Origin: a virus
DNA: 41,001 nt
Reading direction: 5' to 3' (one strand)
IMG/VR virus record: IMGVR_UViG_3300022837_000003
In this document: positions 1 through 41,001 of the stretch, piece after piece
How the letters are laid out: every line of letters begins with the position of its first letter
Numbering within the stretch: position 1 is the first letter of the stretch
The notes under the pieces: model-generated
Told to the model about the DNA's origin: nothing
The model's input: the letters and a program-made list of their open reading frames with translations, nothing else
The model's database searches: none
Made by a program: the position numbers and the translations under genes

Positions 1-1379
1 ATGTAACTTCAGTTGCAAATGATGCTACAGATATAGGTTTAGTTGCTACTAACATAGGTTCAGTAAATACAGTTGCCGCAGATATTACAAAAGTAATTGC
101 TGTAGCTAATGATTTAGCTGAAGCAGTTAGTGAAGTTGAAACAGTTGCAGACGATTTAAACGAAGCAACTTCAGAAATAGAGGTAGTTGCTAATAATATA
201 GTTAATGTAAATACTGTTGGAACTATTAATGCAGATGTTACTACAGTTGCTAACAACGAAACAGATATTCAAACTTTAGCTGACCTAGAAGATGGCACAG
301 TTACTACAAATGGATTAAGCACACTTGCAGGTATAAATACAGAAATTCAAGGTGTCTATAATATTAGAACTAATGTTACTAATGTTGATACCAATGCTAC
401 CAATGTAAATTTAGTTGCAGGACAAATTTCACCTACTAATAATATTTCAGCAGTAGGTGCTGTTACATCAGAAATTTCTACATTAGGTGCATTAGGAACA
501 GAAATTACAAACCTAAATAATATCAGAACAGATATTAGTGGAGTAAATACAATTTCAGCAGATGTTACTGGTGTAAATAATAATTCAGCTAATATTAATA
601 CTGTTGCAGGATTAGATACAGAGATTACAGCTTTAGGTGCTTCAGGCACAGTAGCTTCTATTAATACAGTAGCTACAAACCTAGCCTCAGTAAATAGTTT
701 CGCTAACACATATTTAGGTGCATCAAGTTCAGCACCAACTTTAGACCCTGATGGTTCAGCTTTAGATATTGGAGATTTATACTTTGATACAAGTTCTTCT
801 AGCATGAAAGTCTACTCATCTGGTGGTTGGATAAATTCTGGTTCTTCAGTTAATGGAACAGCAAATAGATTTTCTTACACAGCAACAGCAGGTCAAACAA
901 CTTTTACTGGTGCAGATGCTAATGGAAATACACTTGCGTATGACGCAGGATATGTAGATATTTTCTTAAATGGAATTAAGATTGTTGTAGGTACAGATGT
1001 AACTGCAACTTCAGGAAGTTCAGTAGTCCTAGCAACGGGAGCTACATTGAATGACACTTTAGAATTAATAGCATACGGAACTTTCACACTAGCAAACTTT
1101 AGTATTACAGATGCTAATGATGTACCTGCATTAGGTACAGCAGGAAAAGCATTAGTAGTAAATTCTGGTGGAACAGCTTTAGAATTTGCCAATACTTCTT
1201 CAGCAGAAGTTTATGGTTTTAACAAAAATTCATCTGGTGAGTTGATTATAACAACAACTAATCAAGGTGTAGACAACATCTCAAGTGCAACCTTCGCCAC
1301 ATTTGATGATGTATTATTTAGTGCTTCAGGCTTTGTCTTTAGCATTGATGCAAATGGCGATTTAATATCAACAATATAG
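1..1379 (+). CDS. Tail fibre protein (T7 gp17-like), C-terminal part. It continues the ORF that starts at 40367; codons are phased 3, 6, 9...
   Basis: Frame 3 is open from base 3 to TAG 1377-1379. It is in phase with ATG 40367 once the 127-nt end overlap is collapsed, giving 628 aa in total. About 24 consecutive decapeptide pseudo-repeats (ISADVTTVAG / ISADVTSVAN / DATDIGLVAT / NIGSVNTVAA ...) precede a globular end (LDPDGSALDIGDLYFDTSSSSMKVYSSGGW). The ORF track lists only the part after the internal Met at 804. Confidence 0.85.
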   Translation, partial: VTSVANDATDIGLVATNIGSVNTVAADITKVIAVANDLAEAVSEVETVADDLNEATSEIEVVANNIVNVNTVGTINADVTTVANNETDIQTLADLEDGTVTTNGLSTLAGINTEIQGVYNIRTNVTNVDTNATNVNLVAGQISPTNNISAVGAVTSEISTLGALGTEITNLNNIRTDISGVNTISADVTGVNNNSANINTVAGLDTEITALGASGTVASINTVATNLASVNSFANTYLGASSSAPTLDPDGSALDIGDLYFDTSSSSMKVYSSGGWINSGSSVNGTANRFSYTATAGQTTFTGADANGNTLAYDAGYVDIFLNGIKIVVGTDVTATSGSSVVLATGATLNDTLELIAYGTFTLANFSITDANDVPALGTAGKALVVNSGGTALEFANTSSAEVYGFNKNSSGELIITTTNQGVDNISSATFATFDDVLFSASGFVFSIDANGDLISTI

Positions 1380-1390
1380 GTATAACAAAT

Positions 1391-2185
1391 ATGGCAACAA
1401 TTAACTTAGGTGCTATCAAATTTAACTGGAGAGGTGCATACGCAGGTGGCACAGCTTACACAGTAGATGACGTAGTTTCATCTGGTGGTTCTAGTTATGT
1501 TTGTATTCTAGCATCAACAGGCAACGCAACATCAAATGGTACTTACTGGGAACAAATGAGTTCAGCAGGAACTAATGGTACAGATGGAACTGACGTTGGA
1601 ACAACAATTACAACACAAGGTGATATACTTTACAGAGATGGAAGTGGATTACAAAGATTAGCTAAAGGTACAGCAGGTCAAGTTCTTAAAATTAATTCTG
1701 GTGCAACTGCTCCAGAGTGGGGAACAGATGTAGGTGGAAAAGTTTTAGCAGTTCATTTTATGTCTAATAATACAAGAACATCTGCTGTTAGTGGAAATAA
1801 TCAAACTTGGCTTACAGTTGGTACTTTTACTAAAGTAAATGCTAGTTCAGATATTTATATTTCTGGAGTAGTTCCAGAAATGGGAGCTGCATCAGATGCT
1901 GCAGGTTGTTGGCTACAAATTGATACAACTTCTGACCCAGGAGATAACGCAGATGTTCACAAAGGTATTATGAGAATGCCTACCGAAGTATCTAATCATC
2001 CTGGAGGTATTGCTTACAATATGAAATTTACTGGATTAAACGCATCAACTCATACAGTTTATATTGGTAAAAATAACACCAGTAATTCTAGTGATGGTAT
2101 AGGAGTAATAAATCCAAATAGTAGTGATGAAGGTAGATTACAACAAACTGCATCACAATTTACAATATTTGAAATAACAACATAG
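1391..2185 (+). CDS. Second fibre / receptor-binding-like structural protein (264 aa)
   Basis: Starts 11 nt after the fibre stop. It carries an aromatic/Gly-rich N-terminal motif (GAYAGGTAYTVDDVVSSGGSSYVCI...GTYWEQM). It also carries GDILYRDGSGLQRLAKGTAGQVLKINSGATAPEW, a motif I recognise from many phage fibre proteins. Confidence 0.6.
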   Translation: MATINLGAIKFNWRGAYAGGTAYTVDDVVSSGGSSYVCILASTGNATSNGTYWEQMSSAGTNGTDGTDVGTTITTQGDILYRDGSGLQRLAKGTAGQVLKINSGATAPEWGTDVGGKVLAVHFMSNNTRTSAVSGNNQTWLTVGTFTKVNASSDIYISGVVPEMGAASDAAGCWLQIDTTSDPGDNADVHKGIMRMPTEVSNHPGGIAYNMKFTGLNASTHTVYIGKNNTSNSSDGIGVINPNSSDEGRLQQTASQFTIFEITT

Positions 2186-2197
2186 GATAAAAATAAA

Positions 2198-2449
2198 ATG
2201 GCAAAATTTGATAAAATAGTACAAGCAAAAGAAAACTTCCAAGGTTATCAAGGTAATCCACCAAGTGATGAAGCTGATTACAATGCAAGAAAAAATGTAA
2301 TGTTTTCTGGCACAGCACCAACTTGGTCTGAAATTCAAACTGAAATTTCTAATTTACCAAACCATGCTTCAAGTGGTAACACTAAACTATTAGGTTTAGG
2401 TTTAACACAAGCAGAAGCAACAGCACTTACTGGTTACACACCAGAATAA
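2198..2449 (+). CDS. Hypothetical protein (83 aa), in the fibre module
   Basis: Compact ORF 12 nt after the previous stop, co-directional. No recognisable motif. Confidence 0.55.
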   Translation: MAKFDKIVQAKENFQGYQGNPPSDEADYNARKNVMFSGTAPTWSEIQTEISNLPNHASSGNTKLLGLGLTQAEATALTGYTPE

Positions 2450-2460
2450 TAAAATATATT

Positions 2461-2482
2461 GGCTAGGTAGAAATATCTAGCC
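2461..2482 (+). terminator. Stem-loop after the fibre-module gene (possible terminator or RNA-stability hairpin)
   Basis: GGCTAGGTA-gaaa-TATCTAGCC gives an 8/9-bp stem with a tetraloop, 12 nt after stop 2449. No U-tract follows. Confidence 0.3.
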
Positions 2483-2523
2483 TACAAAATTCACACAACA
2501 ACAAATTATAGGAAATTAAATTA

Positions 2524-4131
2524 ATGACTAAAGCAAGAAACATTGCAGACTTACTAGACGCAAATGGAGATGTAAAATCAGCTAGTTTAGATAATGTACC
2601 TGCAAGTGATAATGCAAGTGCTTTAACTTCTGGAACTCTACCTAACGCTAGACTACCAAATAATATAAGTGATGGTGGTACTGAAGGTACTAAACTTGCT
2701 AGTGGTACTACAGCACAAAGAGGTTCTACTACTGGTCAAATTAGATTTAATTCTACAACTGGATTAGCAGAATATTATGATGGTAATAATTTTGTAAAAA
2801 TTGAGGGAACACCATCAATAACTTCTATATCACCAACAAACATTGATATTGACACTAATCCTTTACCACAAAATATAACTATAACTGGAGTTAATTTTCA
2901 ATCTGGTGCAACAGTAGCTTTTATAGATAGTGCAGGAGTATCAGTTAATTCTACGAGTGTAACATTTACAAACAGTACAACTCTTGTTGCACAAGTACCA
3001 TCTTCTACAAATGAAGCACAACAACCATTTGATATTAAAGTAAATAATCCAACTGGACTAACAACAACACTTAATGATGGTTTGCAGTTATCAGCTTCAC
3101 CAGTTTGGACTACAGCAAGTGGTTCACTTGGAAATACTGGAGATAAAGTGAGTGCCAATTTAAGTGTAGTAGCTACTGACCCAGATGGGGGTGCTATTAC
3201 CTATTCAGAAACGACTTCAAATGTTTTAGGTGGTGCAGGATTATCACTTAATACATCTTCTGGTGCAATTACTGGCGACCCAACTGATGTATCAAGTGAC
3301 ACAACAATTAACTTTGATATTAGAGCAACTGACAATGAAAGTGCTACAGTAGACAGAAGTTTTGCAATTACTATTCAACCAACTCCAGATGGTTCTACAA
3401 GTGCTTTAGCTGTTGAACACCCAGATGAATTAGACACATTAGGTTTAACAAGTGGAAATTATTATGTTCAAAATATTGGTGGTGCTACAAGACAAGTTGC
3501 TTGTGTTATAAATGGAATAGGAAGCAAGAATTGGGTTAAACTTACACCTGCAACTTTCTTTGAATTACTTACACCTACAACAGATGCAACAACAGTACAA
3601 GGTTGGGGTACTTTAAATGGAAGAAGATATTACAGGTCTTATGCTTCATCACAAAACACAGAAGGTTGGATTAAATGGGCTATGGGAACTTTCTCATTTA
3701 GATATATTACAGGTACAGTAGGTTGGGCACCAAATGGTTCATCACTTGGTTCTGGACACCCAGATAATAACATATATGGAAGTTATCATACTGGAGATGT
3801 AGATTTTAATAGTAGAGGTTATGGAGTAGGTAGCTTAACAAACATATCTTGGCACAGAATAGGAATTACAGACCAATTTCAATTAGCTTATGATGAATTA
3901 GGATTTAGTGGCGAAAGACTATCAGAATTTTATCCAATTTATTTTGGACAAAAAACAACAAACTTTAAAACAGGTGTCACTAGAATTGCAGGTGTAGATA
4001 ATGCAAATAGTTATATTGATTTAGGTTCTTCTGCAGGAAATAGAGAATTTAAGTGGTCTACATCTCAAGAAAGTGGTGTACCTACTGAAGAAAGACTTGC
4101 TTGGGCACCAACAGAAATACTTATTTCATAA
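2524..4131 (+). CDS. Tail fibre / adhesin (535 aa) with IPT/TIG-like and putative-Ig (He_PIG/cadherin-like) domains
   Basis: The IPT/TIG pattern is PSITSISPTN...ITITGVNFQSGATVAFID...VTFTNSTTLVAQVPSS...FDIKVNNPTG. The He_PIG-like pattern is VVATDPDGGAITYSE...GLSLNTSSGAITGDPTD...FDIRATDNES...FAITI. The C-terminal ~250 aa are W/Y/G-rich and unassigned. Confidence 0.65.
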   Translation: MTKARNIADLLDANGDVKSASLDNVPASDNASALTSGTLPNARLPNNISDGGTEGTKLASGTTAQRGSTTGQIRFNSTTGLAEYYDGNNFVKIEGTPSITSISPTNIDIDTNPLPQNITITGVNFQSGATVAFIDSAGVSVNSTSVTFTNSTTLVAQVPSSTNEAQQPFDIKVNNPTGLTTTLNDGLQLSASPVWTTASGSLGNTGDKVSANLSVVATDPDGGAITYSETTSNVLGGAGLSLNTSSGAITGDPTDVSSDTTINFDIRATDNESATVDRSFAITIQPTPDGSTSALAVEHPDELDTLGLTSGNYYVQNIGGATRQVACVINGIGSKNWVKLTPATFFELLTPTTDATTVQGWGTLNGRRYYRSYASSQNTEGWIKWAMGTFSFRYITGTVGWAPNGSSLGSGHPDNNIYGSYHTGDVDFNSRGYGVGSLTNISWHRIGITDQFQLAYDELGFSGERLSEFYPIYFGQKTTNFKTGVTRIAGVDNANSYIDLGSSAGNREFKWSTSQESGVPTEERLAWAPTEILIS

Positions 4132-4373
4132 TGGCTAGAAAAAAAGCTAATCCAGTACAGATGTATACAGAGCAAACAACTGGAGTTAGGCTTTCAAGCC
4201 ATGAGAAACTTTGTGCTGAACGAATGAATAACATTCTCAAATCTATAGAAGAAATGAGAAAAGAAATTAAATCTTTAAGAACAGATGTTGCTATGGGCAA
4301 AGGGGGACTTAGAGTTATATTGACTATAGGAACATTAATAGTTGGACTGATAGGTTATTTCAACTTTAGATAA
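4131..4373 (+). CDS. Small membrane protein (80 aa), holin candidate at the T7 gp17.5 position
   Basis: I prefer ATG 4131, which overlaps the upstream stop as TAATG, over the track start 4101. The protein has a basic N-terminus (MARKKANP), a coiled segment and one C-terminal TM helix (LRVILTIGTLIVGLIGYFNF). It lies directly after the fibre genes. Confidence 0.55.
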   Translation: MARKKANPVQMYTEQTTGVRLSSHEKLCAERMNNILKSIEEMRKEIKSLRTDVAMGKGGLRVILTIGTLIVGLIGYFNFR

Positions 4374-4600
4374 TGGTTTTTAAATACGTGTTAATACTGC
4401 ATTTGTGTTCATTTGCAGGACAACCTCAATGTTACAATCCTAAAGTAGTGCCTTTAGAGTTTGACACACATTACGATTGTATCCAACAAGGATACCTTAA
4501 AGCATCACAAGCAGTAGAGAATATAGGAACAGATTTAGTTAACAAACAAAAACTTGCAGTCAAATTTGAATGCACAGAATTAACACAGGAGAAAGTATGA
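4373..4600 (+). CDS. Small secreted/membrane-anchored Cys-containing protein (75 aa)
   Basis: Its ATG overlaps the upstream stop. The N-terminus is hydrophobic (MVFKYVLILHLCSFAG) and the protein has five Cys. No canonical lipobox. Confidence 0.5.
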   Translation: MVFKYVLILHLCSFAGQPQCYNPKVVPLEFDTHYDCIQQGYLKASQAVENIGTDLVNKQKLAVKFECTELTQEKV

Positions 4601-4719
4601 TAATATACGGAAACACACCAGGTATGTGGATAAACAGAATTAAAACATCAATTAAAAATACAGATAAAAGAATTATAGCTTTATTTATAATTTGGTCGCT
4701 ATTTATGTGGATAATGTAA
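4597..4719 (+). CDS. Micro-ORF (40 aa) with a C-terminal TM segment
   Basis: Below the track cutoff. It shares an ATGA overlap with stop 4598-4600, and its TAA is immediately followed by ATG 4720. Sequence: MIIYGNTPGMWINRIKTSIKNTDKRIIALFIIWSLFMWIM. Confidence 0.35.
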   Translation: MIIYGNTPGMWINRIKTSIKNTDKRIIALFIIWSLFMWIM

Positions 4720-5073
4720 ATGTGGTTTGCTCTTTTAAAAAATCCTTTAACAAAAATTATCGCTGAAAAAACATTTGGAGCAATTTCTCACAAATTACAA
4801 AAAGATAAAATTATTAGAGAAAAAGAGTTGGACGCAGCTTCTCAAATTTCAATAGAACAAATTAAACAACAAGAACATTCCTGGAAAGACGAATGGTTAG
4901 TAGTTTTCTTTACACTATTAATGGCTTGTCATTTTATTCCATACACACAAGAAACTATGTTGAGAGGGTGGGAAATTTTACAATTAGCTGACCCAATGTT
5001 TTGGTACATAATATTAACAATAGTAGGTGCATCATTTGGTGTAACTACAATGAATAAACTAAAGAAAAAATGA
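4720..5073 (+). CDS. Membrane protein with two TM helices (117 aa), holin/pinholin-like candidate
   Basis: Predicted TM helices are WLVVFFTLLMACHFIPY and MFWYIILTIVGASFGVTTM, followed by a basic C-terminus (KLKKK). Confidence 0.5.
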   Translation: MWFALLKNPLTKIIAEKTFGAISHKLQKDKIIREKELDAASQISIEQIKQQEHSWKDEWLVVFFTLLMACHFIPYTQETMLRGWEILQLADPMFWYIILTIVGASFGVTTMNKLKKK

Positions 5074-5228
5074 TAGATAGATTCTTCTATTGGTTTTTTG
5101 GAAGTATTGACAGACTATTTGAAAATCTTAATAAAACAGCAGAAGACTTGTGGACTTTTGATTTTCCTAATTGCAAAAATAAAAAACATGAGAGACATAA
5201 AAAAATTAACAGAGTTCACAAAAAATAA
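5070..5228 (+). CDS. Micro-ORF (52 aa), hypothetical
   Basis: ATGA overlap with stop 5071-5073. Sequence begins MIDRFFYWFFGSIDRLFENLNKTAEDLWTFDFPNCKNKKHERH... It overlaps the next candidate ORF by 41 nt. Confidence 0.25.
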   Translation: MIDRFFYWFFGSIDRLFENLNKTAEDLWTFDFPNCKNKKHERHKKINRVHKK

Positions 5229-5352
5229 AGAACATAAAGATAAAGAAATGAACTTATTTAAAAATCTTAAAAAGGAAGTTTCAATTAACGGAAACGGGAC
5301 TAGAGAATACGTTATTAAAAAGGGTATTAACAGAGGAAAAATTGCCAAATGA
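5188..5352 (+). CDS. Micro-ORF (54 aa), hypothetical basic protein
   Basis: Internal ATG of track ORF 5098..5352 (the track start is a non-ATG codon). Its stop overlaps ATG 5349 as ATGA. Confidence 0.3.
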   Translation: MRDIKKLTEFTKNKEHKDKEMNLFKNLKKEVSINGNGTREYVIKKGINRGKIAK

Positions 5353-5717
5353 AAATTAGTGAAAATACATCTGTAAGTATGCCAATACGTAATATGGCTA
5401 TGATAATTTTTGGTGTAGTAGCAGGTGTAATTGCTTATACTGAACTTACAGGTAGGTTAACATCATTAGAAACTTCTAGAGAATTATTTGAAAATGATTT
5501 GCTTAAAAAATCTGAACAAGTACCTACTGACCAAGAGCAACATTTTTTATTAGAAGACCTTTATAAAACAGTAGAGAAATTACAGTCTACTCAAGAGATG
5601 AATATGACTAATAAAGTTAATATAGAATTTCTTAAATCACAACTTGAAAAAGCATTACAAGATATTGAACATTTAAAAGATAAAGTAAGACAAAACGGTA
5701 ATGGCAGTCATGGTTGA
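5349..5717 (+). CDS. i-spanin-like protein (Rz / T7 gp18.5 analogue), 122 aa
   Basis: It has an N-terminal TM anchor (MAMIIFGVVAGVIAYTELTG) followed by a long charged coiled-coil region. It sits just upstream of the terminase genes, as gp18.5 does in T7. Confidence 0.45.
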   Translation: MKISENTSVSMPIRNMAMIIFGVVAGVIAYTELTGRLTSLETSRELFENDLLKKSEQVPTDQEQHFLLEDLYKTVEKLQSTQEMNMTNKVNIEFLKSQLEKALQDIEHLKDKVRQNGNGSHG

Positions 5718-5919
5718 AGTAGTTGTAGCTTTGTTAATGATTGTTAATGGTGAAATAAAAGAACACCGAATACAAGACTCTATGTCTGCTTGTTTGAAAG
5801 CTAAACGTATTGCAATGAGGTCAAGTACAAATCGTATAGATTACCAATGTATAAAATCTAAAGCAGAAACAGAAATTTATATGGGTCAAAAATCAATTCT
5901 TAAATTAATATTTAAATAA
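5701..5919 (+). CDS. Hypothetical small protein (72 aa) overlapping the end of the spanin-like gene
   Basis: Overlaps the previous ORF by 17 nt. The N-terminus is hydrophobic (MAVMVEVVVALLMIVNG). SMSAC is only a poor lipobox, so an o-spanin role is unproven. Confidence 0.35.
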   Translation: MAVMVEVVVALLMIVNGEIKEHRIQDSMSACLKAKRIAMRSSTNRIDYQCIKSKAETEIYMGQKSILKLIFK

Positions 5920-6026
5920 TGAAACATATAATATTATTTATATATCATTGGTCAACTAAACTAAGTTCATGGTCTTGGCAAAAACTTTATAGCAATAGAA
6001 AAACAGGATTAGGATATAAAAAATGA
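5919..6026 (+). CDS. Micro-ORF (35 aa)
   Basis: TAATG overlap at the 5' end and ATGA overlap with ATG 6023 at the 3' end. Sequence: MKHIILFIYHWSTKLSSWSWQKLYSNRKTGLGYKK. Confidence 0.25.
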   Translation: MKHIILFIYHWSTKLSSWSWQKLYSNRKTGLGYKK

Positions 6027-6238
6027 AAATAGAAAACAAAGTAAACTCATTTGAAGCAAAATCAAAAGCATTACCAAGCTTACTAGTAGATAAAGCATAT
6101 GAAATGCTAACTAGTGGAGACAAATTAACAGCAAGTGAACTTAAAGTTTGTTTAGACGCATGTAAAGCCTATGGCGTTGAAACAGAGCCAACACCTGCCA
6201 AATCAATAGTGGACAAATTACCATTTAATGAAGAATAA
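6023..6238 (+). CDS. Small terminase subunit candidate (T7 gp18 position), 71 aa
   Basis: A short helical ORF that overlaps the large terminase start by 11 nt. The assignment is by position only. Confidence 0.4.
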   Translation: MKIENKVNSFEAKSKALPSLLVDKAYEMLTSGDKLTASELKVCLDACKAYGVETEPTPAKSIVDKLPFNEE

Positions 6239-7904
6239 AATAATACCTAATGTAGAACCTAGTGTTAAAAACTTTAAGAATTTTTTATATCTAGCCTGGA
6301 AGCATTTAGCTTTACCAGAGCCTACAGAAATACAATACGACATAGCGGACTTCTTACAAGAGCCAAACAAAAGAATAGTTATAGAAGCGTTTAGAGGAGT
6401 AGGTAAATCGTGGATTACTTCAGCATTCGTATGTCATCAACTTTTACTTAACCCTCAAAGAAACATTCTCGTAGTATCAGCAAGTAAAAACAGAGCTGAT
6501 GACTTTAGCACATTTACACAAAGATTAATTTCTGAAATGCCTATACTTAAACATCTAACTCCTAGGGATGACCAACGTCACTCTAAGATTAGTTTTGATG
6601 TAGCACCCGCAAGAGCTTCTCACGCTCCCTCAGTGAAATCTCTAGGTGTAACATCACAGTTAACAGGTAGTAGAGCAGATTTAATTATCGCTGATGACGT
6701 AGAGTCAGCTAATAACTCACAGACTCAATTAATGAGAGATAGACTAGGTGAGACAGTAAAAGAATTTGATGCAATTATTAAACCCGAAGTAGGACGTATA
6801 GTTTTTCTAGGTACACCACAAACTGAAATGAGTTTATATAACTCTATGGAAGAGCGTGGATACAAGACAAGAATCTGGACAGCTCTATATCCAACTCATA
6901 TACAAAAAATAAACTTAGGTCACAAACTTGCCCCTGTAATTATAGAAAAATTAGACAAAGATAAAAAATTAGAAGGTAAACCCACAGACCCTAAAAGATT
7001 TGATGAGATAGACTTAATGGAAAGAGAAGCGTCTTACGGACGTTCAGGTTTTCAATTACAGTTTATGTTAGATACAACTTTAAGTGACTTAGAGAAGTAT
7101 CCATTAAAACTTAATGACTTAATATGTGTATCTGGGTTGTCTTCATGGAAAGAAGCACCTGCTAAGATACAATGGGCAAGTGGAATAGACCAAATTAAGA
7201 ATATAGATAGTGAATTACCAAATGTAGGCCTAAAAGGTGACTATTGGGTAAGCCCTATGTATACAAGTCCAGAACATGCTAAATTTGAAGGCTCAGTAAT
7301 GTCTATTGACCCCTCTGGTAGAGGTGCTGATATGACAGGGTACTCTGTGGTCAAGATGTTGCATGGAGTCCTTTATTTGACTCACTGTGGAGCTTTAAAG
7401 GGTGGTTATAGTGATGAGACACTAGAGAGACTTAGCCAGATAGCTAAAGAACAAGATGTTAACTATGTGGTTATTGAGAGTAACTTTGGTGATGGTATGG
7501 CTACAGCTTTACTTAAACCTGTAATGTCTCGTATACATCCATGTACTATTGAAGAAGTAAGACATTCTAAACAAAAAGAACTACGTATCATTGACACACT
7601 TGAGCCAGTTATGAACCAACACAGATTAGTGGTTTCTCAAGAAATGATTAAAGAAGATATTAAGTTAGAACCTGACCATCAGTTATTTAAGCAGATGACA
7701 AGGATAACTAAAGATAAAGGGGCCATTAAACACGATGATGCCTTGGATGCTTTAGCTATTGCAGTAGCTTATTGGATTGAGAGAATGGATAGAGACCAAG
7801 AATTGTCATTTAAAGAACATAAAAACGACTTATTACAGGTAGAACTTGATAAGTTCATGGATAGTGCATTAGGTAGTAAGAATAGGAGTAGTAGGTGGAT
7901 TTAA
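6228..7904 (+). CDS. Terminase large subunit (T7 gp19-like), 558 aa
   Basis: Family-typical motifs are present: LALPEPTEIQYDIADFL, Walker A-like FRGVGKSW, Walker B LIIADDVE, and nuclease motifs SIDPSGRGAD and HDDALDALA. Confidence 0.9.
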   Translation: MKNKIIPNVEPSVKNFKNFLYLAWKHLALPEPTEIQYDIADFLQEPNKRIVIEAFRGVGKSWITSAFVCHQLLLNPQRNILVVSASKNRADDFSTFTQRLISEMPILKHLTPRDDQRHSKISFDVAPARASHAPSVKSLGVTSQLTGSRADLIIADDVESANNSQTQLMRDRLGETVKEFDAIIKPEVGRIVFLGTPQTEMSLYNSMEERGYKTRIWTALYPTHIQKINLGHKLAPVIIEKLDKDKKLEGKPTDPKRFDEIDLMEREASYGRSGFQLQFMLDTTLSDLEKYPLKLNDLICVSGLSSWKEAPAKIQWASGIDQIKNIDSELPNVGLKGDYWVSPMYTSPEHAKFEGSVMSIDPSGRGADMTGYSVVKMLHGVLYLTHCGALKGGYSDETLERLSQIAKEQDVNYVVIESNFGDGMATALLKPVMSRIHPCTIEEVRHSKQKELRIIDTLEPVMNQHRLVVSQEMIKEDIKLEPDHQLFKQMTRITKDKGAIKHDDALDALAIAVAYWIERMDRDQELSFKEHKNDLLQVELDKFMDSALGSKNRSSRWI

Positions 7905-7906
7905 TA

Positions 7907-7926
7907 GGTACCCTTATTAGAACCAG
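7907..7926 (+). promoter_or_regulatory. Putative phage-RNAP promoter, copy 1 (phiOR-like position after terminase)
   Basis: GGTACCCTTATTAGAACCAG belongs to the five-copy motif (G/A)(T/G)ACCCC-N-TATTAGAA(C/G)(C/G). Over 7907-7940 it resembles 13085-13117 (GGTACCC(C)TATTAGAACCA..GGGGCTA(A/G)ATGTC). Confidence 0.45.
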
Positions 7927-7983
7927 TGGGGCTAGATGTCCCTATAGGTATACTAGCAACGCACACCACCTTATATCACACAC

Positions 7984-8020
7984 AAGGAGACTATATGTTA
8001 CCTAAGGAGACTATATGTTA
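7984..8020 (+). repeat. Tandem direct repeat, 2 x AAGGAGACTATATGTTA (20-bp period)
   Basis: Exact 17-mers lie at 7984-8000 and 8004-8020 in the non-coding region after terminase. Confidence 0.9.
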
Positions 8021-8280
8021 ATTGAAGTACTACTATTGGGTTACTTACCCCTTATTATCTTACGCAAAGCCATACATTTTGGTAGAAAAATCCGACAGGG
8101 TATCACTATACTAGGCGCGGCCTGACGCCCCCGTAGGCCTCTTTGTTCTTCTTTTGTTCTCCTCTTTTATTAAGGTTTCAATCGGTTGTTATAACCGTTG
8201 CTTTAGTTCTCTTTTTGTTTTTTAAATGTTTTATGCTTCTCTTTCTAGTGGGGCCTATTTTTTTTCATGAGTCTTTAAAC

Positions 8281-8512
8281 TTAGAGACAACACCAGGCAA
8301 CACCAGGCAACACCAGGCAACACCAGGCAACGCCAGGCAACCAGGGGCCACAACCTAACGCCAGGCAACCAGGGCAACACCAGGCAACATAGAGACAACC
8401 ACGGGCAACCAGGGGCCACAACCTAAGGCAACACGCCAGGCAACATAGAGACAACGCCAGGGCCAGGCTCAATAGATATAAAGACAAGAGCCGCCAGGCC
8501 ACGCCAGGCAAC
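8281..8512 (+). repeat. GC-rich, almost T-free short-repeat array (CCAGGCAA units); candidate genome-terminus / packaging repeats
   Basis: There are nine exact CCAGGCAA copies. Five sit at a strict 10-bp spacing (8293-8340) and the others start at 8361, 8380, 8436 and 8504, with degenerate units (CCAGGGCAA, CCACGGGCAA) in between. Higher-order duplicates are CAACCAGGGGCCACAACCTAA x2 and CAACATAGAGACAAC x2. The array sits between the terminase gene and the early genes. Confidence 0.9.
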
Positions 8513-8595
8513 AGCTCAATATTAAAGATATTCAATTAAATATTTATAAATCTAAATTTTACGGCTTAGGGGTTACATCATGATTTTAAATCAAT

Positions 8596-8628
8596 AGGCC
8601 TTAAAACGCTTCTTAGGGCCTTTTTTTT
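8596..8628 (+). terminator. Rho-independent terminator-like hairpin with a T8 run
   Basis: AGGCCTTAA-aacgcttc-TTAGGGCCT (stem with one bulge) is followed directly by TTTTTTTT (8621-8628). Confidence 0.55.
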
Positions 8629-8906
8629 CGTGTGATTTGCTTAAATATCCATATTATTAACTAAATGACATTGTAATTAGTGTATTAATCTTAATTATTC
8701 TATTTAGTGGGTCATTTACTTGTTGCAATTTGTTTTTAATTTCTATAAAAATTCAGGGTACTCGTACTATAAAGAAATAAAACATAAATGCTTTTTAGTG
8801 GTTTCGAGACCGGTGACCGATGTCACTGTTACAACGGTTTAAAACTGATGTGTTAAGCGAGTGACAATAAACGCTTTAATCTTTTTAAAGTCTTACATAG
8901 TTGTTT

Positions 8907-8936
8907 AAATTCCAGGGCCTACATAGTGAGAGCGTG
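8907..8936. repeat. Left arm of the 30-bp inverted repeat flanking a two-gene cassette
   Basis: AAATTCCAGGGCCTACATAGTGAGAGCGTG; its reverse complement matches 9529-9558 at 29/30 positions. Confidence 0.9.
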
Positions 8937-8967
8937 GGCAATCAATAAGAAAACAGAAAAGGAACCT

Positions 8968-9186
8968 ATGAAAACATATGCAATTAAAGTTGATACGCAA
9001 AACCTTAGTAAGTCGTTTTATTTTTTTGAAAAAGAAAAACTAAACTACACGCAAGCGTTACACGAACTAGAAAAACACCAAAACAAATATAATAATATGC
9101 TTAAAAATAAGATTGAGCCGGTTATATATGACGATAGAAACCGAGCTGTAAGAGTTCGTAAAATGTACATAGTTAAGAACTCTTAA
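8968..9186 (+). CDS. Early hypothetical protein (72 aa)
   Basis: ATG 8968 is preceded by the leader ACAGAAAAGGAACCT. The track's GTG start at 8926 lies inside the inverted-repeat arm. No recognisable motif. Confidence 0.55.
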   Translation: MKTYAIKVDTQNLSKSFYFFEKEKLNYTQALHELEKHQNKYNNMLKNKIEPVIYDDRNRAVRVRKMYIVKNS

Positions 9187-9219
9187 ATATTAACAACTAA
9201 ACAGAAAAAGGAAAACACT

Positions 9220-9513
9220 ATGAGTAAATCTATAAATAATATCTTTGTATTTAAACCAACGCCGTCAATTAATCACCAGGGCAATATAAAAAGACCACAC
9301 GTTGAAACGCTAACGGTTAACCACCTTAAGCCAATTTTTAATGATAAGAACCCGCAAGCTTGCTTTGATAATGCAATTAAAAAAAAGGTGTTTACAGAAA
9401 AGGAAGTACTAAGTGATAATTATATTATGTATATGTGTAGCGATAATAATTTTGACTATTTTAAAAGCAAGTTAACAAAAACAAAATACCAGGTTAAGCG
9501 GTCAAACGTTTAA
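9220..9513 (+). CDS. Early hypothetical protein (97 aa)
   Basis: Preceded by the conserved leader ACAGAAAAAGGAAAACACT-ATG (9201-9222). Confidence 0.6.
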   Translation: MSKSINNIFVFKPTPSINHQGNIKRPHVETLTVNHLKPIFNDKNPQACFDNAIKKKVFTEKEVLSDNYIMYMCSDNNFDYFKSKLTKTKYQVKRSNV

Positions 9514-9528
9514 CACTCTTTAAACTCT

Positions 9529-9558
9529 CACGCTCTCACTTTGTAGGCCCTGGAATTT
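9529..9558. repeat. Right arm of the 30-bp inverted repeat
   Basis: CACGCTCTCACTTTGTAGGCCCTGGAATTT pairs with 8907-8936 with a single mismatch. Confidence 0.9.
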
Positions 9559-9586
9559 TCACTAGTTAGACACTTTAAGAATAACC

Positions 9587-9663
9587 AGACTTTAAACCTA
9601 TTCACAAAGAGTAGGCTTAAAGACTTTTTATTAAGTCACACACAAACAAACAATGGAGACACA
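9587..9663 (+). repeat. Repeated intergenic element A (hairpin, T-run, CA-rich leader) upstream of ardA
   Basis: AGACTTTAAACCTATTCACAAAGAGTAGGCTTAAAGACTTTTTATTAAGTCACACACAAAC...GGAGACACA-ATG is roughly 75% identical to 10225-10311. Confidence 0.75.
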
Positions 9664-10215
9664 ATGCAAACAAACACAATTAAAAAAGATGAGTTGAGCA
9701 AAGTTGATAAAGTTGAAAAATCTAAAATCTATGTTGCTTGCTTATCTTCTTATAATTCTGGAATACTGTCCGGCGCATGGATTGAACCAAAGACAGACAA
9801 AGACGCACTAGAAGCACAGATTGCGGAAGTTCTTAAAGCGTCACCGGCCCCAGACGCCGAAGAGTACGCAATTCACGACTATGACAACTTTCCTAATTTA
9901 GGAGAATATCCAGATTTAGAAAAAGTAATTGAAGTTGTTGAAGCAATTAAATTGCACGGAGTGAAAGCTGTTGAAGGCTTCATTGAACATTGGTCAGTTG
10001 AAGACCTTGAACATTTTGAAGACGCTTTTCACGGTACTTATGACACCTTCAAAGAGTTTGCCGAAGATTACGCCGAAGATTGTATTCTTGTTGACTGTCC
10101 AGAGCATATTAAAAACTACATTGATTATAAGCAAATAGAACACGAATTGACATTTGATTATATGGAATGCAAGGCGGACGGCTACAAAGTTCATATCTTT
10201 AATAAAAATTGGTAA
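9664..10215 (+). CDS. ardA: ArdA-family anti-restriction protein (DNA mimic), 183 aa
   Basis: The N-terminal IYVACLSSYNSGILSGAWIEP...EEYAIHDYDNFPNLGEY matches the ArdA family hallmark as I recall it. The protein is very D/E-rich. It occupies an early-gene position analogous to T7 gene 0.3 (Ocr). Confidence 0.8.
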   Translation: MQTNTIKKDELSKVDKVEKSKIYVACLSSYNSGILSGAWIEPKTDKDALEAQIAEVLKASPAPDAEEYAIHDYDNFPNLGEYPDLEKVIEVVEAIKLHGVKAVEGFIEHWSVEDLEHFEDAFHGTYDTFKEFAEDYAEDCILVDCPEHIKNYIDYKQIEHELTFDYMECKADGYKVHIFNKNW

Positions 10216-10224
10216 ATCAAAAAC

Positions 10225-10311
10225 AGACTTAAAGCCTATTTACACAGGGTAGGCTTTGAGACTTTTTTTATAAAGTCATACAAACACTAACAAACACACA
10301 GAGGAGACGCA
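10225..10311 (+). repeat. Repeated intergenic element B (hairpin, T-run, CA-rich leader)
   Basis: The stem CTTAAAGCCTA / TAGGCTTTGAG (11 bp including one G-U) is followed by ACTTTTTTTAT and a CA-rich leader ending GAGGAGACGCA-ATG. Confidence 0.75.
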
Positions 10312-10701
10312 ATGCTACAAAATGAAATCAAGCAATTCACGATTCTCGGAAAAGATGTAATAAATTGTAAATATGAGCCTACAAACAAGGGTAAGCAATA
10401 TTTTACTTTCAAACCTTTAAGCGGTGTATCAAACAAAAAGAAATTTTTTGATGACCTTTTTAATTGGTTTGAAGTTTTTGTACCTAGTAAAGACGCTGAA
10501 AAAATACAATTCAAATTACAAACTTGTAATTATAATATAAATAATAATAAGGTTTCAATTTTAAGTTTATTAAAAAACCTTAAAAAGCTGAAAGCACATC
10601 ATTTCAATGATTGGGACTTGCATGAGTTTCTAGGCGGTGATGAGTTTTATATCTATTTGATGGCAAACAGTAACGTAGTAGAGTTTCCATTAAAAAACTA
10701 A
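10312..10701 (+). CDS. Early hypothetical protein (129 aa)
   Basis: Good RBS (GAGGAG) and co-directional with its neighbours. No recognisable motif. Confidence 0.6.
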   Translation: MLQNEIKQFTILGKDVINCKYEPTNKGKQYFTFKPLSGVSNKKKFFDDLFNWFEVFVPSKDAEKIQFKLQTCNYNINNNKVSILSLLKNLKKLKAHHFNDWDLHEFLGGDEFYIYLMANSNVVEFPLKN

Positions 10702-10715
10702 CAACGCACACACTA

Positions 10716-10771
10716 ACAGAAAAAGGAAAACACTATAATAGCGAAGAGGCTAGGTTTGCCTGGTCTCTTCG
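10716..10771 (+). promoter_or_regulatory. Orphan copy of the early-gene leader (no start codon) followed by a hairpin
   Basis: 10716-10736 is identical over 21 nt to 9201-9221 (ACAGAAAAAGGAAAACACTAT) but continues AAT instead of G. The hairpin CGAAGAG...CTCTTCG lies at 10742-10771. Confidence 0.6.
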
Positions 10772-10782
10772 TGTGCAGCTAC

Positions 10783-10865
10783 TAGGGGCGACCTCTTTTA
10801 CTAGGGGCGAGAATGTAGGGGCGACTAGGGGCGACCTTGTTTTTACTAGGGGCGACTAGGGGCGA
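10783..10865 (+). repeat. Iteron-like array: 6 direct copies of TAGGGGCGA
   Basis: Copies start at 10783, 10802, 10816, 10826, 10847 and 10857, all in the same orientation. Two are head-to-tail doublets at 10-bp spacing. The array is a GC-rich island in AT-rich DNA. Confidence 0.9.
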
Positions 10866-10895
10866 CTAATAATTAATACAACAGAAAAGGAAACT

Positions 10896-11048
10896 ATGAA
10901 TAATGCAATAAATAAAGATAAGCCAAAAGATGAGACTACACAAAATGAAGATACTTTATTAGACAACCTAGGGCTGTCTCGGGATGACTTGGACGACAGC
11001 GGAGATATGCTAGAGGAATTAAAAGAAATTATGGGTTTTGACGAATAA
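10896..11048 (+). CDS. Micro-ORF, 50-aa highly acidic protein
   Basis: Below the track cutoff. The leader ACAGAAAAGGAAACT-ATG belongs to the early-gene leader family. Sequence: MNNAINKDKPKDETTQNEDTLLDNLGLSRDDLDDSGDMLEELKEIMGFDE. Confidence 0.5.
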   Translation: MNNAINKDKPKDETTQNEDTLLDNLGLSRDDLDDSGDMLEELKEIMGFDE

Positions 11049-11141
11049 AGAAATTAAAAGAACAAAATAAGAACAAAGTTCTTGCTTTATAATTCTATTT
11101 AACATAACCTTAATTATATGCAAATTAGGGTTATTCTCTGT

Positions 11142-11150
11142 TGTTATACT
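11142..11150 (+). promoter_or_regulatory. Candidate extended -10 host-type promoter element (TGTTATACT)
   Basis: It fits the TGnTATACT pattern but has no convincing -35. It lies about 50 nt upstream of the second TAGGGGCGA doublet. Confidence 0.2.
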
Positions 11151-11197
11151 AAATTACTAGAGAAAATAATTCCAGATTACTAAAATTCGTAAGACTC

Positions 11198-11216
11198 TAG
11201 GGGCGACTAGGGGCGA
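11198..11216 (+). repeat. Iteron-like doublet: 2 further copies of TAGGGGCGA at 10-bp spacing
   Basis: Copies at 11198-11206 and 11208-11216 have the same orientation as the 10783-10865 array. Confidence 0.9.
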
Positions 11217-11251
11217 ATACTATTATCAATCATTAACAAGAAAGGAGGCTA

Positions 11252-11329
11252 ATGAAAAATATACATTTAACTCAACAAGCGTGTAATAAATTACGTTTTA
11301 TGGCTACGACTCTTTTACCAATCAATTAA
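11252..11329 (+). CDS. Micro-ORF (25 aa)
   Basis: A strong RBS (AAAGGAGG) lies 4 nt upstream. Sequence: MKNIHLTQQACNKLRFMATTLLPIN. It may be a leader peptide or spurious. Confidence 0.25.
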   Translation: MKNIHLTQQACNKLRFMATTLLPIN

Positions 11330-11345
11330 GTAACCAAGGAGTACT

Positions 11346-11474
11346 ATGAGAATCAATTTTATTCTTTGTCAGCTTTTCATTGAAAAATGGGAAAGTTGGA
11401 GTAAACTTAAATTTAGCCGTGAGAATGGAGAAATCATTTTAGACATCGCATATTGGCGTGTTTATCTGCGATAA
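11346..11474 (+). CDS. Micro-ORF (42 aa)
   Basis: RBS AAGGAG. Sequence: MRINFILCQLFIEKWESWSKLKFSRENGEIILDIAYWRVYLR. Confidence 0.3.
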   Translation: MRINFILCQLFIEKWESWSKLKFSRENGEIILDIAYWRVYLR

Positions 11475-11538
11475 TTTCCACGGTTGATTAGGTGTGAATT
11501 TAGGTTATTTACCGTACCGAAACACTAAACAAATAACC

Positions 11539-11575
11539 AAGAGAGTGTCTGTCTTCTCTCTTCAATCAAAAGACA
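11539..11575 (+). promoter_or_regulatory. Potential H-type pseudoknot / alternative hairpins just upstream of the regulator gene's RBS
   Basis: S1 pairs 11539-11545 with 11556-11562 (AAGAGAG/CTCTCTT). S2 pairs 11550-11555 with 11570-11575 (TGTCTT/AAGACA). The SD AGGAG lies at 11579-11583. Confidence 0.3.
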
Positions 11576-11588
11576 TTTAGGAGTACAA

Positions 11589-11921
11589 ATGAGCGGACTT
11601 AAAATGTTATCAGCGATACAGAAATTTCGAAAGTATGACGCTGACATACAAAGTCAAACAATCGCAATTTTTCTTTATGTTGCAATACATAGTCAGGGAA
11701 AATTTGCTGATACGGGAGTACCAATGACAGCTATTGCAGATGACTTAGACATGGCTCAGTCAAGTGTAAGTCGTAACGTTTCAATACTTGCAAAGTGGAA
11801 GTGGAATAGAAGCGAAGGGTTAAATTTTGTGGAAACAAGAGAAGACCCTATGGAACGTAGAAGAAAATTAGTTAGTCTAACAAATCGTGGGAAACGTCTT
11901 TATGATTCTGTTAACAACTAA
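11589..11921 (+). CDS. MarR-like winged-helix transcriptional regulator (110 aa), candidate lysogeny regulator
   Basis: The HTH-like segment is MTAIADDLDMAQSSVSRNVSIL. The wing region REDPMERRRKLVSLTNRGKRLY is typical of MarR-family proteins. The gene lies directly upstream of the integrase. Confidence 0.65.
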   Translation: MSGLKMLSAIQKFRKYDADIQSQTIAIFLYVAIHSQGKFADTGVPMTAIADDLDMAQSSVSRNVSILAKWKWNRSEGLNFVETREDPMERRRKLVSLTNRGKRLYDSVNN

Positions 11922-11961
11922 TCAACCTTATAGCTTTAAGGTATGGAAAGGAGGTATATAC

Positions 11962-12861
11962 ATGAAGAAAGCTAATCCAAAAGAACTTCGGCAAGTTTTT
12001 AATAGAGTCTGCAAAATGCGATGGGACGAAGGCAAAGATGAGAGTGTCATCGGCCGTGGACTTAAAGTTATTGAATACTTTAAAGAAGATACTTTTATAA
12101 ATGACATTGATGAAAATGATATAGACGGTCTGGTTGAACATTTAAGAAATAGAAATCTTAAAAATGGTTCGATTAATAGATACTTGTCTGCTTTATCTAC
12201 GATGTTAACATTCTGTCAGCAACGATGGAGTGTTTACAAATTAGAACGAAAGCCATTTATCACCTGGTTAAAAGAACCTAGTCATGAGTTAAGGTACTTG
12301 TCGGATAAAGAACAGCAAACTTTAATTAGTTTGTTTACGGAATGGGGTATGGATGATGAGCGAGATTTTTTTCTATTGTTAATGGATATAGGATGTCGTT
12401 TGTCTGAACTACAACGGTTAAAAGTTAGTCAAGTGTTTGGTGATAGAGTCACTTTATACGACACTAAGAATAATGAACCGAGAGGCGTACCCTTGACTGC
12501 TAGAGCGCAGAAAATTATAAAACGTTTTTGTTTAGATAAAAGACCTGAACAAAAATTGTTTAGTGATTTTCCAAAATGGAGACCAAACTCTGCGTGGCGT
12601 AAGCTACGTAAAGCAATGGGCCTACAAGGCGATGCACGTTTTACAATACATGCTTGTCGTAGAACATTGATTTCCAATTTGATTAACAATGGTGTTCCAG
12701 AAAAGTTTACTCAAGAATGGGTGGGCCACAGTGACCCACGTATGATTGGTAAGTACGCTAGAATTTTAAGTGTGAACTTAAAAAACTACGTAAATGTTCT
12801 TGAACCCACTACTGGGATTGAAGCAACGGACGAAGACAAACCGTTGTTAAAAACCTCTTAG
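11962..12861 (+). CDS. int: Tyrosine recombinase / phage integrase (299 aa)
   Basis: I prefer ATG 11962 (RBS GGAAAGGAGG) over track start 11887. Catalytic-motif candidates are GCRLSEL (Arg box), HACRRTLISNL (HxxR) and GHSDPRMIGKYARI (Tyr). Confidence 0.85.
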   Translation: MKKANPKELRQVFNRVCKMRWDEGKDESVIGRGLKVIEYFKEDTFINDIDENDIDGLVEHLRNRNLKNGSINRYLSALSTMLTFCQQRWSVYKLERKPFITWLKEPSHELRYLSDKEQQTLISLFTEWGMDDERDFFLLLMDIGCRLSELQRLKVSQVFGDRVTLYDTKNNEPRGVPLTARAQKIIKRFCLDKRPEQKLFSDFPKWRPNSAWRKLRKAMGLQGDARFTIHACRRTLISNLINNGVPEKFTQEWVGHSDPRMIGKYARILSVNLKNYVNVLEPTTGIEATDEDKPLLKTS

Positions 12862-12923
12862 CGGGTTAAAATAAAGTTGGATTAGCGTTGTAAGTTGTAG
12901 TAAACCATCGGAATGATATCTAT

Positions 12924-12965
12924 GCGCTCTTAGCTCAGTTGGATAGAGCATCGGTTTTCTAAACC
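12924..12965 (+). other. attP core candidate: 5' half of a tRNA-Arg(UCU)-like sequence (not a complete tRNA)
   Basis: GCGCTCT-TA-GCTCAGTTGGATAGAGC-A-TCGGT-TTTCTAA-ACC reads as acceptor 5' strand, D-arm, anticodon stem 5' strand, loop with anticodon TCT, and 3 nt of return strand, after which the similarity stops. No T-arm follows. ACCATCGGA occurs on both sides (12904-12912 and 12983-12991). Confidence 0.6.
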
Positions 12966-13063
12966 CTAGGTATCTAAAGCCCACCATCGGACTGTTTCGA
13001 TTACTATTAAGGTATACCAACACAACAACGCTATCCAACACACATAAAAATTTTTAAGTTCAC

Positions 13064-13103
13064 CAACCCACTAAAGAGATGATTGGTACCCCTATTAGAA
13101 CCA
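13064..13103 (+). promoter_or_regulatory. 40-bp element: T3-like box CAACCCACTAAAGAG plus putative phage promoter copy 2, upstream of the RNAP gene
   Basis: CAACCCACTAAAGAGATGATTGGTACCCCTATTAGAACCA is 37/40 identical to 15595-15634. Confidence 0.5.
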
Positions 13104-13144
13104 AGGGGCTAAATGTCTACCTAACTAACTAAAGGAAATACACT

Positions 13145-15592
13145 ATGGATAATACAAAAGGAATTACTTTACCGTTCTCTATTCTCAAAGAACAACTAGA
13201 CCTGGAGAAGGATATGAGAGACCGAGGAATAAACAGGTTTAGAAAAAGGTTATTAGAACACAAGCAGAGAGGTGAGGAGTCTTTTACTAATTATGGTAAG
13301 ACTCTCTTATCAAACTCAATCAGACCCTTCTCAGAAGGTATAAAGGCCTATTGTGAGGAAGGTCACAAAATCCCAGGAGTTCAACCAATATCTAGAAAAC
13401 TACTATCTTTATTAGAACCAGACACAATGGCTTTGATAGCTTCAAAGTCTATTATTAACTGTATTACTATTTCTAGAAGACTAACAAGTGCTGCTATAAA
13501 TGTAGCAAGTAAAGTGGAAGATGAAATATCTCTTAGGGTATTTGAAGAAAGTAAACCTGAACACTATGGAGTTGTTAAAGCTGATTTAGAAGGTCGTTCA
13601 GCGGGCTACCAATACAAGAGACGTAAATTAAGAGAATCAGCACAAAAAAATAACATTGAGTGGGCACAGTGGACAAGAAGCGAAAAAGTTCATGTAGGTT
13701 ACAAACTTATAGAATTAATGTGTGTTCATACTGGACTTTGCGACATTCAAACTGTGTTTATTAAAAAACGTAGAGAAAAGAAATTAATACCAACAGCAAA
13801 AACTTTAGAATGGATTAATAGTAGAAATGATTTTCTAGAAGTTCTTGCTCCAGAATATTTTCCAACTATCGTTGCGCCAAGACGTTGGGAGGAAGGTAGT
13901 ACAAAAGGTGGTGGTTATTACTCAAGACATATCAAACCATTAACCTTAGTTAAATATCGTAATAGAAAAAACTTAGCTGATTTAGAAAATGTAAAAATGC
14001 CTTTAGTTTATAAAGCTGTAAATGCACAACAAGATACACCTTATAAAATAAATTTATTTATCTTGAATGTTTTAGATAAAGCCTGGGAGAAAAATATTGC
14101 TCTTGGTGGTTTACCTTTAGCTGAACTTATGGACTTACCAAGTAAGCCCCATGATATTGAGACTAATAAAATAGCAAGACAGCTATTTAGAATAGAGTCT
14201 GTAAAAATACATACTGATAATGCTAGACAGAAATCAAAAAGATTATTGTTTGCAAAAGTTAGATGGATGGCACACATGATTAAAGAAAAAATATTTTATC
14301 ATGCACATACTTTAGATTTTAGGTCTAGATGTTATCAAGTTACAAATTATCTAAACATACAAGGTGTTGACTTTGCAAAAGCATTACATCTTTTAGGTAC
14401 AGGTAAAAAAATCACCAAAGAGAATAGAGGTGATTATTGGTTAGCTGTTACTGGTGCTGCATTGTTTGGTGTGGATAAAGTTACAAGAGAAGAGCAAGTT
14501 AAATGGGTTGATGATAACTTAGAAATGTTTCAAAAAATACAGGCTGACCCTTTTACAAATAGGGAGTGGGAGAATGCAGACAAACCTTTTCAATTTCTTG
14601 CATGGGCCAATGAGTGGGCTTCATTTAAAGCTGTAGGCTACGGTTATCTTAGTACTTTTATCTGTAACCAGGATGGAAGTTGTAACGGGATACAACACTA
14701 TAGTGGGATTTTAAAAAATACCAAAACAGCTAGAGCGGTTAACTTAGGTAAATCTGAAAAACCAGAAGATGTTTACACCGTGGTTAAAGACGCTGTCATT
14801 GCTAATTTAAAAATAATGACGGAAGACCCTTATGCAAAACTTTGGTTACAGTTTGGAGTAAAACGTACAACTGTAAAAAGAGCAATCATGACTAGTCCTT
14901 ACGGTTCGACTAGATATTCTTGTAGTGATTTTGTTGATGAGGATTTAGTTAAAAGAAAAGACCAGGGGGACGAACATCCATTTGGTAGCTCATCATTTCA
15001 GGCTTGCACTTTTTTATCAGGTGTTATCTGGGATAGTATGGGTGAAGTTTTATCATCTGCTAGATTAGGTATGGCGTTTTTACAAAACTGTGCAAAAGTT
15101 TTAGCTAAAGCGGGACACAGAATACGTTGGATAAATCCAGTTGGCTTTCCAGTCATTCAAGATTATCCAGAGTTTAAATCTATGAGAGTTAAAACTAGAA
15201 TGTTTGGTGAAATAATAAAACCAAGAATAAATGTTGAAACAGAGAAATACTCTGTGATTAAAGCCTCTAACGGGCTGCCACCGAATTTTATCCACTCACA
15301 AGATTCGGCACATATGATGATGGTTGTATGCAAGGCTTACGACAAAGGCATTTCTCATTTTTGTAATGTTCATGACTCTTTTGGAACATTAGCTGCGGAC
15401 TCACAAGTTCTTGCAGATACAATCAGAGAAACATTTGTAGAGTTGTATAATGATACATGTCCACTAGAGGATTTTAAATTATCTATACAACCCTCACTTA
15501 CAGAAGAGCAACGTAAAAAATTACCAACTGTTCCAGAAAAAGGTGACTTCAATATACATGAGGTTTTACAGTCTGAGTTCTTTTTTGCGTAA
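13145..15592 (+). CDS. Single-subunit DNA-directed RNA polymerase (T7 gp1-like), 815 aa
   Basis: T7-family motifs are present: PNFIHSQDSAH, HDSFGT and a C-terminal ...SEFFFA (T7 ends FAFA). Length is typical of marine T7-like phages. Confidence 0.92.
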   Translation: MDNTKGITLPFSILKEQLDLEKDMRDRGINRFRKRLLEHKQRGEESFTNYGKTLLSNSIRPFSEGIKAYCEEGHKIPGVQPISRKLLSLLEPDTMALIASKSIINCITISRRLTSAAINVASKVEDEISLRVFEESKPEHYGVVKADLEGRSAGYQYKRRKLRESAQKNNIEWAQWTRSEKVHVGYKLIELMCVHTGLCDIQTVFIKKRREKKLIPTAKTLEWINSRNDFLEVLAPEYFPTIVAPRRWEEGSTKGGGYYSRHIKPLTLVKYRNRKNLADLENVKMPLVYKAVNAQQDTPYKINLFILNVLDKAWEKNIALGGLPLAELMDLPSKPHDIETNKIARQLFRIESVKIHTDNARQKSKRLLFAKVRWMAHMIKEKIFYHAHTLDFRSRCYQVTNYLNIQGVDFAKALHLLGTGKKITKENRGDYWLAVTGAALFGVDKVTREEQVKWVDDNLEMFQKIQADPFTNREWENADKPFQFLAWANEWASFKAVGYGYLSTFICNQDGSCNGIQHYSGILKNTKTARAVNLGKSEKPEDVYTVVKDAVIANLKIMTEDPYAKLWLQFGVKRTTVKRAIMTSPYGSTRYSCSDFVDEDLVKRKDQGDEHPFGSSSFQACTFLSGVIWDSMGEVLSSARLGMAFLQNCAKVLAKAGHRIRWINPVGFPVIQDYPEFKSMRVKTRMFGEIIKPRINVETEKYSVIKASNGLPPNFIHSQDSAHMMMVVCKAYDKGISHFCNVHDSFGTLAADSQVLADTIRETFVELYNDTCPLEDFKLSIQPSLTEEQRKKLPTVPEKGDFNIHEVLQSEFFFA

Positions 15593-15594
15593 AT

Positions 15595-15634
15595 CAACCC
15601 ACTAAAGAGGTAATTAGTACCCCTATTAGAACCA
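15595..15634 (+). promoter_or_regulatory. 40-bp element: T3-like box plus putative phage promoter copy 3 (T7 phi1.1 / primary-origin position)
   Basis: CAACCCACTAAAGAGGTAATTAGTACCCCTATTAGAACCA begins 3 nt after the RNAP stop and is followed by an A-rich tract. Confidence 0.5.
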
Positions 15635-15645
15635 AAGGAATAAAT

Positions 15646-15816
15646 ATGGATGACTTTGCGTATCTTCCAATAGATGAAATTGTAAAATTACAATCTAAAG
15701 GAATAATAACAAGTGACAATAATGTAAATAACAATGAGGAAAATAATGGCGAACAGCTATACAAAGATAGTGACTCCGGTTGGAGTTGCTCAATTTCCCT
15801 GGTTAACAACTGCTGA
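15646..15816 (+). CDS. Micro-ORF (56 aa, acidic, N-rich), doubtful
   Basis: RBS AAGGA. It overlaps the SSB start by 71 nt in another frame, which argues against it. Confidence 0.2.
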   Translation: MDDFAYLPIDEIVKLQSKGIITSDNNVNNNEENNGEQLYKDSDSGWSCSISLVNNC

Positions 15817-16363
15817 TACTAAATTCGGTGACCCAGGTGACTATAAAGTAAATCTAGTCATAAAAAAAGAAGACTGCGGAGCAATAATACATATTATTGA
15901 CGAAGTGGTTAAAGAAAGTCTTACTCTTGCAAAAGAGAAGTCTAAAAATAAAACAATCAAACAAGCTAACTTACCTTACAACGATGAGTTAGACGATGAG
16001 GGTAACCCTACTGGCAATGTTATATTTAAGTTTAAATGTAAATCAGTAATCACTATGAAAACTGGTGAAACTTTTGAAAACAAACCCGCAATTTTTGATG
16101 CTAAAGGCGTTCCATTGAGAGATGTAAATGTTTGGGGTGGTTCAGAATTAAAAGTTAGTTCAGAATTAATTCCGTATTACACTTCAATGGTAGGTGCGGG
16201 TGTATCAATGAGACTTAAAGGCGTTCAAGTAATAAAACTAGTAGAAGGTGGAAGTGATTCGACTGGACATGGTTTCAAGAAAGAAGACGGTTATACAGTT
16301 TCGGAAAACCAGGAGTTTGACAATGAGACCCAACCAGTGGTGGCCCAAGAAGACGACTTCTAG
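15746..16363 (+). CDS. Single-stranded DNA-binding protein (T7 gp2.5-like), 205 aa
   Basis: ATG 15746 (RBS GAGGA). Blocks shared with T7 gp2.5 as I recall it are YKVNLVI, FKFKC, GGSELKVSSELIPYY and the acidic tail ending ...QEDDF. Confidence 0.85.
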   Translation: MANSYTKIVTPVGVAQFPWLTTADTKFGDPGDYKVNLVIKKEDCGAIIHIIDEVVKESLTLAKEKSKNKTIKQANLPYNDELDDEGNPTGNVIFKFKCKSVITMKTGETFENKPAIFDAKGVPLRDVNVWGGSELKVSSELIPYYTSMVGAGVSMRLKGVQVIKLVEGGSDSTGHGFKKEDGYTVSENQEFDNETQPVVAQEDDF

Positions 16364-16736
16364 ATATCGGTCTGGCCTTGAAGAACAAATAGCAAGGCAA
16401 CTAACATATTCAAAAATACCTTTTGAGTATGAAACCAAAGTAATAAAATATATCAAACCAGAAAAGTCACACAGGTATACTCCTGATTTTGTTTTAACAA
16501 AAAAAGATGGTAGCCTTATGTACATTGAAGGTAAGGGTAGATTTTTAACGGCTGATAAGCAAAAACATATTTTAGTTAAGAACCTTTATCCAGAACTGGA
16601 TTTAAGATTTGTCTTTTCTAATTCACAAACTCGCATATCCAAACTGTCAAATACGACATACGCTATGTGGTGTCAGAAACATGAGTTTCAATATTCTGAT
16701 AAATTCATACCAAAAAGTTGGATAGCCGAGTTATAA
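16323..16736 (+). CDS. Endonuclease I / Holliday-junction resolvase (T7 gp3-like), 137 aa
   Basis: ATG 16323 (RBS AGGAG) overlaps the SSB gene by 41 nt. Blocks matching T7 gp3 are RSGLEEQIARQL, FEYE, YTPDF, IEGKG, KHILVKNLYPELDLRFVFS and FIPKSW. Confidence 0.85.
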   Translation: MRPNQWWPKKTTSRYRSGLEEQIARQLTYSKIPFEYETKVIKYIKPEKSHRYTPDFVLTKKDGSLMYIEGKGRFLTADKQKHILVKNLYPELDLRFVFSNSQTRISKLSNTTYAMWCQKHEFQYSDKFIPKSWIAEL

Positions 16737-16754
16737 TAGTGTATACAATCGATT

Positions 16755-16819
16755 GGCGATTTTCATAGGTCGCCTTTTCTGGGGCCCTTAGATTAATTTC
16801 TAGGGGCCTTTTTGTTTTT
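16755..16819 (+). terminator. Two tandem terminator-like hairpins after endonuclease I
   Basis: The first is GGCGA-tttcatagg-TCGCC followed by TTTTCT. The second is GGCCCTTAG-attaattt-CTAGGGGCC (9 bp including one G-U) followed by TTTTTGTTTTT. Confidence 0.6.
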
Positions 16820-16847
16820 AAGCCTCAAATTTAAAAGGAATACCAAT

Positions 16848-18428
16848 ATGGAAAATAGCGAATTTTCATATCACGCTCCTTGTACTCAATGTGAAAGCAA
16901 AAATAACGTTGCCGTTTATTCGGACGGACACGGTCATTGTTTTGGCTGTGGTTATTATTATTCAACATATGAAAAACAGGAAGCGGATATGGATAACACA
17001 AATAAAGATTTAATTAAGGGTGAATGTAAACCTTTATTAAAAAGAAAAATAAATACAGAAACAGTAAATAAGTTTAATTACCAAACTGGGAAACATAACG
17101 GTAAATCAGTTCAGATTGCAAACTACTACGACAAAGATAATAAATTAGTTGCACAGAAATTACGTTATCCCGACAAGTCCTTTCAATGGATTGGAGATAG
17201 TAAGAAAGCCGTATTGTTTGGACAAAACTTATGGCGTAACGGTGGAAAAACTTGCTGCGTTTTAGAAGGTGAAATTGATTGTATGTCTCTTTCAGCTATT
17301 CAAAATAACAAATGGGCTTGTGTTTCTATCAAGACTGGTAGTCAAGGTGCTAAGAAAGATTTACAGCAACAACTCGAATGGTTAGAAAAATTTGAGTCTA
17401 TTGTTTTAATGTTCGACTCTGATACTGCGGGAAAAAACGCAGCCCAGGAATGTTCTAAAATCTTTACACCAGGTAAATGTAAGATTGCAACTCTCCCTCT
17501 TAAAGATGCTAATGAAATGTTAGTACAAGGTAAATCAAAAGAATTAATTGATGCAATGTGGGGTGCGAAAGCCTACAGACCTGACGGTATAATTTCTGGA
17601 GAAGAGATTTTTGATACATTAATTAAAGAAGACACTAACGAAACTGTTCCTTACCCTTTTGAATGTCTTAATACAAAAACAAGAGGAATGAGAACGGGTG
17701 AGTTAATAGTTATAACTAGTGGTACTGGACAAGGTAAATCACAGTTATGCAGACATATAGGCCATCACCTTATTAAAAAAGGTGAAAGCGTTGGTTATAT
17801 TGCACTTGAAGAAAGCATTAAGCGTACTGCTCTGGGCCTTATGTCAATTGATGTTAAAAAACCATTACACTTAGATAGGAAGCTCGTAAACGATGACGCA
17901 TTTAAAAATAGTTTTAATTCAACAGTGGGTAGTGGCTTGCTGTATCTATATGACAGTTTCGGTTCAACCGAGTCTGAAAATCTATTATCCAAAATTCGTT
18001 ATCTTGCTAAAGGTCTTGGTGTACGTTGGGTTATACTTGACCATCTTAGTATTGTCGTTTCTGGATTAGAAACTTACGATGAACGTAAACTAATAGATGT
18101 CACAATGACTAAGCTTAGATGCTTAGTTGAAGAGACAGGTATTGGTTTAATTTTAGTATCTCACTTAAGAAGACCCGAAGGTAATAAAGGTTATGAAGAT
18201 GGGATGCAGACTTCATTAAATTCTCTTAGAGGAAGCACGGCCATTGCAGGTCTTGCTGATTGTGTCATTGGACTTGAGAGAGACCAAAATGACGAAGAGA
18301 ATAAAAAATACACAACTGTCCGTGTTCTAAAAAATAGACACACAGGCGACACTGGCAAGTGTGGAACTTTGTTTTTCAACGAGGACACATCTTGTCTTGA
18401 AGAAGCAAAGGAAAGAAATGATTTCTAA
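16848..18428 (+). CDS. Bifunctional DNA primase-helicase (T7 gp4-like), 526 aa
   Basis: I prefer ATG 16848 over the track's TTG at 16812. Motifs are a Cys4 zinc finger (CTQCES...CFGCG), TOPRIM (EGEIDCMS, FDSDTAG), Walker A (SGTGQGKS) and Walker B-like (VILDHLS). Confidence 0.9.
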   Translation: MENSEFSYHAPCTQCESKNNVAVYSDGHGHCFGCGYYYSTYEKQEADMDNTNKDLIKGECKPLLKRKINTETVNKFNYQTGKHNGKSVQIANYYDKDNKLVAQKLRYPDKSFQWIGDSKKAVLFGQNLWRNGGKTCCVLEGEIDCMSLSAIQNNKWACVSIKTGSQGAKKDLQQQLEWLEKFESIVLMFDSDTAGKNAAQECSKIFTPGKCKIATLPLKDANEMLVQGKSKELIDAMWGAKAYRPDGIISGEEIFDTLIKEDTNETVPYPFECLNTKTRGMRTGELIVITSGTGQGKSQLCRHIGHHLIKKGESVGYIALEESIKRTALGLMSIDVKKPLHLDRKLVNDDAFKNSFNSTVGSGLLYLYDSFGSTESENLLSKIRYLAKGLGVRWVILDHLSIVVSGLETYDERKLIDVTMTKLRCLVEETGIGLILVSHLRRPEGNKGYEDGMQTSLNSLRGSTAIAGLADCVIGLERDQNDEENKKYTTVRVLKNRHTGDTGKCGTLFFNEDTSCLEEAKERNDF

Positions 18429-18654
18429 ACCATTAACAAAAAGAAAACGTCAAATAAAACTAACAGAAATTTGGACTCTTACTGCTGAAATACAAACAGC
18501 AGTGGAGTGGGCTAAAGCAAATCCATACTGTGATGTAGTTTTAGGACTTCCCTCTTTGCAATTAAAATATGTTGCAGAGACAGTCCTAAGTCAAATGTCA
18601 ATATTAGATGAAGCTGCATGTCGAGTTCAAATAGAAATAATAACATTACATTAA
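18418..18654 (+). CDS. Hypothetical protein (78 aa)
   Basis: Internal ATG with RBS AAGGAAAG. It overlaps the helicase end by 11 nt. Confidence 0.45.
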   Translation: MISKPLTKRKRQIKLTEIWTLTAEIQTAVEWAKANPYCDVVLGLPSLQLKYVAETVLSQMSILDEAACRVQIEIITLH

Positions 18655-18656
18655 TT

Positions 18657-18938
18657 ATGAAACTACCAACAATAAATAAAAAAATATTAAACGCACCATT
18701 CGTTTCTTTACATTGGAAAGATATAAACGGAACGGCTGAGTGGTTAAGTTTAAAAGACGCAATGAATAGTAAAAGTACAACTTGTATTTCAAATGGATGG
18801 CTAATTAGAGCTGACAAAGAATTACATATTGTTGCAGCTGATGTTAATTTTAATGACAACGGTACTTTAGGAGACGTAGGCAACGTTACCACTATTCCAA
18901 CAGTTAACGTTTTAAAAATAAAGAAGATTAAAATATGA
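18657..18938 (+). CDS. Hypothetical protein (93 aa)
   Basis: The ATG comes 2 nt after the previous stop, and the end overlaps the DNAP start (ATGA). Confidence 0.45.
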   Translation: MKLPTINKKILNAPFVSLHWKDINGTAEWLSLKDAMNSKSTTCISNGWLIRADKELHIVAADVNFNDNGTLGDVGNVTTIPTVNVLKIKKIKI

Positions 18939-20641
18939 AATATGTGTTCGATTTAGAATCGAATGGCTTATATAATGATGTGAGTACCATCCACTGTATT
19001 GTTTTAAAAGATATAGATTCTAATAAAATAATACAAGTAGGAGTTAACGAAGCTTTAAAATTATTATCGGAAGCAGAGTTAATCATTGGACATAACATCA
19101 TTAAATATGACATTCCTGTTCTTAAAAAATTATATGGATTTAAAACTAAAGCCAAAGTTTTTGATACCTTAGTTGCTACACGTCTAATTTGGTCTGACTT
19201 AACAGACTCAGATATGAAGCGTGTACATGCAATAAATTATCCTAGAAATTTAGTTAATCGCCACAGCCTTAAAGCTTGGGGAATAAGATTAGGAAATTAT
19301 AAGCAACAAATAGATACTGATTGGTCAGTGTTTACACCTGAAATGCTTGAGTACTGTGTCCAGGACGTAGAAGTTACTCATACATTATATCAAAAGATTT
19401 TGGGACAGAAAATTTTGGGCCAATCGTTAGATATAGAACACGCTGTAGCCGAACTAATAAGTAGGCAAGAAATATATGGTGTGATGTTTGATAAAGAAAA
19501 AGCAACCAAACTATACGCTGAGTTATCTAGTGAACGTAACAATATCAAAAAAGAAATGGAAGAAACTTTTAAGCCTATTACTATTAAAAGAGTTTCAGAA
19601 AAAACTGGCAAACCACTAAAAGATAAAGTGGTAGAGTTTAATCCATCAAGTCGTAGACAAATAGCTGACAGATTAAAGACTAAGTACAACTGGAAGCCTA
19701 CTGTATTTACAAATGATGGTTTACCAAAAGTTGATGATACAGTTTTAACTTCATTAGATTTTCCAGAAGCTAAATTACTTGCACGTTATTTTCTTTTAGA
19801 AAAACGTATTGGTATGTTAGCCGAAGGTAAACAAGCTTATTTAAAACTAGAAAAACAAGGGAGGCTACATGGAACTGTAAATACTAACAATGCAGTAACA
19901 GGTAGGGCCACTCATATGCATCCTAACTTAGGACAAGTACCCGCAGTGAGTGTTCCTTATGGTAAAGAGTTTAGAGAATTATTTACCGTACCTAAGAATA
20001 AAATATTAGTAGGATGCGATGTAAGCGGACTCGAATTACGCTTATTAGGCCACTTCATAGCAAAATTTGATAACGGTGATTATGCTAACGTTGTAGTTAA
20101 CGGTGACATACATACTGAAAATCAAAAGTTAGCGGGTTTAGATACTCGTGACCAAAGTAAAAGGTTTCTGTATGCTTGGCTCTATGGAGCAGGCGTTTCA
20201 AAAATCGCAGAAGTAACTGGTAAATCTAATAAGGGGGCAGCTCAAGTAAGGAAACGTTTCTTAAATAGTTTACCCGCATTAAGTAAATTAATACAACAAG
20301 TTCAACTTTCTGCTGAAAGAGGTTTCTTAATTGGTCTTGATAAAAGACACATTAAAGTAAGAAATAGTTTCAGCGCATTGAATACACTTTTACAAGGTGC
20401 AGGAGCCGTAGTTTGTAAGCAGTGGTTAATTGAATTTGATAAAGCAATCAAAAATTTTAAAGATGTTCAACAAGTACTTTGGGTACATGATGAAATACAA
20501 ATTGAATGTCCTAAAGATAAAGCAGAAGAAGTTGGAAAGTTAGCTGTCGAATGTATCAAACGAACAGGCGAACATTTTAATTTAAGAGTGCCTTTAACAG
20601 GCGAGTACAAAATCTCAACAAATTGGAGTGGAACACATTAA
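18935..20641 (+). CDS. Family A DNA polymerase with 3'-5' exonuclease (T7 gp5-like, compact, 568 aa)
   Basis: Motifs are Exo I (FDLESNGL), motif A (CDVSGLELRLL), motif B (RDQSKRFLYAWLYGAG) and motif C (VHDEIQIE). It is about 135 aa shorter than T7 gp5. Confidence 0.9.
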   Translation: MKYVFDLESNGLYNDVSTIHCIVLKDIDSNKIIQVGVNEALKLLSEAELIIGHNIIKYDIPVLKKLYGFKTKAKVFDTLVATRLIWSDLTDSDMKRVHAINYPRNLVNRHSLKAWGIRLGNYKQQIDTDWSVFTPEMLEYCVQDVEVTHTLYQKILGQKILGQSLDIEHAVAELISRQEIYGVMFDKEKATKLYAELSSERNNIKKEMEETFKPITIKRVSEKTGKPLKDKVVEFNPSSRRQIADRLKTKYNWKPTVFTNDGLPKVDDTVLTSLDFPEAKLLARYFLLEKRIGMLAEGKQAYLKLEKQGRLHGTVNTNNAVTGRATHMHPNLGQVPAVSVPYGKEFRELFTVPKNKILVGCDVSGLELRLLGHFIAKFDNGDYANVVVNGDIHTENQKLAGLDTRDQSKRFLYAWLYGAGVSKIAEVTGKSNKGAAQVRKRFLNSLPALSKLIQQVQLSAERGFLIGLDKRHIKVRNSFSALNTLLQGAGAVVCKQWLIEFDKAIKNFKDVQQVLWVHDEIQIECPKDKAEEVGKLAVECIKRTGEHFNLRVPLTGEYKISTNWSGTH

Positions 20642-21018
20642 TGACAAAAGCTAATAAAAAGTTTGACCTAGATTTAAAGTATGGTCAAGATAGAGAACAA
20701 CAAGTAGCTAACTTATTGATAGCAGATAAATCAAAAGTAGAAGTTAAAACAGAAAGAGACTGGTGGGCCAAGACTGGCAACATCGCAATAGAAATAGAAA
20801 GTTGGGGTAAACCTAGTGGACTAGAGGCAACTGAAGCTGACTATTGGGTGCATATATTAGCCCACGGTAAACAAGACTTTTGCAAACTTATATTTGAAGT
20901 TTCGCAACTGAAGAAGATAGTTAAGAAGTTTTCAAAAAATACAAGAATGTTGGGTGACCATCACGCTTCTAAGTGTGTGCTTATTCCATTAGCAGAGCTC
21001 TTCTCACAAGAAAAATAA
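20641..21018 (+). CDS. Hypothetical protein (125 aa), possibly with a PD-(D/E)xK-like nuclease fold
   Basis: TAATG overlap with the DNAP stop. Weak E-x-K-type pattern (KVEVKTE, IAIEIES). Function not established. Confidence 0.4.
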   Translation: MTKANKKFDLDLKYGQDREQQVANLLIADKSKVEVKTERDWWAKTGNIAIEIESWGKPSGLEATEADYWVHILAHGKQDFCKLIFEVSQLKKIVKKFSKNTRMLGDHHASKCVLIPLAELFSQEK

Positions 21019-21033
21019 CCAACAAGGATAGAA

Positions 21034-21774
21034 ATGAAAAAGACAATAATAATTGACGGGGATATTGTAGCTTATAAAGCCGCAGTACAATCTGAAGTAG
21101 ACACTCATTGGGGTGATGGTTTCTGGACGCTTCATGCGGAAGAGACACAAGGTAAATATTTAGTAGCTTCAGAAATTGAAGACTTTAAAGAAAAACTAAA
21201 TGCAGATAAAATAATTGTAGCGTTGACTGATAGAAACAATTTTCGAAAAGATGTTTTGCCAACCTACAAGGATAATCGAAAACAAAAACGTAAACCTCTT
21301 TTATTGAGTCCTTTACGTAAATTTCTAATTGAGGAATATGATGCTATAATCCTTCCTAACTTAGAAGCTGATGATGTCATGGGCATCTTGGCAACCAAAC
21401 CTTCAAAGGGTGAGCAGAAAATTATCTGTTCTATTGATAAAGACCTGAGACAAATTCCAGGTCATTTATATAATGGTGAAACATTAACTAAGAACGCTCC
21501 AAAGCATTGCGATTGGTGGCACATGATTCAAACAATGACAGGTGATGCCGTTGATGGATTTTCAGGAATACCTGGTGTTGGAAAAGTAACAGCACAGAAA
21601 ATTCTTAACAATAAAAACATGCCATTAAAAAAGATGTGGGAGTTAGTAGTTAAAACTTTTGAAAAACACGGACTGTTTGAACATGACGCTTTACAACAAG
21701 CTCGTGTTGCTAAAATCCTTAGACACACAGACTACAACATGAAAACAGGGGAGATTCATTTATGGCAGATTTAA
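21034..21774 (+). CDS. 5'-3' exonuclease (T7 gp6 / FEN-family), 246 aa
   Basis: A PIN-like N-terminus (IIIDGDIVAYKAA, EADDVMG) and an H3TH motif (GDAVDGFSGIPGVGKVTAQKIL). Confidence 0.85.
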   Translation: MKKTIIIDGDIVAYKAAVQSEVDTHWGDGFWTLHAEETQGKYLVASEIEDFKEKLNADKIIVALTDRNNFRKDVLPTYKDNRKQKRKPLLLSPLRKFLIEEYDAIILPNLEADDVMGILATKPSKGEQKIICSIDKDLRQIPGHLYNGETLTKNAPKHCDWWHMIQTMTGDAVDGFSGIPGVGKVTAQKILNNKNMPLKKMWELVVKTFEKHGLFEHDALQQARVAKILRHTDYNMKTGEIHLWQI

Positions 21775-21971
21775 TTAAAGAACCTCCTCATTATACGCAG
21801 CATAAAATAGAACCAATAGATTTTATTATAGCTAACAAATTGGATTTTTGTACTGGGAATGTCATTAAGTATCTACTTAGACACACTAAGAAAAACGGTG
21901 TCCAGGATTTACTGAAAGCCAAACAGTACATAGATTTTATTATTAATAAACAACTTAAAAAAACTAAATAG
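21762..21971 (+). CDS. DUF3310-family small phage protein (69 aa)
   Basis: PPHYTQHKIEPIDFI...GNVIKYLLRHTKKNG..DLLKAKQYIDFI matches the DUF3310 pattern as I recall it. Confidence 0.6.
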   Translation: MADLIKEPPHYTQHKIEPIDFIIANKLDFCTGNVIKYLLRHTKKNGVQDLLKAKQYIDFIINKQLKKTK

Positions 21972-21978
21972 GGAAAAC

Positions 21979-23733
21979 ATGGATTATAGCAGAGACACAT
22001 ATTTAACAGAGGCAGGACTCAGAATATTAAAAGACCGTTACTTGACTGACAAAGAGCAAAGCCCTCAAGAAGCTTTCTATAGAGTTGCAAAAGTATTTTC
22101 TGATGATTCTGAAATGGCTGAAAGAATTTATAATTATGTGTCTAAGTTATGGTTTATGTTTTCTACACCTATATTAACTAATGGCGGTACTAAAAAAGGA
22201 ATGCCAATTTCTTGCTTTCTTAATTATGTCGCTGACAGTAGAGAAGGTTTAACAAATCATTACACAGAAAATGCATACTTAGCGTCTGTTGGCGGAGGTA
22301 TCGGAGGATATTGGGGCCATATAAGAAGTGATGGTACTGGTACATCAGGTGGCTCACAATCATCAGGGACAATACCTTTTATGCATGTAGTGGATAGTGA
22401 AATGTTAGCATTCTCTCAAGGAAAAACTAGAAGAGGAAGTTATGCAACATACCAAGATATATCTCATCCCGAAATTGAAGAATTTCTGGAGTTACGTAAA
22501 CCTAGTGGTGGTGACATTCACAGGAAGTGTCTTAATCTGCACCACGGGATTAATATTTCTGATAAATTTATGTCTATTATCAATCAGTGTACTATTAATC
22601 CTAGTGCTAACGATGATTGGGAACTTATTGACCCCCATACAGACAAAACTGTTAGAACAGTCTCCGCTAAACGATTGTGGCAAAAAATTCTTGAGACTAG
22701 GGTTGCCACTGGTGAGCCTTACCTCTCTTTTATTGACACAATACAAAAGCATTTGCCACTCAGTCAAAAGAAACTTGGATTAAAAGTTCATCACTCAAAT
22801 TTATGTAGTGAAATAACATTAGCAACCAGTGAAGAACGTACAGCAGTGTGTTGTTTGTCTTCTCTTAACTTAGAAAAATATGATGAATGGAAAGATGACT
22901 CTAAATTTATACCTGACGTGGTTAGGTTCCTTGATAATGTATTGGAGTATTTTATTAATAATTCTCCTGACAGCCTTAGTAGGGCTAAGTATTCTGCTAT
23001 GCGTGAGCGTAGTATTGGACTTGGTGCAATGGGTTTTCACTCTTATCTACAAAGTAAAAGTATACCTTTTGCGAGCGCTATAGCTAAAGGAATTAACAGA
23101 ACAATTTTTGCGAAAATTAAGGAAGAAGCTTTAGAGACTTCTAAAGTTCTTGCAGAAGAAAGAGGTGAGGCTCCTGACATGGTAGGCACTGGTTTAAGAT
23201 TTGCTCATATATTGGCTGTGGCCCCTAACGCAAGTAGTAGTATTATTTGTGGAGGAACAAGTCCATCAATAGAACCTTTACGTGCTAATGCTTACACTCA
23301 AAAAACTATGAGTGGTACTCACTTCATGCGTAATAAGTTTTTAGAAAAGCTTTTAAAAGAAAAAGAAATAAACACAGATGCAACTTGGAAAAGCATTATT
23401 GCTAACAGAGGTTCAGTAAGACATTTAGAACAATTAAATGATTGGGAAAAAGATGTATTTGCAACAGCTATAGAAATAGACCAACGTTGGATTATAGACT
23501 TAGCTGCAGATAGGCAAAAGTACATTTGTCAATCACAAAGTCTGAATATATTTGTACCTTCGGATGTTAACATTAAAGATTTACATTTATTACACCTAAC
23601 TGCTTGGCAGAAAGGTATTAAGACTCTTTACTATTGTCGTTCAGAAGCAATCAAAAGAGCAGAAATAATATCAACAAAAATAGAGAGGATTGTAAGACCA
23701 GATGGTGATTCTAATTGTCTTGCTTGTGAATAA
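21979..23733 (+). CDS. nrdA: Ribonucleotide reductase large (alpha) subunit, short form without ATP-cone (584 aa)
   Basis: Motifs are HSNLCSEI (active-site Cys), SIGLGAMGFHSYL and a C-terminal Cys pair (SNCLACE). It is paired with a ferritin-like beta subunit downstream. Confidence 0.85.
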   Translation: MDYSRDTYLTEAGLRILKDRYLTDKEQSPQEAFYRVAKVFSDDSEMAERIYNYVSKLWFMFSTPILTNGGTKKGMPISCFLNYVADSREGLTNHYTENAYLASVGGGIGGYWGHIRSDGTGTSGGSQSSGTIPFMHVVDSEMLAFSQGKTRRGSYATYQDISHPEIEEFLELRKPSGGDIHRKCLNLHHGINISDKFMSIINQCTINPSANDDWELIDPHTDKTVRTVSAKRLWQKILETRVATGEPYLSFIDTIQKHLPLSQKKLGLKVHHSNLCSEITLATSEERTAVCCLSSLNLEKYDEWKDDSKFIPDVVRFLDNVLEYFINNSPDSLSRAKYSAMRERSIGLGAMGFHSYLQSKSIPFASAIAKGINRTIFAKIKEEALETSKVLAEERGEAPDMVGTGLRFAHILAVAPNASSSIICGGTSPSIEPLRANAYTQKTMSGTHFMRNKFLEKLLKEKEINTDATWKSIIANRGSVRHLEQLNDWEKDVFATAIEIDQRWIIDLAADRQKYICQSQSLNIFVPSDVNIKDLHLLHLTAWQKGIKTLYYCRSEAIKRAEIISTKIERIVRPDGDSNCLACE

Positions 23734-23735
23734 TT

Positions 23736-23870
23736 ATGGCAAAACAAAACTTTAAACAATTTGTACTAAGGGAAAAACCTAAAAAAAGAATAGGGGTACA
23801 TTCAAAAAGTCCTAACAAGAAAACTAAATTACAACATAACAAGAAATACAACAGACAAGGCAGAACATGA
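23736..23870 (+). CDS. Micro-ORF (44 aa), extremely basic
   Basis: Starts 2 nt after the nrdA stop and ends in an ATGA overlap with the next ORF. Sequence: MAKQNFKQFVLREKPKKRIGVHSKSPNKKTKLQHNKKYNRQGRT. Confidence 0.35.
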   Translation: MAKQNFKQFVLREKPKKRIGVHSKSPNKKTKLQHNKKYNRQGRT

Positions 23871-24043
23871 CATACAGTGGACTATTTGAAAACACAGAAA
23901 CGAAACCCCGCAAAAAACGGGCTAAAAATTTTAAGCGTCCTAAGACATTGGGAGTACTCTGGCATGTGTACCACACAGTGCTAGCCGTAGAATTAGGATT
24001 AATATTAATTATAGAATTTATAGAATTGATGAGGGGAATATGA
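23867..24043 (+). CDS. Micro-ORF (58 aa), basic N-terminus and C-terminal TM helix
   Basis: ATGA overlaps at both ends (23867-23870 and 24040-24043). The hydrophobic segment is VLAVELGLILIIEFI. Confidence 0.35.
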   Translation: MTYSGLFENTETKPRKKRAKNFKRPKTLGVLWHVYHTVLAVELGLILIIEFIELMRGI

Positions 24044-24990
24044 GTTTATTAAAAGGAAGAACACACTACAAACCATTTGATTATCCATGGGCTTTTGAAG
24101 CTTATGATATACAACAAAAAATGCACTGGTTACCTAGTGAAGTTCCTTTAGCGGAAGATGTTAGAGACTGGAATGAAAGATTAAGTACTAAAGAAAAAAA
24201 CCTTATCTCCCAAATATTAAAATTTTTTACTCAAGGGGATGTGGATATAGCACAAGCTTATCTTGATAACTATATTCCAAAGTTTAAAGCACCTGAAGTT
24301 AGGATGATGTTGTCTGCAATTGCAACTAGTGAAGCAAACCACGTCCATTCTTATTCATTACTTAATGATACCATAGGCTTACACGATAGTGAGTACCAAG
24401 CTTTTCAAGAATACAAAGCAATGTCTAATAAACATACCTATTTATTTAAAGATAAAGGTACAGGTATCGAAGGGATGGCCCGTGAGTTAGCTGTCTTTTC
24501 TGCATTTGGTGAGGGCCTACAGTTGTTTGCTTCTTTTATAATGCTGCTTAACTTTCAACGCTTCGGCAAAATGAAAGGCATGTGCCAAATAGTTACCTGG
24601 TCTATTCGAGACGAAAGTCACCACGTAGAGAACATGATAAAACTATTTCATACATTAATTGATGAAAATAAAAATGTTTGGAATGATGATTTTAAAGGCA
24701 CTCTTTACCAAACTTGTAGAGACATGGTTGAACTTGAAGATAAATTTATAGATTTAGCTTTTAACTTAGGAGAAGTTCAGGGCCTTAAAGCTGATGATGT
24801 TAAATTATATATTAGGCATATTGCTGACAGAAGACTGTTACAACTAGGCTTAAAACCTAATTATAATCAAAAAACAAACCCCTTACCTTGGCTAGATTGG
24901 GTGTTAAATGGCGTAGAACATACTAATTTCTTTGAAAACAGAGCAACAGAGTATGGAAAAGGAAACTTAACAGGGGACTTATGGTCATAA
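24040..24990 (+). CDS. nrdB: Ribonucleotide reductase small (beta) subunit, ferritin-like (316 aa)
   Basis: Two E-x-x-H metal motifs (SEANHVHSY and RDESHHV) and the right length for class I beta. Confidence 0.85.
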   Translation: MSLLKGRTHYKPFDYPWAFEAYDIQQKMHWLPSEVPLAEDVRDWNERLSTKEKNLISQILKFFTQGDVDIAQAYLDNYIPKFKAPEVRMMLSAIATSEANHVHSYSLLNDTIGLHDSEYQAFQEYKAMSNKHTYLFKDKGTGIEGMARELAVFSAFGEGLQLFASFIMLLNFQRFGKMKGMCQIVTWSIRDESHHVENMIKLFHTLIDENKNVWNDDFKGTLYQTCRDMVELEDKFIDLAFNLGEVQGLKADDVKLYIRHIADRRLLQLGLKPNYNQKTNPLPWLDWVLNGVEHTNFFENRATEYGKGNLTGDLWS

Positions 24991-24992
24991 TT

Positions 24993-25010
24993 AGACCCCG
25001 TATTAGAAGG
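24993..25010 (+). promoter_or_regulatory. Putative phage-RNAP promoter, copy 4 (start of the structural module, T7 phi6.5-like position)
   Basis: AGACCCCGTATTAGAAGG begins 3 nt after the nrdB stop. Confidence 0.45.
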
Positions 25011-25018
25011 AAAACACT

Positions 25019-25219
25019 ATGGACGACTTAAAAGATATTCAATTACCTTATACTGTGGAAGAGCTTATTAAAGTTTTAGATAAGATTTATCCAGAAAAAG
25101 CACCTGAGTTAAAAGACAATGAGAAAACTGTCTGGTTTAAAGCAGGGCAAAGAAGTGTGGTTAATTGGCTTACAGATTTAAAACAAAGAAGTGAAAACAA
25201 TTTATTAGGAGAAGATTAA
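25019..25219 (+). CDS. Hypothetical protein (66 aa)
   Basis: Leader GAAGGAAAACACT-ATG. No recognisable motif. Confidence 0.55.
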   Translation: MDDLKDIQLPYTVEELIKVLDKIYPEKAPELKDNEKTVWFKAGQRSVVNWLTDLKQRSENNLLGED

Positions 25220-25221
25220 TT

Positions 25222-25419
25222 ATGTGTATGGGAAAAGCTATGCAAGCCCCTCAACAAATGGTGAGGAAAGACCCTACGATAGATTTTAATAATGGAAACA
25301 TTTTAGACCCTAAAGCTTCTCCAGTAGAAATTGACAAGACACCTGTGATTGCAACAAAAAAAGTAAAAAACACAATATCAAGTCAATCATCTGGTTTAAA
25401 TATAACAACAGACTATTAA
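25222..25419 (+). CDS. gp6.7-like small virion protein, paralog 1 (65 aa)
   Basis: Starts MCMGK. As I recall, T7 gp6.7 starts MCFSPK and sits at the same position upstream of the portal. Low-complexity basic/polar tail. Confidence 0.5.
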   Translation: MCMGKAMQAPQQMVRKDPTIDFNNGNILDPKASPVEIDKTPVIATKKVKNTISSQSSGLNITTDY

Positions 25420-25434
25420 CAAAAGGAAACAACT

Positions 25435-25647
25435 ATGTGTATGGGAAAACCGCCTGAAGTACAACAGCAAGAAACAATTACCCCAGTTAGAAATGCAATG
25501 TCATCAGGTGATGAACTTGCGCCTACTATTGAATTGGCTTCTGAAGATTCTTTAGAGATTGCTAAGAAAAAGAAATCTAAAAAGGGTACTGCTGCAATGC
25601 AAACAGATTTAAATATCGCAAATACTAGTACTAGCGTAACACCATAA
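25435..25647 (+). CDS. gp6.7-like small virion protein, paralog 2 (70 aa)
   Basis: Also starts MCMGK, and the first 14 nt (ATGTGTATGGGAAA) are identical to 25222-25235. It has a KKKKSKK tract. Confidence 0.5.
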   Translation: MCMGKPPEVQQQETITPVRNAMSSGDELAPTIELASEDSLEIAKKKKSKKGTAAMQTDLNIANTSTSVTP

Positions 25648-25650
25648 TAA

Positions 25651-27225
25651 ATGTCTAAAAACGACATTGGTATGAACGTTCAAGATACAGCGGAAAGCCG
25701 ATACGAATCTTTAAGCGAAACTAAAAATCATTACCTCGATAGAGCTCGTGAGTGTAGTGAGTTAACTATCCCAACATTAATTCCTGAAAATTATCAAACA
25801 CATTCAAGTAACTTTTATAGTCCCTTCCAATCAGTAGGTAGTAGAGGCGTTAACAATCTTGCCTCAAAACTACTCCTTTTATTACTCCCACCAAACCAAC
25901 CTTTCTTTAGACTAGCGATACAAGGCAAAGCTAAAGAACAAATAGACCAACAACCAGAATTAAAAACTTCAGTAGAAAAAGCTTTATCTCAAATTGAACG
26001 TGAAGTGATGGGTAAAATTGAAACACTAGCATTACGTGTTCCGACATTTGAATTAATTAAACATCTTATTGTAGGCGGAAATGCTTTAGCTCATATACCT
26101 AAAAAAGGTAACATGAGAGTTTATGGTTTAAATCAATATGTATGTAAAAGAGACGGTGAAGGTAATTTATTAGAAATAGTTATTAAAGAAAGTGTTTCTA
26201 TTTTAGCTTTAGACAATGAAGTTAGAGAACAAGTTCTATCAATGATGTCTAAAGAAAAAATAAATTCAGAAACTAACGTTGATTTATACACACATGTTTA
26301 TAGGCTTGACGATGGTAAATTTTATGTATGCCAAGAAACAAAAGGAATTAAAATCCCTTCATCTATTGGTACATACAATTCAGATAAATTACCTTGGTTA
26401 GCTTTAAGAATGGTTAGAGTGGACGGTGAGGATTATGGACGTAGTTACGTTGAAGAGTACATTGGAGATTTAAAATCTCTTGAAGGATTATCACAATCTT
26501 TAGTCGAGTCTTCTGCTGCCAGTGCAAAAATGATTTTCATGGTAAGACCAAACTCAACTACTAAGAAAAGAGATATAGCTACAGCACGTAATGGTGACAT
26601 TATATCTGGAAGTGGGGATGATGTATCAGTGTTACAGGCAAACAAATTTTATGATTTACAAACTGTAGAGAAAGCTATCTCAAGATTAGAAGAAAGATTA
26701 GCTTATGCATTTTTATTAAATACAGCCATACAAAGACAGGCTGAACGTGTAACTGCTCAAGAGATTAGATACATGGCAAACGAATTAGAAACTGCAATGG
26801 GTGGTATATATTCTTTATTATCTCAAGAATTACAATTACCTCTAGTGCAATTACTAATGGATAGGATGGGAAGTCAAAATGAAATTCCTAAACTACCTAA
26901 AGGCTCAGTAAGACCTACAATCATTACAGGTGTAGAAGCACTTGGACGTGGTAATGACTTACAAAAATTAAGAGAGTTTGTAGCAGAGATAGGTCAGCTT
27001 GCACAAATCAATCCTCAAATAGTTCAACTAATAAATCCACAAGATTTAATTACTAGACTAGCTACAGGACTTGGCATTGACACTGAGGGATTATTAAAAT
27101 CTCAAGAACAATTACAAGCTGAACAAGAAGCTGCAATACAACAACAACAAATGCAACAAATGCAGGATACCGCTCAAGATGTGGCTCCTAAAGTTGCAGA
27201 CAACATGACAAAACCGCAAGGATAA
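25651..27225 (+). CDS. Portal (head-tail connector) protein, T7 gp8-like (524 aa)
   Basis: Supported by size, position and the family block YSLLSQELQLPLVQLLM...IPKLPKG...TGVEALGRGNDLQKL. The C-terminus is Q-rich. Confidence 0.9.
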   Translation: MSKNDIGMNVQDTAESRYESLSETKNHYLDRARECSELTIPTLIPENYQTHSSNFYSPFQSVGSRGVNNLASKLLLLLLPPNQPFFRLAIQGKAKEQIDQQPELKTSVEKALSQIEREVMGKIETLALRVPTFELIKHLIVGGNALAHIPKKGNMRVYGLNQYVCKRDGEGNLLEIVIKESVSILALDNEVREQVLSMMSKEKINSETNVDLYTHVYRLDDGKFYVCQETKGIKIPSSIGTYNSDKLPWLALRMVRVDGEDYGRSYVEEYIGDLKSLEGLSQSLVESSAASAKMIFMVRPNSTTKKRDIATARNGDIISGSGDDVSVLQANKFYDLQTVEKAISRLEERLAYAFLLNTAIQRQAERVTAQEIRYMANELETAMGGIYSLLSQELQLPLVQLLMDRMGSQNEIPKLPKGSVRPTIITGVEALGRGNDLQKLREFVAEIGQLAQINPQIVQLINPQDLITRLATGLGIDTEGLLKSQEQLQAEQEAAIQQQQMQQMQDTAQDVAPKVADNMTKPQG

Positions 27226-27229
27226 AACA

Positions 27230-27997
27230 ATGGCAGAACTAGAAAGGGTTACTATACAACCCACAGAAATAGAAGAACCTAAACCAACCTTAAAAACAGA
27301 CGCTCCAGGTCAAACTGAGAGACCTGAATGGTTGCCTGAAAAATTTCAATCCGCTCAAGACTTAGCGAAAGCTTATGGTGAATTGGAAAGTAAACTAGGA
27401 GAGCCAGATAATGGCAAGACTAATGAAACTAAGCCTACTACAGATAAAATAGAAAAAGATGATTTATCTATTAACAAAGATGCAGAAAAAGCTGTTAAAG
27501 ACGCAGGGCTTAATTTAAATACGTTACAAGAAGAGTATAATGAAGGTGGAGAATTAAACGAAAAATCTTATGCGGCTTTAGAAAAAGCAGGCATACCTAA
27601 AGATTACGTTGACGCTTTTATTAAAGGCCAAGAAGCAATCGCAACACAAACTTCTAATGCTTTAAAACAAGAAGTAGGTGGTGCAGAGCCTTATAATAAT
27701 ATGATGTCTTGGGCTGCAGATAATTTAAACGAAGCAGAAATAAATTCTTTTAACAAAACTGTTAATGGAAAAGATATGGAAGCTACACGTTTGGCAATCC
27801 AAGGTCTTAATGCACGTTTCAAGAATAATGTAGGAGACGACCCTTCATTACAATCTGCAAATAAATCTAACTCAGCCAACGCAATGGGATACAGGTCTTG
27901 GGCCGAAGTCACTGCTGCAATGAATGATGATAGATATTCAAAAGACGAAGCCTATAGAGGGGACGTTCAAGCGAAACTAAAAAACAGCAGATTATAA
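27230..27997 (+). CDS. Scaffolding protein, T7 gp9-like (255 aa)
   Basis: An acidic helical protein lying between the portal and capsid genes. Confidence 0.7.
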   Translation: MAELERVTIQPTEIEEPKPTLKTDAPGQTERPEWLPEKFQSAQDLAKAYGELESKLGEPDNGKTNETKPTTDKIEKDDLSINKDAEKAVKDAGLNLNTLQEEYNEGGELNEKSYAALEKAGIPKDYVDAFIKGQEAIATQTSNALKQEVGGAEPYNNMMSWAADNLNEAEINSFNKTVNGKDMEATRLAIQGLNARFKNNVGDDPSLQSANKSNSANAMGYRSWAEVTAAMNDDRYSKDEAYRGDVQAKLKNSRL

Positions 27998-28143
27998 AAT
28001 AGTTGTGCAACCTAACTAGGTGGCAACTGCTAACACAATCAAGTCAACAAAAGAGACCTTCCCGAGGGGAGACAATCTTGATTATGAAAACTGAATGTGA
28101 AGGCTTTCTTAAACAATAACACTTAAACAAAGGAAACAATAAT

Positions 28144-29127
28144 ATGACAGCAACACCTGTTTCCATTGGAAAAGTTAATGCTTCTGGTTCAGAAGACGCA
28201 TTGTTCCTGAAAGTTTTTTCTGGTGAAGTACTTACTTCATTCGAAAGAGCATCAGTAACAGCGGGCCAAGAACAAGTTAGAAGCATTGCAAGCGGTAAGT
28301 CAAGTACCTTCCCCGTGATGGGCAGAATTTCTGCAGAATATCACGTGCCAGGTGCCGAAATTACTGGTTCCGATGTAAACCACAACGAAAAAGTAATAAC
28401 AATAAACGACCTATTAATCTCCCATGTATTTTTAAGCAATCTAGAAGAAGCTAAGAATCATTGGTCGGTTAGAAGTGCATACAGTTCAGAAATTGGAAGA
28501 GCTTTGGCTTTCCAAAAAGACACGCATGTACTTCAAACAATAGGTATAGCGGCTAAAACTGCGACAGCGAACGTTGGTGATACTAGTTACCCTACAGGTA
28601 CTACTATTACTAATGCTTCAATTGCGTCAGCAACAGCAGCAACAGCAGCAAATGCAATGATTGATTCATTGTTTGATGCAGCTAAACAACTGGATGCTAA
28701 CTACGTTCCAAGAGAAGGTAGAAAAGCATTTATCAGACTAGAAGAATACTACAAATTAGCAAACGCTACTAATGCAGTCAACGTTGACTTCACAGGTGGT
28801 GCTAATGGTGGACTTGCGTCTGGTAGAGTAATGAAAATTGCAGGAATAGAATTAGTACCTACTCCTCAATTTGTTGCTTCAAATGTTACAACAGTACCTG
28901 GTAAAGGTTCTGCAACACAAGGTGGTTCTTTCCCACAACTAGTAAACATGACAAATGCAGTTTGTTTAGTTTCACACCCAACAGCCGTTGGAACTGTAAA
29001 ACTTTTAGATTTGCAAACTGAAATGGAATACGATGTTAGAAGACAAGGAACATTAATGGTTGCTAAATATGCAATGGGTCACGGAGTTTTAAGGCCTGAG
29101 GCAGCAATAGTAATTGACGAAGCGTAA
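28144..29127 (+). CDS. Major capsid protein, T7 gp10-like (327 aa)
   Basis: Blocks matching T7 gp10 are ALFLKVFSGEVLTSF, VRSIASGKSSTFPVMGR, EKVITINDLL, AVGTVKLLDL and VAKYAMGHGVLRPEAA. Confidence 0.92.
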   Translation: MTATPVSIGKVNASGSEDALFLKVFSGEVLTSFERASVTAGQEQVRSIASGKSSTFPVMGRISAEYHVPGAEITGSDVNHNEKVITINDLLISHVFLSNLEEAKNHWSVRSAYSSEIGRALAFQKDTHVLQTIGIAAKTATANVGDTSYPTGTTITNASIASATAATAANAMIDSLFDAAKQLDANYVPREGRKAFIRLEEYYKLANATNAVNVDFTGGANGGLASGRVMKIAGIELVPTPQFVASNVTTVPGKGSATQGGSFPQLVNMTNAVCLVSHPTAVGTVKLLDLQTEMEYDVRRQGTLMVAKYAMGHGVLRPEAAIVIDEA

Positions 29128-29147
29128 TTAATTTTACGTTACTTAAA

Positions 29148-29180
29148 GAGGGGGACACTGCCGAGAGGTACTTCCCCCTC
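29148..29180 (+). terminator. GC-rich hairpin after the capsid gene (T-phi-like position)
   Basis: GAGGGGGA-(17 nt)-TCCCCCTC, 21 nt after the capsid stop. No U-tract follows. Confidence 0.4.
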
Positions 29181-29206
29181 GACTTAATCAAAAATTTATA
29201 AAAACT

Positions 29207-29818
29207 ATGACTACACAAATATCTACAACAACTGAATTACAAGCAATAAACACAATGCTAAGTTTTATCGGTGAAAGCCCAGTATCAAGTATAACTGGAA
29301 ACATTGGTACAGACGTTGCAGTCGCTAAAAATATTTTAGATGAAACTTCTATGAGTGTACAGTCACAAGGATGGTTCTTTAATAGAGAATTAAATATAAC
29401 AGCTTCAAGAGATACAGCTAATAAAGTACCTTTAGAAGTCAACTGTGTTCAAGTAGAAGCTTCGGCTCCTTATCAATATGTTTATCAATACACTACTAGA
29501 AACCAATACTTATACGATTTAAAAAACAAAACAGATGTTTTTACTTATGACCCTATGGTGGACAAAGTATTAGTACAACAGTTTGAACACACACCTGAGT
29601 ATGCAAGAAGATACATTGTAGTTAAAGCTGCAAGAAGATTTGCAGCAAGATATGTAGGCGCAACAGAATTAATTAAACTAGCACAATTAGATGAACAAGA
29701 AGCTCATATGGCTTTTGAACAAGCAGACTCCAGAGCAATGGACGCTAACATGATTAATGATGATTATGCTACTAGTTACATTGCTAATAGAGGGCCTAGA
29801 AGGTCAAGCAGAAACTAA
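29207..29818 (+). CDS. Tail tubular protein A, T7 gp11-like (203 aa)
   Basis: TTELQAINTMLSFIGESPVSS...SQGWFFN...RRYIVVKAARRFAARYVG parallels T7 gp11. Confidence 0.88.
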   Translation: MTTQISTTTELQAINTMLSFIGESPVSSITGNIGTDVAVAKNILDETSMSVQSQGWFFNRELNITASRDTANKVPLEVNCVQVEASAPYQYVYQYTTRNQYLYDLKNKTDVFTYDPMVDKVLVQQFEHTPEYARRYIVVKAARRFAARYVGATELIKLAQLDEQEAHMAFEQADSRAMDANMINDDYATSYIANRGPRRSSRN

Positions 29819-29821
29819 TTT

Positions 29822-32320
29822 ATGGGACTAATCTCAACCTCAATCCCCAATCTTATTAATGGTATTAGTCAACAAAATGCTGTTCAACGTAATGTAGGAC
29901 AGGCAGAAACACAGACTAATTTCTCATCTAATATTATTGAAGGATTAACTAAAAGACCTCCAACAGAATTTGTCGCTAATCTACTTTCCTCAACAGCGTT
30001 TCCAAATAATGCAGCAGTACATTGGATTAATAGAGATAGTGCCAACCAATATGTAGCGGTGTTTACAAATGGTACTGTTAAAGTTTTTGATTTAGAGGGT
30101 GTTGAAAAAACTGTTACTATAGGCACTGGTGGTGCTAGTTATTTAGCCACGACAACTCCTATTAACGATTTAGCATTTGCTAATATTGCAGACTATACAT
30201 TTGTCGCAAATAAAACAAAAACTATAACTGAAAATTCAACAACTACAGCAGTTAAAGTTCAAGAATATATTTCTTATGTTGTAAGTTCCCAGTACGGAAG
30301 ACAATATAGTGTTACTTTAAATCATTCGACTTGGTCATATCCGATAGAAGTTCTATTTCAAATGCCAACAGGTAATGATGCTTCAACTGATAGTGGGTTT
30401 AGAGATACAGAAAAAATTGCACACATATTATTATATGGAACAGCTTCATCACATTGGTCTGGCACTGCAGACGGTATTGGATTTAAAACTATAAGAACTG
30501 ACACTGGTGCAACTTTAAGTACAACACAAGGGTTAGCAAATTATTCTGAAATTACTGGAACGTTTACGCATACTCAATATGGTAACACGATTTACGGAAC
30601 ATGTAGTAGTGGTACATTCACAGTACAAACTACAGACGGTTTTGGTAACCAAGCTATGTACGCAGTTAAAGATTCTATACAAGATTTTACAAAATTACCT
30701 TATGACGCAAAACCAGGAATGATTATTCAAATCACTGGAGAAGAAGGGGATACACTTTCAGATTACTATGTAGAGTTTAAAGCAAATGGAGTATGGAGTG
30801 AGTGTGTTGGCCCAGGAGTTAAACTAGGTTTAGATAACGCCACAATGCCTTTTGCATTAATTAATAACAATAATAACACTTTTAGTTTTACAGAACAAAC
30901 ATATACAAACAGAGCAAGTGGTGATGAAACTACTAACTCTGCTCCAAGTTTTGTAGGTAAGAAAGTTTCTAACTTAACATTTTTTCAAAACAGATTAGGT
31001 ATAATTTCAGACCAAAATCTTGTTCTATCTGAAAATGCTTCTTACTATAATTTCTACGCAACAACAGGTACAGATGTTTTAGACACTGACCCTATTGATA
31101 TTGCAGCAGCAGGAACAACAGTAAATAAACTTTATAATTCTATAGATTTCAATGAACAACTTTTATTATTTTCAGCAGAAGCACAGTATATATTAGAAAG
31201 TTCAGGAGACTCAGTAACACCTACTACAGCAGTGTTAACTAAAACAAGTACATTTGCACATGCAACTAAAGTTTCTCCAGTTTCAGCAGGTAAATATGTT
31301 TACTTTGCACAGAATAGAAATGATAAAACAGCAGTAACAGAATATTTTGCAGATGATGATACATTAACAAATGATGGAATTGATGTAACAATAGGTGTTA
31401 GTTCTTTAATACCTGGAAACGCATACAAAATTGTATCAAACAATATTGAAGATACAATGGTAGTACTGTGTCACGATACTTTAGATGGCACTAATAACAC
31501 TGCGTACACGCCTGCCAGTGCTGTAACCGCTACAAACGCAAGTACATTAAATATCTATAAATATTTCTGGGATTCTAATAAGAAAGTTCAATCAGCCTGG
31601 AGTACATGGAGTTTATCAAATTGTCAGATTCTATCAGCAGAAGCTTATGACAGTTATTTGTATGTTTTAGTTAATGAAAACACTAATACAAAATTATTAA
31701 AAATAGATTTACGTAACCCAGATTTCTCTGGTTTATCTCACAACATTCACGTTGATTTTAGAACAGCTACACTATCAGGAACATACAGCTCATCTACAGA
31801 TTTAACAACATTCACACTTCCGTATTTGCTAAACCAAACATTAAAAGCAGTTGACGCAACAAATGGTTCAAATTTATCAATAGATAGTTCAAGTTCTGGA
31901 ACAACACAAAAAATTAAAGGTAATCATACTTCAGCAATATTTGGTTCAACATATTTATCTGAGTATAAATTTTCTACTCCTTATGTAAGAGAAGATGGAG
32001 GTAGTGGTACAATTTCAGTAACATCAGGGCGTTATCAGATTAGACAAGTTTCAGTCGATTATCAAAATAGTGGTTTCTTCCAAGCAGTCGTAACTCAAGA
32101 AGGTAGAAACAATGTTACTTATGAATTTAATGGAACAGTTATCAATAGTGCAAGTGCAATTATTGGACAGCCTAACATAACAAGTGGTACTTATAATATT
32201 CCTATTCAGTCTAGAAACACACACTATACATGCACACTTAAATCAGACTCACATTTACCAGTGCATTTTGTTTCAGCAGAATTAGAAGGCTTTTACCACA
32301 GGCGTTCACAAAGAGCTTAA
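29822..32320 (+). CDS. Tail tubular protein B, T7 gp12-like (832 aa)
   Basis: The N-terminus MGLISTSIPNLINGISQQ...EGLTKRPP parallels T7 gp12 (MALISQSIKNLKGGISQQ...EGLQKRPP). Confidence 0.9.
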   Translation: MGLISTSIPNLINGISQQNAVQRNVGQAETQTNFSSNIIEGLTKRPPTEFVANLLSSTAFPNNAAVHWINRDSANQYVAVFTNGTVKVFDLEGVEKTVTIGTGGASYLATTTPINDLAFANIADYTFVANKTKTITENSTTTAVKVQEYISYVVSSQYGRQYSVTLNHSTWSYPIEVLFQMPTGNDASTDSGFRDTEKIAHILLYGTASSHWSGTADGIGFKTIRTDTGATLSTTQGLANYSEITGTFTHTQYGNTIYGTCSSGTFTVQTTDGFGNQAMYAVKDSIQDFTKLPYDAKPGMIIQITGEEGDTLSDYYVEFKANGVWSECVGPGVKLGLDNATMPFALINNNNNTFSFTEQTYTNRASGDETTNSAPSFVGKKVSNLTFFQNRLGIISDQNLVLSENASYYNFYATTGTDVLDTDPIDIAAAGTTVNKLYNSIDFNEQLLLFSAEAQYILESSGDSVTPTTAVLTKTSTFAHATKVSPVSAGKYVYFAQNRNDKTAVTEYFADDDTLTNDGIDVTIGVSSLIPGNAYKIVSNNIEDTMVVLCHDTLDGTNNTAYTPASAVTATNASTLNIYKYFWDSNKKVQSAWSTWSLSNCQILSAEAYDSYLYVLVNENTNTKLLKIDLRNPDFSGLSHNIHVDFRTATLSGTYSSSTDLTTFTLPYLLNQTLKAVDATNGSNLSIDSSSSGTTQKIKGNHTSAIFGSTYLSEYKFSTPYVREDGGSGTISVTSGRYQIRQVSVDYQNSGFFQAVVTQEGRNNVTYEFNGTVINSASAIIGQPNITSGTYNIPIQSRNTHYTCTLKSDSHLPVHFVSAELEGFYHRRSQRA

Positions 32321-32787
32321 TGGAGAAGTACGTCAGAGTTTCTAAATCTGAGGATGCTCACGAGTTGGCCCCAAAGGTTAGACAAGAAGATTTAGATGAG
32401 ATTAAAGCTTCACATAATGCATTACCATTACAAGCTTTAACTTATCCGTTTCAACAATTAAACCATAAGACATATTCTATAATAGGGACGGAACAAGAAG
32501 GTGTCATTGGAATGTTTGGAGTGGTGCCTAGTCATAGTAAAGACTATGGTGTGGCTTGGTTATTATCTAGTCCAGAATTAATAAACCATACAATACAGTT
32601 TTTAAGAGAATGTCCTAAATGGGTAACAGAAATGGGACAGGATTATAAATATTTATACAATTATGTTGATGTTCGAAACAACGTTGGCAACAAATGGTTA
32701 AAGTTTTTAGGCTTTAACTTAATTGAAACCGTTAACTACGGTTATGAAAAAAAACCATTTAACTTAATGATAAAGGAAATAAAATAA
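32320..32787 (+). CDS. Internal virion protein A candidate, gp13-like (155 aa)
   Basis: Position after gp12, with an ATG overlapping its stop. The C-terminal NKWLKFLGFNLIE has an acetyltransferase-fold-like flavour. The assignment is mostly positional. Confidence 0.45.
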   Translation: MEKYVRVSKSEDAHELAPKVRQEDLDEIKASHNALPLQALTYPFQQLNHKTYSIIGTEQEGVIGMFGVVPSHSKDYGVAWLLSSPELINHTIQFLRECPKWVTEMGQDYKYLYNYVDVRNNVGNKWLKFLGFNLIETVNYGYEKKPFNLMIKEIK

Positions 32788-32788
32788 T

Positions 32789-33319
32789 ATGTGTTCACCA
32801 GAAGCTAAAATGGCATTGACAGTTTTCAGTGCTGTTCAATCTCACAATGCTAAACAACAAACAGCAAACGATACTGCGCGTTCAAATTTTCATGCTAAAG
32901 GTGCCGCAAGTTCTGCTTTATTTGATGACTATGGTGCAATAGATAATAATAAAATTGAAGCAGCAAGAGAAAAATCAGCAGAGAAATTTGCAATTAAAAG
33001 AGAAAATATTGCTAAGATGTCTAAACAACTTAATTTAAATGTAGGCAACGCTACTGCTATTTATAAAGATGTTGGCACAGACAGTGACGCAGAGTTTGCG
33101 AGTGTAGACAGAGCATTTAATCAAGACATGTTAGCGTTTAACAGGCAAGAAAATGAAGCATATTCAGCTTACGCAAATACAATTAACAATCTTCCTATAC
33201 CACAGCACCCAAGTCAAATGGCGTTAGCTATTGATATTGCAAGTGCAGGTGCAGACTATGGAAGCAATTCAAATAGAAAATATTTCAAAAAAGATAGTGG
33301 AAAGGTAGTAGCACCATAA
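32789..33319 (+). CDS. Internal virion protein B, gp14-like (176 aa)
   Basis: It starts MC... followed by an Ala/Gln-rich helical region (MALTVFSAVQSHNAKQQTAND), like T7 gp14 (MCWAAAIPIAISGAQAISGQNAQAK). Confidence 0.6.
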   Translation: MCSPEAKMALTVFSAVQSHNAKQQTANDTARSNFHAKGAASSALFDDYGAIDNNKIEAAREKSAEKFAIKRENIAKMSKQLNLNVGNATAIYKDVGTDSDAEFASVDRAFNQDMLAFNRQENEAYSAYANTINNLPIPQHPSQMALAIDIASAGADYGSNSNRKYFKKDSGKVVAP

Positions 33320-35598
33320 TGGCATATAAATCACAGGTTAAATCAGTTGGTTATCAAAGAACATCAGTAGGTAGCAAAAGAACATCACCAACTAATGAAC
33401 TGTCTCAAATAGCAGAATCTTTAAAAGGTTTTAATAAATCATTTGATAAATTTACAGCTAATTATAAAGATGAACAACAGAATGACGCTCAACTAGTTTT
33501 TGATACATTAAAAACTCAAGGCATCTCAGACCCAGAAGAAATTAAAAAACTTATTGATAAAGGTGACCCTAGAGTTGCCAATCTAAAAGGTTACTACACA
33601 AGAGCTATTGTTGATTCTAATTTTGGTTTATCACACGCTATTGAAGATTTTAATAATATAAATTTACAAGTAGCAGATATAACTGGTGGTGATGAAAATA
33701 GTGATTCCATGGCTAATCTTAATGTTGATAAACTACTTCAAACAGCTGAAGGAAGTCCTTTAAGAAATTTAGACAATCAATCAAAATCTTATAACCGTTC
33801 ATACACAGAGTCTTTAAATAAAATGAGATTAGAGTTAGACTCAAAAGTATCTGTAGCAAAAGGTTTACAATTAAATAGAGCTACCAACGCAGCATCTTTT
33901 CAAATTATAGCAAAAGCTTGGGAACAAGGTGGAGCCTGGGTAGACAACAGTAATCTTAAAAAAACAAAAAACAACCAAACTGATTCAATGGAAACTCAGG
34001 GTGAGTCTGTTTATCATTCTTCTACTAGAACTAAAGATTTAGAACAATTAAGAAAAGATAAAGTTGTTGGTGAAAAATTTATTAATAAAGATGAATGGAA
34101 CAAACAAGTTTTAAATTATTTTGAACAAAGAGTAGATTTACAATCAACAGGTCTAATAAATGACCCTCAAGAGTTTACTGATATTGTAACATATCTTACA
34201 ATGAACAGAGGTACAGATGGTAAACTTCCTTCTTATCTGAGAACTCCCCAAACACAGGAACAAGCAACAGATATTATTAAATCTATTAAAGGCAAAGTAG
34301 CTACTTCTAGTAAATTAGCTATTGCTGTTGATTTAATTTCTAAAGGACATGCTTATAAAAAAGATGAAACAACTTATACAGATTCAAGCGGTAATATTAA
34401 AATTGGATTAAGCACAGAGGATATGAGCAATGCTATTGTTACTTGGGAAAAAACTTTAGTAGAACCTCATATAAATAAAATGGTTGCTAATGGGGACGTT
34501 CCAAAAGATTTAGCTGAATTTACAAAATTTCAAATAACACAAAAAATGCTAGACGCTAATGGTATTCAACACCCTACTTGGAAAAATGAAATTACAATGG
34601 GTTATGATTCTATTAATGTTATTAAATCAGTAGGAAATAATGACACGCTTGACCCCGATGGAATTGATATTTTTCAAAGAGGTTTTAAAAGATACCAACA
34701 GTTAAGAACTATCTACGGAGAGAATGTTCCTACAAAATATGCTTCAACAGACGCCTCTTCTTTTTATGAAATTGTAAACAATCTTACTCGAAATACGAAC
34801 ATGGGTGAAGAAAGAGCAATCATGAAAGCTTATGAAGCTATCAACAATCCTACTCTTGCATACGCAGACCTTAAAGTTACTAAGTCAGACATCTATGATG
34901 ATGTTAAAGGTAAGTTTGATAAATGGTTTGATGAAGGTATTCCATGGTTTGAGGGCATGATATTTACAAATAAAGAAGATATGCCTGACTGGGCTAAAGC
35001 AATAACAAGAGATAATCCTGGGTTTGATTGGGATGATGTTGACATGTCTTTAGTACAACAGAGAGCAACCATGACAGCATCTACAATGATGTCAGCAGGT
35101 ATGAAAAAAGAAGACGCTATTAAATTTGGAATTAACGAAGTAGTGTCGAGACACACTTTAGTAGATGGTGTTCTTGTAAATAACTCATCTTTTCCTTTGA
35201 CTGACTCAAAAATTTTAACAGAGAAAAGTCAATTAATTGCAAAGAAATTTGAAAATGTTTGGATGCAAAAATACAAAGAAGATGGAAAATTAGAAGGTTG
35301 GTTTAATGAAGGTGATATTCCTTTGGTTGCAGATAGAAAAGGTGATTTAAAATACTACGCAGAAGACTTGGTAGTACGTCCTTTTAAAAGTGGCTTGTTA
35401 GTATTAACAGATAAAGGTTCTCAATTACCAGTTTTAACACCTAACGGAGATTTTGTAATTATTTCAACAGGAGATTTTACAGATGGTTCTATTGATGAGC
35501 TAATGAAAAAAGATAAAGATTTTAAAATATTAAATGAAAATGCAGTTAACCAAAAAAATCTTTTATTAATTGAACAGACAAAGGTAAATAAAAAATGA
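33319..35598 (+). CDS. Internal core protein, gp15-like (759 aa)
   Basis: Size (T7 gp15 is about 747 aa) and position. No strong motif recognised. Confidence 0.6.
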   Translation: MAYKSQVKSVGYQRTSVGSKRTSPTNELSQIAESLKGFNKSFDKFTANYKDEQQNDAQLVFDTLKTQGISDPEEIKKLIDKGDPRVANLKGYYTRAIVDSNFGLSHAIEDFNNINLQVADITGGDENSDSMANLNVDKLLQTAEGSPLRNLDNQSKSYNRSYTESLNKMRLELDSKVSVAKGLQLNRATNAASFQIIAKAWEQGGAWVDNSNLKKTKNNQTDSMETQGESVYHSSTRTKDLEQLRKDKVVGEKFINKDEWNKQVLNYFEQRVDLQSTGLINDPQEFTDIVTYLTMNRGTDGKLPSYLRTPQTQEQATDIIKSIKGKVATSSKLAIAVDLISKGHAYKKDETTYTDSSGNIKIGLSTEDMSNAIVTWEKTLVEPHINKMVANGDVPKDLAEFTKFQITQKMLDANGIQHPTWKNEITMGYDSINVIKSVGNNDTLDPDGIDIFQRGFKRYQQLRTIYGENVPTKYASTDASSFYEIVNNLTRNTNMGEERAIMKAYEAINNPTLAYADLKVTKSDIYDDVKGKFDKWFDEGIPWFEGMIFTNKEDMPDWAKAITRDNPGFDWDDVDMSLVQQRATMTASTMMSAGMKKEDAIKFGINEVVSRHTLVDGVLVNNSSFPLTDSKILTEKSQLIAKKFENVWMQKYKEDGKLEGWFNEGDIPLVADRKGDLKYYAEDLVVRPFKSGLLVLTDKGSQLPVLTPNGDFVIISTGDFTDGSIDELMKKDKDFKILNENAVNQKNLLLIEQTKVNKK

Positions 35599-37715
35599 AC
35601 GAAGAATTAATAAATAAAATTTTAGAAGGTATAGCTAAAGATGAAGGTACAGAAGGAAGAGCCGTTGCTTTAGAAGGTGGGGGAAGTACTAGAGGTTATG
35701 GAATTACAACTATAGCAGAAGGTTTAAAAAAAGCTTTAATTTTTAGTAATCTTAATGCTGATGAAATGTCAGATAGAGATTTAGCAAGACAAATTGTTAT
35801 TTATAACATTGGTGAAATGAAAAAAGACATGGGTGAAGAGACCTGGAATAATTTACCAGACCAAATGAAAATTGTTGCTTCAGACCAATATTATAATTCT
35901 GGAAAATTATTTGATGGATTTAAAGGAGATTTAATTAGTGGAAACTATGAAAATGCATTAAAAAATACTTTAGATATTATCTCTGCCAACGACCCTAAAA
36001 CAGGCACAAATGGTGTCATGACTGGTTTAATTAACAGAAGAGTTAGTAAATACAATGAGGCTGCTGAAGTTTTAGGATTTAATCAGATAACTAATTTTAC
36101 AACAGGAAATTCTATAGAAGAAGGAAAACAAACTGCTGTTACTTATAATTATAATAATGGTGGCCCTTTTATAGTCAACACTATGTCAGGCATGCACAGC
36201 GAGTCGCTAAAAAAAACTGAACCTTTAATAAGCCTGGAAGCTCAGAGTGTGGTTGACAATGTTATTCAAAATACATCAGACGTAGTACAAAAAATCCCAG
36301 ACAACATTGAAAATAATACTTTTGGTGAATTTGCAAGTCAAACCCTAGGTGAACTACAAACTAATTTTCAAGTTCCAGAATTACAATTACCTTTAGTGCA
36401 AGGACTAATGGATAGAAGACGTAATCAAATAAATGATGAAGCTGATAAAGCGCAAGAAAACTACGACATGCAATCAGCTAATGATTTTATAAATAATATT
36501 GAAGAACCACAGTTATGGAATTTAGATTTTAAACAACCTTATGACCAAGAAGATTTAGATGCAATCAATGACGTACAGTTTAAAAGACAACAAGATTTAA
36601 AAAAGAAATTTACTTTAGGTGCTGCTACATCAGGTGCGTATGAATCTGAATGGATAGAAGCTAATCTTTACAAACAATTTAATGCTGAAAAACTAGCACC
36701 AGATTCAAGTTTTCAATTAACTCAAGAAAAACTAGATGCGTTAGCTTTAGATTTACCTGATGATTTTAGAGATGAGTTTGCACACGCTCACAGTGATGCA
36801 CATGCTCAACAAATTAGACAACAACTTTTATCACATTTAGAACTTGAAGATAAAATATATTCACAAGGAAGAGCAAAAGGAACCATGTTAAGATTAATGG
36901 CTGCTTTTACTGACCCTGCTGCTTGGGCAGCAATTATGGCAACAGATGGAATATTAGCTCCAGTTATAGCTATACAAAAATCTGTAAGAGCCTACAGAAT
37001 GTTAAGAAAAGGATTTGCAGGTGCAGTTTCTATTGGAGGTATTGAAAGCTATTTAGCAACACAAAGACCTGACTATGATATAGATGATGTTATGCACGGT
37101 GTTTTAGCAGGTGCATTTCTTGGAAGTTTATTTGGAATAAGAACTCCTAAAATTAAATCAAACAAGTTTACTAAAACTTTTAAAGATGCAGCAGATGAGG
37201 CTGACACTAAACTTATTAGAGATGATGGAGGATTTACTCCTACTGGTGGTGGTGGAAAAAACACACTTCCTAAAATATTTAATAAAGGGGATACAATACG
37301 TATTGATAATAAAGGTGGGACAGGAACTATACTTGGGTTTAATAAAACTTCTAGTAAATCAGGAAACATGAATGACAATTATGTTATTAAAATAGATAAC
37401 AAATCAAAAGTGTCTTCAACCCAAAACGATAACATGGTTCTAAGTAGAGAAATTGTAGATGAACTAAATATTAAAAATAATCAAAGCAGAAGCACAGACC
37501 TTGTACCTGGGCCTAATAACCCAAATCCATTGAAACCAAATGGTGAAAAAACGTTTGATTGGTATGACCCTAAGTATGATTTAGCGTTACACACAACAAA
37601 AAGACCAGATGGAAGATTTGAAATTAAAATGATTGAAAACCAAACAGGAAAACCAGACGAATTAATTATGCAAGTTAATAAAGATGGAACTGTAGAAATA
37701 AGGAAATGTTTATAA
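35595..37715 (+). CDS. Internal virion protein, N-terminal half of a gp16 equivalent (706 aa); possible lysozyme-like N-terminal domain
   Basis: The N-terminal EGIAKDEGTEGRAVALEGGGSTRGYGITT weakly resembles EGG...GG.T.YGIT muramidase motifs. Hydrophobic helices occur near residues 450-510 (AAWAAIMATDGILAPVIAI, VLAGAFLGSLFGI). It contains the portal-like block ELQLPLVQGLMDR. Confidence 0.55.
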   Translation: MNEELINKILEGIAKDEGTEGRAVALEGGGSTRGYGITTIAEGLKKALIFSNLNADEMSDRDLARQIVIYNIGEMKKDMGEETWNNLPDQMKIVASDQYYNSGKLFDGFKGDLISGNYENALKNTLDIISANDPKTGTNGVMTGLINRRVSKYNEAAEVLGFNQITNFTTGNSIEEGKQTAVTYNYNNGGPFIVNTMSGMHSESLKKTEPLISLEAQSVVDNVIQNTSDVVQKIPDNIENNTFGEFASQTLGELQTNFQVPELQLPLVQGLMDRRRNQINDEADKAQENYDMQSANDFINNIEEPQLWNLDFKQPYDQEDLDAINDVQFKRQQDLKKKFTLGAATSGAYESEWIEANLYKQFNAEKLAPDSSFQLTQEKLDALALDLPDDFRDEFAHAHSDAHAQQIRQQLLSHLELEDKIYSQGRAKGTMLRLMAAFTDPAAWAAIMATDGILAPVIAIQKSVRAYRMLRKGFAGAVSIGGIESYLATQRPDYDIDDVMHGVLAGAFLGSLFGIRTPKIKSNKFTKTFKDAADEADTKLIRDDGGFTPTGGGGKNTLPKIFNKGDTIRIDNKGGTGTILGFNKTSSKSGNMNDNYVIKIDNKSKVSSTQNDNMVLSREIVDELNIKNNQSRSTDLVPGPNNPNPLKPNGEKTFDWYDPKYDLALHTTKRPDGRFEIKMIENQTGKPDELIMQVNKDGTVEIRKCL

Positions 37716-40330
37716 TGGCAAGAAAAATATGTAGTTGGAAAGACGCAATACCTGAAAATGTATTTGAAGATAAAGCAACCGCTAACGAATATGTTAGAGG
37801 TAGAATGGCAGAATTTAATATTCTACGTGACTCTGATATGACACCAGAAACTTGGGCAAGAGCAGTAAGATTTGATTTCTTTGCAGCAATGGCTTCAACC
37901 ATGAGTAACAAAATGAGAAAAATGGGAAGTATTTTAGTTAGAGATTCTACTCCAAAAAAAGGTGTAACTAATTACACAAGACCTGTAACTGCTTCGGAAG
38001 TTAAAGACATGAATGTAGATAGAATGATGGTTTTATATCATGTTCCTCATACAAATTTTTTAAAAAAATGGCTAATAGAACAAAAGAAATTAAACAGATA
38101 CGGATGGACTAGTGCAAACAATAATAAAGTAAGAAAAGAATTTAATGATTTAGTAGGTAGAGCAATACGTGGAGAAACTATTGCTTTAAATGAATTAGGA
38201 TATGTAGGTAAAGAAAGTCAAGAATTAATTGCTAAAATGGCAAAAGTTCAAAGTAATTTATTAAATGAGCAGCTTCAAATGCTTAAAATTACAGGCGTAG
38301 AAGGTGCTGAAAATATTGTAGATAATTTTAATTATTTAACAAGAGTTCATAATCCACAAAAATATCAAAAAATATTATCAGACCCGAGTAAAGGCCCTCA
38401 ATATCTTAAAACGTTTTTAGTAAACGCTATGGACGATACAATGGTTAAAGGCTCTAAACAAAAACCATTAACAGCAGCTCAAAAAATGACAATAGCAGAA
38501 AATCTAGTAACTATTGTTCAACGTTCAAATTTTCAAAGAGGTGGTGTTAATTTAGATTTTATCATGACTAGTATGCAAAAACGTGAAACTTTTAGACGTA
38601 CAATGCAAGACCATACTGATATGAAACCTGAAGAAATAGACAATTTAATTAATAAAATGTTTAAAGTTCCTCCTGGAACAACAGGTGCTAGCTCATCTTA
38701 TTTACAAAGAAGAATTAAATTTAATGAAGGACATACTGACGGTAGAACAAACTTTTCTGATTTATTAGAAAACAATGCTGAAGCTTTATTTATGAATTAT
38801 ACCAACAGTGCAATGGGGGATATGGCTCTTGCTTATAAAGGTATAAAATCTAGAGGCGATTTTGCAAGATTGAGACAAGAAATTGTAGACGATTATTCTG
38901 CTGCAACTATTAATTCTGGTAAACTTAAAAAATGGCAAATGGATAATGAATTAGACGCTATGGATATGGCTTATAGTTATATCAAAGGTCAGCCTCTTGC
39001 ACCAAACCCAAGCGGTTTAGGCCCTACAGCAGGTAGATTTATTCGTAAATTAAATTATTCAAGAGTGATGAACCAAGTAGGCTTTGCTAACATGTCTGAG
39101 ATGGGAAACCTTACAGGTTTAATTGGTTGGAGAGCAACATTAAACAATGTACCTGAAGTTAGACGTATGATGAAACGTTTAGAAAATGGTGAACGTGTAG
39201 ATGATTTTATTAGAGAGATAGATTACACTCTTGGTGGTATTGGTAACCACTCAATTATTCAGCAAGTTACAAATAGATTAGATGATTTTGGAAGCAACAT
39301 GTCGGATGATTTAGTAACAACTGCTGAAAATAGATTAGACCAATTAAACAGGTTTACAAATACTTACTCTGGACAATTTGCAAGTACATCCGCAATGCAA
39401 ATTGTTACTGTATCTGAAATGACTCATATATTTGGTAAATGGGCTGTAGGTAAGGGAAGCCATCCTTTTGCTAAACTTAGATTTGGTAAAAATAGAATGT
39501 CTGATGACCAGATGAGAGCAAGGATGGATGATTTAGGTATTAGTCCTACAATGTTAGAAAAGATTTCTAACGAATTTAAAAGTCATACATCATGGGTTAA
39601 AGGTGAGCTTGGTACAAGAATTTCAAAAACTAATTTTGATAGATGGTCTAATGAAACTAGAGCAGTCTACATTATGGCTATGAGAAGATTAGCACATAGA
39701 ACAGTCCAACAAGCAGATATAGGTGAGAAAGCATATTTTGGATATTTAAAAGAATTTGGAATGAATGCAGACGGTCACTTAGGACAAATCGCTTATCAGT
39801 TTAGAAGCTTCATGTTCACTTCCTGGGCTAAACAATTCCTATATGGATTAAAAATGAGAGACGCTATTGTGTTTGACCAGTTTATGAACTCAATGCTTTG
39901 GGGTAGTTTAATGTTTTCAGCACAAGTTTCACTAGCAGGTTTAGCTCACCCAAACCAAAAAGAATTTTATGAAAGAAGATTAAATCCAGAAACAATCGCT
40001 AAAGCAGGATTTCAAAGAGCTGCTTTTGCTTCATTGCTTCCTGTAGGTGCCAATTTATTAGGTTCAATGTATACAGACAATCCTATATTTGGATACAGAA
40101 CAAGTGGTTTAGACACTAATATTATTACTGGTAACCCCACTTATTCATTAATATTTCAAAAATTAATACCAACAATAAAAGCAGTATCCCAAAGTACTTT
40201 CAATCCTGAGAGAACATTTTCTCAATCAGACGGAAACAAAGCTATTGGAATATTGCCATTTTATAATTTAATAGGTTTACAGCAATTTTTAAGAGCAATA
40301 GCGGGTGAACTGCCTGAAAACCGACAATAA
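37715..40330 (+). CDS. Internal virion protein, C-terminal half of a gp16 equivalent (871 aa)
   Basis: I prefer ATG 37715 (TAATG overlap, RBS AAGGAA 9 nt upstream) over track start 37706. It is the last large ORF before the fibre gene, as gp16 is in T7. Confidence 0.6.
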   Translation: MARKICSWKDAIPENVFEDKATANEYVRGRMAEFNILRDSDMTPETWARAVRFDFFAAMASTMSNKMRKMGSILVRDSTPKKGVTNYTRPVTASEVKDMNVDRMMVLYHVPHTNFLKKWLIEQKKLNRYGWTSANNNKVRKEFNDLVGRAIRGETIALNELGYVGKESQELIAKMAKVQSNLLNEQLQMLKITGVEGAENIVDNFNYLTRVHNPQKYQKILSDPSKGPQYLKTFLVNAMDDTMVKGSKQKPLTAAQKMTIAENLVTIVQRSNFQRGGVNLDFIMTSMQKRETFRRTMQDHTDMKPEEIDNLINKMFKVPPGTTGASSSYLQRRIKFNEGHTDGRTNFSDLLENNAEALFMNYTNSAMGDMALAYKGIKSRGDFARLRQEIVDDYSAATINSGKLKKWQMDNELDAMDMAYSYIKGQPLAPNPSGLGPTAGRFIRKLNYSRVMNQVGFANMSEMGNLTGLIGWRATLNNVPEVRRMMKRLENGERVDDFIREIDYTLGGIGNHSIIQQVTNRLDDFGSNMSDDLVTTAENRLDQLNRFTNTYSGQFASTSAMQIVTVSEMTHIFGKWAVGKGSHPFAKLRFGKNRMSDDQMRARMDDLGISPTMLEKISNEFKSHTSWVKGELGTRISKTNFDRWSNETRAVYIMAMRRLAHRTVQQADIGEKAYFGYLKEFGMNADGHLGQIAYQFRSFMFTSWAKQFLYGLKMRDAIVFDQFMNSMLWGSLMFSAQVSLAGLAHPNQKEFYERRLNPETIAKAGFQRAAFASLLPVGANLLGSMYTDNPIFGYRTSGLDTNIITGNPTYSLIFQKLIPTIKAVSQSTFNPERTFSQSDGNKAIGILPFYNLIGLQQFLRAIAGELPENRQ

Positions 40331-40332
40331 TA

Positions 40333-40350
40333 AGACCCCATATTAGAAGC
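40333..40350 (+). promoter_or_regulatory. Putative phage-RNAP promoter, copy 5 (T7 phi17-like position before the fibre gene)
   Basis: AGACCCCATATTAGAAGC begins 3 nt after stop 40330 and 17 nt before ATG 40367. Confidence 0.45.
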
Positions 40351-40366
40351 TAAAAAAAGGAGATTA

Positions 40367-41001
40367 ATGGCTAATTCATTTGTAAGATATACAGGTAATG
40401 GTGCTACAACTGCTTATTCTATATCATATTCATATAGAGATGCTGCAGATTTGAGTGTCACTATCAATGGTGTCGCTACAACGTCATATACCTTAAACGG
40501 TGCAGGAAGCACATTAACTTTTGACACGGCACCCGTCAATGCGAGTTCAATCGAAATTCGTAGAAAGACTTCCCAAACTTCAAGATTAACAGATTACGCA
40601 GCAGGTTCAGTTCTTACTGAAAATGATTTAGATACAGATAGTGAACAAGCATTCTTTATGTCACAAGAAGCTATTGATGACGCAGGTGATGTTATCAAAT
40701 TATCAAATACAGATTTTCAATGGGACACTCAAAGTAAAAGATTAAAAAATGTTGCAGACCCAGTAGACAACACAGATGCAGTAAACAAACAATTCATATC
40801 CACAAACTTACCAAACATCACAACAGTATCAGGCATAAGTGCAGACGTTACAACGGTTGCAGGTATTTCAGCAGATGTAACTTCAGTTGCAAATGATGCT
40901 ACAGATATAGGTTTAGTTGCTACTAACATAGGTTCAGTAAATACAGTTGCCGCAGATATTACAAAAGTAATTGCTGTAGCTAATGATTTAGCTGAAGCAG
41001 T
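40367..41001 (+). CDS. Tail fibre protein (T7 gp17-like), N-terminal part; continues at window base 1
   Basis: RBS AAAGGAG. The N-terminal domain parallels T7 gp17 (MANSFVRYTG...IEIRRKTSQTSRLTDYAAGSVLTENDLDTD versus T7 ...IELRRVTSTTDRLVDFTDGSILRAYDLN). The ORF stays open to the window end. Confidence 0.88.
   Translation, partial: MANSFVRYTGNGATTAYSISYSYRDAADLSVTINGVATTSYTLNGAGSTLTFDTAPVNASSIEIRRKTSQTSRLTDYAAGSVLTENDLDTDSEQAFFMSQEAIDDAGDVIKLSNTDFQWDTQSKRLKNVADPVDNTDAVNKQFISTNLPNITTVSGISADVTTVAGISADVTSVANDATDIGLVATNIGSVNTVAADITKVIAVANDLAEA

Follow-up and report, generated by a model that had tools for sequence, protein, structure and literature searches.

In bacteriophage T7, the RNase III sites R0.3 and R0.5 lie around gene 0.3 in the early polycistronic mRNA. 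The 0.7 kinase of T7 is reported to boost RNase III (PMC4858673). Pairing between the two ends of an mRNA has been described in bacteria: in icaR of Staphylococcus aureus the 5'-UTR and 3'-UTR form a duplex that is an RNase III target (PMC3868564), and 5'-UTR/3'-UTR pairing is also recorded in the hbs mRNA of Bacillus subtilis (PMC5737220). The PeSL cassettes of T4-type phages carry direct repeats with a promoter and a local terminator hairpin, and act by DNA recombination (PMC2839356, PMC4122927). Our literature search returned nothing on inverted repeats or RNase III in pelagiphages. In this study, a pair of inverted arms that brackets a small early-gene cassette of a pelagiphage was analyzed, focusing on its structure, distribution, covariation and likeness to the rRNA stalks of the host. 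The arms most likely pair in the mRNA as a long helix built like the rRNA stalks of SAR11.

The window analyzed here is the whole stretch of 41,001 nucleotides, a circularly closed assembly in which bases 1-127 are the same as 40875-41001, giving a genome of 40,874 bp. It is a complete 40.9-kb, HTVC019P-type, T7-like podovirus (pelagiphage) of SAR11. Its closest sequenced relatives are the Pelagibacter phages Bylgja, Himinglaeva, Unn, Hroenn, HTVC120P and uvMED S46-C10, which are about 72-77% identical to the window in the bracket region. The tRNA-like attP segment of 42 nt (12924-12965) has an exact match in ten Pelagibacteraceae genomes, and the host clade is therefore SAR11. RNase III (TIGR02191) was detected above the curated cut-off in five of the six SAR11 genomes that carry the attB-like tRNA segment of the phage, and a canonical RNase III is encoded by SAR11. 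Genome contigs were scanned with the core protein of the cassette for prophage copies, and no relative was found.

All genes lie on the + strand, and the terminase and early genes are co-oriented with the enclosed cargo. The large terminase (6228-7904) is located upstream of the bracket, and a 1-kb non-coding genome-end region with arrays of the 10-bp CCAGGCAA lies between it and the bracketed cassette. The first gene 3' of the bracket encodes the anti-restriction protein ArdA (9664-10215, + strand); a MarR-like gene stands between ArdA and the tyrosine integrase (11887-12861) in gene order, and the T7-type RNA polymerase is encoded at 13145-15592. Between the bracket and ardA, and outside the helix, there is a local intergenic module composed of a hairpin, a T-run and a CA-rich stretch (9583-9648, + strand), of which a second copy was found at 10221-10286. 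A sigma-70 promoter scan yielded no candidate exceeding the shuffles.

The repeat search recovered the inverted repeat described in the initial annotation, with arms of 30 nt at 8907-8936 and 9529-9558 that are complementary at 29 of 30 positions (97%) and 592 nt apart. Chance can be set aside, as had been claimed: the 18-nt arm core, with at most three mismatches allowed, occurs exactly twice in the 41 kb against 0.00 expected (100 shuffles), and the arm pair is the sole strong short-range inverted repeat of the genome. The single mismatch is T(8924)/T(9541). Pairing extends inward to 8938/9527, the last two pairs being G·U and G-C, and outward, with bulges, to about 8882/9581. On the + strand, the left (5') arm (8907-8938) is composed of an outer segment of 17 nt (8907-8923), the mismatched U (8924) and an inner segment of 14 nt (8925-8938), and the right (3') arm (9527-9558) of an inner segment of 14 nt (9527-9540), the mismatched U (9541) and an outer segment of 17 nt (9542-9558). 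A possible outer extension of the helix, in which 8882-8906 would form a bulged pairing with 9559-9581 (TCACTAGTTAGACACTTTAAGAA), both on the + strand, is weakly supported, because it is kept in only one group of arm sequences (types A-C, described below) and without compensatory changes.

Duplex folding gave a window helix of 17 bp, one U·U and 14 bp with a dG of -60 kcal/mol, and folding of the predicted 751-nt transcript placed this helix in both the MFE and the centroid structure, although in silico an inverted repeat of 30 nt will always fold, whichever strand is used. Duplex folding of the 400 x 700 nt flanks was discarded because everything pairs, and helix-limited alignments were used instead. 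Neither arm folds on itself, so that no local stem-loop of the T7 type is formed by the arms, and no recombinase-type internal dyad was found in them. The search of Rfam over 7900-10400 produced 0 matches at E <= 1.

The bracket encloses exactly two small ORFs on the + strand, each with the shared leader ACAGAAAA(A)GGAA, in agreement with the initial annotation. ORF1 (8968-9186) encodes a basic protein of 72 aa (pI 9.7) and ORF2 (9220-9513), the core cargo gene, a basic protein of 97 aa (pI 9.6). The 5' UTR inside the bracket (8939-8967, + strand) contains the Shine-Dalgarno leader ACAGAAAAGGAA (8953-8964), and the Shine-Dalgarno sequences are free, outside the helix pairing. Pfam and PHROGs returned no family match for either ORF, and in a large protein search with the cargo proteins the relatives were only unnamed marine metagenome proteins. 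AlphaFold modelled the core protein with mediocre confidence (pLDDT 65), and Foldseek comparison of this model with PDB gave no match below E = 1.4, with faint SH3/KOW-like partial matches that were not trusted. The conserved pattern of ORF2 is ...CFxNAIxKKxF...YIMYMCS...FKSKxTKxxYxVxR, and a homologue of ORF2 was found inside every bracket. ORF1 is accessory and is bracketed only in the sub-lineage of the window; its relatives elsewhere are unbracketed and lie among tightly packed small genes of other phages.

The number of ORFs enclosed at the 28 distinct loci ranges from one to three, with the core gene constant. A membrane protein of 51-58 aa is present inside the bracket in 20 of the 28, and further small ORFs occur before or after. 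The distance from the left arm to the first ATG is 17-38 nt in these loci, and that from the last stop to the right arm is 7-24 nt in 27 of the 28 distinct sequences. The arms stay close to the coding block even where its ORF content differs.

Loci for comparison were collected via the core gene (nine phage records and 26 IMG/VR loci), to which two-arm contigs from a metagenome-wide scan with the arm core were added. The bracket was found in the six sequenced phages checked (Bylgja, S46-C10, HTVC120P, HTVC134P, HTVC309P and S42-C7), in 21 of the 24 evaluable IMG/VR core-gene loci, i.e. those with enough flank (scores 41-62 against shuffled maxima of <=37), and in 11 two-arm metagenome contigs. 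Judging from the sequences collected, every relative with the 97-aa gene at this genome position has the bracket, and core gene and bracket always occur together at the left end of the phage lineage of the window. The Pelagivirus-genus phages HTVC019P, Jormungand and HTVC131P are without the core gene, and no comparable repeat was detected in them at the equivalent place. Relatives that carry the cargo without the arms, a case considered in the initial annotation, were absent at this genome position and do exist elsewhere: three IMG/VR loci with a short (64-74 aa) core-gene homologue in a different phage background have no bracket, as is also true of the relatives of ORF1. The core gene can therefore exist without the helix.

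The arms fall into three sequence families with a common layout of 13-17 bp, one U·U and then 9-14 bp. The arms of types A-C read AATTCCAGGGCCTACA[T]AGTGA(G/C)(A/G)GC..., those of type D (HTVC309P and HTVC134P) TGAAGGGCCTTAA[T]AGTGAGAGC, and those of type E (Sieqvirus S42-C7 and many contigs) AAACG-ATTAAAGGCGTTTAAT[T]GAAGGCTTGA. The helix geometry is 17-U·U-14 in type A, 16-U·U-14 in type B, 13-U·U-9 in type D and 16-U·U-10 in type E. Counted from the mismatch T, offsets -13 to -1 and +1 to +9 are paired in all 28 distinct sequences, and at 18 of these 22 always-paired positions at least two Watson-Crick pair types were observed. The formal pair count took in types A-D, and type E was tabulated by a mismatch-anchored script because a MAFFT alignment of all families shifted type E by one column. 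Within types A-D, 198 of 198 cells were paired; six pairs changed on both sides, none changed on one side and none was broken. The covariation score for the same types was 0.288 against 0.089 and was reached by 0 of 500 shuffles, and in slid controls, with the partner moved by 1-3 columns, pairing fell to 25-50%. The subtypes of type E differ by a co-insertion in both arms (GAATGCTGA versus GAAGGCTTGA), and one type E locus (L091) shows a co-deletion in both arms. On this comparative evidence, it is the structure of the bracket that is conserved, and not its sequence. The arm core of types A-C is invariant over 22 nt, which exceeds the need of a purely structural helix and hints at an extra sequence-specific partner.

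A T opposite T stands at the identical place in all 28 arm pairs, and all type E pairs have an additional T/C difference (U·G) and a 1-nt bulge. Gene conversion would erase such fixed differences between the arms, and selection on the folded strand would keep them. Three G·U pairs lie within the pairing or are flanked by it, namely at -6 in type E, at +10 in type B (a C-G pair in HTVC120P) and at +13 in type A. Each of them is a G·U when read on the + strand; the - strand would have A·C there, and no A·C pair was found in the common core of the 28 distinct sequences. These pairs, valid only on the + strand, represent just three independent events, all of which point to the mRNA strand. The three arm families may share an origin, so that the U·U may be one inherited trait and not three independent ones.

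A helix with the same layout flanks the rRNAs of the host. In SAR11, the 16S leader UUUAAGAAGAGAAGUG-U-GGACGGUUAA and the trailer UUGACCGUCC-U-CAUUUCUCUUCUUAAA form a stalk of 16 bp, U·U and 10 bp, the outer part being 13-16 bp across 22 genomes. The U·U of the 16S stalk is present in all 22 Pelagibacterales genomes examined, which include three 16S length classes, and its neighbors co-vary among them (GUG·U·GGA, GCG·U·GGA and ACG·U·GGG). The 23S stalk consists of 11-14 bp, U·U and 10 bp, and in eight of eight genomes exactly 10 bp separate its U·U from the inner end. The sequences of phage and host stalks are unrelated, and what they have in common is the architecture together with the kind and place of the mismatch. 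This likeness is a correlation and could be a coincidence, for which we estimate a chance of a few percent with respect to mismatch type and position. The host boxA, GCU(A/C)UUUAAAA, is located 8-13 nt before the 16S stalk. No host-like boxA was found in the 200 nt preceding the arms of types D and E, and in types A-C about half of the sequences show no more than a weak GCTTTTTA at -110. Among the readings offered in the initial annotation, that of a long-range RNA stem resembling the stems that flank rRNAs is the one supported by the covariation and by the architecture and U·U of the host 16S and 23S stalks.

Taken together, we consider it fairly probable that the arms form a long-range mRNA helix that imitates the rRNA processing stalk of the host and is processed by RNase III. 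We infer that the helix forms in vivo, that RNase III would cut it, and that the cutting would stabilize or uncouple the first message. The proposed course is as follows. The host RNA polymerase would transcribe the entering left end of the phage genome, and the right arm, on emerging, would pair with the left arm across about 590 nt and so close off the first early translation unit. The helix would then be recognized by RNase III, the enzyme that cuts the rRNA stalks of the host. The ends of the cut cassette mRNA would stay paired and protected through the inner 9-14 bp, and the cutting would separate this mRNA from the 5' leader and give the ardA message its own 5' end. Given the helix of host-stalk type with its U·U, the virus probably borrows the rRNA-processing enzyme of the host to release its first message.

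The role of the mismatch itself may be proposed only tentatively. The U·U, which in a helix of about 25 bp is placed about one helical turn away from the inner end, may be a candidate RNase III determinant in SAR11. It is possible, though somewhat less likely than not, that this single mismatch is the identity mark of the RNase III substrates of rRNA processing in Pelagibacterales and has been copied by this clade of abundant T7-like pelagiphages, in at least three sequence guises and without boxA, so that the rRNA maturation machinery of the host would cut the first early message out of the entry transcript. If true, a virus would mimic an rRNA processing signal at the molecular level and in a lineage-specific way.

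An alternative that shares the same structural evidence is that the + strand helix is left uncut and works as a clamp joining the two ends or as a platform for binding. Such a helix could, for example, protect the first message from 5'-end-dependent and 3' exonucleolytic decay, or a phage or host protein, possibly the basic core cargo protein itself, could bind it in autoregulation; the U·U would then mark the helix for a protein or be an RNase III anti-determinant. This reading accounts better for the 22 invariant nt of the arm core in types A-C, which suggest sequence-specific recognition; the strict co-occurrence of bracket and core gene at the locus, with Pelagivirus phages having neither, and the basic nature of both cargo proteins (pI about 9.7) fit it as well. 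However, no RNA-binding fold or family is detectable in the cargo protein, short homologues of the core gene exist without any bracket, and the match to both rRNA stalks of the host is most simply accounted for by a shared processing enzyme. We regard an uncut helix as unlikely, but as deserving consideration.

The arms might also act at the DNA level, as homologous-recombination anchors for the exchange of cassettes between co-infecting pelagiphages in the manner of PeSL, in which case their complementarity would be incidental or maintained by gene conversion. The sequences indicate that the mosaicism around the bracket is real: accessory ORFs inside it differ among relatives, one locus (L037) combines a type-C arm with the upstream flank of type D, the breakpoint being at the arm edge, and type-C arms occur with two core-gene alleles that are 51% and 81% identical to that of the window. 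Mosaic breakpoints were also found away from the arms, however, and anchors for recombination need not be mutual inverted copies of each other. The same helix geometry recurs in three unrelated arm sequences, and gene conversion would remove the conserved U·U, U·G and bulge asymmetries. A module boundary of this kind is improbable, and a pure recombination scar was rejected because it leaves the complementarity, the covariation and the conserved asymmetries unexplained. As regards the swappable early-gene module suggested in the initial annotation, the varying accessory ORFs and the breakpoint of L037 speak for it in part; against it stand the conservation of the core gene and the covariation of the arms, which is that of a helix and not of a scar.

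Very little speaks for a miniature mobile or invertible element, whether with the terminal inverted repeats of a transposon or MITE, with inversion sites of the tyrosine integrase, or with attC-like halves of an integron cassette. This reading, also put forward in the initial annotation, draws on the 30-nt terminal inverted repeats around small genes, on the tyrosine integrase in the genome and on the TAGTT that is indeed found 4 nt outside both arms. The TAGTT belongs to the palindromic outer helix of types A-C, where it arises from the self-complementary ACTAGT, and types D and E do not have it; there is no target-site duplication, as had been noted, and no empty site was found that would support an insertion into a pre-existing intergenic unit. 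Each genome has one copy of the bracket, and in IMG/VR and 241 million metagenome records all true matches to the arms lie at one locus with the same flanks; the other matches in the 17-mer arm scan, about 50, were chance hits in unrelated GC-rich contigs. An identical protein was recovered in at least 12 places, with the same gene neighborhood each time, and homologues of the core gene and ORF1 occur elsewhere without arms. With a single locus, no dispersal and no target-site duplication, the mobile or MITE-like reading was rejected. An invertible segment was rejected as well, because the cargo is always co-oriented with the terminase and early genes, in one orientation only, in annotated phages, long contigs and near-identical contigs alike.

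Hardly credible at all, and likewise rejected, is an outward-facing pair of promoters for the T7-like RNA polymerase that the phage encodes: the CTCTCACT(A/T)TGTAGG held by the arms when read outward resembles the T7/T3 core CTCACTATAG and partly resembles the promoter cores of the T7 group (T7, T3 and SP6), but it shows no recurrence beyond chance genome-wide (25 matches with <=3 mismatches versus 19.3 expected), a better T3-like candidate, CAACCCACTAAAGAG, flanks the RNA polymerase gene twice, and type E arms are without the CACT core yet keep the helix.

Few cells and viruses of the ocean are as abundant as SAR11 and its podoviruses, and to our knowledge almost nothing is known about the expression of pelagiphage early genes. 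A co-varying helix that copies the rRNA stalks of the host and would be cut by RNase III provides a concrete hypothesis for how the first phage message is made. How SAR11 RNase III recognizes its substrates, i.e. the meaning of the conserved U·U of the 16S and 23S stalks, is a related question. In contigs of uncultured pelagiphages, the bracket can also help in practice to find the genes expressed first, which probably serve host takeover.

Compared with the systems described previously, the bracket has features of each. Like the PeSL cassettes, it flanks small, variable early genes on either side with a conserved non-coding motif and shows signs of modular exchange; unlike those of PeSL, its repeats are inverted, mutually complementary and co-vary as a helix. 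As in icaR and hbs, the two ends of a protein-coding mRNA would pair together. The pairings in icaR and hbs are short and act on the Shine-Dalgarno sequence or the 5' end, whereas the Shine-Dalgarno sequence in the bracket is free and the helix is longer than 30 bp and would lie within a polycistronic transcript. Both the T7 sites R0.3 and R0.5 and the bracket belong to T7-like phages, lie at the very beginning of the early region that the host transcribes, stand on either side of the first early message and adjoin an anti-restriction gene, the bracket being directly upstream of ardA. In T7 each cut has a separate local hairpin of its own, with an internal loop, and the bracket is a single helix with arms about 600 nt apart. 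The leader-trailer stalks of Pelagibacterales rRNAs differ from the phage helix in what they enclose: the phage helix is phage-encoded, contains one to three protein-coding ORFs in a loop of about 300-740 nt, against 1.5-2.9 kb in the rRNA stalks, and has no upstream boxA antiterminator. In both, a long-range helix of about 25-30 bp is formed from the sequences that flank the product, with an outer part of 11-17 bp, a single U·U and an inner part of 9-14 bp.

A second small protein was found to accompany the core gene within the inverted-repeat bracket. In 20 of the 28 distinct brackets compared, a protein of 51-58 aa with one hydrophobic helix (…FALSFALMFLGVIIFIHF…GLIFFKDL) is encoded 3' of the core gene, the end of which its gene frequently overlaps; examples lie inside the brackets of sequences L001 (2724-2897) and L008 (326-487). 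The lineage of the window has lost this protein and carries the 72-aa ORF1 in its place. The core protein itself was also identified in a different phage background, represented by three IMG/VR loci (L098, L101 and L102), where it occurs in a short form of 64-74 aa that comprises the conserved C-terminal domain only. A 218-aa radical-SAM/zinc-like ORF is located downstream of the short homologue in this background, a peptide deformylase gene is located upstream of it in L098, and the bracket is absent from the phage background of these three loci.

One metagenome contig, Ga0302116_1051518 (L037), carries at 1080-1170 a type-C left arm fused to an upstream flank characteristic of type D phages (…TAATTAATTAATTTTAATTATGAATATTT…). 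The breakpoint coincides with the arm's outer edge, and the junction reflects natural recombination or else a chimeric assembly.

Outside the bracket, a 64-nt repeat was detected on either side of the RNA polymerase gene (window 13051-13114 and 15582-15645). These are the only two solid copies in the phage genome, and a partial third copy is present at 7904-7930. Within the repeat, CAACCCACTAAAGAG bears a close resemblance to the core of the T3 promoter and precedes the hairpin GGTACCCCTATTAGAACCAAGGGG; the repeat is probably the promoter for the phage's own RNA polymerase together with a 5' hairpin. Two weak matches to the T3-like motif, with 3 mismatches each, were located on the minus strand in the non-coding DNA upstream of the bracket (8700-8714 and 8791-8805) and face left; they may be meaningless, because the motif has 4 matches in total against 1.2 expected by chance.

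With respect to the host, ten Pelagibacteraceae genomes (L111-L120) contain a site with 42 nt of identity to the tRNA-like attP segment of the window (12924-12965). This match reveals both the clade to which the host belongs and the likely target of integration. In the rRNA operons of Pelagibacterales (L133-L163), a single U·U mismatch is conserved in the leader-trailer stalk of the 16S rRNA as well as in that of the 23S rRNA, in each case at a distance of 10 bp from the helix's inner end. The operon leader also contains boxA, GCU(A/C)UUUAAAA, which precedes the 16S stalk by 8-13 nt, as well as a hairpin resembling boxB. In the phage, the motif ACG(C/T)T(T/C)TAAT(C/T), conserved in all type A-C loci, is positioned 26 nt upstream of the left arm (window 8871-8881). 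The boxA of lambda is CGCTCTTA; the phage motif bears a vague likeness to it but is one base short, and it is not the same as the host boxA.

Follow-up and report, generated by a model that had tools for sequence, protein, structure and literature searches.

The window (the whole 41,001-nt stretch of DNA analysed) is the circularly assembled genome of an HTVC019P-type pelagiphage, showing ~84% DNA identity to the cultured phages HTVC120P (accession MH598807), HTVC134P, HTVC309P and EXVC010P, in agreement with the T7-group affinity suggested in a preliminary description made from the sequence. Directly ahead of its RNA polymerase (RNAP) gene lie a gene for a small regulator, an integrase gene and a tRNA-derived attP site, and the genes for regulator, integrase and RNAP all read in one common direction (Table 1). 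Both the ORF coordinates and the family matches agree with the co-directional arrangement of MarR-type regulator, integrase and attP originally proposed for this region, and the set represents an intact integration/lysogeny cassette typical of temperate T7-like phages. The cassette is not new: the genes are already annotated as MarR, integrase and RNAP in the four cultured relatives, in which it has been described and partly tested.

Table 1. Features of the regulator-integrase-attP cassette and of the adjoining RNAP gene.
Feature	Position	Strand	Basis
Conserved RNA stem, possibly a pseudoknot	11546..11583	+	Paired changes in two helices
Compact MarR-type winged-helix regulator gene, 110 aa	11589..11921	+	phrog_9665, family profile, AlphaFold, Foldseek
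Tyrosine integrase gene, 299 aa	11962..12861	+	PF00589, P2 integrase alignment, catalytic residues
attP P arm, conserved non-coding block including ACCATCGGA at 12905-12913	12877..12923	+	Near-invariance across two clades
attP core, 5' part of a tRNA-Arg(TCT) gene	12924..12965	+	Rfam, alignment to E. coli tRNA-Arg, conservation
Second copy of the (A/C)CCA(T/A)CGG motif, P' arm	12981..12991	+	Conserved in both clades
Phage-RNAP-promoter-like element directly 5' of the RNAP gene, core 13082-13108	13051..13114	+	64-nt repeat
Single-subunit T7-type RNA polymerase gene	13145..15592	+	PF00940, E 1.7e-95; phrog_414, E 1e-232
Second promoter-like copy, between the RNAP and SSB genes	15582..15645	+	64-nt repeat

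The regulator had been suspected to be a MarR-like winged-helix protein, and both profile comparison and structure prediction uphold this view. The protein matches phrog_9665, 'transcriptional regulator', with an E-value of 7e-28, and the profile of its family matches a MarR structure in the PDB (2eth; E 1.9e-8). When folded with 105 homologues, AlphaFold returned a model with a pLDDT of 96.7 (the single sequence reached only 48), the best Foldseek matches of which are MarR and MepR (TM 0.6-0.72), MepR-DNA complexes among them; at least the top 40 of the PDB matches listed belong to the MarR family. The modelled protein is a MarR-type winged helix-turn-helix protein. Compared to Pfam as a single sequence, the regulator gave winged-helix matches below threshold only (13.5 bits for PF12802, cut-off 27), and PF12802 is matched at E < 0.001 by 55 of the 106 family members. 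The family comprises 690 clusters at 50% identity, and the regulator is homologous to those of phages LUZ100 (35% identity, E 4e-13) and P-SSP7 (gp0.7; E 3e-8). As in Escherichia coli MarR and Staphylococcus aureus MepR, a winged helix-turn-helix core is accompanied by flanking helices; however, with 110 aa against ~140-150 aa in canonical MarR-family repressors, the dimerisation and ligand-binding helices are shortened.

The assignment of the adjacent 299-aa ORF to the tyrosine recombinases likewise held when its catalytic residues were checked. It matches PF00589 with 69.5 bits (cut-off 27.1; E 4e-19) and a PHROG annotated as integrase (E 1.5e-44), and its residues 14-279 align to the P2 integrase (5c6k; E 1.2e-12). 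Alignments to 5c6k and to the XerC-like 4a8e recover the complete catalytic set (R146, K169, H230, R233, H256 and Y265), and all six residues are invariant in 7 relatives. The SAM-like N-terminal core-binding domain PF02899 scores slightly below its cut-off (20.6 versus 22.3 bits). An alternative GTG start is present at 11887, the equivalent of which is annotated in relatives. Recombination by the 85%-identical integrase of HTVC120P has been demonstrated by junction PCR and sequencing (10.1101/410191).

The attP core begins 63 nt past the integrase stop codon and consists of the acceptor strand, the D arm, the 5' strand of the anticodon stem, the anticodon loop and 3 nt of the return strand of a tRNA-Arg gene. 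ARAGORN called no tRNA at these positions and the Rfam tRNA score (24.6 bits) is under the gathering cut-off of 29; when compared with annotated E. coli tRNA-Arg genes, 39 of the 42 nt align with 87-90% identity. Across the window and the 25 relatives examined, a single T/C position of the acceptor strand is all that varies in the core: the fragments of HTVC120P, HTVC134P and S46-C10 are identical to that of the window, and those of HTVC309P and EXVC010P differ from it by one acceptor-strand position. Together, the Rfam match, the identity to E. coli tRNA-Arg and the conservation in relatives confirm the derivation of this attP from tRNA-Arg(UCU). In the attP alignment the clades part immediately 3' of the anticodon loop. 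In two clades with flanking genes diverged to 57-70% protein identity, the P arm has hardly changed, and it probably holds integrase binding sites; its motif at 12905-12913 returns as a direct repeat in the P' arm and resembles the CATCGG of the tRNA anticodon stem. In HTVC120P, the equivalent site is the experimentally mapped attP: the match of attP to a host tRNA gene has been reported, the phage integrates into tRNA-Arg and the phage-borne 5' part rebuilds the tRNA (10.1101/410191). The same study describes an ocean read in which a pelagiphage RNAP gene is fused to the 5' end of a host tRNA-Leu gene (10.1101/410191).

A promoter-like element had been noted at 13064-13103, 3' of attP and ahead of the RNAP gene. 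It proved to be part of a 64-nt repeat whose two copies, on either side of the RNAP gene, are 83% identical, and its core recurs five times on the + strand (7911, 13089, 15620, 24997 and 40337), each time 5' of a gene or gene block. Allowing up to 3 mismatches, a 20-mer core motif has a chance expectation of 0.01 matches, and the core is nearly invariant in both clades. No palindromic operator common to both clades was found 5' of either the RNAP gene or the regulator gene, and no shared words stood out between these two regions. A TTGGTTC-N8-GAACCAA dyad lying over the promoter was considered as a conserved operator and rejected, being perfect in only some HTVC120P-like relatives (6/7 in the window, 5/7 in the second clade), with the recognition helix of the regulator invariant. 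The stretch from the attP core to the RNAP gene has neither a predicted terminator nor a predicted structured RNA, and fold z-scores were positive.

Upstream of the cassette, the conserved RNA stem lies just 5' of the Shine-Dalgarno sequence that serves the regulator gene. In its first helix (96% paired), 5 of the 7 pairs have changed on both sides, as have 2 pairs in its second (92% paired), and the whole stem is deleted in three relatives (L004, L008 and L031). A palindrome-like GAGAG/CTCTC element 5' of the regulator gene was rejected as a protein-binding site: both of its arms vary while the regulator keeps its recognition helix unchanged, which argues for an RNA structure instead. The TAGGGGCGA arrays, named at the outset as potential parts of the lysogeny switch, were tied to it by none of the results. 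They accompany the regulator gene on its 5' side in both close clades; however, they are not found in more distant phages with the same cassette (L025, L026 and HTVC019P), whose regulators are 50-55% identical to that of the window.

The cassette is conserved as a unit well beyond the closest relatives. Relatives with regulator identities as low as 55% and 35% still show the order regulator, integrase, gap of 250-470 bp and RNAP, which L025, L029 and HTVC019P share; all cassettes examined, even at 35% regulator identity, have the regulator gene next to the integrase gene. HTVC031P lacks both genes together. Both are under purifying selection, with dN/dS values of 0.12-0.16 for the regulator and 0.13-0.16 for the integrase.

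With considerable confidence, we regard the window as an HTVC120P-like pelagiphage with an integration/lysogeny cassette, in which the MarR-like protein most likely represses the promoter ahead of the RNAP gene. During infection, host RNA polymerase would transcribe the early genes, including those for the regulator and the integrase, and continue into the phage RNAP gene; in HTVC022P, regulator, integrase and RNAP are indeed early genes (PMC12753301). The phage RNAP would then act on the phage-type promoter directly 5' of its gene and so boost its own synthesis. Recombination by the integrase between attP and the host tRNA-Arg gene would take place in or beside the anticodon loop and split the phage map between the integrase and RNAP genes, so that the RNAP gene of the prophage would no longer lie downstream of the early promoters. 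Its upstream neighbours would instead be the host tRNA promoter and a truncated tRNA, and the phage-borne 5' half would restore the tRNA at the opposite junction. As a dimer, the MarR-like protein would repress the promoter before the RNAP gene, and perhaps its own operon too, holding off the self-amplifying loop. Counting against this reading are the lack of a palindromic operator shared by the two clades and the lack of a predicted terminator past attP, since the host tRNA promoter could then read into the RNAP gene of a prophage. Repression of the RNAP promoter by a MarR-type protein has been put forward as a hypothesis for LUZ100 and other temperate T7-like phages (PMC10134795, citing Boeckman et al. 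2022).

The geometry of attP raises a further, rather improbable possibility, namely that integration amounts to a reciprocal promoter swap, which would wire induction to host tRNA transcription and the host tRNA supply to phage early transcription. Since the tRNA 5' half within attP is oriented with the phage genes, the RNAP gene of the prophage would come to lie ~180 bp behind the host tRNA-Arg promoter, which, with no terminator predicted in the interval, could read into it. Were this so, the only intact copy of tRNA-Arg(UCU) would be rebuilt behind the phage regulator-integrase operon, prophage induction would be tied to growth-rate-controlled host tRNA transcription with the MarR-like protein as sole brake, and the supply of AGA-reading tRNA in the host would depend on phage early transcription. 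AGA is the expected commonest arginine codon in AT-rich genomes.

Integrated copies, expected beside a host tRNA-Arg gene according to the preliminary description, did not turn up in representative genomes, viral contigs or metagenome contigs. Alignment of the integrase against 185,579 species genomes yielded no integrated copy, the sole match being an unrelated integrase of Elusimicrobiota (24% identity). An attR pattern composed of the P arm, the 5' part of the tRNA and then ACC followed by any base but C, which is a narrow exact-pattern test confined to assembled contigs, had zero matches in viral contigs and four in metagenome contigs, all of them free-phage attP variants reading ACCA and none a junction. 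Nor has a stable SAR11 lysogen of an HTVC019P-type phage been reported in the literature. These results fit a second reading, to which we assign a smaller but appreciable likelihood: integration might be only transient and of low frequency in an essentially lytic infection, and the MarR-like protein might be an early lytic regulator, serving host take-over or setting the moment at which transcription passes from host to phage, not a lysogeny repressor. Integration that never leads to lysogens is reported for T7-like cyanophages possessing an integrase and attP (PMC8776855), and one of these phages, P-SSP7, carries the regulator homologue gp0.7; furthermore, MarR is strongly expressed early in lytic HTVC022P infection, where it was read as a take-over factor (PMC12753301). 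A purely lytic role is, however, harder to reconcile with the joint presence or absence of regulator and integrase, as illustrated by HTVC031P, with their adjacency in all cassettes examined, and with the T7-like prophages bearing the same three genes that have been reported in Pseudomonas genomes (PMC10134795).

The close linkage of the two genes could also be read in another way, the 110-aa protein being an accessory recombination factor, excisionase-like or architectural, that binds the attP arms together with the integrase and has no part in transcription control. The regulator gene stands directly 5' of the integrase gene, overlapping it in the GTG-start annotation, much like classical xis-int pairs; it is lost along with the integrase in HTVC031P; and the attP arms contain strongly conserved blocks and repeated CAWCGG motifs. 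We nevertheless deem this unlikely: every sequence or fold match is to a MarR-family transcription factor, DNA-bound repressors included, and none to an excisionase, and the resemblance of the arm motif to the anticodon-stem sequence at the crossover point fits integrase binding better. That the cassette is a non-functional, decaying remnant would also agree with the lack of integrated copies in the genomes and contigs searched, but is highly implausible given the dN/dS of 0.12-0.16 in both genes, the invariant integrase catalytic residues, an attP unchanged but for one T/C position against a synonymous divergence of 0.6-0.9 in flanking genes, and the experimentally shown integration of HTVC120P (10.1101/410191).

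True lysogeny of SAR11 by phages of this kind would bear on models of ocean virus-host dynamics, HTVC019P-type pelagiphages being among the more abundant viruses of SAR11, the most abundant marine bacterium. The window adds a further intact copy of the cassette together with comparative detail: a near-invariant attP core ending at the anticodon loop, a promoter-like motif before the RNAP gene, no predicted terminator after attP, and joint loss of regulator and integrase. It opens no question beyond those already testable in cultured HTVC120P and HTVC134P.

Among known systems, the closest are HTVC120P, HTVC134P, HTVC309P, the EXVC010P type and uvMED S46-C10, which possess the same three genes in the same order with ~85% protein identity to those of the window, and in which the promoter-like motif is likewise found before and after the RNAP gene. 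The HTVC120P-type relatives differ from the window by ~16% DNA divergence and by the block just 5' of the promoter core, which is CCCACTAAAGAG in the window and CCAGTACTGGG in those phages; early accessory genes differ as well, with ArdA in the window in place of a DNA methylase in HTVC134P and HTVC309P. The T7-like cyanophages P-SSP7 and S-TIP37 share the succession of integrase and tRNA-derived attP, and P-SSP7, through gp0.7, also the regulator family. Their target is, however, tRNA-Leu and not tRNA-Arg, and in T7-like cyanophages integration is detectable while lysogens were not obtained; a repressor homologue was not found by the authors of that study (PMC8776855). In the Pseudomonas phage LUZ100, as in the window, the regulator gene neighbours the integrase gene and reads the same way, a phage-type promoter lies directly 5' of the RNAP gene, and the logic proposed is the same, a self-amplifying RNAP loop restrained by the regulator. 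LUZ100 differs in its host, in its integration target and in possessing a terminator between the cassette and the RNAP gene, where none is predicted in the window; its transcription units, moreover, have been mapped experimentally.

The preliminary description of a MarR-type regulator gene, a tyrosine integrase gene and a tRNA-derived attP lying before the RNA polymerase (RNAP) gene was confirmed, with correct coordinates for all three genes, and its reading as a lysogeny-like module is supported. The cassette is nevertheless not new, and for a phage with 84% DNA identity even the integration target is known. The 12 HTVC019P-type pelagiphages reported by Zhao et al. (10.1101/410191; Environ Microbiol 2019) have an integrase gene before the RNAP gene, with attP in the intervening spacer. 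When compared with a phage collection (blastn), the window interval 11000-15600 was matched over 93% of its length at 82-84% identity by Pelagibacter phages HTVC120P, HTVC134P and HTVC309P, four EXVC isolates and the fosmid phage MedDCM-OCT-S46-C10. In every one of these, the annotation of the counterpart names a MarR family transcriptional regulator, an integrase and an RNA polymerase.

Features of the cassette and the adjoining RNAP gene in the window
Feature	Position	Remarks
110-aa MarR-type regulator ORF	11589-11921	
Integrase ORF	11962-12861	GGAGG ribosome site before ATG
Conserved P arm block	12877-12923	
Repeated (A/C)CCA(T/A)CGG motif	12905 and 12982	Echoes CATCGG of the anticodon stem
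tRNA-Arg fragment, attP	12924-12965	Acceptor strand, D arm, 5' anticodon stem, loop TTTCTAA (anticodon TCT), three return-strand bases
RNAP gene	13145-15592	

The record looks like a circularly closed assembly of ~40.9 kb, whose start would be arbitrary because the exact identity of bases 1-127 and 40875-41001 is most simply the k-mer overlap of such an assembly; the real termini of the genome are probably around 8000-8500. All ORFs of at least 120 aa are on the plus strand, except for two minus-strand ORFs that overlap plus-strand ones, and the gene order is that of T7, with terminase and a repeat-rich end region first, then early genes, RNAP and DNA metabolism, and lastly the structural genes. 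Between terminase and early genes, near the presumed genome end, lies a CCAGGCAAC array (8283-8512) of about a dozen units with a 10-bp period. Early gene 9664-10215 encodes an ArdA-type anti-restriction protein (PF07275, E 3.7e-31), in place of which HTVC134P and HTVC309P carry a DNA methylase, and a 129-aa early ORF (10312-10701) weakly resembles the SiaC regulatory phosphoprotein family, below threshold (PF09345, E 1.4e-4, 22 bits versus a cut-off of 24.5). The depositors of EXVC010P gave the names 'cor repressor' and 'superinfection exclusion protein' to two small early genes that precede its cassette (4242-4704).

Taken alone, the 110-aa protein gave only sub-threshold winged-helix matches in Pfam, but it strongly matches phrog_9665 'transcriptional regulator' (E 7e-28). 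An exhaustive search retrieved 690 homologue clusters, most members being 100-140 aa long; Pfam MarR_2 was matched by 55 of 106 homologues, and the profile of these 106 matches solved MarR-family structures (best 2eth, E 1.9e-8). The AlphaFold model built with the homologue alignment (pLDDT 96.7) comprises four helices, a beta wing and a C-terminal helix, and its best PDB matches in Foldseek are all MarR-family proteins, including DNA-bound MepR (TM 0.6-0.72). The proposed MarR-like winged helix is thus borne out. Canonical MarR proteins are longer by some 30-40 residues. Its recognition helix (MAQSSVSRN) and wing (DPMERRRKLV) are unchanged in two phage clades, and dN/dS is 0.12-0.16. Homologues were found by tblastn in 38 phage records; the named phages recognised among them are, we presume, all T7-like podoviruses.

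The adjacent 299-aa ORF, for which an alternative GTG start at 11887 is annotated in some relatives, is indeed a tyrosine recombinase. Its family matches are PF00589 (E 4e-19) and PHROG 'integrase' (E 1.5e-44), and residues 14-279 align to the P2 integrase structure 5c6k (E 1.2e-12). Residue alignment revealed a complete catalytic set (R146, K169, H230, R233, H256, Y265), invariant in seven relatives; dN/dS against three relatives is 0.13-0.16. Regulator and integrase genes adjoin in every cassette examined, including those of HTVC019P and of two more distant phages, L025 and L029, whose regulators are 55% and 35% identical to that of the window. Only one HTVC019P-type isolate, HTVC031P, has no integrase, and its whole genome has no MarR-like gene either; there the RNAP gene directly follows the early genes. 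This constant adjacency and joint absence support a functional link between the two proteins.

The attP candidate corresponds to the 5' part of tRNA-Arg(TCT), being 87-90% identical over 39 nt to annotated E. coli tRNA-Arg genes. ARAGORN made no tRNA call at this segment, which, lacking the 3' half of a tRNA, scores 24.6 bits in Rfam, short of the cut-off of 29. Among the window and the 25 relatives examined, the segment varies at a single acceptor-strand position (T/C). To judge from the alignment, the shared core extends rightward to the anticodon loop, where the crossover probably also lies, since immediately after the loop the window's HTVC120P-like clade and the second close pelagiphage clade part (ACC... 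versus TCAG...). The P arm block and the repeated motif, both conserved and flanking the segment, are presumably integrase binding sites. For the attB match we rely on the literature. In L025 the integrase-RNAP interval holds a tRNA-Cys(GCA)-like fragment (7305-7355, minus strand) opposite to the phage genes, whereas the fragment in the window is co-directional with them. Some 50 nt ahead of the tRNA fragment, a predicted sigma-70-like site, TTGTTA-17-TAAAAT (12844-12872), overlaps the stop codon of the integrase gene. In a prophage it could serve as promoter for the rebuilt tRNA; sites of this kind are no commoner hereabouts than in shuffled sequence.

The promoter-like element noted between attP and the RNAP gene proved to be a repeated one. 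Segment 13051-13114 recurs at 15582-15645 (83% identity), and the core CCCCTATTAGAACCAA, with TAATWRGW just before it, has five plus-strand copies: after the terminase (7911), before and after the RNAP gene (13089 and 15620), before the structural block (24997) and before a late gene (40337). A 20-mer of the element has three matches with at most 3 mismatches, against 0.01 expected by chance. The core is nearly invariant in both clades and is followed by a G run; together with the placement of the copies, this fits a promoter of the phage RNAP. Between the copies at 7911 and 13089 there is no further copy of the core, from which we infer that regulator and integrase belong to the early region transcribed by the host polymerase. 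This placement is consistent with RNA-seq of the related phage HTVC022P, in which all three genes (MarR, integrase, RNAP) count as early (PMC12753301).

Operators for the regulator were sought upstream of its gene and over the promoter before the RNAP gene, and none was identified. A TTGGTTC-N8-GAACCAA dyad over the promoter is perfect only in some HTVC120P-like relatives (6/7 in the window, 5/7 in the second clade) and was discarded. Likewise rejected was a dyad-like element upstream of the regulator gene: both its arms vary while the recognition helix of the protein is invariant, and it is therefore considered an RNA stem. This stem (GAGAG/CTCTC region, 11546-11583) lies just 5' of the Shine-Dalgarno sequence, and a second, pseudoknot-forming stem is possible; helix 1 has both-side changes in 5 of 7 pairs across 11 relatives, and the element is missing in EXVC010P and two other relatives (L008, L031). 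The TAGGGGCGA arrays, previously proposed as iterons taking part in the switch, could not be tied to it in the window, the two close clades or the more distant cassette-bearing phages compared. Eight exact copies occur in the window (10783-10865 and 11198-11216), and among the relatives compared (L001-L034) the motif occurs in both close clades on the plus strand, always gene-sense, upstream of the regulator gene, one copy often 370-480 bp before the start codon; it is absent from HTVC019P, HTVC031P, L025 and a further distant phage, L026. The sole minus-strand match to the promoter-like core falls within a TAGGGGCGA array.

Because the tRNA fragment and all phage genes are co-oriented and the integrase and RNAP genes flank attP, as is seen directly in the sequence, recombination of attP with a host tRNA gene would create two junctions. 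attL would read host promoter, host tRNA 5' part, core, P' arm, phage promoter and RNAP gene, the form represented by an ocean read joining a host tRNA-Leu 5' end to a pelagiphage RNAP gene (Zhao et al., 10.1101/410191). The rest of the prophage would end, at attR, with early genes, regulator, integrase, P arm, phage tRNA 5' part, core and host tRNA 3' part. Given this order, integration would cut the RNAP gene off from the early promoters. Since no terminator-like site is predicted in the ~180 bp from the attP core to the RNAP start codon, and the RNA of this interval folds no better than shuffled sequence, another brake on the RNAP gene would be needed in the prophage, the MarR-like protein being the obvious candidate. 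Integrated copies themselves were not found by exact matching in assembled contigs, which would miss rare junctions: the integrase scan of species-representative genomes gave an unrelated match only, an attR-specific pattern had no match in viral contigs, and its four matches in metagenome contigs were all free-phage attP variants.

The literature already asks if, and by what means, the regulator silences the RNAP loop; the question is a real one, and cultured relatives are best suited to addressing it. Zhao et al. (10.1101/410191) stated that the lysis-lysogeny decision was not understood and that lysogens had not been isolated as of then. T7-like cyanophages integrate without lysogeny (Shitrit et al., PMC8776855), and gp0.7 of P-SSP7 is homologous to the regulator described here (34%, E 3e-8, tblastn). 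Pseudomonas phage LUZ100 likewise has a homologous regulator (35% identity, E 4e-13, tblastn); for this phage Putzeys et al. (PMC10134795), citing Boeckman et al., present the proposal that the regulator represses the promoter before the RNAP gene in lysogeny.
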